Of a stretch of 54,887 nucleotides of DNA, positions 1 to 54,887 are shown one piece after another. Source of the stretch: Octopus bimaculoides. Taxonomy: Eukaryota. Position numbers and translations under genes: made by a program. How positions within the stretch are numbered: position 1 is the first letter of the stretch; the number at the start of each line of letters is the position of its first letter. Under the pieces are notes generated by a model. It was not told the origin of the DNA and did not search any database. It saw only the letters and a program-made list of their open reading frames with translations. The stretch is taken from contig NC_069008.1 in NCBI RefSeq assembly GCF_001194135.2, forward strand, positions 11,627,427 through 11,682,313. Direction: 5' to 3'.

Positions 1-243
1 ATAGTGCTCATGAGAACTGCCCATATCCTACGTAAAATACTGTCTATGTGATCTCAAATTTTAAAGCAAACACATAATTTTCTTATGGTTTCTTAAACAT
101 TCACTTGAACAAAACTGTACAAATCCAAATATATGGTACCCTAGGCATAACGCCTACATGAACTTCTAACTTGTTGTCTCTTGAGGTCTCTGGGTGAGAC
201 TTGGATCCAGCTTGTACAAATGCAAAACAAATGTCAAACATAA

Positions 244-335
244 AATAATAATAATAATAATAATAATGAAAAGAAGAAGAAGAAGAAGAAGAAGAAGAAG
301 AAGAAGAAGAAGAAGAAGAAGAAGAAGAAGAAGAA
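244..335. repeat. Compound microsatellite (AAT)n + (GAA)n
   Basis: AAT run at 244-267 and GAA run at 271-335, read directly. Confidence 0.97.
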
Positions 336-1520
336 TGGAATGAAAGGGCCAATGCAGAGACAGACATAAAATGTGCGGGTTTACATATAATATAATGATA
401 AAAAAGGTATACACTGGAAAAAAGACATATGCATAGCATACAAAGGTAAAAACAACGGGGAGTAGGATAGAGATGTGGCCCTTTTGATACCGTAACGCCT
501 CTAGGTAAAATTGAGGAAGCCCACTGTCCGAGATTTCCCTGAAACCCTATGAGCAAGTGCCCTCTCCAATTCCTTCTCTCCGACTCACAGGTCTACACTT
601 AGTGAGGTACCATCCACTCTTGCCATTTTCGCAACTTTCACCCACCTTTCAATAAACTCACTTGAGGACAGCTCTTCCCTCTCCACTCGCAATTTCCTTT
701 TCAAGTGAAACTTAAAATGTCAATGAGAGCCCAAAGGAGAATGCATCTGTCCTCTTACTTTTCAGCCTTGTCCACCAAACAACCTCTACAGCACAGCCAT
801 CAGACAAAGGAAACCTGCCTTGTCTGTCCGATTGAAGGAGGACGGCAGACAGTCGGATTCGTTCCACACGTTCACCATAACCCCATAAGTCAACAATGCC
901 AGGACCCTGCCCTAGGGCGTGGAGAACAGTTTCGTCCCTCTGCGCACACCAATGCGTGTAGCATTGCCAGGCCAAGGACATCTGGAAATAGACTAGCCAG
1001 TTCGTTCTCATCGGCGCCCAGAGTCTCTCCGAGAACGTCGTCGCACCTCCCTGCTACTAATCCTCTATATATTTCTAAAGCGGAACATCCACCTATCTCA
1101 TTGCCCGACTGGTAGAGGGTTGTGAGCGTCTGACGACATTCTAGGTTCTAGGCGCCCAGTCTCGGTCTTTTCTTCACCCAGGACTGCAGCTCCATCAAGG
1201 ATATAAGCAGTGGAAAGACGAGCCTACAAACAGTCAGCGTCCAGAAATCGTTGCAGGTGGCGTAACCTAAGCGCGTGTCTGCACATTAGGAGCTACGGCA
1301 TACCTAGTCCGCCACTCAGAGGATGCTGGGCACAATCGGACCACCTGACCATTGTAACGCGTCCTTTCTACAAGAATTTAAATAAGAGACGCTCCAACCT
1401 GGTCAAGCAGTAACTGGGACAAGGCATGACAGTCAGGCGATAAATAACGGAGGCGATGTAAGCATTCACCATCTCTGCCTGACCTTCCAGGGACAGCTTT
1501 CTTTCAGCCCATTTCTGGGC
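336..1520 (-). mobile_element. 5'-truncated, degenerate L1-clade (Tx1-like) non-LTR retrotransposon: ORF2 C-terminus plus 3' UTR
   Basis: Minus translation gives KWAERKLSLEGQAEMVNAYIASVI.YRLTVMPCP...FL*KG...QHPLSGGLGMP, a zf-RVT-like remnant (CAQRDETVLHAL...DLW) and a terminal EFIERWVKVAKMARVDGTSLSVDL* (stop at 585-587). There are several in-frame stops. The 3' UTR runs into (TTC)n. Confidence 0.8.
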
Positions 1521-1602
1521 ACATATACATATACATATGTGTGTATATGTATATGTATATGTATGTATGTATATTTATATATACATATGTATATATATAT
1601 AT

Positions 1603-1676
<74 letters not shown>

Positions 1677-1678
1677 TA
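1521..1678. repeat. (TA)/(CA) microsatellite block
   Basis: Read directly. Confidence 0.95.
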
Positions 1679-1741
1679 CATACAAAAATAAGAGGAATGA
1701 CCAGCAAAAGTGAACTCCTATATGCTAGAAANNNNNNNNNN

Positions 1742-2200
1742 TATATTACATACAAAAATAAGAGGAATGACCAGCAAAAGTGAACTCCTATATGCTAGAA
1801 ATAGATGCCGAATCTTCTAACCACGAAAAAAATATATGTTCTCAGTAAAAATTCAGCGACACAACAGATTGTAAAAGAGCAAGACAAATGAAAAAATGCT
1901 AAATATAAGAAAAAAAACGATTAACCTACATACCATGGTTTCGCCTGTTAAAATTTACATAAGTAAATATCTGCAGGATCGTCAGCGTAGTCCGTCGATT
2001 AGCAATGCAATTTCCATTGCTAATCGTTTTTTTTTTTATTTAGTATTTTTTCATTTGTCTTGCTCTTTTACAATCTGTTGTGTCGCTGAATTTTTACTGA
2101 GAACATATATTTTTTTCGTGGTTAGATGATTCGGCATCTATTTCTAGCATATAGGAGTCCACTTTTGCTGGTCATTCCTCTTATTTTTGTATGTAATATA
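1742..2200. mobile_element. Foldback/MITE-like element with ~180-bp near-perfect terminal inverted repeats
   Basis: 1742-1923 is the reverse complement of 2021-2200 with only a few mismatches. TA-rich flanks; ~100-bp spacer. Confidence 0.85.
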
Positions 2201-2371
2201 ATTTTAATCTTCGGATTTTTTAATATGCTAGACCACTGGTTTTAATTGAATTAATATCAATTTCTACGCTCATTAATAAATNNNNNNNNNNNNNNNNNNN
2301 NNNNNNNNNNNNATATATGTATATATGTATATATGTATACCTATGTTATGTGTTTCCGTGTGTATGTAGTT

Positions 2372-3898
2372 ATCTAAAAGTATGGGTCAGACAAAGACAA
2401 ACATTCATATATTAGTAAGTGCAATGAGTTTATTAGATGACCATGACTTCAGTAGATTCTGTCCCACCAGGTCACAGAGGGGAAGACCACCCACCATCAC
2501 TTCAGCAGTGAAGAAAAGCTCCATAGAGCGCTGGAGTGGCTGGACCGCACCCACCTAAAACCCTAAGAACAACATCAGGTGAAAGAAATGATTGCACATG
2601 CAATAGGGGCCAGTGTAAAAAACCACCTTGAAGAACCACATAGTAAAGTTTTGCAAAAAACTCTACATGCAGGTTCAAGGTGCAGCCATCGGTGTCGGTG
2701 TAGCCGGAGATGTGACTGACCTCTTTATGACCTGGTGGGACAGAAGACTTAAACAAATGTTAGCAGAACAGTCCACAACTCTTCTACTCTACAGTAGATA
2801 TGTAGATGACATTATTATCAGAGTTAGGACCAACTCCAGTGACGGTAATGTAGAAACTGAGAAGAACGTAATGGAGAGCATCCAGCAAATAGCTAACTCC
2901 ACCAAAGTATCAAGGTAACTATAGATTACCCCACTAAGCACCCCAACAATAGACTCCCTGTACTTGATACTGAACTTTGGTTTGAAACTGTGAACAATAA
3001 AGTGCAGCTCCTCCACTCCTATTACATGAAACCCATAACTTCAAAATATGTTGTTTACAAGAACTCAGCTTTGTCACACAACATTAAAATTAACATACTG
3101 ATAGCAGACTTAGTTAGGATAATGAACAATGTGTCCCCACTATGCAAACCCTATGAAACGAAAAAAACATATACAGAACTTCATGCACCGCATGCAGTTC
3201 TCTGGATATGATTAGAAAGTTAAGTTTCGAGTATACAGAGGGCTAGAAATAAATTAGATAACATTATACGTAATGATACCAGTGGTACCTGCCCTAGATA
3301 TAGAAACAAAGAATGAAATAGGATACAAAGAACTTGTGACAAAGCAAACAGGGCGAACACATGGTATAAAACCGACAAATATCAAAGAGTGATGTTTGTA
3401 GAGGCCACAGCCCATGGAGAACTAGCCCGTAGATTTAGAAAAGCTCTGAAGGAGACCAAACTCAACATTAAGATTGTTGAAAAGCCAGGGAACTCCGTCA
3501 GATCACAACTATGTAGGACGTACCTCTTTGAGAATACCATATGCACCAATGATAACTGCATGGTATGTAAGATTAGCCCTGGCATTAACTGTAGAACTAG
3601 AAATATAATTTACTGCATAAGCTGCATAGAAGGTGCTTGTAAAGACATGAACATGACGTACATAAGGGAGACATCTAGGAGCATTGCGGAACGACTAAAT
3701 GAACATCTGAGACAATATGACGACAAAAAACAGTCCCCCATACTCTACCAACATGCTAAAGACCAACATGGGGGCAACCTCGGTCAACTTGACATCCGCA
3801 TCTTATCCAAGCACCAAAAAGACCCAACACTCAGACAAATACGAGAGTACGTCCTTATAAATGAAACTTTCTCAATACTAAATAGGAAATATACATAG
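2372..3898 (+). mobile_element. Penelope-like element (RT + C-terminal GIY-YIG endonuclease), 5'-truncated and frameshifted
   Basis: RT motifs YMQVQGAAIGVGVAGDVTDLFM and LYSRYVDDII (2628-2918), thumb region YYMKP...SALSHNIK, and a Cys-rich linker followed by GIY-YIG-like IIYCISC...YIRETSRSIAERLNEH (3389-3898). Confidence 0.88.
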
Positions 3899-3949
3899 TA
3901 GATATCATTCCCCCATAGAATAGAGTAGAATAGTTAGTGGGCTCTTATG

Positions 3950-4470
3950 TAGATAGATGTATGTATGTGTGTGTGGGTGGGTGTATGTATGTGTATATGC
4001 ACACGTATGCAAGCATATGGATATGAAAATAAACGGATCAACGTACAGACGGATACGTACATAGGTTATATGAACAGACAAGCACACATACGCAAATGGA
4101 GACTGAATCACATGACCATATATACACACACACTTTACTCACACAAGAACACATATGGAGATGCACATCCATACATACAAACACGGTACATAGTTTCAAA
4201 AAACACACACACTCAGACATGCGCACACAAGGAGACAGAGGGGCACACACGAACTCACATGCATAAAAAACACACAAACACGGACACGCAAGCACATGAA
4301 TATGCAGAGTACATATATACAGATGCACAAACATACATACATACATATATACATATGCATACACACACATGCTTGCATACATACATACATACATACATAC
4401 ATACATACATACATACATACATACATAGCATAGCATAGCATAGACACACACACATGCACACAAACATACA
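3950..4470. repeat. Degenerate (CA)n/(TACA)n microsatellite-rich tract
   Basis: Read directly; pure (TACA)n at about 4376-4425. Confidence 0.9.
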
Positions 4471-4658
4471 AAAAGGAATGCAGTGTAAGTAACGGACAGA
4501 GTCAAGACTATTGAAAAGGTTCCAAGACACAACGAAAATTTTAGGAAAATAAAAATAAGAAATAAGTGGAAATTTTACCGGTGAGTGTGTTAAATTATAA
4601 GGTACAAAAAGAAAATGACTCTCCCCAGACACAACAGAGTTTATTATCATTATTTGTA

Positions 4659-4803
4659 TATAGATGTTTTCGATCTAGTTAGGATTCTTTGCCATCAAAT
4701 TTGAATTCTTTGCCATCAAATTTGAATTCTTTGCCATCAAATTTGATTGCAAAGAATTCAGATTTGATGGCAAAGAATCCAAACTAGATCGAAAACATCT
4801 ATA
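4659..4803. mobile_element. 145-bp palindromic mini-MITE with internal 21-bp tandem repeats
   Basis: Arms of about 55 bp (TATAGATGTTTTCGATCTAGTT... / ...AACTAGATCGAAAACATCTATA). The unit (G)AATTCTTTGCCATCAAATTT occurs about 3 times on the left arm and in inverted form on the right arm. TA flanks. Confidence 0.75.
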
Positions 4804-4940
4804 ATATTATATTCGAATTTCATACCTCAATTGTGACATGCTAGAAATGGAGTAGTAAACCCAGCAATCACCAGAAATGACTGGCTGGAATAATTATTGG
4901 TAGTATCCAGTTCATGAATCTTGCATATTTTATATATATA

Positions 4941-5079
4941 GGCGCAGGAGTGGCTATGTGGTTCCGGGTTCTGTCCCTCTGCGTGGCACCTTGGGCAAGT
5001 GTCTTCTACTATAGCCTCGGGCCGACCGAAGCCTTGTGTGGATTTGGTAGACGGAAACTGAAAGAAGCTCGTCGTATAT
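4941..5079 (+). mobile_element. tRNA-head SINE, 5' half only, with an internal deletion in the head
   Basis: Matches the reverse complement of 52345-52512 and 49680-49835 (GGCACCTTGGGCAAGTGTCTTCTACTATAGCCTCGGG...GGATTTGGTAGACGGAAACTGAAAGAAGC). Confidence 0.85.
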
Positions 5080-5310
5080 GACATCATTATAAAACTGGCC
5101 GATAAGGGTGGAGCCGTGGTGGTATGGCACGCGGACATCTATAAGGCCGAAGCTCTCCGTCAACTTCAAGACACCTCCTTCTACCGCCCTCTGCCCTCTG
5201 ACTCCATACCCAGCTACCAACAGACTGTGTCCTCCACTATCCATGACCTCATCTCCTCCTCCCGTCTCCCCGCCATCGCCTCCACCCTCAGTGCCTTTCA
5301 AGCACGTGTT
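5080..5310 (+). mobile_element. Penelope-like element RT N-terminal fragment running into a gap
   Basis: DIIIKLADKGGAVVVWHADIYKAEALRQLQDTSFYRPL matches the PLE DKG motif region. Confidence 0.85.
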
Positions 5311-5970
5311 NNNNNNNNNNNNNNNNNNNNNNNNNNNNNNNNNNNNNNNNNNNNNNNNNNNNNNNNNNNNNNNNNNNNNNNNNNNNNNNNNNNNNNNNNN
5401 NNNNNNNNNNNNNNNNNNNNNNNNNNNNNNNNNNNNNNNNNNNNNNNNNNNNNNNNNNNNNNNNNNNNNNNNNNNNNNNNNNNNNNNNNNNNNNNNNNNN
5501 NNNNNNNNNNNNNNNNNNNNNNNNNNNNNNNNNNNNNNNNNNNNNNNNNNNNNNNNNNNNNNNNNNNNNNNNNNNNNNNNNNNNNNNNNNNNNNNNNNNN
5601 NNNNNNNNNNNNNNNNNNNNNNNNNNNNNNNNNNNNNNNNNNNNNNNNNNNNNNNNNNNNNNNNNNNNNNNNNNNNNNNNNNNNNNNNNNNNNNNNNNNN
5701 NNNNNNNNNNNNNNNNNNNNNNNNNNNNNNNNNNNNNNNNNNNNNNNNNNNNNNNNNNNNNNNNNNNNNNNNNNNNNNNNNNNNNNNNNNNNNNNNNNNN
5801 NNNNNNNNNNNNNNNNNNNNNNNNNNNNNNNNNNNNNNNNNNNNNNNNNNNNNNNNNNNNNNNNNNNNNNNNNNNNNNNNNNNNNNNNNNNNNNNNNNNN
5901 NNNNNNNNNNNNNNNNNNNNNNNNNNNNNNNNNNNNNNNNNNNNNNNNNNNNNNNNNNNNNNNNNNNNNN

Positions 5971-6009
<39 letters not shown>

Positions 6010-6319
6010 TCTCAATTGCGAAGGTGCGTGGCTTAGTAATTAGGGAACTCGCATTACAATCATAAAAGAAATATGTGTGTGTGTGTGTGAATGTATGTGC
6101 TTGTATATATGTAAGTATGCTTGTATATATGTATGTACGTATGCATGTATGAATGTGTGCATGTATGCATGTATGAGAGAATGGATGCAGGGCATTAAAT
6201 CAACTCCAGTATATTATGTGTATTTATGAACATATATGAAATTAAACCAAACCGAATCCCATGATATTTGAACACAGACTTTGCAATGACGAAACCCAAG
6301 TCTAGCAAGTAATTATTTA

Positions 6320-6700
6320 AACTTTAAACCAATTTATCACTGTTATGGTCAATTGTTCAAAGCGAAGAATTGTGAATTTGGTGTGTTCTTTTATGATTTT
6401 AATTTCATAAAAGGATTTTAATTTTTCAATAAACAAAGATAGATTTTGTACATACATGTCAGTTATCTTGGAAAGGAATAAGAAAGCGCCATCCTCATAT
6501 TTTTTTATTTCGTTGTTATTCAAATTACTGAAAGAAAGAAATAGGAAAATATTAAAATAAAAGTTAAAATAAGTAAAATTCAATAAATCTGTTTGCTCGT
6601 CTTCGTAAGAATCTAAATTTCTCTTTAGTCAAAACTAGCGACAAATTCTCGTGTTAACGGTTCGGATTGTATATTTCTGTTCATGGTATTCCTTTCAGTG
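6320..6700 (-). mobile_element. Possible highly degenerate RT (PLE-like) remnant
   Basis: Weak motif echoes: KGIP*, then KKYEDGAFLFL...LFIEKLKSFYEIKI (resembling RYxDDxF...F...LNS). A similar GIPM echo occurs at about 7915. Confidence 0.3.
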
Positions 6701-6847
6701 TTGTTTGGGCAGGAAACAATTCAATCAATCTAATCCTAAGTGAGGACAAAATCTATGAAACAATGCCAACAAAATATAGAACGCTATAAATTATAAGAAT
6801 AACAAAATTAAGCATAACCATTGTTATGTGCATAATATCTTGCATAC

Positions 6848-6919
6848 AGAGCATTTTCATCTACGGTACAAATATTATTTTCGGTGTATACTCCAATAGC
6901 AATATACAGATATAACATT
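6848..6919 (-). CDS. Candidate additional exon of the LRR gene (atypical register)
   Basis: Exactly 72 nt between ttattttccttAG and GTatgc. Open only in the phase 2/2 frame: MLYLYIAIGVYTENNICTVDENA(L). NNIxxVDENA is LRR-like but out of the usual register. Confidence 0.4.
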
Positions 6920-7182
6920 CTAAGGAAAATAAATAATTTATGATTATATCACTGAATATGATAAAAACAATTCACGTCTTTAAAAACAATATTCAACATA
7001 TATGTCTGAATTAATGTTTATATTTAAACTTAAGTAGGAAACAGTTATCTTTCATGGTATCAGACCATTGACATTTAGCCTCAGTTGAGTGGAAAGATTT
7101 AACATCTAAGAAGATAGAAACATCTACAAGGGACTGGTAATGAAAATGGAGTACTATAAAGTAAATTTGGTATATGATAGAT

Positions 7183-7360
7183 CGCTAGCCTCTACACACA
7201 TTTTTTCTCTCCTTGTTTCTTTCCGTGTCCCTTTCTGCGGAAGAGCGTAGGCTTGAAACGTTAAAGACGTTTTCAATTCCCGAGCGTTATACTAATACAT
7301 CTGTTTGTTTTCTACACCACCTGTCTTCGTCTTTTGTTTTTTGTGAATTCTCCCTATATA
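7183..7360 (+). mobile_element. Short PLE-terminal-repeat-like element containing a hammerhead-like motif
   Basis: Contains the minimal hammerhead-like motif at 7231-7266 and is flanked by AT-rich/TA sequence. The PLE link is inferred from the motif type. Confidence 0.5.
7231..7266 (+). ncRNA. Minimal type I hammerhead ribozyme-like motif (core variant)
   Basis: Stem I CTTT/AAAG, core CTGCGGA + extra A, stem II GAGC-gtag-GCTT, GAAA, palindromic ACGT stem III, predicted cleavage triplet GTT. Confidence 0.55.
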
Positions 7361-7384
7361 TATATATCATCACTCAATAGTGAA

Positions 7385-7700
7385 GATGTGTGGCTTAGTG
7401 ATTAGGATACTCGCCTTACAATCATGAGTTCGATACCTAGATGCAATTTATGTCCTTGAATCAGACGCTTTATTTCACGTTGCTCTAGTCCACTCAGCTG
7501 GCAAAAAGGAGTTGGACCTGTAATTCAATGGGTCCAGCCAAGTCACATCCTGTGTCACGCTTAATTTTTCTGAGAACTACATTGAAGGTAAGTATATCTC
7601 TGAACGGTTCAATCATTTACTCGTTACTTACACGAGCAGACTGTTCCGTTGATCGTATAAACTGGAATGCTTGTTGTCGTAACCGACGAAGAGTCATTTA
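7385..7700 (+). mobile_element. tRNA-derived SINE (degenerate)
   Basis: A box TGGCTTAGTGA (7391-7401) and B box GAGTTCGATACC (7426-7437), followed by a SINE-like body (TGTCCTTGAA..AGAC.CTTTATTTCAC). The 3' end is approximate. Confidence 0.65.
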
Positions 7701-8019
7701 TTATCACTCAGTACCAACAAATATTTCATATTAAGTACTAATTATACAATATAGAACACAGCCGTTAGTTAAATACTTTATGGCATTGGTTTAATGAACA
7801 AAATATATTATACGGATTTAACTAATGTTTATGATTGTTTCATTAACAGACTTTCTGCCATCTACCATAACGTGATAATGAAACTTCTCTGTGGCAGACA
7901 TGATATCATAGGTATTCCATCGTCATTGCAAGGCTCTGCCTACGAGACAAATCTGTTGATATTACAATTATGCAAAGAATGGAAATATTTACAAATTAAA
8001 AAATTAACATTTTACTTAC

Positions 8020-8091
8020 AGCTTAGTCAAATATGGCAAAAATTTAAACATTGCTGTTGTAATCGACGACAATTTATTCCCACTGAGATCC
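8020..8091 (-). CDS. Internal 72-nt LRR exon (phase 2/2) of the LRR protein gene
   Basis: atttatttttattttttAG | G GAT CTC AGT GGG AAT AAA TTG ... AAG CT | GTAAGT, translating as (L)DLSGNKLSSITTAMFKFLPYLTK(L), a canonical 24-aa LRR. Confidence 0.88.
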
Positions 8092-8498
8092 CTAAAAAAT
8101 AAAAATAAATATAATTTACCTACACACACACCCATAAATATATACATATGTCAACACATATATGTATGTATAACCAGGGATATATTTTACATATATTCGA
8201 ATATATGNNNNNNNNNNNNNNNNNNNNNNNNNNNNNNNNNNNNNNNNNNNNNNNNNNNNNNNNNNNNNNNNNNNNNNNNNNNNNNNNNNNNNNNNNNNNN
8301 NNNNNNNNNNNNNNNNNNNNNNNNNNNATATATACACACATATAAACAGAATTAAGGGATCAGCAAAACAGTTGCTTCACCACATACCGAAGTTCAGAAA
8401 TAGCAGCCAAAATGCCGAGACTCCAACAGATAGCATTACTTGTAACTCACAAAGGTAAAACAAGAAGAAAGAACAATGAAAACTAACCATTCGAAGTT

Positions 8499-8555
8499 AA
8501 TCATAGACGCGTTTCTGGCTTAGGAGCTTCCTAAGCTAGAAACGCGTCTATGATT
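8499..8555. repeat. 57-nt hairpin (27-bp stem, 3-nt loop)
   Basis: AATCATAGACGCGTTTCTGGCTTAGGA-gct-TCCTAAGCTAGAAACGCGTCTATGATT, with a single G:T mismatch. Confidence 0.92.
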
Positions 8556-8561
8556 TACTGC

Positions 8562-9287
8562 TAATGTTGTACTGCTAGGCATTCGCGCTGGAAACTCCAA
8601 AACGAACATTGCTGAGTGTTTGGGTTTCAATCTGAGGACAGGGCAATCTGAAGACATGTACATAGAGTGAGAAAAATCAAACATCTAGTCAACATCATGG
8701 TGTTTGGAGTGAGCACTAGTGATGGTGACGCTATGCCTCCATTCGTCTTCTCACACGACTTCAGACTCAACAAAGAGGCATACATCAAATGCCTGAAGGC
8801 AGCAGTGCTGCCCTGGGTCAAGAGAATGGCTGCTGGAAGAACCTATTTTCTGGCAACAAGATTCTGCAGCATGCTGCACAAGCAGGAGAACTCAGTTATT
8901 GCTGTCAGACAATTTTTGCGACCACATCACTCCTAAAATCTGGCCACCTAACTCCCCAGACTGCCACCGCCTTGATTATTATGCGTGAGTCGCAATTGAC
9001 CGAGAGACCAACAAAACTCTTTGTAGCACCAAAGATAAACTGAAGGCGAGGATTATGGCAGCACTCACCAACTTAAACAAGGAGACCATCCAGAAGAGTT
9101 GCAAAGATTCCGAAGTCTTCTGGAGACCGTGGTTGTAGCCAATGGTGATTTTATTGAAGAAATTAACTCTTTAGTATTTCAAGATATTTTTTATGTAATT
9201 TTGGCAAATATATCTGTTAAAATTACATATCAGCGTTATTTTCATTTTTGCATAATTTAGACGACAATATATGCACCGCACTCTGTA
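8562..9287 (+). mobile_element. Tc1/mariner superfamily (maT/DD37D-like) transposon remnant, internally deleted
   Basis: LLGIRAGNSKTNIAECLG, IMVFGVSTSDGDAMPPFVF, WQQDSA and IWPPNSPDC..LDY motifs; ends in ...CACTCTG|TA. Confidence 0.8.
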
Positions 9288-9824
9288 CATTTGTATATCA
9301 TATGTGTATGTCTGGATGCCCGAGAAGAACTAATTTGTAGCCTAATTAAGATTTAAGCGGAAAGAAGAGTGAGACTTGCAGTTCATGTTTTCCGATGTTC
9401 AGAAACCACAATACATACGATACCAATAGGATGAGGATTATTAGAGGGACGAAAATTAGGCGAAACCTCGAGAAGAAATTGCGCGACACATTCAAAGGAG
9501 GTTTGAAACGTTGCATCACCTGTAGAAATGAAGGTCACTATGTTGAAAAGCAGGATTATTGCAGTTATATTGCTGCCCAACATACAAGCCAACTGTACAG
9601 GACGAACAAAGACTATGAGTAAGACAGAGAAACCACAAATATAAAACACAGTAGAAGACGTATAAACAGAAAATAGACAATACACACTCGTATATTCTGA
9701 CACGTAATACATACGTCCACAGACACAAAAATGCACGAACATACATTCAGATTCACACACATACAAATATGTCCGCACAAAAACAAAGACTCATAGACGC
9801 ACACACACATACACACACACAAAC

Positions 9825-9895
<71 letters not shown>

Positions 9896-10779
9896 CACAC
9901 TCAAACTCACACTGAAACACACCAAACATACGAAGACACACACACACTAGCATGCAAATTCACAAACACTTATGGAGTGAAGGAATGTGAGGAGATAGAG
10001 AGATTAGCAGAGAGAAAGAGGTAAAGATGCGAATAATTAAATATTTGGAAATATATTTCTAATGAAATTGTATCAGCAATATAGATGCAGCGTAGACTTC
10101 CTGTATACATCTTTTCAATACTCTCGATTTTGTTAGGACTAATTCAGTTCACAAGAAATAGAATAGAACAGATTTGTGTTAAAATATGAAATACTGAGTC
10201 TAAACAGTTAAGTTTCAATATAAGATGTAAAATCTATACTTTTAATTAGGAAATAAGAAATTGTGGTGTAATTTGTTGTTAATAGGAACAGCATTGGGTA
10301 GAGACAAGTGTGTACTCCTACAAGTACGAATTCTATCCTTCAGTTATGTAATTCTAATTGTCGCATAGATACTAAAATATATATTCCGTTAACTATTTCC
10401 TGGTTCGTAGTTTTATATTTTAATTCTGCCTCTAATTTACCTTGAATACTTTTTAATAGCGGTTATTTTGAAACACGATTTTATAAAGACTATTTCATAA
10501 AAACAAAATTATTGTTTTGTCTGGTAATATACTAATGACTGTGGTGCTATATAACAATATCAGAGTAGTGTTCTTCCGGTGGAATATGATTTACTGTGCA
10601 GTGAACTATTACGTAAAATTCTGCAGTGCCACACTATTTACATGTTCTGGAATTTCGCTTCGTGTATATGTATCTGTACATAGATATATGGACGGCAAGA
10701 ATGCGGAGCAAGTGGGAAATTTAAAGGAGAACAACGAAAAACAACAGGTATGTCGACGAGAGCAATAAGAAAAAAAGCG

Positions 10780-10885
10780 ATGAAACCGATGATGATGATT
10801 ATGATGATGACGATCATGATGAAGATGAAGATAATGATAGTGTTGAAGATGCAGATGATAATGACGATGATAATGGTGATGATAG
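10780..10885. repeat. Degenerate (GAT)n microsatellite
   Basis: Read directly. Confidence 0.85.
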
Positions 10886-10999
10886 GATGTGCGGTTGCGT
10901 GTGTGTGTCTATAACGGTGTGTATGGTGTGCGAGTGTGAAAATGAATCTCTAACGTGTTTTCTAATTTAGACAAATATGTAACAGTGAACTAGAGCGCG

Positions 11000-11040
11000 C
11001 ACGCACATACACACACACACATTCACACAAACACACTTAT

Positions 11041-11078
<38 letters not shown>

Positions 11079-11310
11079 GTAAATAATTCCATATATACGT
11101 GTATGTGCGTGTGTTGCAGAGAAAATGAGAGATGAAATTACTAATACAGCTGCTCTCCATGCGTATACATTTCTACCCAAACGTACACACACACACAAAC
11201 ATACACTCACATACACACACACACAAACATACACTCACATACACACACACACAAACATACACTCACATACACACACACACAAACATACACTCACATACAC
11301 ACACAGACAC
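11000..11310. repeat. (CA)/(TA) microsatellites and a ~26-bp CA-derived minisatellite
   Basis: Unit ACACACACACAAACATACACTCACAT repeated about 4 times at about 11185-11305. Confidence 0.85.
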
Positions 11311-11799
11311 ACTAATGTCACGAAGAAGATATAAAGGCTGAATGTAAAAATTCAATGGTCAGAAAATGGGGTAAAAGAAAGGTGTTTTATTTTCGAGTAT
11401 AAATAATTCTTCCGAAAAATGGATAGGGAAGAGAGGAAAATGGAGAAACGGGACGCAGATGTATACAACCGTCAGGGCAAGCTTGAATGGCCGTGTGTGT
11501 TGTAGAGGTCATCTAGGCATCAGGCACAGGTGGACAAATGCTTACTGATCATATATTTGTGTGTGTGTGTGTGTCTGTGCGTGTGTGTTCATGCGTCTAT
11601 GTGTGTACATGCCTCTCTGTTTTCAAGCATTCATGTCCATACATGTGACTGTGTAAAAAGCAACTGCGTGTGTATATTGCGAGCGTATACATTGTGCACA
11701 TCTCTGTTTAATGTGTGTTTGTGCGCGCGGGCGTCTGTACGTGTAAGTACTTGCATAGTGTTTGAAAGTGTGAGTATATGAAGCTGTTGTATGCGTCAT

Positions 11800-12290
11800 T
11801 TTATAAGTAATAAGGGCTACATGCGCAGATGTAGTCCTGGGGGTTCGCGCTGTGCAAGGACTGTGCAATGAGATGCGTCACGGATGTGTTGAGGTGGGTA
11901 AGAGCAGGACATACACGCGTTCAGAAAGCTGATGCGCGATTAGCAGCCCCAGCATGGGCTGGGCGGCTTGTATGGCAGTCGGGGGTGAGGTTATTCTTTG
12001 CGGCTGAAATGGCGGGACATAAGACATGTCTGTACTAGAGAGGAGAAGGCAGCACGATAAATGTAGGTGGGACGGGAGGAAGTAAAGCTGAGGTAAGTGC
12101 GGGAGGGGACAGGATTGTAGTAGAGAGATGTAGTAAGGAAGGAGGGATTAATCGAAAGAGAAATATGAAGAAAGTTGACCAAGGAACCGGAGACAGAACC
12201 GGAAAGTTAAAGGACCTGGTGGAAGGATTGCGCGAAATTGAGGAAAGAGTTGGTCAAATTTTGGAAGTCTCCTTGGGCAATATTTGCGAT
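11800..12290 (-). mobile_element. Penelope-like element RT C-terminal/thumb fragment
   Basis: FLNFAQSFHQVL*LSGSVSGSLVNFLHISLSINPSFLTTSLYYNPVPSRTYLSFTSSRP matches the PLE pattern F..F.NSFH...F.FLD.....L.T..Y.KP.....YL...S.HP. Confidence 0.7.
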
Positions 12291-12309
12291 TTTCTTATTG
12301 TTAAGCAGA

Positions 12310-12351
12310 ACGAAGAGGAAGAATGAGAAGTGGAAGAAAAAGGAGTAGAGC

Positions 12352-12384
<33 letters not shown>

Positions 12385-13750
12385 ATAGTAGATGGGGGAG
12401 GAGGACGAGGAGAAGAAGAAGAAGAAGAAAGAGAAGAAGAAGAAAGAGAAGAAGAAGAGAAGAAGAAGAAGAAAAAGAAGATGGAGGTGGAGGAGGGGGG
12501 AAGAAGGAAGAAGAAGGTGAAGTAGGAGGAGAGGACGAGGAGGAGAAGAAAATGATGTAGAAATGGAAGTAGAAGTAGAAGAGGAAAATCGAGAACGAGA
12601 AAGGGGAGGATAAGAGATGTACGATGATGAAGATTATGATGATGTGGAGGAGAAGTAGGAGGTGGAGGAGGAGGAGGAGCTGGAGGAGGAGTAGGAGCTG
12701 GAGGAGGGGAGGAGGAGATGATGGGATGGAGGAGGAGAGGCGGGAAGACGGGAGGCAGAGTGCAGGGGAAGGAGGAGGAGAGGAGTGGAAAGGATAGGAG
12801 GAGGCAGAGAGATTCATAATGAAACTTCTAGGTAAAATATTAAGGGACAGAAAATAGGGGAGAAAGACATGATTGATTCACAAATATATCCTCAATGAAA
12901 TCCTATCAATAAGACTCATTCTACTTACAAAAGGATTAAACTGATGNNNNNNNNNNNNNNNNNNNNNNNNNNNNNNNNNNNNNNNNNNNNNNNNNNNNNN
13001 NNNNNNNNNNNNNNNNNNNNNNNNNNNNNNNNNNNNNNNNNNNNNNNNNNNNNNNNNNNNNNNNNNNNNNNNNNNNNNNNNNNNNNNNNNNNNNNNNNNN
13101 NNNNNNNNNNNNNNNNNNNNNNNNNNNNNNNNNNNNNNNNNNNNNNNNGGGGAAGGGGGAGGGGGGTATGAGGGAGGAGAGGTGTATGAGGGAGGAGAGG
13201 TGTATGAGGGAGGAGAGGTGTATGAGGGAGGGAAGGTGTATGAGGGAGGGTAGGATTGAGGGGAAGAGGAAGGGGAGGAGGGGACAAGAGAGGGAAAGAG
13301 GGTGGGGGAGATGAAATGGGAGGAGTAGGTTATGAAGGAGGAGAAGACGAATAACAAGAACAAGAACAAGAAAAACAGGAAGAGGAAGAAGTAGAAAAGA
13401 AGAAGAAAAGAAGAAGAACAAGAACAAGAAGAAGAAGAATGAAAAGAAGAAGAAGACGAAGAAGAAGGTAAAGAAGAAGAAGAAAGAGAACAAGGAAAGG
13501 GAGGAAGGGAGGAAGGGTGGAGAAGGAGTATGATGATGAAGATTATGATGATGAGGTAGAGGAGAGGGAAGAGAAGGAAAACGAAATGGAGTATAGGGAG
13601 GAGGAGAGGAATTTTCAGGGTTTCCTGTAGTTGAAACGAAGAGGAGGAAAAGGAGGAGAAGAAATAAAACGACGAAGGGGAGAAGGAGGAGGAGGGGAAT
13701 TTTAAGGGTTTCCAGTAGCTTCTTCTTCTCTGCTTCCTTCTCCTACTTCT
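12310..13750. repeat. ~1.4-kb polypurine low-complexity tract (GAA/GGA/AGT) with an 18-bp tandem repeat at about 13170-13250
   Basis: Read directly; unit GGTGTATGAGGGAGGAGA repeated about 4-5 times; contains a gap. Confidence 0.92.
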
Positions 13751-13973
13751 TCGTAAGAGAGTTATTTTTGCGTGTCAGCGCGAGAAAGAGAGAATATAAT
13801 ACGAAGTTTCAACTGCAGGAAACCCTAAAGAAGAAGAAGAAGAAGAAGAAGAAGAAGAAGAAGAAGAAGAAGANNNNNNNNNNNNNNNNNNNNNNNNNNN
13901 NNNNNNNNNNNNNNNNNNNNNNNNNNNNNNNNNNNNNNNNNNNNNNNNNNNNNNNNNNNNNNNNNNNNNNNNN

Positions 13974-14134
13974 CTACGAAGTATGGACTCGTACAAAGTT
14001 TGAATTGTTTCCAAAGGAATTTCTGTCCACTCTTCAGCTAAAACAGTCTCCAATTCTTATAATGATGATGGGGGAGGATATCGTCTCTTGTTTCACTAAA
14101 ATACACCATAAATGCTCAATAACATTGAGATCTG
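13974..14134 (-). mobile_element. Tc1 transposase C-terminal fragment
   Basis: PDLNVIEHLWCIL...ETVLAEEWTEIPLETIQTLYESI; similar to 26130-26310. Confidence 0.85.
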
Positions 14135-14400
14135 ACAGAGATGGATTGAAGATATACATGAGTTGCGAAAGTCGTGTGTGCAACGCGAGACTTCGTACAG
14201 GTGAAAATTATAAAAAGCTTAAGAAGATTGAGATCCATAATCACGCTTCAACTGCTGCAGAGGTAAATGCAAGGATAATAGTTTCAAATATTAAAGTAAA
14301 GTCTGTTTCATCTCGTGATGCCCTTCACTCAATTATCGCTAGTGAAATTCAGAACTTAAATGACTGTACATTGTCGCAAACACCTCCACTTGCAAAGAAT
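14135..14400 (+). mobile_element. FLYWCH-like zinc-finger fragment, probably from a Mutator (MULE) transposase N-terminus
   Basis: GLKIYMSCESRVCNARLRT...IHNHA followed by RIIVSNIKVKS, resembling the Y[W]xC....CxAR...HNH pattern. Confidence 0.6.
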
Positions 14401-14409
14401 ACCACTTGG

Positions 14410-14716
14410 GTGGGGGGAGGAGCCGATGCTGATCTAGCCTTTTTCACTACATATTCCACTTCTTTCCAGGATGGACATCTGAGGTTGAATTTGTATACTG
14501 GTATTTCAGCTCTACCAGCATTTGGGTTAACATCAAGAGCTTCGTTTCTGAGGTCCTCATCATTGTGAGTCTCCATTAGAAACGATTCTACCTCTTCCTA
14601 GGAGCTGGTTAATTTCCCTGATTTGGGAAACAGTTCTTGACAAATTGCGCTTGTTTTGTTTCACTCTCTTTTCACCGCTTCCGGGTGCTTTCTGCCCTTC
14701 TAAGCCTTCGTAGACG
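14410..14716 (-). mobile_element. Non-LTR retrotransposon fragment (RLE-type, HERO/NeSL-like), just upstream of RT
   Basis: RLRRAE..RKR...ETHNDEDLRNEAL...PSWKEVEYVVKKARSASAP. Confidence 0.65.
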
Positions 14717-14911
14717 TTCATAGAGATCTAAATATACGTATATTTGTGTACAGTCACTTTTCTCACTTCGGTTTTAATCAATGTTATTGATTCATAATTA
14801 ATTGTCTCTCTCTTTTATCATCTGTTACACCTCTCTCCTTTTCACCAGCTCCCTTTCCAACTTTACATTCACTGTACTCTCTTCCTCATTCTCTATCTTT
14901 TGGGCGTACTC

Positions 14912-14914
<3 letters not shown>

Positions 14915-14974
<60 letters not shown>

Positions 14975-15100
14975 TGTCACTGCTCGGAATCGAATTCGGA
15001 ATCTTGGGGTTAGTAGCCCGCGCTCTTAACCACTACGCCATATGACCGTGGGCGAGTTCGATTCCAAGCAGAGACCTGAATAATATTAATAATAATAATG

Positions 15101-15150
<50 letters not shown>
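14915..15150. mobile_element. Two head-to-head short tRNA-derived SINEs with (AAT)n tails
   Basis: Minus-strand head at about 14975-15047 (A box TGGCGTAGTGG, B box GAATTCGATTCC) with an (ATT)n tail. The plus copy keeps only the B-box half (GAGTTCGATTCC, 15054-15065) and an (AAT)n tail. Confidence 0.8.
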
Positions 15151-15154
<4 letters not shown>

Positions 15155-15201
15155 TTGAAAAATACCTTAGGAATGAAAAACCAGTTTCGAAATTTCCCCA
15201 A

Positions 15202-15246
15202 GACACTTGAAGAAGGCTGGAGGGTATATCAGCCGAAACTTTGTGT
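15202..15246 (+). ncRNA. Degenerate minimal type I hammerhead ribozyme motif (PLE type) in a SINE-associated tail (15152-15300)
   Basis: Stem I ACAC/GTGT, core TTGAAGA + extra A (expected CTGANGA), 5-bp stem II GGCTG/CAGCC, GAAA, then C-T-T-T (expected ACGT palindrome). Confidence 0.6.
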
Positions 15247-15309
15247 ATCCGTCGAATGTAAATAATGTACATAATTCCTCATCTCTTAAATATAGAACTG
15301 TTCAACAAT

Positions 15310-17842
15310 AATAATTCCAACAGCAAGATAAACTCATTTTAAGCCACAACGAAGTGAACAGGACGACGCCAAAAAAGTGAATGCTTATGTTGAACAATCC
15401 ATGAATTTATTTGGCACCGAATGTATGGAGAAATTTAATTTATGGAAAATACCCATAAGCGCTTTGTGCAATAACGGAAACGGAACAGTCGAACGATCAA
15501 ACGAGGTTGACAAACTGAAACAAAAAATGAAAGAAACTTTCCCAAAAGTTTTTTTCGAAAAGTTTAGGCTGTTGCACAAAAGCAAAAGCAAGGATTGCTA
15601 TCAAAGAAAATTGAGCACCTATTTTCAAGCCTAAACAGAACGTGCCGTTTGCGGCGGTCGACCAGGTCAATAAAGAACTAGAAAGGTTGGAAAGCCTGAA
15701 TATAATTGAAAAGATTGACCATGCAGACTGGACAGTACCGGCAGTGTATGTAAAAAAAATAATAAATAAACTAAGCGTGTGCGCAAACTTCTCAACCGGT
15801 TTATGCACACATGATTACCCACTTCCAAGCCCAGGGGAAGTATTTACTAAACTAAACGGAGGGAATTTTTTTTAACATAAACCTCGCAGAGGCCTACCTT
15901 CAAACTGAGTTTGAGAAAGATTGCACGCATTTACTAAGAAACAACAAGCACCATGGACACCCGCCTTATTCCAACAAATAATGGATGCGATGTTAAGTGA
16001 TTGCGACTTCGGCATCGCATACCTAGATGACATTCTTTTGAAGAACTAGTCTCGGGTGCAACGTGTCGAACACATAAAGAAAGTATTCGAGTGAATAAGT
16101 GAAAAAAACTGACAGAAGTAAAATGCGATTTATTTATGAAAAAATAGAATAAAATACGACGAAAGTGGACGCATCGAGAGCGACGGCAATACGAAATATG
16201 CCAACCCCGACGAACGTGACAATGCTACAAGCATTCCCAGGCTTGGTAAATTATTACCAAGTGTACATACCAAATATACTTAAGGTAAGAGCACCACTTA
16301 ATGGATTCCTAAAAGAAAATGTCAAATAGATTTGGGCAGAGAAATGCCAGAAAACATTTAAAGAGTTAAAAGATGTGTTAAATGATGAGTTAAAGGATGT
16401 GTCAAACTTATATCTTACGCATTTCGACCCCAAGTTAGAAATAATACTAGCTTCAGGTGCTAGCGAGTATGGGGAAGGAACCGTGCTTCTACACAAGTAT
16501 AACGAGAGCAGGAGAAAGACTATAGCTCACACATCAAGGACATTATTGCCGGCGAAAAAGAGCTATAACCAGGTTGGAAAAGAGACTTTGGCCATTATAT
16601 TTGGCGTGAAAAAAATTCACAGGTTCATTCACAGCCGATGTTTTTGGCTGCAAACACACCATAGATCTCTACTAACAATATACGGATCCAAGAAAGGAAT
16701 CCCGACACATACGGCAAACAGACTGCAGCGGTGAGATGCCATTTTATTAAACTACAATTATAGAATGGAATATCTGCTTGAAAAAACGTTGGGACATGCC
16801 AATGGTCTGTTAATTCCGAGAAATAACGAACCGATGGAGGACACCGTAATAGTAATGCTAAGAGCGGAAACAGCAACAAAAAAAATGTGATGTGGAACGT
16901 CGTGCGTGAACTACCAATAACCTTTGAAGAAATATAAAGAAATGCAAGAAATGACAAATTTAATAAGAGACAAAAAGAAAACTGTGGTCGACGAAAAGGA
17001 AATAAAAAAAGATCTGATGCAAAGAACCGCCAAAATGTGAACGTATAGCAATACCACATACATACCAGAAGAGAATGCTAAAAGAGTTTCATGTGGGACA
17101 CTCAGGCATCTCTAGATTGAAAGCGCTGATGCGAAGTTTCGTACGCTGGTCAAACATGGATAAAGAAGTTGAAAACCTGATAAAAGGCTGCAGAGGATGT
17201 GCGCTGGCAGCGAAACTACCTACTACAAACTATGAATCTTGGCCGGAAGGGAGAATACCATGGTCTCGATTGCATATCGACTTGGCAGGTCCGGTAAATG
17301 GATATTATTATTTGATAATACTGGACAGCTACACAAATTGGCCTGAGGTCCTGAGGTGTAAACGACCAACCTCATATACAGTAATAAACTTCTTGCACGA
17401 GCTGTTCGCAAGATTTGCTGCACCGGATATAATTGTCTCTGTTAATGGAACACAGTTTCTATCCTGTAAGCTTTAAAGATTCTGCGAGATGTTACATTAG
17501 AACACCCTAAATCAAATGGAAGGGCTGAATGGTTCGTGGACACTTCCAAGAGAGTTTTAAAAAAACGCTGTAAGGAATCCACGGACGAGATCACAATCCA
17601 ACATTTCTTAAGTGTATACAGGGCAACTCCGAATCCAAATGCGGCAGAAGGAAGTTCACCAGCAGAATTAATGTTTGCCAGAAAGGTGAGGTCAGTATTC
17701 AATAAACTGTTACCAGTGAAGAAAAAAATACATGCTAAAAAAGCATGTCAAAATTCTTCAGATTCAGTGATAAGGTATATGTGAGAACGTACAAAATGGC
17801 AAGCAGTGCTGGAAAGATGGAGAAATTGTAACATACATAGGG
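15310..17842 (+). mobile_element. Ty3/Gypsy LTR retrotransposon pol (protease end, RT, RNase H, integrase), degenerate and 5'-truncated
   Basis: VPFAAVDQVNKELERLE, YPLPSP..VFTKLNGG, YLDDILL, LASGASEYGEG..KETLAIIFGVKK, HVGHSGISRLKALMRS..W..MDKEVE..CRGC, PWSRLHIDLAGP; many stops and frameshifts. Confidence 0.93.
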
Positions 17843-20201
17843 AGAACTTAGGAGGGCGAGTTCAAGAAAATGTGAAACCGCCCAGTGGTAAATGGGTAGG
17901 ACCGCTCAAGCAATCGCGTGGGTACTGAGTTCGCTGCTTCCCACCGAGGCGCCGTCGTTGCCGACGACCGCACTGCCGGCGGCCGCTTGTTCCGCAGACG
18001 GTCGTCCACTGCCTCATCAGCGTCCGATTTCCGGGGCACCGACATCGGACGCACTTCCCCTCTGATCCGTCGTCGCGACCTGTTCCCGTTGAGTTGTATG
18101 GCAGTGCACCTCCACTGCCGGCTTCGGCTGACCAGCGTCGAGACCGACACGCTTCTCTCGACCGGGCCCATCACCCCACGAAAGCGCAGGAACGGCTGAC
18201 CCACGGAGACGGGCTGACGCTCCTCACTATCAGCAAGCACGATGCAGCGAGTCGCGATGCCACGATGCCACGATGCAGCCGCCCGCGTGCTGCCTCGTTG
18301 CCTCCCNNNNNNNNNNNNNNNNNNNNNNNNNNNNNNNNNNNNNNNNNNNNNNNNNNNNNNNNNNNNNNNNNNNNNNNNNNNNNNNNNNNNNNNNNNNNNN
18401 NNNNNNNNNNNNNNNNNNNNNNNNNNNNNNNNNNNNNNNNNNNNNNNNNNNNNNNNNNNNNNNNNNNNNNNNNNNNNNNNNNNNNNNNNNNNNNNNNNNN
18501 NNNNNNNNNNNNNNNNNNNNNNNNNNNNNNNNNNNNNNNNNNNNNNNNNNNNNNNNNNNNNNNNNNNNNNNNNNNNNNNNNNNCACGTGGCGCTTCGAAG
18601 CATCGTTCCCGTGTTGTGTCCACGCGTTCGCGATCGCGTTTCCGCGCGTCTTCGCGTTTCCGAGCGTCTTCGCGTTCCCGCTCCGACTCAGGTGTAGCAG
18701 GTGGCCGGGGACCCGAAAGAGGGCGATCCACGCCTAGTCGGGACGAAGCTAGAGAAAACTCTGGTGGAAGTCCGAAGCGCATCTGACGTGCAAATCGATC
18801 GTTGAAACCGGGTGTGGGGGCAAAAGACCAATTGAGCCGTCTAATACCTGGTTCCCTCCGAAATTTCCCTCAGGACAGCTGGCGCCAACGGGAGAACGAC
18901 ACGCAATTCCGTCGGGTAAAGCAAACGACTGGAGGCCCCAGGTTCGTTGACAGCCGCGATCTACTCTCGAACTCAGAACGGGCGAAACGGGCCGCTCCTC
19001 TATCGATTAAAGGTGGCCGTATATCGCAGCCATTGCAACGAGACAAATGCACGGTGCCAAGTAGCTCACTTTTGGTAAGCAGAACTTGTGATGTAGGATG
19101 AACCGAACGTCCGGCTAAGTTGCCCCAAGCTTCGCCCATTAGATCCCCGAAAGGGAGTCGATCGATATAGACAGCAGACCGTGGCCACGGAAGTCGGAAT
19201 CCGCTCAGAAGTGTGTAACAACTTACTGCCAAATCGACCGGCCCCGAAAATAGATGGCGCTGAAGCGAGCGGTCGATGCCGAACCGGCCGGGCGGCAGGT
19301 TGCGCGATTACAGGCGAGGCTACTTTCCGATCCTCGGTAGAGTAGGAGGGCACCGCGGCGTGCATGGAAGCCGTGGGCGCGAGCCCGGATGAAACCGACC
19401 GTGGGTGCAGATCTCGGTGGTACTAGCAAATATCCGAACGAGACCTTCGAAGACAGAAGCGGAAAAGGGTTCCATGCCAACGGCGGTCGGGAACAGATCA
19501 GTCAGTTCTAAGAAGTGGGCGAAAGCTTTCACGAAAGGCGCCTGATCCGTCATTGTTGTTGTTGACAGTGCACGCACGCACGCACGCACGCAAGCGGCCG
19601 GCTTCGCTTCGAAAGGGAATCGGGTTAAAATTGCCCAACCCGAAATCGGAGAATTCCCGTCCGGCGGCGGGAACGCAGCGTGCTCCTAGCAGCGCGTCCA
19701 TCGTCGAAGCCGGCGCCCGGGCGAAGCAGCGGCAACTCAAGTGAGTCTGGAGATGTTGCCGGGAGCCCCGGGAAGAGTTCTCTCTTCTTCGTAAAGGACC
19801 GCACCCGTGGAGTAGGCTCCACCGGAGATACGGATATGATGCCTGTAGAGCGCCGCGCCTCAGGTGGTGTCCGGTTCGCTCTCGGAAGCCCTAGAAAATT
19901 CGGGTCCGAAACGATTCGCAGCTCTCGTATTCACCAACCATAGCAGGTCTCTAAGGTGTACAGCCTCACGTCGATAGCGCCAATGTACGTAAGGGAAGTC
20001 AGCAAAATGGATCCGTAACTTCGGAAGAAGGATTGGCTCCGAGGACCTGGTCGCTCGGGCCGTGTGTGTCGCTGTGCACCCGCGCGGCCGCGTTGCCGTT
20101 CGCTCGGCGTCACGCCACCAGGCGCCGGAACACGTCTTCACGCGAAGCGGCGGACCGGTACGGAGCTGTAGCGTTGGCGTCGGACTCGGCATTCCCTGGT
20201 G
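17843..20201 (+). pseudogene. 28S: 28S (LSU) rRNA fragment, from the D1/D2 boundary into D8, diverged, embedded in the Gypsy element
   Basis: Collinear LSU core motifs: GAGTTCAAG..GTGAAACCG (~17857), GGGACCCGAAAGA (~18708), CTGACGTGCAAATCGATCG (18783), GGTAAGCAGAAC (19074), GTGCAGATCT (~19405), CGAAAGGGAATCGGG (19610), GGATCCGTAACTTCGG (20009). There are many substitutions at normally conserved sites, and a gap at 18307-18583. Confidence 0.93.
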
Positions 20202-20670
20202 CCACGGACGAGATCGCGATCCAACAATTCTTAAGAGTTTACCGGTAACTCCGAACCCAAATGCAGCAGAAGGATGTTCACTGGCAGAATTAATGTTTGC
20301 CAGAAAGGTGAAGTCAGTATTCGATAAACTGTTACCAGTGAAGAAAAAAATACGTGCTAATAAAGACATGCCAAAATTCTTCAGAAACGGTAATAAGGTA
20401 CATTGTAAGAATGTGTAAAAATGGCAAGCAATACTTGAAGGGGAAATTGTAACAAACATAAGAAGCAGAAAAGGAATGGAAAGGAGACATAGAAATCAGT
20501 TTTAGGAAGGAGCCATAGAAAAGGAAACATCAGGAGTAGAAATACCGATGGTTTGGCTATATGACAATTTTCAGGTCCCAACACCGTTACAAGAAGTCGA
20601 AACAACACGTACAAGGAAAAGGAAGGATATTGAAACCCTAAAAGTAGACCCTAAGAAGAAAAGCTATTGA
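20202..20670 (+). mobile_element. Gypsy integrase C-terminus resuming after the 28S insert; the first ~260 bp duplicate 17579-17842
   Basis: TDEIAIQQFLRVYR.TPNP...AELMFARKVKSVFDKLLP, then WK.RHRNQ and ...KVDPKKKSY* (TGA at 20668-20670). Confidence 0.9.
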
Positions 20671-20678
20671 GTATGTAT

Positions 20679-20741
<63 letters not shown>

Positions 20742-20992
20742 GGTTGAATGTAAATTCGTCCTTTCTTTTGGAGCTTTCCAAAAGAGATTTCTAATGTTTG
20801 TTCTTCATACTTTGCTGGTTGTTTACAGGCGTAAATTTGCGAAGATATGAAAGTAACACTTGCATATAATGCACGGTGAATTTATGGAAAGAAGTCCCAT
20901 AAAATTCATCAATTTATTTAAAAATGAAGGAGACAAGTTGTTAAAATATATAAGAAGTTTAATAAATGATTAATACAAATTGGTTGTTAATT

Positions 20993-21185
20993 AAAAAGAA
21001 AAGTAAAAGGGGTGATTTTGTATAGTAAAATTGTACACCCCTCCCGGTAAAAAGTGGTAGTTGCCAGCCATTATAAATAGACCAGTAGCCGGTCGACAGA
21101 AGGTCGGAAGGTCGAGAATACGTGTAGATATCCGTGTCTGTCGGTATTGAAATTATACTTTGATAGTTAGTGGAAGTTTTATATC
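20993..21185 (+). mobile_element. Probable Gypsy polypurine tract and start of the 3' LTR, interrupted by a SINE
   Basis: AAAAAGAAAAGTAAAAGGGG (20993-21012) immediately followed by TG; TATAAATA at 21072-21079. Confidence 0.55.
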
Positions 21186-21393
21186 CTTTCTGCTGTAGGC
21201 ACAGGGCCTGAAATTTGGGGTAGGGTTCAGTCGATTAGATCAACCACAGTACGCAACTGGTTCTTAATTTATCGACCCCGAAAGGATGAAAGGCAAAGAC
21301 GACCTCGGTGGAATTTGAACTAAGGACGTAAAGACAGACGAAATACTACTTTGCATTTCGCTCGGCGTGCTAAAATTTCTGCTAGCTCGGCGC
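21185..21393 (-). mobile_element. tRNA-head SINE with a Nin/Deu-like core
   Basis: Minus strand reads GCGCCGAGCTAGCAG...TAGTTCAAATTCC...GCCTTTCATCCTTTCGGGGTCGATAAATTAAGAACCAG. Paralogs at 27300-27502, ~45810-45985 and ~48835-48942. Confidence 0.85.
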
Positions 21394-21587
21394 TTTGAGT
21401 GGACGTTATAGCGATCCAACCCTTTGAGGATTATAACACTGTACGACTGAGGGTTGTACAGTGCCAGAAAGAAACATTCTATCGGCGACTTCGAAATGTA
21501 ACGGTGGCAAAAGACCGCTATACAACACAATGATAATTTGAGACATTGTATGCGGAAAATATGTTAGAAGTGAATTTTAATACTTTC

Positions 21588-21786
21588 AAAATTGTGATAT
21601 TTACCGGAAAGCCTTTCGGAATTGAAGACAATCCGCGACTGTTACAATTTACACCAAAAGTACATGTACATTTTGAGCAGATGTCTGAGACAGCAATGTA
21701 AGACTCCAAAAACAATCCCATGTATAGTATCAACACAACAGTCAACATATTTAGTTGATGGAGCATATTTTCAAACGTAGATTAAT
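21588..21786 (-). CDS. First coding exon of an LRR-containing secreted/membrane protein (signal peptide + LRRNT cap); ATG at 21766; donor site is GA
   Basis: Strong acceptor ttttcttcttttacAG (21787-21788); aatATG; MLHQLNMLTVVLILYMGLFLESYIAVS-DICSKCTCTFGVNCNSRGLSSIPKGFPVNITI(L); the exon ends at the expected phase-2 position TT|GAAAGTA. Confidence 0.8.
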
Positions 21787-22389
21787 CTGTAAAAGAAGAA
21801 AATACAAAATATCAGTGATTATCAATGCTATTTCTTTAACACTCCAGATTCCTCGAAGGGAAAAAGATTGCCCCGTTCCATTCCATGAATTTATCTTCGA
21901 TTTCACTAACTTTCAATTCATATCGAATGTGAAGAACAAAATGAATGATAATTTCGAATAAAGACTGAAGACCAGTCATCCTTACAGACACATCTCTATA
22001 TATACTATAACAAAGCTGCTTACTAATTAGTTTTAATTATGTAGCTTTTATTAGTATAAAACGATTATTTATGTCTAGACTGGAAAATTCTTATAAATTC
22101 CAATTTTAATAAATTTCCACCAAATTAACATTTTCAAGGTTCTTTTATTATTGAATACTATTACTGGATATTTCAAGTACGTTTCAATCAGGAATCAAAT
22201 CTAACATTTTAAATTCTGAAAATATAGTTTAACACTTTATAACTCTGGAAATATGTATATACCATATATGGGTTCAAGTAGGGAAGAAGGGCAAACAATT
22301 AGTCAAGGCTGGCCAAGAACATTTGATTTCATTTAATATTTAATTCAATCTAAAAAGCATTTGCTTCAGAACGAATGGTAAAAATAGTA

Positions 22390-23450
22390 CAAACTAGTAA
22401 AGAGAGTCTGACAGATGTTTCTGGGACACCCCAACTATTGGAGCATCGTATCGATGGAGGACTCTATAAAGTGGGTATTCCGAAAGATATAGTTTAGTCA
22501 GTGGAAGAATGTTCCTTCTCAATGATATTTGCTGTGGTTCATTATGTCCAAGAGGGTAGGAGGGTTCAATTAAGTCCAACTGGATCGGGTCTTCTTTAGG
22601 TAAATCCATGAACAGAAAGCGTGGTTAAGTGAGAAGAGGGAAAGAATTGTTATGCAGTACACCATATTGAGGGGAAATGAAGGTGAATGCTAGCAGATCC
22701 AGCATTGTGTGTGGAATAAAGATACATTCTGGTAAACGGTATAGGTAAGAGAAATGTAGATATATAGGTAAGAGAAATGATTTTAAACTGCAATGTTCTG
22801 AACATCCATGAACACATTGTGTTCGCCGTATCATTTTTATTGTTGATGAGTACATCCCAGCTTAGTTTGTTGTCCACAATTAGGTCGATACGTCTGATAA
22901 CATTTCGGGCTACGAAAATCTTTATAAAGAAATGATGATAATTTGTCTGTTTAAGTATAATCTCTTTGGATTTCCTCAAAAGATTTCCTTATTAAGCAGC
23001 TTGTTCTTCTTTCATCCATAAGCTCATTGCTCAAATTTTGGAGTCCTGTCTAGTTACATTTTCTGAGCTTATGATTATATTCAACCACTTTAAAATTATA
23101 TTTGATGATATTCGCAATGTCATATGTGTAAATAAGAAATAGAACAGATATCACTTCTTGGGCGTCAGTAAATTTAATTGATCACGACATGTTAGGTTCT
23201 GGTTATCAGATAATAATTGATCCACAGCAGTAGCTTACCACCGAATCCAGTGTTGATCAGAATATTCTCCAGTATAATGTTGCTGGCTCCATCGAAATCT
23301 TTAGAAGTGAAAACAAAATAAATGACATTTGTGTCACTGCCTTAGCCAGAGGCTGCGATAGGCAGTCTCTCACCCTGCGAAAACAATACTGTTCGGGATC
23401 AAGGAGATGAATCCTAAGGCTGCAATTTTGATTTCATTACTCTCAAATAT
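22390..23450 (-). mobile_element. Old CR1/L2/Jockey-group LINE RT and 3' region, heavily degenerate
   Basis: QYCFRRVRDCLSQ, SKDFD...GFGGKLLLWINYYL..R..VVIN, PQ..SVLFLIYTYDI and WDVLINN...ANTMCSWMFRT echo canonical LINE RT motifs. Confidence 0.68.
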
Positions 23451-24169
23451 TTCATCGATATGTAAGATTATTAACATCACACAGTAGTTCACTACAAGAT
23501 ATTTGTTTCTTTTTTTAGAAAACTTGGTCAAGTGGTTGAGACAGAAAATCTTCAAGTATAAAATCTGTGATAATTTCCTCGAGAGATTAGCAAGAGGAAA
23601 TCTAAGTTGATGTCTGAACCACGACCTGAACCCTACGAGGAATAATGCCAGGGTTTACACTGAATTGAGTATTATTTTATCTTTCGTCGCAATGAATTCG
23701 GGGAGAATATAAGTGCTCATTTTATTAATACTAAGTTAACCACATTAGGATCACTTCAAACAGTTGTATTGCTTCTATATAATTTCCTCCATTTCCTTAT
23801 CGTTTCTTCGGTGGACGTCAATGGACGTCAATGGGCGAGGAACAGAAAAACAGAATGGACTAAGCGGAGCAGGAGCATACACGAGAATGTAAATTGTCAC
23901 TGAAGAGGTCACTGATTTGTCAATGGACCTGAGGTAAAATAAGAACAGTAATAAACGAGTGAAGAACGAGTATATAATATGTGTTCATTTGGCAATGGAC
24001 ATCCCAAAATGCAATATCTGTTTCAACACACGGTTTTACATAAAAAACTTTGCAACACAAATTCATAAATGTATCGATTAAAAGGTGGCTTTTATGCTTT
24101 TTCGTGGATGAATGTAACAGTTTAATGTTATCTTAATAATAAATTATCAAAGGGTTAGTATTTGTTGAA

Positions 24170-24881
24170 AATGCTCAGATCTTTGCATTATCTAGTGAGA
24201 GATTCTCCCAAGTTGGAATTGAAAGAAATTTAAATGCTGGAGAAAAGGTGTTCATCAAAAGGTACAATAGGGACCAATTCTTTCAGAAACCGTAAAATAC
24301 AAGGTCGCAAAAAGTGTACAACCACGTAGTAGGACAGGTTGCTGAAGAGGATATCTCTGGCCGATAGGGGAAAAAACCTCTTCTGACGTAACTGATGAGT
24401 TTCGATTGGCAACAAACAAAGAGATATCAACTCGCACAGTGAGAAGAAGGTTGCTAGAAGCTGGGCTCAAAGGATGTACGGCCAGAAAGAAGCCGCTGCT
24501 GTTTGAGGTGAACAAGAAGTGATTGATTTGGACAAAAGAGCATGAAGATTGGACTGATGATTGAGCGAAAGTTGTTTGGTTTGATGAAAGTAACTTTGAG
24601 GTAGGTTCTCCACATTAATTTCCACAAATTTATTAGACATAAATGAAAATCTTTAGCCTTGTACATATTTTTTATTGGCTACCAAAAATGATCAGTTTTT
24701 TTTTCTCTCCTCAGAACTTTGGACCCCCTGAAGCTGTTTGTGTTCGCTGTAGAGTTGGGGAGGTTTATCATCCTGGATGCGTGACCCAACAGTCAAATTG
24801 GTAGGAGACAGTGTGATGGTTTGGGTCTGCATGTCGTCTTCAGGCCTAGTAATGTTCTTCACTAATGAAGGCAGAATGAAT
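24170..24881 (+). mobile_element. Tc1-like transposase pseudogene with a 114-nt spliceosomal intron (24601-24714)
   Basis: STRTVRRRLLEAGLKGCTARKKPLL, VVWFDESNFE | GTAGGT...ttttctctcctcAG | NFGPPEAVCVRCRVGE, TVK..GDSVMVWVCMS; runs into a gap. Confidence 0.85.
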
Positions 24882-25028
24882 NNNNNNNNNNNNNNNNNNN
24901 NNNNNNNNNNNNNNNNNNNNNNNNNNNNNNNNNNNNNNNNNNNNNNNNNNNNNNNNNNNNNNNNNNNNNNNNNNNNNNNNNTAGTCAATAAGCTATTTAG
25001 CATCTAAATCGGCAGATGAATTTGTCAG

Positions 25029-25095
25029 TGGGAGTTTAGCTTAATGGTAAAGCACTCAACTGGAGTCTTGGGGAATGTGGATTCTAGTCTCAAGG
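25029..25095 (+). other. Degenerate tRNA-like sequence (SINE head or tRNA pseudogene)
   Basis: GGGAGTTTAGCTTAATGGTAAAGCAC (A-box-like) ... GGATTCTAGTC (B-box-like); no clean cloverleaf. Confidence 0.4.
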
Positions 25096-25277
25096 CTGTT
25101 TGTTGACAAATTTTTCTGCCTTGTAAGGGTAATTTACCCACAATATCTGCTGTTCTAATGGCATTGCTGCATTTGAAAAAATATTATTTCTTGTTTGTAT
25201 TGTACAATACACATTTCGACACTTCTAATAAAAACAAATGTTTGTTTGTTTATATTTATAAAAAAAGCAGTATATTT

Positions 25278-25625
25278 TCTACTAGCTGAAATACCCAGCA
25301 TTGCTGGAGCTAATGACTCAAAGGATTAACAGTAACATTGCACAGAACTTTTTATTTTACTTCTTTTAAGAATATAGTTTGATATCCATATTCCAGACAT
25401 ATGCAAATTCAATTCTGTAAAAATTTATACACGAATTCAAATCTTTTGAATCCCTTTTCAATTTCTGTTAAAACTAACCCTTATCCTAACTCAAAATTGT
25501 AATCCTAAATGCTAATCCTCAGCTCTTACCTTAACTCAAGATCCTAATCCTAATTTTATCCCTAAAATCTAAACTACAATACCAACCCTAGTATTAAATC
25601 CTAAACCTAATCCTTGCCCTAATTT
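25278..25625. mobile_element. Possible non-autonomous Helitron/Helentron-like element with degenerate (CCTAA/CCCTAA)-like repeats
   Basis: CTACTAGCTGAAATACCCAGCATTGC end-like motif; degenerate AACCCT/ATCCTA repeats at about 25470-25622. Confidence 0.35.
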
Positions 25626-26037
25626 TTGTGTGGAATCACAATCTCCTATGTTTGAAACATATACTTCTAAAAAAATCCAGAACATTAAAATAGTTACCAT
25701 ACATAACTTTAAAATTAAGCAGGACAAAAATGTGATATGCCATTGCAAATTTTAAAAACTTTTTATTTACAGAATTGTAATATCTGCTATTTAAAACATA
25801 AAAAGTGGAGAAGTGTGTACACACACACATCAGAGTTACCTGGTGTTACTCAGGATCCAACCGCCATGACAGTTTTGCCATGCTAAATACATTTTTGCAT
25901 TTCATTTTTAAAATTTCTATTTTTGGCCCATGTCCTTTCACCTCTTAATTGTGTTATTTGTTCATCTCATTTACTATTTATTCTAAATCCAGAACTTCCT
26001 TATAAACAATGTTACATGTTTTTCCAAAAGGAACATA

Positions 26038-26476
26038 CAGGGGTTGAACAAAATAATGGAAACACCCTAAAATTTCAAACAAATATATTTTAATATGGGG
26101 TAGGACCGCCTTTTCAGTAATTACAGCTTGAATTCTATGAGGTATGAACTCGTACAAAGTTTGAATTGTTTCCAAAGGAATTTTTATCCATTCTTCAGCT
26201 AAAGCAGTCTCCAGTTCTTGTATTGATGATGGTGGAGGATATCAACTCCTTACTTGTTTTTCTAAAATGCACCATAAATGTTCAATAATATTGAGATCTG
26301 GGGACTGTGGTGGCCAGATAAGATGTTCCTTGAGGCATTCAGTAACAACTTTCACTGTGTGAATTAGTGCATTATCATCCTGAAAGATTGTGTTTCTCTC
26401 TGGAAACTGTTCCGCAACCATAGGATGAATTTGATCAGATAAAATGCTTAAATAGTCTTGACTATTAATTCTGCTT
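26038..26476 (-). mobile_element. Tc1 (DD34E) transposon 3' half with right TIR
   Basis: TA|CAGGGGTTGAACAAAATAATGGAAACACC TIR; IFQDDNA...WPPQSPDLNIIEHLW. Confidence 0.9.
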
Positions 26477-29400
26477 TGTTCCATCTCAGATGTTTTGCTA
26501 ATATTACAAACTGATGTTTCAATGCGAGCTATATTCGAGGGGAATTTGAAAGTAGAGTGAGTTGTTCTTCCTCCTGAGAGTAAAGTAGCAGCAATACCTG
26601 AAGAAACAACAGCCAAAGCTATTTTTTCTCTTGTCGTATTTTGGCAAGTAAAAGCTTAGCAACAAATGTTTTGCCAGTTCATGCAGATGCATCAAGAAAA
26701 GAAGACCCTCTCATTTGATCAAAAACTCTTTCTAGTATAGTATTGTAGTATACTTTTTATTCAAGCAACAATTTCAATTCATTTCCACTAACATATCTTG
26801 AGAAGTCTTCAATGTCATAGGAAGTCTCATTTAATAGATATGTTGTTAAACTATCGAGTTCAGAATGATTGGTATTAAGAAGTCCGTACTCAAGTAATTC
26901 ATTCCCTTTCATAGAAACAACTTCGTCTTTCAATGGCAATTAATGCGGCATTGTAGATTTCATCACTGTATTCTATTTTTGTACCAGGACATTGTAATCG
27001 AATCTAGTACTCGTAATCTTCCGCAAGATAATTTCTGTATCTAAGCCATATTGATCCTGGATCCCCTAATTCACAGTCTTTAAGGAGAATGCAAACAGTG
27101 TTCTTAAATTGCCTCCTGCGTAAGACAGAGAAGCCTCTGACATAGCAGCCATCCAATGACTATCATCTTATAATAAACCTAACCTAAAAGCTGCTTCTCT
27201 ATTCGAAGCACAAACATAACCATCAACAGTTCAGAGGTCGATAAAAGATGTGGGACCACGAATTTCATGGAGAAACAAATGCAAGTAAAAACATTCCTTA
27301 TTTCTTTACTGCCCACAGGGGCTAAACAAGGGATTAAGTCAATTACATCGACCCCGGTGCATAACTGGTAATTAATTCATCGACCCCGAAAGGATGAAAG
27401 GCAAAGTCGACCTCGGCGGAATTTGAACTCAGAACATAGTGGCAGACGAAATACTGCTAAGCATTTCACCCAGCGTGCTAACGTTTCTGCCAGCTCAACG
27501 CCTTAAAGTAAAAACATTCCTGCTGAGTTGGATGCACAGAACAAACTCTTCCCCGAACATTGTCAAATCGGATATCAGGATAACCACCAACCTCAGTGCC
27601 ACTTTTTCTGTGAGTCCATTGTTTGTTGTTCCATGTATAATATGACAGTAATTGAGAGTACAACAGGGTTTTAGCGAAAGATTCTTTCTGACAAAGTTTG
27701 AAAAATGCTGTTAATGTAGTTTCTCTTGGAGCTAGGGATTGCTGAGCAGCAGTTTCTGTTGTGAAATATATTCTTTGCCTATTCTCTAAATGAACAGAGA
27801 GTTGTTTCTCTGGAGGACATGGTTCGTGAGTAGGAAGTCAAATATTCTTCAGAAGGCCTCATTGCTACAAATATATCGCCCCATTTGGAAGTGTGTCACC
27901 TCTTCTTGAAATGTCTGTTGTTGAAGGGTAAACATGCCAAGATCTTTTTCACCAGCATTAGAACCCTTATTAACATATTTATAAATGTACTTCATTGACT
28001 TTATAGAATAACAATATTCTACATTTATGTATTCTTTGAATGTCTTAGACAAAGGAGGGCAGTAAAGCACTATCCACTGATTACCAATTGTATGGTGACC
28101 AATTTTTGTTCCAAAACCTCCATCTTGTGGTGCCCTTCTTCTGTATGATGGCTATCCATCATTATGTCCATTATTACGCATGTAAGTCATGGCATCTTGT
28201 GTCCTCTCGTGTATATATCTTGGGCTTCCTGTAAAACAAAAGGGGAAAATACAAAGTTGTCCAAGCCCTGTCCCAGCAATATCATTGTTAATGCTATCTC
28301 ATATATGCACATACGATTCTGAACATAGTTCTTTTTGGTGCATTTTCATGAAGCACAACTTCTCTGACTCTATTTTGGTATACATGTCAACAACATACTG
28401 GTGAATAAGATCTTGGCAATAGTGAAGATGATTAAACAAATTCAAATCATTAACTGATAATCATAACAATTCATACAGGATACAGTTCTTTTGGAAGTGA
28501 TTCCTCCAACTTTTATACCAAAATAGTATCCATCTTCTCTGTTAACAAGGGATATTATAATGCATCATATGAACGATGAATTTCATTTCTGAACGTGATG
28601 CTATTGTCACAATATTTCAGAAAAATATCTCATTTACCATGTTGTTCTCCAACCATAATAATTGCCACTTTATTACACTCAGGAACATTGAGTCAACGGA
28701 CATGTTCTCCTGCCGGTCTTTTGTTGGGGTTGATGACAACTTGAAAGTTTGCAGTTGAAGTACATTCTAAAACATACTGAAAGCTTCTCACATAAGAATT
28801 CTTTTCATGAAGCATTTCTTGCAGCTTAAAAATAAGTTCTAATCTTGAACCTGGACAATTCTTGTTGCAACACTGTGCTTCCTTTTGAACGTCACCTATA
28901 AAATATATTTGTAAAAATTGTGGATCTTTATTCTGTAAAGGCTTAAGAGAGCCAATTTTGTGATAAATTTGTCCTTACACTTTAAAAGTTGGCATAAATT
29001 CACTTAATTTTTGCCCCAAAATGATGTCAGTTGAAAAGCACAATTGTATGCTCAAATAGTTTTTTTAGGAAAGTGTCTTGATTCTGAAGTGGTACCCAAA
29101 AGATGTTTTATAAGTTCTGATGGCTCAATTATTGGTAAAAGGACCTTACCTTTAGAACAACACACACCTAATGATTCCTTGTTCCACTTCCTAGCACCAC
29201 ACTTTTCACATAGGGCCCAGGGAGACAATTTTTTCAGGTGCATAATTACGATTAGGATCATAATTAAATGCTACACCTTGCCGTTGAAATCATCCATACT
29301 TTTTCTGCTGATTTCTCTGGAAAGCTTTCTCCTTTTTGGTTGCTTTCACTTTCATTTTCTATTTATTTTACATTTTTCTCTTCTTTTTTGCAATTGTACT

Positions 29401-29660
29401 TCTTTGTCTTTTTTTATTTCTATAATTTTCCTTCTTTCTCTGCAATCTTATTTCCCTATCTTTATTACTTTCTTGCTCTCTTGTCCTCCTCTCATATTCC
29501 CTCATATTTTTTTGCAACTTAACTTTCTGATGGTTTTTACTTTCTTCCACAATTTTCATATTAAGTGTTTGAATTCTCATTCTTTTGTCTTTTTTACTAT
29601 CTTGTGATATTTCATTTCCTTCTATACCCCTACTCATGTATGCTTGGTATTCCTGCATTG
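26477..29660 (-). mobile_element. Helitron Rep/Helicase pseudogene (coiled-coil N-terminus, Cys motif, Rep domain, start of PIF1 helicase), interrupted by a SINE
   Basis: CEKCGARKWNKESLGVCCSKGKV; LIHQYVVDMYTKIESE; TGSPRYIHERTQDAMTY; INVEYCYSIKSMKYIYKYVNKG..GRYI.SNEA; FLDA..TGKTF..AVVSSGIAATLLSGGRTTHSTFK. Confidence 0.9.
27300..27502 (-). mobile_element. tRNA-head Nin/Deu-like SINE inserted in the Helitron
   Basis: Similar to 21185-21393. Confidence 0.85.
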
Positions 29661-30779
29661 TACTATCAGAAATAAAAGATTGAAAATACTTCCAATTATT
29701 GCATATGTATCATACAGACTCTTCCCGAAGAGTTTGGTAATTTCTGTTGTTTTTGAGCAAGAGTGACACAGCTCTGAACAGAGTTACCATCATCCATGAC
29801 TTTATTAAACGGATGAATTAATAAATTAATGTAATTGTTGAATATTTTTCAATAAATTCAGTAAGGAACTTCACCTTCAGTTTATCTTTAGATGGTTTTG
29901 GGAACAGAAAGTGATGGAAAATTACAACACCAAAAGGGATAAAATATTAAATGAGAGCAATTTCTCCTTTAGAAATGTCTTTCTAACTTTGTGACAGATG
30001 AAGGAGTGATTATAATTTTGTAAATAATAAAAACAAAATTAATAAGGTACTTCACCTTCAATGTTGACTTGAAATGTCACCTTCATGAAAAGAAAAGTGA
30101 ATTAATTCAAAGTATTTAACAGATGACGACTTCTTTATCGTCTGTTCATAAATGGAAAAAAGGAATACTTTGGTTATTTTCGGATAATTTTGGTTTAAAT
30201 GTTGTCAAATACTTGTCTATAGATTTGTGTGTGTTAGAGAGACAAACAGATAGAGAGTGAGAGACAGAGAGAAAGAGAGTGAGAAACAGAGACTGAAAGC
30301 ATGCACATATGTATCTCTGAATGACAACTGTATTAACATTACTACCCCACTGCCACTCCATATTTGTCGCTTACACAACTCTGTCCTCCCCTTCCTTGAT
30401 ATCAGTCACACTCTCTATGCCACTATGTTTCCCCTCACACTATCGCACCCTTCTTATTTTATCAAATGAAAGCCCAACTTACCACTTCAATTTTATAAGT
30501 TATAAGATGCTGTCTTTACTACAACTTGAATTTCAACTCTGATACACGAACTCTTCTGTATGAATACCTAAATGGCTTCTCAAGTTTTTTTTGTTTTTTT
30601 TTTTGAGAGAGAATGATTTATAAAAAAAAATAACTGATGCAGTATCTCTCTCTCTCTCTTGTATGAATTCATTTATGTATAATTAATTAACCACCTTGAG
30701 AATGATATACTACAGGTATCACAGTTAGATGGCTTCACTTTGGTATGAATATGCTTAATTTAGTTAAAATGCATTTTTC

Positions 30780-30912
30780 CGGAGTGGTTGGCATTAGGAA
30801 TATCATCCAGTCATAGAAACCTTGCCAAATCAGATTGCTGTCATTTGCCAGTTCCAGTTAAACCATCTAACCCATGCCAGCATAAAAAGCAACAACAAAT
30901 GATGATGATGAT
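30780..30912 (+). mobile_element. SINE-like repeat (GGAAGGGCATCCAG family, (GAT)n tail), degenerate copy
   Basis: GGAGTGGTTGGCATTAGGAA..CATCCAG...AACCCATGCCAGCAT...(GAT)n. Confidence 0.7.
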
Positions 30913-31104
30913 TTGTGACAGATGACAATGATCTGGTTTTGGGAGCTGTACAAATACATACATGTTTAATTAGGTGAGTCTTTTCAAACAAATAATATAC
31001 CATAGAAGTAGAGTTTCTCTCTTGTATAAACACATTTATGTTTGATTAGGGAGAATGATTCACCACAGATATCACAATGATCTGGTTTTCCTTTTGTATG
31101 AATG

Positions 31105-31270
31105 CCCAGTACACACTTTGGAGGGGTTGGCATCAGGAAAGGCATACAGTGATAGAAACCAAGCCAAATCAGATTTGGAACCTGGTACAGCTCTCTGGCT
31201 TACCAGTTCCAGTCAAACTGTCTAACCCATGCCAGTACAGAAAATGGAAGCTAAATGATGATGGTGGTGG
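31105..31270 (+). mobile_element. SINE-like repeat (GGAAGGGCATCCAG family) copy
   Basis: Similar to 34830-35080. Confidence 0.7.
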
Positions 31271-31735
31271 TGGTGGTGATGTAGTCTTGGGGGGTTGTTG
31301 CCACACTGCTATTTTTTCTTTCCAATGTAAATATATTTATAGTCATACAAGACATTGTTTCAGAGAATTACTTTTGACATTGATGCTGCTTCTCTGTACA
31401 AATATATGTGAACTTTAGGGACTCTTTTATGATAACTATTAACCAGAGATATCACAGTGGTATAGCAGCTTTCATGTATGAAAATGTTGGTATGTAATTG
31501 AGACACTATTTTGAAAGAATGATTCACCACAGATATCACAGGGATATGTCATCTCTCCCATATGAATACATGAATAATGAATATAGATTTGTGAGGGTAG
31601 CATTTCTCATGCTTCACAGTTAAAAGGCTTCTCTCCAGTGTGAATCCTTTTGCATTAATGCCTATTTGTTGATGGACAATGAATATTGATTTGTGAGGGA
31701 AGGATTTCTTATGCTTCACAGTTATAAGGCTTCCC

Positions 31736-33013
31736 TCAAGTGTGAATCCTTTTGTGTTTTGTTAGGTCACTGCTCGAGACAAAAGATTTGCCACAGATGT
31801 CACAGTGATAAGGTTTTTCTTTAGAGTGTATTCTTTTGTGTATCTTTAAAGCACTGTTGGTAGCAAACAATTTTCCACATATTTCACAATGGTAGGGCTT
31901 CTCTCCAGTGTGACTACGTTTGTGAACTACAAGACTAGAATTAACTGAAAAAGATTTTCCACACATTTCACAATGATAGGGTTTCTCTCCAGTGTGGGTT
32001 CTTCTATGTTTTGTTAAGTCACTATTAGTGGTGAATAGTTTGCCACATATTTCACAGTGATACGGTTTCTCTCCAATGTGACTACGTTTGTGAACAACAA
32101 GACTCGAATTCACAGAGAATGATTTTCCACATATTTCACAATAACACACACTTTCTCCAGTGTGACAACTTTTGTGTTTTGTTAAGTCACTGCTATACAT
32201 AAACGACTTCCCGCATAATTCACAATGGTGGGGTCTCTCACCAGTGTGGATTCTTTTATGAACTACACGGCTAGAATTATCTGAGAATGATTTCCCACAA
32301 ATTTCACAATGATACGGTTTCTCTCCTGTGTGAGTACGTTTGTGAACAACAAGACTAGAATTATCAGCAAAAGGTTTCCCACATATTTCACAGTTGTAAG
32401 GTTTTTCTCCAGTATGTATTCTTTTGTGTTTGTATAAATCACTGTTAGAAACATAGTGTTTCCCACATATTTCACAATGATACGGTTTTTCCCCAGTGTG
32501 TCTTTGAATGTGGAGAGCAAGGTAAGCTTCCTGAGAGAACATTTTCTCACATATTTCACAATGATATGCTTTTTCTCCAGTGTGTATTACTTTATGATTT
32601 GCTAAATTTCTATTAGAGACAAAAGACTTCCCACAAATTTCACAATTAAAACGTTTCTCTCCAGTGTGGATTCGTTTGTGTTTTGTTAAATCACTGTTGT
32701 TGAGAAAATATTTCTCACAAATTTCACAGTAAAACTGTTTTTCTCCAGCGTGAATTCTTTTGTGTTTTCTCAAAGCATTGTTACTGACAAAAGCTTTCTC
32801 ACATGCATCACAATGATGGGGCATTTTCTTACTATGTATTTCTTTGTGCATGAAGACTTCATGTTCTGAAGAAAATATCTTCTTACAACTTTCACAGTGA
32901 TATTCAGGAACATTTTTGTCTACAAGTTTCTCATTTCTATCAGTCTGTGTAACTGTATCTATATTGGCAAAAGCAGTTGTGTTAGAAATGTCAGAGTGAT
33001 AAATATCCTCCAT
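31736..33013 (-). CDS. C2H2 zinc-finger protein, 425 aa, 14 tandem fingers, single coding exon
   Basis: Intact ORF with 14 CxxC...HxxxH units and mostly TGEKP-type linkers; upstream acceptor ttttcttttacAG at about 33360; possible 5' UTR exon 33801-34003. Confidence 0.93.
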   Translation of the reverse strand: MEDIYHSDISNTTAFANIDTVTQTDRNEKLVDKNVPEYHCESCKKIFSSEHEVFMHKEIHSKKMPHHCDACEKAFVSNNALRKHKRIHAGEKQFYCEICEKYFLNNSDLTKHKRIHTGEKRFNCEICGKSFVSNRNLANHKVIHTGEKAYHCEICEKMFSQEAYLALHIQRHTGEKPYHCEICGKHYVSNSDLYKHKRIHTGEKPYNCEICGKPFADNSSLVVHKRTHTGEKPYHCEICGKSFSDNSSRVVHKRIHTGERPHHCELCGKSFMYSSDLTKHKSCHTGESVCYCEICGKSFSVNSSLVVHKRSHIGEKPYHCEICGKLFTTNSDLTKHRRTHTGEKPYHCEMCGKSFSVNSSLVVHKRSHTGEKPYHCEICGKLFATNSALKIHKRIHSKEKPYHCDICGKSFVSSSDLTKHKRIHT

Positions 33014-34829
33014 ATTAATTTTAGAGGAATTCTTAAAAGTTAAACAATGTTTGTAGGTATAATCAATTATGGTTCAATTTCTTGTCTTTGATATCATGGG
33101 CACCTCTCATTACATCTATAGCAAATATGCAATGCTGTTGGTATACTTTCTATTTATTACTGGAATGTTTTTTACAAACTGGATTGTATGGCACACATAT
33201 TGTTGTTGACAAAGACTTCAATGACTACATTAAGAAACTGAATGGACTAATGGAAGCAATATAGGTTGAAAACTATTGAGGAACTATAAATGATTGGTAG
33301 CAGACATTTCAGTTGAGTCCTTTTCCTACAGGTTGTAATGAAATGTTCAGTCAACAAAACTGTAAAAGAAAAAGATATCACACAGTAAAACTGATATTTC
33401 TTTAAAGTTTCCTCACTTTTTTATTATAAAATTCTCACAAAAATAGTTATGGTTTTCATAATTGGCATTTAAATATGCATCTGTAAGACCTGCTCAATCA
33501 TGCTGACCTGGGGCTAAACAACAGTCTTAGTTTGTCTATGAGATGCACATGTTGTCAGCCACTAAGGAACACATTTAAGTGGTTAAGGTCCAGCAACTGA
33601 CAAGCTAATCTATGATACTGAGCAGAATATTTGTTATAATGACATTTCTGCTTCAGCAACTCAGCACTGAATCTGAAATGTAATAGGAAACTGGTCAGTT
33701 TCAAAACATTGATGTCCAGGTTACAAAAAGCAAAGTGTGAAGGGAATAGTAGTCATTTCCTTTGATTTCTAGATTGGAGCAAATAGGAAATAACACTTAC
33801 TGACCAAAGACAAAGAAATGTTTTTAATTTGTTACACAGCATTATGCCTGTTTGTAATGTAAACAAGCATGGACATTGTTTGAGGGTGTCCTCTTCAACA
33901 GCCACAACTGGTAGAGAGAAACTGAAGCTCCTCAAAGACATGTAGGAATGAGTGTGTGTGTGAGCGACTGAATCTGTATTACCCTCATCTTCACATGTAC
34001 TCACTAATTGAAAACAAAAGCCTGTGTTCATAAACAGAGTAGTTTTGTTTCCAGTTCTCTTTGTAACCATGACCAGGCTGTTCAATGGTCAATAGACTAG
34101 ATTATTCTCTTGCTTGGAAACAGGTGAGTGTTGACATCTGGAAGGGCATCTAACCATAGAAAACCTAGCAGTATTTTTGTCTTTTATGCTTGATATAGAA
34201 AAATACTCTATTGCTGAGTAACAGAAATCACTAGAGAAATCAAGCTGAGTGTTAAAGCCATTTCTTGTCTGACCCCTGCAAGCATGGGAAAGTAGATATT
34301 AAAACTATGATGATGATGATTTATTTGTTAAAGCCAGGATTCCCTGAGACAAATATATTACGTAAACAATTTAAATTTAGCACTTCATTCTCCAATCCTA
34401 CCTTTAGTAAGATCCAAAGATTTCAAGCTCAGTTACTGCATTGCAAAAAAAATTTAAAGAAAGGTGTGTGTAAACAAAATTTGAGTATAATGCAAATGAA
34501 TATGTGAATGAATAAACAATTTTATTTCCGTCTTGTTATATACACACACACACATTCCATGTTACAACTGCAGTACTGCTTTATTTTGACAAAATAGGAA
34601 TTAAAAGATAAAAATGTAAGTAAATACAGAATGTTGACGTTATAGAATAAGGTAGACAAAACCCCAATCGAACAATGAGATTATCTATTTTATAGCTTGG
34701 TGAAAGGCACAGCACATTGAATCGCTGTTTACATCTTAAAACATTGACAAAGATTTGTAGTAATGGGTGTATATATTAGAATTATGTGAACCTCTCAAAT
34801 TATAAACAAGTGAAAATGGAAAAGATCCC

Positions 34830-35080
34830 AGTGCCAGTGACCATTCAAGCGTGGTCGATGCCAGTGCCACCTGACTGGGCCCCCATGCTGGTGGCACTTA
34901 AAAAGTACCCACTACACTCTCGGAGAGTGGTTGGTGTTAGGAAGGGCATCCAGATGTAGAAAACTTGCCAGAATAGATTGGAGCCTGCTGCAGCCTCCTG
35001 GCTTGCCAGTCCTCAGTCAAACCGTCCTACCCAGGTCAGTAGGGAAAGCAGATTTTAAACGCTGATGATGATGATGATGA
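34830..35080 (+). mobile_element. SINE-like repeat with RTE-type tail (GGAAGGGCATCCAG family)
   Basis: CCCACTACACTCTCGGAG..TGGTTGGTGTTAGGAAGGGCATCCAG...(GAT)n. Other copies at ~34105-34320, 45490-45680, 45990-46110 and 46240-46480. Confidence 0.78.
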
Positions 35081-35599
35081 TATAGATAATCATGATATAT
35101 ATATAATATATTGTTATACCATTGAAAGTTTAGGTAAACTTTGTCACTCACTCACTCACTCATTCTCTCTTTCTCTCTCTCTCTCTCTTCCCCTCTCCAC
35201 ACAAAAATGAAATGCATTAGTTACCCGACTTCAATGCCAAAAATTACAAAGGGAAAGTGGATTTGTCTTTCAAATATATTCTGCAATCTGGGATTATTAT
35301 ATATGTTATATTCAGTGATTTTAAGCGGTATAAAAAACGATATTTTGTTTTAATATACTTTTACTTGTGTCACACACATACAGACACAAACTCTAACGTG
35401 TTTTTTTTCAGTTGAATTATTTATCATTCTTTATCTCTCCACAGGCTTTGTTACCACCAACTTCTATAACTTCTGCATTTTCACTTAATCATTTCAAACT
35501 TCTTTGAATTTTCAATCTAACATAATCCACAATCTCTTGAAAATGCATTTCTGCAAAATGTTATCCAAAAATATGGGTAAAGAAAGAAACAGTAAAAAA

Positions 35600-35970
35600 T
35601 ATTTGAAAATAGAGGCGGGGTTCCGAAGGTTCCACTCCCACTCCACCCCATTTTCCGGACCAAAAAAGGGTTTTATGGCATATTACGAGGTCACCATAAT
35701 TCATTTAACGAAAAGAAAAAAAAAATTTCCAATGATTCTGGGATGGGAAGGGGGTCCAGTTTCCTACCCACCTCCTCTTTTCCAATAAAAAAAAAATGTG
35801 TTTGCAGCACATTAAGAGGTCAGGGTACTTCATTCAACACAAAAAAATCCAAGTTTCATTTTTTCTTAGTAAAAATCGTGTGGGTGTACTTCCGAAGGAA
35901 GGCAGGGGGAAATTTCCAAATATTCCACCCCACCCCACTTTCCAGACCAAAAAAAGGGTTTTGTGCTACT
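35600..35970. repeat. Two ~80-bp direct repeats in a probable DNA-transposon remnant
   Basis: ...CCACCCCA.TTTCC.GACCAAAAAA.GGGTTTT.TG at about 35615-35680 and about 35890-35968. Confidence 0.5.
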
Positions 35971-37850
35971 GAATAGCAAAATCAGATTCAATGTGAAAAA
36001 TTACATCAATATACCAAATTAGAAAAGTTTCACTTAATTTTAAAAACTGTGAGAGCAACAGAAAAGACTTAGAACTTTTTCTGTCTACAGTCAAACTGAA
36101 AGTAAATCAGTTAACCAGTCATGATAAAAACTCATCACTACAGAATAGAGCATTGTTAGGACGAATTTCCATGCTTTCATTCAGAAAGACTTCCTCCCGT
36201 CCTGTCCCTCACCCCATTTTCTCGCAAATTGCTGGGTTTTTTTAATTAATTTTTTTTGCCAAAAACCCACCTTTTCGGATACAGAGTTTCCGGAAAACTG
36301 GCAAAAACCGGAATTTTGACATTTTTGCACCCCTTACTCCTTCCCCCGCCCCAATTTCTTCATTTTCCCCTTTTTTCCGTAACCCTGTAGTGAAACTACC
36401 TATCGCCATTAGATACAAACTACTATCGCCATTACATACAACCTTCTCATTTAAATATAAATANNNNNNNNNNNNNNNNNNNNNNNNNNNNNNNNNNNNN
36501 NNNNNNNNNNNNNNNNNNNNNNNNNNNNNNNNNNNNNNNNNNNNNNNNNNNNNNNNNNNNNNNNNNNNNNNNNNNNNNNNNNNNNNNNNNNNNNNNNNNN
36601 NNNNNNNNNNNNNNNNNNNNNNNNNNNNNNNNNNNNNNNNNNNNNNNNNNNNNNNNNNNNNNNNNNNNNNNNNNNNNNNNNNNNNNNNNNNNNNNNNNNN
36701 NNNNNNNNNNNNNNNNNNNNNNNNNNNNNNNNNNNNNNNNNNNNNNNNNNNNNNNNNNNNNNNNNNNNNNNNNNNNNNNNNNNNNNNNNNNNNNNNNNNN
36801 NNNNNNNNNNNNNNNNNNNNNNNNNNNNNNNNNNNNNNNNNNNNNNNNNNNNNNNNNNNNNNNNNNNNNNNNNNNNNNNNNNNNNNNNNNNNNNNNNNNN
36901 NNNNNNNNNNNNNNNNNNNNNNNNNNNNNNNNNNNNNNNNNNNNNNNNNNNNNNNNNNNNNNNNNNNNNNNNNNNNNNNNNNNGGGGGGGGTACAAAAGG
37001 AAGTCTTGCCTTTCATTCTTTGCAATATATTTACATTATTGTGTAGTGAGTTCAGGTGCTGACATGAGTTATCTTCTCCCCCTCCTCCCACCAGACGGGG
37101 GTGGGCAACAGGAAAAATTCATAACTCAATAAACTTTCATTTGCAGTTTCAAGTGAAAGAAAAATTCAACAATAGCCGATAGTGCTAAAATTTGGCTGTA
37201 AGATATATTAACGGAAGTAGAAAAGGAGGAAAAAGAAGTTAAAGGAGTAACCATTGCGGAAATGTCATGATCAGAGAAAAATGCTAAATAAAAGTTTATT
37301 TTCCCTGCTCATGCTAGATTCAAAAATTTTCTGCTAAATGCTGAAAAAAAATGCTAGATCTAGCATAAAATATGCTAAGTTGGCAACCCTGTATAGAACA
37401 TGTAACTTAGTGGCTATTTGGCCCCTCGTATCATTAATAATACTTGATTGGTAAAAGCAAATTACCTCCCTTTGTATCGTCTGACATATTTGTTTATTAT
37501 ATTTGCGAGTGCCCATTTTTCGTTTGTTTTATTTAGTATAAAATATTTAAAAAATGGATGAATCTTTCTAATTTTTTGCAGAAATCATTTATTTTGTTTA
37601 TATATTCCATTTTCATAACTTTTTTTCAAAACTGCATTTCATTTTCTTGGAGAGGTGCCTTTCTAAAGGAGCTCCAGAAAGAACCGGATCGTGTGAAAAG
37701 GATATTTTTCAATGAAATTTTACAGAAACACCTTTCAAACGGCATTGATTACGATTATAGAGAAAATTGTTGGGAAATGTTTCCCTGAAAGTTATGAGAG
37801 AAAAATCGGATTTTGTGAATTTTCCGACAGTCTTCCCCCACCCCACCTCG

Positions 37851-38106
37851 GGTACAATTCAAGAAGAGTGGTCGCATACTCGCTTATCCGCGCTAGCTAG
37901 TCGTGACTAGTCGATCCTAAACAAAGTAAATATTTTTTTTTTTGTTGAATCTTCCCCATCTTACTCTTAAAACGTTTTACGTCCTTCCAGTGTGTATTTT
38001 GGTGTCACAACTATTTATGCGCACTCGCGCTAGGTAGTCGTAGGATCGACTAGTCACGACTCGCTAGTGCGAGTGCGCGCCGGGACCACTCTTCTTGAAT
38101 AGTACC
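37851..38106. mobile_element. Merlin-type MITE, ~65-70-bp TIRs beginning GGTAC, degenerate 9-bp TSD
   Basis: GGTACAATTCAAGAAGAGTGGTC...AGTCGTGACTAGTCGATCCTA versus its reverse complement ending GACCACTCTTCTTGAATAGTACC; flanks CCCACCTCG / CCAACCCCG (7/9 match). Confidence 0.75.
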
Positions 38107-38189
38107 CCAACCCCGTTCGTTTGCGCCGCATGTTTCCCGCACAGCAAAACTGTGGAAGAAAGTGAAATGACAGTATAAAATTAATATTC

Positions 38190-38720
38190 TTACCTATCTC
38201 TGCGATTTGTAAAGTTCACCAGCATTCTGCATGAATGCTTGGAACAGATCTCCCTTGTCTGCATACCTCCACATATATTCACACAGATGGCTGGTGAGGT
38301 TTGCATGCCGCATGTGTGTCTCACTCATTTGGAGTTTGATTTGCCACCACAGACTTTCGATGGTGTTTGTGTGGGCTCCGGTGAGAGAATACACGAAGTT
38401 GTAGCTGTTATTAACAGTGAGATGCTGGAAACCGAAAGCTTCAAGACTGTCGTATGCTTTCTAGCAGTCACTTATCACTATTGTGCCAGGTTTAATGTGC
38501 TGCTGAATTATTGGTTCCACTGTGGCCCTATCCCGCTTGTTATTCGGCAAAACAAGAAAGGTTTGCCGGCTTTCACTACATATGCCTCCAAACACCCACT
38601 GTCCTTCGACAAATCTTCTATGGTGATATTTCGTTTTGCCGAATTTCGAGTGTAAGTCCTGGGCCGCCAATGGATTGGTCCGTATGCAATTTTGTCTCCA
38701 CCGACCACTGACAGACTTCA
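38190..38720 (-). mobile_element. Merlin/IS1595-family DDE transposase fragment
   Basis: KFGKTKYHH..VEGQWVFGGICSE...RDRATVEPIIQQHIKPGTIVISDC* and GAHTNTIESLWWQIK; one in-frame stop. Confidence 0.88.
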
Positions 38721-39244
38721 CGACAGTACGAAAACTAGAGGAAAAAAACGAAATTTTATATGTTGCTTTTCCTCTCAGTGTAAAAACAAAAATGAAAATT
38801 TTCTTTTTTCATAACACACGTGTTTTGTACCATATCACATGCTTCCACCACAAAAGGTGAACACTGAATAAGTAATATATTTGTACATGAAAATGTTTTA
38901 TAGTAATTCAATACTAACTGTTTTTCCATCTAATAACACGTGCTTGAAATATCAACGATGGCCACTATACGGTAATCTGTTATAGATAATATAATTAATT
39001 GAAAAACTTGTGCGGTGGTTATAAGACTTAAGCAAGCAGCATGACGTCATAGTTGTGTCTAAGTGACACTCTCTCTCTCTCTCTCACACACACACAAGCA
39101 CTCATACATACAACAAAGACATATGCCAATTTATTTATGTATGTATGTATACATTACAACACATCTCTTCACTCTCACTCTCTCTCTCTCATACACACAC
39201 ACACGTCCATTTCATCTGATGCCTGATACTGCATGTATATGTAT

Positions 39245-40000
39245 CTGTGTGCGTGCGTACGGTGTTTCACAATCGCCAGAAAAAAGCAGATGAATTTTCT
39301 TTCTTGATGCTCCTGGTGGCACAGCTAAAACATTTGTAACATTGCTTCTCTTCAAGATAAGGTAACAAAAGGGAATTGCAGTTGTTGTACCATTATCTGG
39401 TTTTGCTGCCCAGGAGGACAAACAGCTCGTTCTGTCTTTAAATTACCACTAAACCTGGTCACAAATGACAGCCCAGTTTGTAACATAAACAAAGATTCAG
39501 GTTCACTCGAAGTGTTGTGCCAATGTCACCTTATCATTTGGGATGAATGCACCATATCGCATAGAGGTGCAATGGAAGCTCTGAGTAAGACCCTACAGGA
39601 CATCAGAGGCAACAATAAATCTATGGGAGGAGTTACATTAGTTTTATCAGGAGACTTCAGACAGATATTACCAGTCATTTCAAAACAAACAAGATCTGAT
39701 GAAATAAAAGCAAGCAGTAAGTCTTCACACCTATAGAATAAAGTACTGAAATTCTCCTTCAATACTAATGTGCGACCTTTATTACATGGGGACCAATGTG
39801 CAAAACAGTTTTCAACCTGGCTCCTCCATTTAGGAAATAGGAAAGTACCAATTGATGGAATGGTGATATCAGTTTGGCTCATATTGCTATCATGGTGAAT
39901 TCTTCAGCTGAATTGAAGAACAGGGTATTTCCAGACTTAAGTAACAATTATAATTCACATAAATGGTTGTATGAAAGGGTAATTCTTGCTCAAACATATG
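39245..40000 (+). mobile_element. Helitron PIF1 helicase fragment
   Basis: FFLDAPGGTAKTF, LIIWDECTISHR, MGGVTLVLSGDFRQILPV. Confidence 0.9.
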
Positions 40001-40100
40001 TGGTAGAATTTATCTCCTTTCATACAACATATTTTGCATTTTTCTTCCAGTATATAACGAAAAATTTCATTCCTAGGCTATGCTGGGTGCTTCTGCTAGT

Positions 40101-40133
<33 letters not shown>

Positions 40134-41060
40134 AAACATATATGCATGTATGTGTGTGTGTGTAGCTACACACACACATATATATATATATGTATATATA
40201 TACAGAGCAAAAAAATTCACGAGAAAATATTTGCGAAGATATCATCGACTATTATTATCTAGTGTAACAATTAAAAATAACAGAATCAATAATATAGGTG
40301 ATTGCAGGCTGAAAAAAAAAAAAAAAAAAAACATTAAATTAGCTGAAGGATTAAAGTTAATCAAAGGACATAGTAAATATGTCTTCCTGCTGGAAATAAC
40401 AGTCAAAACTCTTATTCCAGTAGGTAGACATGGAGTGCTTAGCAATATAGATAGAGGCAAGTGTCAGAGCATACACTTGCGGTTCATTCTTTTCTCTTGA
40501 AGTGTTTCTTCCAGCTCAGTACATTCCAAGGCTAAATTCTGCTGTAGTCAACATCGTCATGGTGGTGGCGGTGGTTGGATAAAATAAAATAAACAACTGA
40601 CTCCTTGCTAGAATTTTAGGGGTTTTTTAACCCCCAGTATCACAAGGCAAAACTTACCCTATTTCCTTAACCCTTTGCTTGTCCAGAACATTTTCCTAGC
40701 TTTGTTCCTAAGTCTATACTGGTTTTCAGATTTTTTGTTGGCCCTTGTCTCATATGTTTCTGAGTACTATAAAGCTTTCTTTTCCTAAGTCCCAACTTAC
40801 TCTGGTAATTGGAAAAAAAAGACAAAAATTGGGAATATGTATCATAAATGATACATGTATGCCTGAGAAATATGTCCTGTGTATCAGATGTGATAACAGA
40901 ACAGGCAAATGGTTAACCTACCCAGATTGGACATAGATTTATAGCCAGTTTTGTTACTGTTTGTGTAACACTACTTTTATATGTTTCCTATTTGGAAATA
41001 GATAATAAATATATTTTACTTTCCAAGTAGGAATATATATTGATAAACACGTCACTTATA

Positions 41061-41130
41061 ACTTACTCATAAATGTTATCATTTATACATAAATCCTGAC
41101 TCCAGCTACATAAACGCCATAGTGAGAAAT
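41061..41130 (-). promoter_or_regulatory. Possible non-coding first exon/donor of the 31736-33013 ZNF gene
   Basis: Canonical donor GTAAGT (41061-41066, minus) with an ATGGCG YY1-like core (41115-41120) just upstream; no transcript evidence. Confidence 0.25.
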
Positions 41131-43862
41131 ATATACTCTCAAACGCTAACTGACATTTTATGCATGCATGTATGTTGAAGATAAATAAATTTGTGTTCTT
41201 TTAACCGCTATGAAAAAATACAGAGTTTCATAATTGCAGAAATAAATTTCATTAACAAGTTGAAAAACGTGAAGAGAAAATAATTACTACATTAGTTTAT
41301 GTACATTTAACATTTATAGTACAATTGGAAAGTAAAAGTCATTTTGTCGTATAGAATTACGACTTAAAATTCACACTAGCTAATCCTTCATACTAACTAC
41401 TAGAGTTCACAACAATTCAAATAAGTCTTGTTGGATTTTTATCATAGACATGGCATAAAAAATAGCCAATATCAAAGGAGTGAGTGTCGTGGAATTTAGT
41501 AACGTCCTACAAACACTAATTTCCCAAAAATCAGGGTTTTTATAACCGCTCATATCTGAATTCTAAGAACCATATTTCATGAAAGATTTCTTTAACAAAA
41601 GTTTAGAATTCGTATATGAGCAGTAACTCTAACCAATGGGATTACCAACAATTATGCTTGTTTGGGCAAACAACCATTACGTCATATTGCTGCCTTTTCT
41701 GACTTGCTACAGTAGCTACAGATAGGTGCCTCAATTTTATTACCTCATAACTTTCTGAAAAAGAGAATTTTTAATCAAAAGTTTTTTTCTTAAGCAAATC
41801 TTTTCGAGGGTGTAACTTACGATTCTATTGATAAAAGTTTTTTAAAAAAGTCTTTCTGAAGAAATTTTGGCCCATTTTCACCCTATTTCTTCATAACTGT
41901 CTTTAAAATATATTTTAAATGATATTTTGTAGAAATATATTTTTGTGGGTGTATATTATGTAATGTAAAAGCTTATCTAACATAATAAATGCAAATGTCA
42001 GAGTGTCACATTTTTTCAACTTTATTCCTAGAGGCCATAGACCAACCTATACCATTTTGGAATCAGGCCACCTCCGTGAGTAAATTAGAAACATTCCAGG
42101 CTGAATTTGGACCCACAATCCTGAAATTTAGGATTCCTAAGTTTTCATTACTGAAATTGTTTTTGGCGATTTTTTTTACGTGATTTTCTGCAATGAATTT
42201 TTTTGTACGATAACAATTTTTACTAGCTGAACCCATGAAAACTTCATGGGAAACATTAAAAAATGTAAGCATTTACACATAGTGACTTCCTTTAATAACT
42301 ATTGAATAAATATTGGCATCACCACAGACGTAGGCCCCACCGACTTTGTTGCCTCAGAAAATTCCAGTAAAATGGACACTTTTTTACAAAAGTTATGACA
42401 AATAATCGCACGGATACTGTTGATTGAGTGTATTTAAAGATTTTTTGGAAAAAAGTTTTGCGAGGGGTTGGGGAGAGGAGTTTTGGAAAATTCACACGAC
42501 CTGACATTTTCCCCCTTAATAACTTTCAGGAAAATGGGCATTTTTAATGAATTTTTATACAAATACCTTTCAAATGGCACAGTAACAATTACTAAAATCA
42601 GTGGAAGGGGGTTTACATTTGCAGTTATGCCTAATTATGTATAAGCAGGACCCTGGGAAATTCTACGAAATACAAAAAAATGCAAGCATCTTTAAAAGTA
42701 ACATCTAATTACAGTGTGGAAAAGTAAAATATCCAATATTGGCTGAGGACCCAGTATATACAATACGGTAGTTAATTATATTGCAGGAAAGTAAAAGTAA
42801 CATCTGATATTTGATGTGGTTATGTATCTTTCTACACTGAAAATACTAATAAACATTTAAAGAATTAAAATGAATACCACCTTCCTTTCAGTCACTGCTC
42901 ACTCCCTCATTCTCACTCACTTCAGCTTAACACTTTTTATGTCTCTTCTTCTTTCTACCTCTCCTTTCAGCTGTAGAAAAGTAACAGTAACATCGACAGC
43001 TTTTTGCTGAGAGAGAGCCAGAGGGAAAGAGAGTGTGTTAGATTGAAAGGCAGACTCACAGACTGGTAGAGAGTTACATAGAGAGGCAACATTTTACTTT
43101 GCAATTTCCATATTTTCAATGGCTTTAATATATATTGTCCAAAATGAAAAGTTTTCCAGTGTTTTCTCTATCAGAATGGTTTCTCTCTTTCACTATAATC
43201 TATCCCTCTTTGCACTCCCTTTTAAAAGTAAGCTTAAATATTAATGCAATCCGCTTGAAAAATATTGTTCAAATTTAATACATACTCAATGCATGAAGCG
43301 TTATTGTTGGGCCCAAGACTCCATCTAGAGCCCTCTGCAGGAGCTAGCTTAAAAGCCACCTGATACGGTAGCTTTGAAACTAGTAAACATATAAAACCAA
43401 TGAATAATATTAAGAGTTAAGGAAACTGATGGTAACGAAGCTGAGGCATTTGAGAAGAATTATTCGAAAGTTGTCCATTATATTTTTTCTAAATTTTTAT
43501 TGACATCACCATTGAAATTGTGTTGCTGTAAAATTACATTTAAAAAATATTCATTTTCCAGAGAGTTATGAGGGAACTGAGTTGGAGAGGTGAAGGCACC
43601 AATGTCTACATATGTCTCTTTGGGTTGTTGCTGGTAGTATTTAGCTGTAGGTTAGCGCTGAGCGAGCAAGCCTATCATCAAAACTTTTCCATCTGTAACC
43701 ATTCCAAATACAATGGGTGGTCCTTCTTACTGTGATCGTATATTTTGAAGGAAATGAAAACAAAAACTAATCTACCGAATTTGGGAGAAAGGAACTAAAA
43801 GAAGCTCATCTTCACCAGAGCTCAATTCTCAGTCTCCTCCTCCTATACAGAATCATCATCCT

Positions 43863-44790
43863 CTAGGCCATTACAGAGGAATTTAATACTGGCTGCCCCT
43901 AGAAACTACTATATGCTGATGATTTCACTCTCTTGGCAGAATCTCTAACAGAATTGGAAAAGAAATCCCCAGTGTAGAAGTGTAGGAATCAAAGAGCCTG
44001 AAAGTTAACTTAGCAAAGACCAAAGTTCTAGTAAGCAAGAAAATGGACAAGGCTTTACCACATTCAGGTAAATGGCCATGCTTGGCATGTAGCAAAGGTG
44101 TAGGCAGAAATTCCATACAGTGTACTCAGTGCAAGTTATGGACCCACAAGCAGTAGAATCACAGAAAGGTTAACAGAGAAAGGAGTGTTCATATGGGGAG
44201 ACATGGGTGATTAATTGTATTCAAATGCTCTGGAAGCTCTCTAGAGGTTGTAGATAATTTCTGTTTCCTAGGTGACCTAATCAGCAGTGAAGGAGGATGT
44301 TCCAAAAGTGTAATTGCTAGAATAAGAAGAGGATGGAAAAAAATTCAGAGAGTTTTTTTTACCTCTGTTGGCAACCAAAGGTCTCTCTATCTCTGAATGA
44401 AAGGAAGATTGTCTGATGTTGTGTACAACAAACAATAATAGTAAGATGTGGGCCCTAAATGCAGAGGACATGAGAGGAACGAAGTTAGTATAGTCATTGG
44501 ATGTGCAATGTTAGTGCGCATGCACAACAAAGTGCTAGTGTATTAAGAGAAGAGTTCGGCTTAAGGGGAATCAGATGTAATGTGCAAGAGAGAAGAGTGT
44601 GATGTGTATGGATGAGGACAGCTGAATAAGGAAGTACTGACCACTTCAAGGGGGATGAAACTGATGGCAAAGTGAGACCCAGGAAGACAGGATGAAGTAA
44701 TGAAGGTCAATCTCAAAATGCTGAGCATTATAGAGGTGAGAAAGGACCAAGATAACTGGTACTTTGCTGTGCTAACACCCATCCACCACA
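43863..44790 (+). mobile_element. RTE-clade LINE, 5'-truncated, degenerate RT C-terminal part
   Basis: LLYADD..L.AES, LKVNLAKTKVL, a Cys-rich insert KWPCLACSKGVGRNSIQCTQCKLWTHK, and FCFLGDLISSEGGC..VIARIRRGWKKFRE. Confidence 0.88.
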
Positions 44791-46239
44791 GTAGAAATGA
44801 CATCCTAAAACTACCTCTTGGTAATGCTTGTACATGTGAGCCCCAGCCCTACCTCCACCTTGTCAAGCATTTCCCCCATACCTCATCACTTTTCTCATAC
44901 TACTCATCTACCCTAACTACCTGGGAGCAAATTAGGCACATACTACACTACCCTCACACCCTCAATTTTTGGTTATTGTCCTCCCCCAACCCCAGAAACA
45001 ATTCCATTTTTCATTATCTTTCCTGCCCATTATTTCATCTTTTCTGTCCCTTCAGCCAGGGCTCTCACCCATCTGCTATACTCCAGCTTTAACACCTCCC
45101 TTACCTATCCCCCTCAATACCCTCACATGCCTACCACAGTCCCCACCAAGTCACTCGTCTCTTTCACCATCACTTGTTCCAGTCTAATCCCCCCCCCACT
45201 ATTCCCCATACTCACTCACCCTCACCAAACATCTGTACCTTGAAAGTATGTCCCAGCACATCTCCCTCACCATTTCTCTCTATCTGTCTATACATTTACC
45301 TATCGATGTATCTATTTTTGTCTCCCACTCTTTTACAAATGGGGTAGCCATATATCTCCTCTACACCAACACAACTGTCTTTATCCCTCAATTATACTTT
45401 AACTTCTTTTCAACTGGCACAAAGCCATCTCTTCAATGTTACTGCCCCTTCCAGCTGAGGAATCTTTGTCTCGCAAGTTACTTGGTGACTGCTACAATGC
45501 TGGTGCTATGTAAAAATCACCCGCTACTCTCTGTAAAGCAGTTGACATCAGGAAGGGCATCCAGCTATGAAAACCATGCCACAGCAGACAACAGAGCTTG
45601 GTGCAGCCCCTAGGCTGCCTAGCTCTGGCCAACCTGTCTAGGCCATACAGGTATGGAAAGCAGAAATTAAATGATGATGAGTGTGGTGGTGGTGGTGTGT
45701 ATGTGTGTCCCCCTTGTCTTGACATTGCACAGTGGTTGTTAACGAGTGTCATTCATTTCCAGTTTTCTGTGGAAAACCTGGTCAGACCAAGAGGAAATAT
45801 TGATTTCAAATTTTGGCACATGGCTAGCAACTCTAGGCAAAGGGTTAAGTCAATTATATTGACATTCCTCTACCTCCAGCCCAGTGCTCAACTTATTCTA
45901 CAGACCCTGAAATAATGAAAGGCAAAGTCAACCTCTGCAGAATTTGAACTCAGCACACAGGCACAAACAAAATGCCACAATGGAAAATATTACCTTGCTT
46001 GGAGACAGGGGTAGGTTCGCAACAGGAAGAGCTTCCAGCTGTAGAAAATTTTCCTCAATGATGTCCACTGGACCCACGCAAACATGTAAAAGTGAATACT
46101 AAAATGATTGTGCCGGTGAGTGGACAGCATGGACAGGGCTTCAGAGCTGTTTGCCCTGGGGACAAAATATTTAGCAGTGTAAAATTTCAAAACAATGATT
46201 AAAAAGATCACTCTGCTATATAAACCTGACAATCCAAGT

Positions 46240-46480
46240 CAGACTGTAGCCATGGCTGATGTTGGTGTCAGGTCAAGGGAACCCATGCTGGGTGGCACGT
46301 AAAAAACACCCACTACACTCTCGGAATGGTTGGTGTTAGGAAGGGCATCCAGCCGTAGAAACCTTGCTAAATCAGATTGGAATTTGGTCCAGCTCCCCAA
46401 CTTACTAGTTTTCAGCCAAACTGTCCAACCCATGCCAGCATGGAAAACATGTTAAATGATGATGATGATGATGATGATGA
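46240..46480 (+). mobile_element. SINE-like repeat (GGAAGGGCATCCAG family) just downstream of the second ZNF gene
   Basis: Similar to 34830-35080; (GAT)n tail at 46457-46480. Confidence 0.8.
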
Positions 46481-46586
46481 CCAACAAGCAAAAGAAAAAA
46501 AAAAAAAGATTAATTCCATAAAGAAACATTCAGTTATACCAATTATTAGATTTTATTTCCCTACAAGCTGAATTTTTGATACAGAA

Positions 46587-48101
46587 TCACACATCATGAT
46601 GAACACTGATATGTCTATTTAGATGACACTTGACAGCAAATGATTTACCACACACATCACAGTGGAATGGCTTCTCTCCTGTATGTATACGTTTATGAGA
46701 TGTGACCTGACCAGCTCGACAGAATGATTTACCACAGATATCACAGTGATATGGTTTCTCTCCTGTATGGAGACGTTTATGAGTAGCTAAGCTACCCCAC
46801 TCAGAGAATGATTTACCACAGATATCACAGTGATGTGGCTTCTCTCCTGTATGAATGTGTTTATGTCTAGTTAAGGCACTATTTATAGAGAATGATTTAC
46901 CACAGATATCACAGTGATATGGCTTCTCTCCTGTATGAATACGTGTGTGAGTAGTTAAATGACTATTTAGAGAGAATGATTTACCACAGATATCACAGTG
47001 ATATGGCTTCTCTCCTGTATGAATACGTCTGTGAGTAGTTAACTGACTACTTTCAGAGAATGAATTACCACAAATATCACAGTTATGTGGTTTCTCTCCT
47101 GTATGAATATGTCTGTGTACAGTTAATTTACTATTCGTAGAGAATGATTTACCACAGATATCACAGTTATATGGTTTCTCTCCTGTATGAATGCGTTTGT
47201 GAATAGTTAAGCTACTACTTTGAGAGAATGATTTACCACAGATATCACAGTGGTATGGCTTCTCTCCTGTATGAATACGTGTGTGAATAGTTAAATTACT
47301 ACTTAGAGAGAATGATTTACCACAGATAGCACAGTGATATGGCTTCTCTCCTGTATGAATACATTTGTGTACAGCTAACATACCATTCCGAGAGAATGAT
47401 TTACCACAGATATCACATTGATATGGTTTCTCTCCTGTATGAATACGTCTGTGAGTAGTTAACTGACTACTTTCAGAGAATGATTTACCACAAACATCAC
47501 AGTTATGTGGTTTCTCTCCTGTATGAATATATCTGTGTACAGTTAATTTACTATTCGTACAGAATGATTTACCACAGATATCACAGTTATATGGCTTCTC
47601 TCCTGTATGAATGCGTCTGTGACTAGTTAAGTGACTACTTTCAGAGAATGATTTACCACAAATATCACAGTGATATGGCTTCTCTCCAGTATGAATACGT
47701 CTGTGACTAGTTAATTGACTACTTCCAGAGAATGATTTATCACAAATATCACAGTGATATGGCTTCTCTCCAGTATGAATACGTCTGTGACTACTTAATT
47801 GACTACTTCCAGAGAATGATTTACCACAGATATCACAGTGATATGGCTTCTCTCCTGTATGAATACGTCTGTGAGTAGTTAACTGACTACTTTCAGAGAA
47901 TGAATTACCACAAATATCACAGTTATGTGGTTTCTCTCCTGTATGAATACGTCTGTGTACAGTTAATTGACTATATGTACAGAATGATTTACCGCAGATA
48001 ACACAGTGATATGGCTTTTCTCCTGTATGAGTACGTCTGTGAGTAGTTAATTGACTACTTACAGAGAATGTTTTACCACAGATATCACAGTTATGTGGCA
48101 T
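46587..48101 (-). CDS. C2H2 zinc-finger ORF, 504 aa, 18 tandem fingers; the ancestral N-terminus (ATG 48276) is out of frame
   Basis: 18 uninterrupted 28-aa units with TGEKP linkers; AATAAA about 30 nt after the stop (46552-46557); acceptor ttttctttttatttcAG at 48568-48569; one more finger lies in frame upstream (48173-48102). Confidence 0.88.
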
Positions 48102-49442
48102 CTCTCCTGTATGAACACGTCTGTGAGTTGCTAAGTTACTTTTATGAGAGAATGACCTTTTACAAATATCACAGATATAATATTTTCCCTTTCACTTTCT
48201 TAATATAATTGGGGAAATTTATTCTTTGCCACTGTGTATTATATTGGACCTTGTTTTCATGTATTTCATTTTCCATTATTCTTTATCTCTTTCTCTACAA
48301 TATAGAGATTTCTTTGCTTCTGCTATATTTCCATCAACTGTAATCTTGATTAATATTTGAATATACTGCAAACTCCTTTGTAATCCAATTTTAATTTGAA
48401 TATGAAATCATCTTGTACACATTCTAGACAGAGAAGCCAGGAAATTCTGCTGTTAACCTCAACTATTTGATGGTAATGTTTTCCATAGAGTCTTTCTGTC
48501 TTTAAAGGATGATAAATATTGATGGATCTCAGGTAAATAATTCTTTTATGGCAACATCATCTATATTCTGAAATAAAAAGAAAACAAATATAAAATATAG
48601 GGGATATCTATATAAAAACTAGACATTTTACTACATTTCTCTTAACTTTTATTTGTTTCAGATTTTTGGCATAAACTTAAAAGTAGCATTTCAATTTAAC
48701 AACCTGAAAAGGGTGAAAGACAAACCTAATCTCCAATGAGGTGTGCAAAGAGAGAGAAAAAATGCTGTCAAGCATTTTATCTGATGGACTAAGGATTCCA
48801 ACTGCTCCCCACCTTAAGAATAATGAAAAATCCTTTCTAATATAGGCACAAGGCCTGAAAATCAGGGGATGGGGATAGTTAATTATATTGACCCCAGTAC
48901 TTAGCTGGTACTTATTTTTATAGATCTCAAAAGGATGAAAGGCTTAAGCACCCCTTTAAAACCCTTCATAACTAATTTTCTTTTTTTTTTTGTAATTTTC
49001 AGAAAACTTTTGTGAATTTGTGTTCTACACACGGGAATTCGTGTGATTATAACAAAAAACAGTTTCTTTTAAATTCGACTTTTTTAATTTTGGAAATCTT
49101 TTGAAATCCAAGTTCGCAATGTTAAAAATATTCACACATATGCACGGCCTATTATGGATTCTGGACCCATGATTAGTTACATGTACCTCATGTAACTAAT
49201 CATAACGCTTGTTGGCATTTTCAGAATTATTTAATGAATTTGTGCTCTACACACTGGACCTCGTACAAATGTGCAAAATAAATATTTTTCAATTAAAATT
49301 TTCTCATTCCTCATCCTACCCAATAATCCTTATGGATACTCAAATTAGACTTAACCCACATCAATCACATAGGCATTGGAGAGTCTGAGATAATTGCTGG
49401 GATTTATCCATAGGGATTTAAAAAAGGGTATATTCCTTTATT

Positions 49443-49835
49443 CTCTTACTTATTTCAGGCGTTTGATTGCGGCCATGCTGGAGCACCACCTTTAGTCGAA
49501 CAAAGTGATTTTAGGACTTATTCTTTGTAAGCCTAGTACTTATTCTATCGGTCTCGTTTGCTGAAGTGCAAAGTTACAAGGACACAAACACAGCAACATT
49601 GGTTATCAAGCTATGGGGGGAGGGAGGACAATGACAGACATTCAAATATATACATATATATATATATTTATATACACACATACGATGGGCTTCTTTCAGT
49701 TGCCGTCAAGCAAATCCACTCACAAAATTTTGGATGGTCTGAGGCTATAGGAGAAGACACTTGCCCAAGGTGTCATGCAGTGAGACTGAACCCGGAACTT
49801 TGTGGTTGGAAAGCAAGCTTCTTATCACACAGCCA
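49443..49835 (-). mobile_element. Full-length tRNA-head SINE with internal (TA/CA) microsatellite and Nin-like 3' part
   Basis: Collinear with 52127-52512. Confidence 0.85.
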
Positions 49836-49974
49836 CTATAAGTAAAAGATTATATATATACAAAAGAGAGATTCTGTCCGTTTGCTTGTCCACCAAAATG
49901 AAAGTAAATGGTTCAAGAGAAGCTATTAGGGGTTTTCTATATCTCCTATTATGCTATTGCCTATTTCATCTCAA

Positions 49975-50195
49975 CAAAAATTATGCAAAGGTACAACACT
50001 GAGCACAAACCTATAAGGAACTGCACCGAGGTAAATATGCTCACTGATTGTGGTAAAGGTGACATCATCTTCATTCCTTGCATACCAGTTATACCATCTA
50101 ATGTCCCATTCAAATTTAATCCCTTACATAAGCATTAATAAAATTCAGGGCCAAACACTGAAAGTTGCTGGGTTGCAACTTGAAGAACAAACAGA
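49975..50195 (+). mobile_element. Helitron helicase C-terminal fragment
   Basis: LCKGTTL...CGKGDIIFIPCIPVIPSNVPFKF...INKIQGQTLKVAG. Confidence 0.8.
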
Positions 50196-52126
50196 AGTTC
50201 GTATATGAAACCCATCTCTTTTCTACTTCAAATTATTACGTTTCTCTCTAATATAGTACAGACATACAGGACAAGTAAACCTAAATCTGTAACTGTCGTC
50301 TCACCCTGGTTCAGATTCAAAACTGAATCTTTCACTTCTTGAGTATACAGCTTATTCAAATGAGTCTTCCTCTTCACCTTTGGCCTTCTCAGTGCCATCA
50401 CACAGTCACCTGGATTCCATAAAGCTATTATTCTATATAATATACCAATTTTTCTAGCTTCTCGGCCCAAGAAACAGTAACAGTAATTACCTGATCAATG
50501 ATGGGTATTACTGTTAGTTTATAATAATAGCATACTTTTCTGTTAGTAAATTATTTTTCTCACACAATACAGACACACTCGCTTGGTGCAGTGAGGGGTT
50601 TGTAAGAATTTGAATTACAAAACGTTTTTTTTTTTTTCAGCACCCAGCAATGGACCATCCTCTGCACATCATCATTGCCCTGTATGTATTTATGGGGACA
50701 AAGTATTGAAAAACATCAATGCATGTCAGAGCGATAGAAAATGAGGAAGGTACAGTGCGGGCGTAGGATGTGCTAAAAACTGCAGCTAAATCTCTATTAA
50801 ATCACACACCTTTTCATCTGAAAATGATTTTGAAATTATAAACAGAAACAAAGGGTGGAATTGGACTGTCTGCATTTTGAAACTATGATTTTAAAAACTT
50901 CCGAGAAAGAGTGGAAACTTAAGGATTTAGTAGGGATGAGATGAAAAAATGTTTTAAAATTTTCTTTTGCATAATCGTACGAATTCCCGTATGTATAATA
51001 ACAAATTCACAAAAATTTTCTGAAAATTGCGAAAAAATATATAAGTTATGAGGAGATATATGAAGTGCTTAAACCAGAATTTCACCGCCATTTTCCCTCA
51101 GTGTCTAATTCCAATGTCCACCAAAAATTGGTTCGTAAAATTTCAAATTAAAAAAAAAAAAAAAAAGATATACCCTGAGGCCTTTTACTAGAACACAAAC
51201 AGAAACACATAAAACATCCGTTCATTTTCACATTTAGAGAGCGAGATGGCTTGGGTGATTTTTGGTCAGAGTTTTTCATAAAGAAATTTGAAATTAAAAT
51301 TTGAATTTGTTTATATTTTCTATATTCTTAATCACTGTATTTTCCCACGTAGATTTAAGGGGGAAAAAATTCGAAAAAAAAGTTTTTCTAAAATTTTAAA
51401 AAAGAAAGTTTACAAAAAAAGGACCAAACAAACAGATGTCGTAGAAAAAGGAGACGACCTATACCAATGTAGATGTTGTTTCTTTTAATAATACTTACAT
51501 ATTAATATAGAGCCAATGATGAAGATGTCACAAAATATTCAAGTAGTCACAACTCAGACTGGACCATCACAGCGACAACACATTTTCTATATTTTACAAC
51601 AAACCTTCGTTTAGATTTTTCACATCGACATAATGAAGAAAGCTGTAGTATTATCTTTTCATAGTTAATTAGCAATCATCTCTAATTAACTGGATCACTT
51701 AAATGTCAGTTGTAAACTAGATCTGTCCTAGAAATTAAAGATGCTTATTACACAATAGAATACTCTTGGAACATTTAATTATTTCTCTGCTTTCAACATA
51801 AGTCTTTAAATATGTCCTGGTTTCGTTGATATATATTTTATCTTCTAAAAGGTGGAAATGTAAGAACTCGCGCGCTTTATTATTGTCTACATGGTTAAAA
51901 ACGGTGTTAAAACATCTATGTCCCTCACATTGGTATGTTCCGTGTGTTTCAATTACTTTCCTCGTTTTTAGAATAATTTTAGGGTTTGAGAATGAAAATA
52001 AATCAATATTAGATTAATGACGAAATTCTGCTGTCATTATTGTGTAGAAACATTTCTATGTAACGTGGTGAAGGTTATTACTTTGAATTATATTTTTATG
52101 AGTTTCATTTTTCTCTCTTTTACGCT

Positions 52127-52512
52127 TTTACTTGTTTCAGTCATTTGACTGTGGCCATGCTGGAGCACCGCCTTTAGTCGAGCAAATTGACCGCAGGACT
52201 TATCCTTCGTAAGCCTAGTACTTATTCTATCGGGTAGTTTTGCCGAACCGCTATGTTACGGGGACGTAAGCACACAAGCATCGGTTGTCAAGCGATATTG
52301 TGGGGATGAACACAGACACACAAACATATATATATATATACATACATACGACGGGCTTCCTTCAGTTTCCGTCTACCAAATCCACTCACAAGGCTTTGGT
52401 CGACCCGAGGCTATTGTAGATGACATTTGCCCAAGGTGCCACGCAGTGGGACTGAACCCGGAACCATGCGGTTCGTAAGCAAGCTACTGACCAGATAGCC
52501 ACTCCTACACCT
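52127..52512 (-). mobile_element. Full-length tRNA-head SINE with internal microsatellite
   Basis: Head ...GGTTCCGGGTTCAGTCCCACTGCGTGGCACCTTGGG on the minus strand; same family as 4941-5079 and 49443-49835. Confidence 0.88.
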
Positions 52513-52573
52513 ATATATTGTAGATAAAACGAATGTTTTTTTTTAGGGTAACATTGTAATATATTCCAAACAT

Positions 52574-53022
52574 GGTAATCTTCCAGTTTAAGGAGGTAAA
52601 AAAAAAGGAAATAAAAATACAAGGGAAATAACTTAACGTCTTACTAGTATTAACCGTACTACTCTGAAATGTGTTTTTTTTTTCTTGACTGTTTATAAAT
52701 AAATCACACATGTGATTGAAGTTAACTGTTTATATATAAATCACACACGTGATTGAATATCATTGTACCGGCTGCACAACAACTTATGGTAATCTTCCAA
52801 TATAGGGCAATAACGGTCAAACTAAATCGTTTGACCCGAGCTCAAAAATAAAAAAAATTAGTATAATAGGTGTAAAACAACTTGCTGCGAATGAATATGA
52901 AGAAAAAAATGCGCGCTCGCGAACGGGTGGGTGGGGGAGAGTACGATAATACTAGTAAGATGTTAAGTTATTTCCCTTGTATTTTTATTTACTTTTTTAC
53001 CTCTCAAAACTGGAAGATTACC
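52574..53022. mobile_element. MITE with ~80-bp TIRs (GGTAATCTTCCAG...)
   Basis: 52574-52652 is the reverse complement of 52947-53022 with few differences; an internal partial TIR copy lies at about 52788. Confidence 0.82.
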
Positions 53023-53903
53023 TCAAAACATTATACTTCAGCAAATAAAAAAGCGTAATGTTTAATAATGGTACTCGTTAAATCAATTTTATGATCTTAT
53101 ATTTTACGTTTCGCTTCAGTTATTTTAACGATGTCTACATTTGTAATTTCTCCATTCATTCTCAGTCTGTTATCAGTGTCACGTCCAAATTGTTCAGGGA
53201 TTCCACTGACTCGGAAAGTCCAAAGAATGTTTCGTCATCTTCATTCGATGAGTTCAGTCGTTAGGTAAACATTTCGGTAAATTTTGATACTTTCACTAAG
53301 GAAAAAAGATATTTCTCTCTCCCTGTTTTTCTGCACAGGATCATACTTCCAAACGGAAATGTTGATCTGCTTTTTATAAAAATCTGAAGTTAAATCGTTA
53401 TATGTGATATAAAATAAATTACAGATTTGGTGAACATTAGTCATTTGAACCCCTATGTTGTTGTTGGTCAGATATCGATATTAATTCAACTCTCCATCGC
53501 TTAGTTTGTAATCGGTGTTTAAACAAATTTAAACAATATCCATACAAATAAGAAGGCACGAATATTATTGCAATCTAACTTTCGCAATACCTGTTTTTGT
53601 TTTCTTTTTTTCTTGAAGAAATTTTCATGTGTACCTTTTCGTAATAACTATAAGCCACTCGTGGTCAGCATTTAGAAGTCAAAGTAGGCGTGATGCGAGA
53701 ATGGTTGGTTGACACTTGGTCTATGTTAAGAATATCCACGAGAATAAATGTTTAGTAACTTTTGAGGGTGAAAGACCGGCAAGTTTTTTTTAATTCATTT
53801 TTCTATTAATCTACGTTCATTGGAGGAAACTACAAGTTTGCATCAGATGTCTACACAATAATACATTGTGGTTTAGAGAATGAACTGGATGGGTTATTTT
53901 TTA

Positions 53904-54235
53904 GGTACTTTTTGGTTATCTCACCCCCATATAAAAATTAGGTTATTTTCCTACTAAAAAGTTGATTCTATGTGGCGGCAAGAGATTGGATTAAAAGGGT
54001 CAGCTCCTTTTGATTCAATATATCAACACATTGTAGGCTTTTGGCCCCCTAAATAGGCATGATATGATTTGTTATAAAAATGTTATTAGATTCAATAAGA
54101 TGTTTAATTTTTTCAGTTATCCTGTTTATTAATTTTATCTTGTTTTCTTTGTTTTATTGGGGTTTAAACAATTTTTTTTTAGTTGGGGGAGATAACCGAA
54201 TTTTTTTAATGGGGGTGAGATAACCAAAAAGTACC
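53904..54235. mobile_element. MITE with perfect 27-bp TIRs (GGTACTTTTTGGTTATCTCACCCCCAT)
   Basis: 53904-53930 versus 54209-54235 is an exact reverse complement; no clear TSD. Confidence 0.85.
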
Positions 54236-54715
54236 GAAATACGATGTCACTACTGTTCATATCATCTGCGGTGAATATTTTTAAAGGATAATATTAACAG
54301 CAGTAAACATAGCAGGTTCAAAAGTTCTAATAGCATTATATGGCCATAAAATTTAAAGTTAGTACAAGGCGTAAGAATTCAGAAACAGCATCGACCTGTT
54401 TTGAGATATGAGCTAAATTCAACAGCTAGAAAGCACCAAATAACAGAAAAACAACGGTAGGCGAGGAAACAGATAAAGAATTAAGACATAAAAAAGCATA
54501 CCTTTAAAGAACATGTTACTACAGTTAATATTGTCATTTAAAAGTGAGAGACTGTGCGTGGCATTCCATTAAATAACAAGTTAAATCACATAATATATAT
54601 AAGCACAAACAAACAGAAAACAGACACAGAAGGTTGCCAAATCATCATCATTTATCAACGAAAGTATCTATGCAATTTTGCGCCTTCAACGATAATATTG
54701 TTCCCCTTCTTTATA

Positions 54716-54742
54716 CATATATATACATACACACACACACAC

Positions 54743-54796
<54 letters not shown>

Positions 54797-54844
54797 TAAA
54801 TTCAAATTACGATGAACGTAAATAAACGAAGTTTGCTTTTAGAA

Positions 54845-54887
<43 letters not shown>
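54716..54887. repeat. (TA)/(CA) microsatellites
   Basis: Read directly. Confidence 0.93.

Follow-up and report, generated by a model that had tools for sequence, protein, structure and literature searches.

How does a long piece of ribosomal RNA come to lie inside the coding region of an LTR-type retroelement, and by which kind of polymerase was it put there? The question is raised by a locus of Octopus bimaculoides, contained in a window of 54.9 kb (the whole stretch of DNA analysed, 54,887 nucleotides of contig NC_069008.1), in which a sense 28S rRNA insert of 2.36 kb lies between two copies of a 268-nt integrase stretch of a Ty3/Gypsy element. The original prediction, made from the sequence alone, described a Gypsy-28S-Gypsy layout with an integrase duplication, a pol stop, a PPT-like tract and an LTR start, and all of these are present.

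The left part of the element is a degraded, 5'-truncated Ty3/Gypsy pol region on the + strand (15371..17846), recognized by Pfam matches, by protein homologues and by DNA homology, from 15371 on, to an insert-free copy of the element in O. sinensis (L001). Gypsy-like sequence may start from ~15310. In window coordinates, Pfam analysis of the three-frame translation gave a weak, below-cutoff match to RVT_1 at ~15957-16109, above-cutoff matches to RT_RNaseH/RT_RNaseH_2 at 16333-16755 and to the integrase zinc domain Integrase_H2C2 at 17051-17209, and a below-cutoff match to the integrase core (rve) at 17294-17488. Reverse transcriptase (RT), RNase H and integrase are arranged in this order along 15957-17488, as in Ty3/Gypsy elements, and the integrase C-terminal part of the left piece extends to 17846. 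The pol region harbours numerous stops and frameshifts, and its closest protein relatives are the pols of Octopus 'K02A2.6-like' retroelements.

Beyond the insert, the rest of the integrase C-terminus (20466..20670, + strand) runs to a TGA stop at 20668-20670. It is followed on the same strand by a polypurine tract and the start of a 3' LTR (20993..21182). The tract, AAAAAGAAAAGTAAAAGGGG, occupies 20993-21012 directly 5' of the TG at 21013 with which the LTR begins, again as in Ty3/Gypsy elements, and both features are kept in the O. sinensis copy, with conservation to ~21104. The 3' LTR is interrupted at 21183 by an antisense SINE-like repeat (21183-21396). No direct repeat pair was found around the element that would constitute an LTR pair: the 3' LTR start, from 21013 to ~21182, is present and the 5' LTR is absent. 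Similarly, Pfam yielded no gag or protease match upstream of the RT in the window, and nothing in the window matches the zinc-knuckle ORF of L001, which is gag-like. Both ends of the copy are missing or interrupted, and a target-site duplication is not readable. It is a dead, 5'-truncated retrotransposon.

The insert matches the Rfam LSU_rRNA_eukarya model on the + strand with 637-655 bits, starting at approximately model position 370. Alignment to the true O. vulgaris 28S shows a colinear segment that extends from GAAAAGAAC, immediately 5' of D2, to within D8. The LSU match is the only one in the 54.9 kb window, and neither SSU nor 5.8S rRNA is matched there. The insert is entirely comprised within mature 28S, with no ITS or IGS sequence, although an internal rDNA fragment would look alike, and the D7a loop, being hypervariable, was uninformative on this point. 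Its 5' part (17847..18306, + strand) corresponds to the conserved core just 5' of D2 and the 5' half of the D2 expansion segment, and it is decayed, with 14-18% differences from O. vulgaris 28S. Its 3' part (18584..20202, + strand), delimited by Rfam and by alignment, comprises the end of D2, the core domains and D7 and ends in D8; the core of this part diverges by 9.5% from true 28S with a GC-to-AT bias.

In a three-way comparison of 586 sites, 53 changes are private to the window and 2 to O. vulgaris, the window-private ones being mostly G>A and C>T. The decay rates per base class are 13.9% for CpG, 10.4% for other G/C and 5.1% for A/T. Given this GC-to-AT-biased decay of ~9.5%, the insert is an old pseudogene rather than misassembled rDNA. 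It lies outside an rDNA unit and is free of rRNA constraint, like rDNA orphons and rRNA pseudogenes.

The insert contains an assembly gap of 277 N (18307..18583) where the 3' part of D2 and the conserved ACCCGTCTTGAAACACGG core would lie, and continuity across the gap and at both junctions is based on one short-read-derived assembly with estimated gaps. As this gap lies in GC-rich, repeat-related sequence, the contigs on its two sides might come from separate loci, or reads of Gypsy and of rDNA might have been mis-joined. We consider such an artefact highly improbable. Both gap flanks have the same orientation and the same register on true 28S, of which ~227-275 nt are missing, and since orientation, register and gap length all fit, a single colinear 28S most likely spans the gap. 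Each junction is internal to a contig and, as predicted, neither 17846 nor 20201/20202 is located at the gap. The 28S part diverges by 9-16% from functional 28S and has decayed like a pseudogene on either side of the gap, which argues against contamination by rDNA reads, and each of the two flanking Gypsy pieces has the other as its closest relative. For two unrelated loci each to have fused this part of the Gypsy integrase to 28S would require a greater coincidence.

We placed the junctions by means of the insert-free O. sinensis copy and the true O. vulgaris 28S. Gypsy homology stops at 17846 and restarts at 20201/20202, 268 nt upstream of its stopping point; the predicted layout holds, with the end of the left piece moved from ~17842 and the overlap lengthened from ~260 nt. 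Alignment to true 28S, proposed earlier as a means to measure microhomology, revealed it at both joints. At the left junction, the three-way and 28S alignments identified AGAA (17843..17846, + strand), which is AAGAA in undecayed sequences and is common to Gypsy GGAAGAA|TGATG and 28S GAAAAGAA|CTTTGG. At the right junction, where 28S ...GGTGC|GCTCC meets Gypsy ...GGAAGC|CACAG, the alignments identified GC (20201..20202, + strand). Microhomology thus amounts to 4-5 nt on the left and 1-2 nt on the right, with no filler bases at either joint. All parts are on the + strand and are joined directly through short microhomologies, as in template-switch chimaeras.

Of the two copies of the integrase C-terminal stretch, the left one (17579..17846, 268 nt, + strand) is equivalent to positions 32056-32326 of L001, and the right one was located by alignment at 20202..20465 on the same strand. 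They differ by 34 mismatches over 261 ungapped sites and by several indels, and the resulting 87% identity agrees with the 85-90% first estimated by eye. Because some of the differences are synonymous, it had been proposed that the copies came from two different co-packaged Gypsy elements, with subsequent multicopy spread of rDNA orphons. Re-landing 3' of the point of departure does favour a second RNA, but the data make two distinct elements very improbable. The differences comprise 10 synonymous and 23 non-synonymous changes, and the dN/dS of 0.56 is not significantly lower than 1 (p=0.13), so that the synonymous changes do not support separate origins. Polarization by the outgroup copy assigned 15 and 19 private changes to the two copies, a symmetric split, when the decay rates of the 28S insert predict 19.1 per copy, or ~38 in total. 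The differences are those expected of neutral decay after the event, an outcome that had been named beforehand as counting against the proposal, and this removes the argument for two element copies: the duplicates were identical or nearly so at formation, two different elements are not required, and the insert and both duplicates began to decay together. Furthermore, both copies have 19 derived states in common relative to the O. sinensis copy, and frameshifts are present in both.

The right copy also has a deletion of 21 nt (seven codons), the site of which (20459..20465, + strand) is flanked by the repeats TAGGAAG and TAAGAAG. Comparison at the protein level with P0012, P0003 and P0019 indicated that the deleted state is derived. 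The deletion occurs at the same element position as the switch of the left copy into 28S.

The structure is best accounted for, in our tentative view and at somewhat less than an even chance, by non-homologous RT template switching during minus-strand cDNA synthesis, with a single ancient event both inserting the 28S and duplicating the 268 nt. The data establish the structure, the junctions with their microhomologies, the age and the initial identity of the duplicates; that the polymerase was an RT and its templates RNA is what we infer. The event hit a Ty3/Gypsy element in the sequence coding for the integrase C-terminus. The RT would have copied Gypsy RNA from its 3' end back to the position that is now 20202, jumped onto 28S rRNA in D8 through 1-2 nt of complementarity, copied 2.36 kb of it toward the 28S 5' end, and returned to Gypsy RNA at the AAGAA motif through 4-5 nt of complementarity. 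With a landing point 268 nt 3' of the point of departure, this stretch would have been copied twice. The return was probably onto the second co-packaged RNA, because RNase H would have degraded the already-copied first template; this second RNA would have been identical to it in sequence. The insert disrupts the integrase C-terminal domain, and since the event the insert, the two duplicates and the remaining element sequence have decayed neutrally, by ~5-14% per site class.

RT template switching best fits an insert that is sense to the element transcript and consists wholly of mature 28S with no spacer sequence. It also agrees with the flanking direct duplication, which a return to the template 3' of the place that the RT had left should generate, and with the retention of the downstream cis elements, i.e. 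the polypurine tract and LTR start. It is nevertheless unproven: the match in orientation would arise by chance in 50% of cases, the simple model does not predict the 21-nt deletion of the right copy at the position of the left junction, and microhomology-mediated replicative switching on rDNA would yield an identical product.

In this last process, a broken replication fork or a double-strand break in an already integrated Gypsy element would be repaired in an MMBIR/FoSTeS-like manner. A free 3' end ...GGAAGAA would invade at AAAAGAA, in rDNA or in an extrachromosomal circle of it, copy 2.36 kb and return to Gypsy 268 nt behind the break, producing the insertion with its flanking duplication. 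Microhomology and the lack of filler at both joints are consistent with such a repair, as are duplicates that were identical when formed, which one DNA copy read twice is expected to give, and the loss of 21 nt on the right side in the break-point region. It would also agree with the lack of support for movement of the chimaera, no LTR pair, gag or other copy having been found. However, it requires neither the sense orientation nor confinement to mature 28S, and a random 2.36-kb piece of rDNA would often take in spacer or 18S. The position within a retroelement would be a coincidence and, since a fork that has re-invaded should reproduce the site unaltered, the deletion is unexplained here too. 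We regard DNA-level repair as rather unlikely, though a live rival: the predicted template-switch capture has in its favour the sense, filler-free, mature-28S-only insert with microhomology and direct duplication, but its assignment to RNA templates is still contested.

The 21-nt deletion, coincident with the left junction position, is also compatible with break-primed reverse transcription. At a chromosomal break in a resident Gypsy, or in LINE-type target-primed synthesis, an RT would extend a DNA 3' end on a Gypsy transcript and switch to 28S before microhomology joining, leaving a cDNA patch that is not part of a transposed element. The 5' truncation of the element and the sense orientation agree with this scheme, and chimaeras of 28S with LINE-1 (PMC13174262) and multi-jump LINE chimaeras (PMC2104539) offer precedents. 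We deem it improbable, since the right end has no poly(A) tail or A-run, no LINE 3' end and no target-site duplication, in contrast to LINE-type chimeric retropseudogenes. The SINE-like repeat at 21183-21396 is antisense and hence excluded as primer template, and a long homologous 3' tail should anneal at its cognate site without deletion.

We looked for a second copy of either junction and found none, in searchable data that were very limited and included no eukaryotic genome DNA. At the protein level, junction-spanning ORFs matched only true rDNA or insert-free Gypsy, and pattern scans of JGI metagenomes for the junctions were empty. The chimaera is thus apparently a single-copy, old and decayed fossil. 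Given that 5' LTR, gag and protease are absent, there is no sign of movement as a chimaera and, with no readable target-site duplication either, integration of a complete chimeric cDNA is not demonstrated. The suggestion that the locus exemplifies a route for spreading rDNA orphons finds no support in these results. A more far-reaching version of RT template switching would have the chimaera made in a virus-like particle, integrated as a complete LTR element with its rRNA and mobilized in trans, giving rise to a small 28S-Gypsy family in octopus genomes; AAGAA would then be a preferred acceptor for RT strand transfer, which would account for the 21-nt deletion as well as for the left junction. 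We see this as a long shot. If true, such a family would be an LTR-retrotransposon route for the dispersal of rDNA orphons.

Chimaeras of rRNA and retroelements are already known for LINEs, but they are short and have the rRNA at the 5' end. Kilobase-scale rRNA in an LTR-type element, with a double-jump duplication, would extend the phenomenon to LTR retroelements, in a cephalopod, and would be a tangible relic of non-homologous recombination involving the most abundant RNA of the cell. The decay of the captured rRNA relative to its conserved source serves as an internal clock that dates the event, and this clock indicates that the flanking duplicates were identical at the origin. Being a single, old and inactive copy, the present case illustrates a mechanism, and no effect of it on the dispersal of rDNA or on the functioning of the genome is demonstrated.

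Among known systems, MMBIR/FoSTeS operates on DNA templates and is free of orientation or transcript-boundary constraints. It resembles our case in the insertion of a distant sequence with a local duplication and 1-5 nt of microhomology per joint. Acute transforming retroviruses and maize Bs1 carry transduced cellular sequence, thought to stem from non-homologous recombination between co-packaged RNAs during reverse transcription; their joints often have deletions or duplications, their cargo is mRNA-derived, and the chimaeras are mobile or multicopy. The octopus locus similarly contains a host-derived sequence in sense within an LTR-type retroelement, but its cargo is rRNA and it consists of one decayed, truncated copy.

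Like rDNA orphons and rRNA retropseudogenes, of which a human 28S orphon and retropseudogene are examples among those cited in PMC13174262, the insert is a 28S fragment outside the rDNA array that decays as a pseudogene; here, in contrast, it is set precisely into a retrotransposon ORF and flanked by a duplication of that ORF. In Magnaporthe grisea, double template jumps in LINE reverse transcription have produced tripartite chimeric retropseudogenes (PMC2104539), in which, as proposed here, two successive switches in one reverse transcription yield a three-part sense product. Those chimaeras involve a LINE RT, target-primed synthesis and three different RNAs, whereas here the first and third parts belong to the same element and overlap by 268 nt. 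Finally, the sense-biased 28S/LINE-1 chimaeras of mammals have been ascribed to template switching (PMC13174262). They too have an rRNA fragment fused in sense to a retroelement with filler-free joints and, as in the RT model for our locus, would arise when the RT leaves the retroelement RNA for an abundant RNA of the cell. Unlike the octopus chimaera, they are non-LTR products in which 50-482 nt of rRNA precede a LINE that is itself 5'-truncated, and they have a poly(A) tail and a target-site duplication; here, the partner is of the LTR type, and the 2.36-kb insert is internal and bracketed by a 268-nt duplication that would reflect two jumps.

A three-frame translation of window 14200-17900 gave Pfam matches, in this order, to RVT_1 (weak), RT_RNaseH/RT_RNaseH_2, Integrase_H2C2 and rve, at ~15957-17488. 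The matches are scattered across all three frames, and stops are numerous; going by these domain matches, the region is a degraded Ty3/Gypsy-type pol. Eukaryotic LSU rRNA gave one Rfam match in the window at the gathering threshold (plus strand, 18686-19972), and with permissive settings this match starts at around model position 370, window ~17840. The integrase stretches on either side of the 28S insert, called here the left (17579 to ~17846) and right (20202 to ~20465) copies, align with ~87% identity. Together, the pol domains, the sense LSU match and the aligned integrase segments bear out the original prediction of a Gypsy-28S-Gypsy structure with a duplicated integrase segment.

A look-up of the O. 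sinensis retroelement protein P0012 led to a locus of the same Gypsy family devoid of rRNA (L001), which was used as the insert-free reference. A protein search with the antisense 199-aa ORF spanning the right junction led to an entry named 'hypothetical protein' in O. vulgaris, in fact an rDNA ORF, and the corresponding locus (L003) contains a complete 18S-5.8S-28S unit. Relative to L001, the Gypsy homology of the window stops at 17846 and restarts at 20201/20202, and the element stretch present twice corresponds to L001 32056-32326. Colinearity of the insert with the true O. vulgaris 28S extends from GAAAAGAAC, immediately 5' of D2, to inside D8. The left joint connects Gypsy GGAAGAA/TGATG with 28S GAAAAGAA/CTTTGG, and the right joint connects 28S ...GGTGC/GCTCC with Gypsy ...AAGC/CACAG. 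Microhomology, checked against the true 28S as proposed earlier, amounts to 4-5 nt at the left joint (17843-17846) and 1-2 nt at the right joint (20201-20202), with no filler bases at either one in the alignments to L001 and the true 28S.

The assembly of the window contains nine runs of N, whose lengths vary and are estimates; one of them (18307-18583) sits within D2. Continuity of the 28S over this gap is well supported by colinearity, since the flanks keep one orientation and order on the true 28S. The 28S absent across the gap amounts to ~227 nt (local alignment, contig ends) or 275 nt (global alignment), as compared with 277 N. A deletion of the ACCCGUCUUGAAACACGG core apparent in the Rfam alignment was discarded, as the alignment with the true 28S places that stretch in the gap; the conserved ACCCGTCTTGAAACACGG core, seemingly deleted according to Rfam, falls in the 28S stretch missing at the gap.

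The insert differs from the O. vulgaris 28S at 139 of 1459 aligned core positions (9.5%). By site class, its decay is 13.9% at CpG, 10.4% at other G/C and 5.1% at A/T, and G>A and C>T changes predominate. In a three-way comparison with O. vulgaris and L004, an octopod-like 28S from a metagenome contig, covering 586 sites, 53 differ in the window alone and just two in O. vulgaris alone; it is therefore the window lineage that carries the changes. Left of the gap, the D2 part differs by 14-18%, an expected value when a rapidly evolving expansion segment is compared between species. Decay and the location of the junctions within contigs argue strongly against an assembly chimaera with real rDNA, and we consider it highly improbable that the Gypsy/28S structure is an assembly artefact. 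The insert is an authentic pseudogene of old age and does not stem from misassembled rDNA.

The D7a loop of the insert (window 19557-19597) has the form (GTT)3...(ACGC)5. It bears no relation to its AU-rich counterpart in O. vulgaris, and opens like the (GTT)n D7a of L004. The hidden break of protostomes is a cleavage of the 28S at D7a. The loop was considered as a test of RNA versus DNA template, and no inference was drawn because it is hypervariable. The O. vulgaris 28S in L003 (OX597833.1, 7840-13304, minus strand) reaches 5465 nt because a stretch of 575 nt is directly duplicated within it (28S positions 1356-1930 and 1931-2505); the copies are identical over their first 521 nt and then unrelated over ~54 nt. 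This duplication, the mark of an rDNA unit that is aberrant or else an artefact of assembly, is absent from the window insert.

The left and right integrase copies differ at 34 of 261 ungapped sites. With L001 as the outgroup, 15 changes are private to the left copy and 18-19 to the right copy, and 19 derived states are common to both. With the base-class rates of the insert applied to the ancestral 261-nt sequence, as inferred, each copy is predicted to have gained 19.1 private changes, or 38 for the two. The Nei-Gojobori method yields a dN/dS of 0.56, from 23 non-synonymous and 10 synonymous differences; the excess of synonymous changes is non-significant (p=0.13), and frameshifting indels occur in both copies. 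The number of differences relative to that predicted, their symmetric split, the dN/dS value and the frameshifts indicate that the duplicates were identical or nearly so at formation, and the insert and both duplicates have decayed jointly ever since. The argument of the original prediction for two distinct source elements is not supported. The data are compatible with a second RNA identical in sequence to the first.

The right copy harbours, at 20459-20465, a derived, in-frame deletion of 21 nt (seven codons) between TAGGAAG and TAAGAAG repeats, at the element position where the left copy passes into 28S. Only three indels of at least 4 nt are found within ~480 nt, and the probability that deletion and junction coincide by chance is roughly 2-7%. 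Because both rely on one A/G-rich motif, the two may be linked through sequence context. No simple model predicts the deletion; it may flag a place where strand transfer is favoured, or a break site or hot spot.

The ORF that follows the right copy runs on to a TGA at 20668-20670. On the 3' side of this pol stop, a (GT)n tract and ~250 nt precede a polypurine tract at 20993-21012 and the start of a TG-initiated LTR; L001 shares the two, up to ~21104. No gag, protease or 5' LTR was found upstream in the window copy. The closest relatives of the window retroelement protein are 'K02A2.6-like' proteins of O. bimaculoides and O. sinensis; an exact record look-up returned no entry for the ORFs spanning the right junction, the integrase ORF or P0001. 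L001 has an extra 2.4 kb between pol and the polypurine tract, which corresponds to a LINE-like insertion; LINE-like reverse-transcriptase ORF fragments are found in this interval, at 32788-34393, and a gag-like CCHC ORF at 30472-30903.

A SINE-like dispersed repeat in antisense orientation starts at 21183 and breaks up the candidate 3' LTR of the relic. Copies of this repeat are present in the window (21183-21396, 27331-27504 and 48830-48943) and in L001 (9112-9269, 26082-26249 and 40960-41106); they are 71-81% identical to each other and have a B-box-like motif on the minus strand. The repeat at 21183 was rejected as the primer of a LINE-type multi-jump chimaera, because it is antisense and poly(A) is absent.

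Elsewhere in the window, two intact, multi-finger C2H2 zinc-finger ORFs with an 84-nt periodicity are found on the minus strand, at 31736-33013 (425 aa) and 46587-48101 (504 aa). The 425-aa ORF corresponds to an annotated O. bimaculoides gene product, with an exact match on chromosome record CM046628.1 of assembly GCA_001194135.2, and the annotated gene nearest to the chimaera is a zinc-finger ORF more than 10 kb away. At 14914-15152, a short tRNA-like piece, in which ARAGORN called no tRNA, is enclosed by inverted arms of 85 nt made up of (ATT)n and (AAT)n tracts. A pair of dispersed repeats that are 86-89% identical (13974-14134 and 26135-26300) lies in the distant flanks of the region; they are not the LTR pair of the element, since Gypsy homology adjoins neither. 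The idea that the ORFs at 3389-3898 and 14077-14568 encode transposon domains received no Pfam confirmation.

Copies of the junctions were sought among annotated or ORF-called proteins and in JGI metagenomes. Protein searches revealed no second chimaera: the antisense 199-aa ORF matched true rDNA ORFs only, and a sense 202-aa query, likewise spanning a junction, matched insert-free Gypsy proteins only. A pattern scan for the two junctions in JGI metagenome contigs gave zero matches, which is uninformative. The structure, a chimaera between 28S rRNA and a relic Gypsy element, is real, old and apparently confined to one locus.

For its origin, we tentatively favour template switching by reverse transcriptase, from Gypsy RNA to 28S rRNA and back to Gypsy RNA. 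The enzyme would leave the Gypsy RNA for 28S rRNA in D8 and then return to Gypsy RNA, and a return 3' of the departure point would generate the flanking duplication. The sense orientation, the restriction of the insert to mature 28S, the direct joints with short microhomology and the flanking duplication all fit such template switching. No feature proves an RNA template, and the same product is expected from microhomology-mediated replicative switching on rDNA at the DNA level, an origin that we regard as rather unlikely. An origin from reverse transcriptase at work on a chromosomal break is improbable. The initial interpretation holds in part. Precedents for reverse-transcriptase template switching come from LINE reverse transcriptases, with sense-biased 28S/LINE-1 chimaeras of 50-482 nt (PMC13174262) and double template jumps (PMC2104539). 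Template-switch products between retroelements and rRNA are known as a class, to which the Gypsy/28S chimaera would belong.
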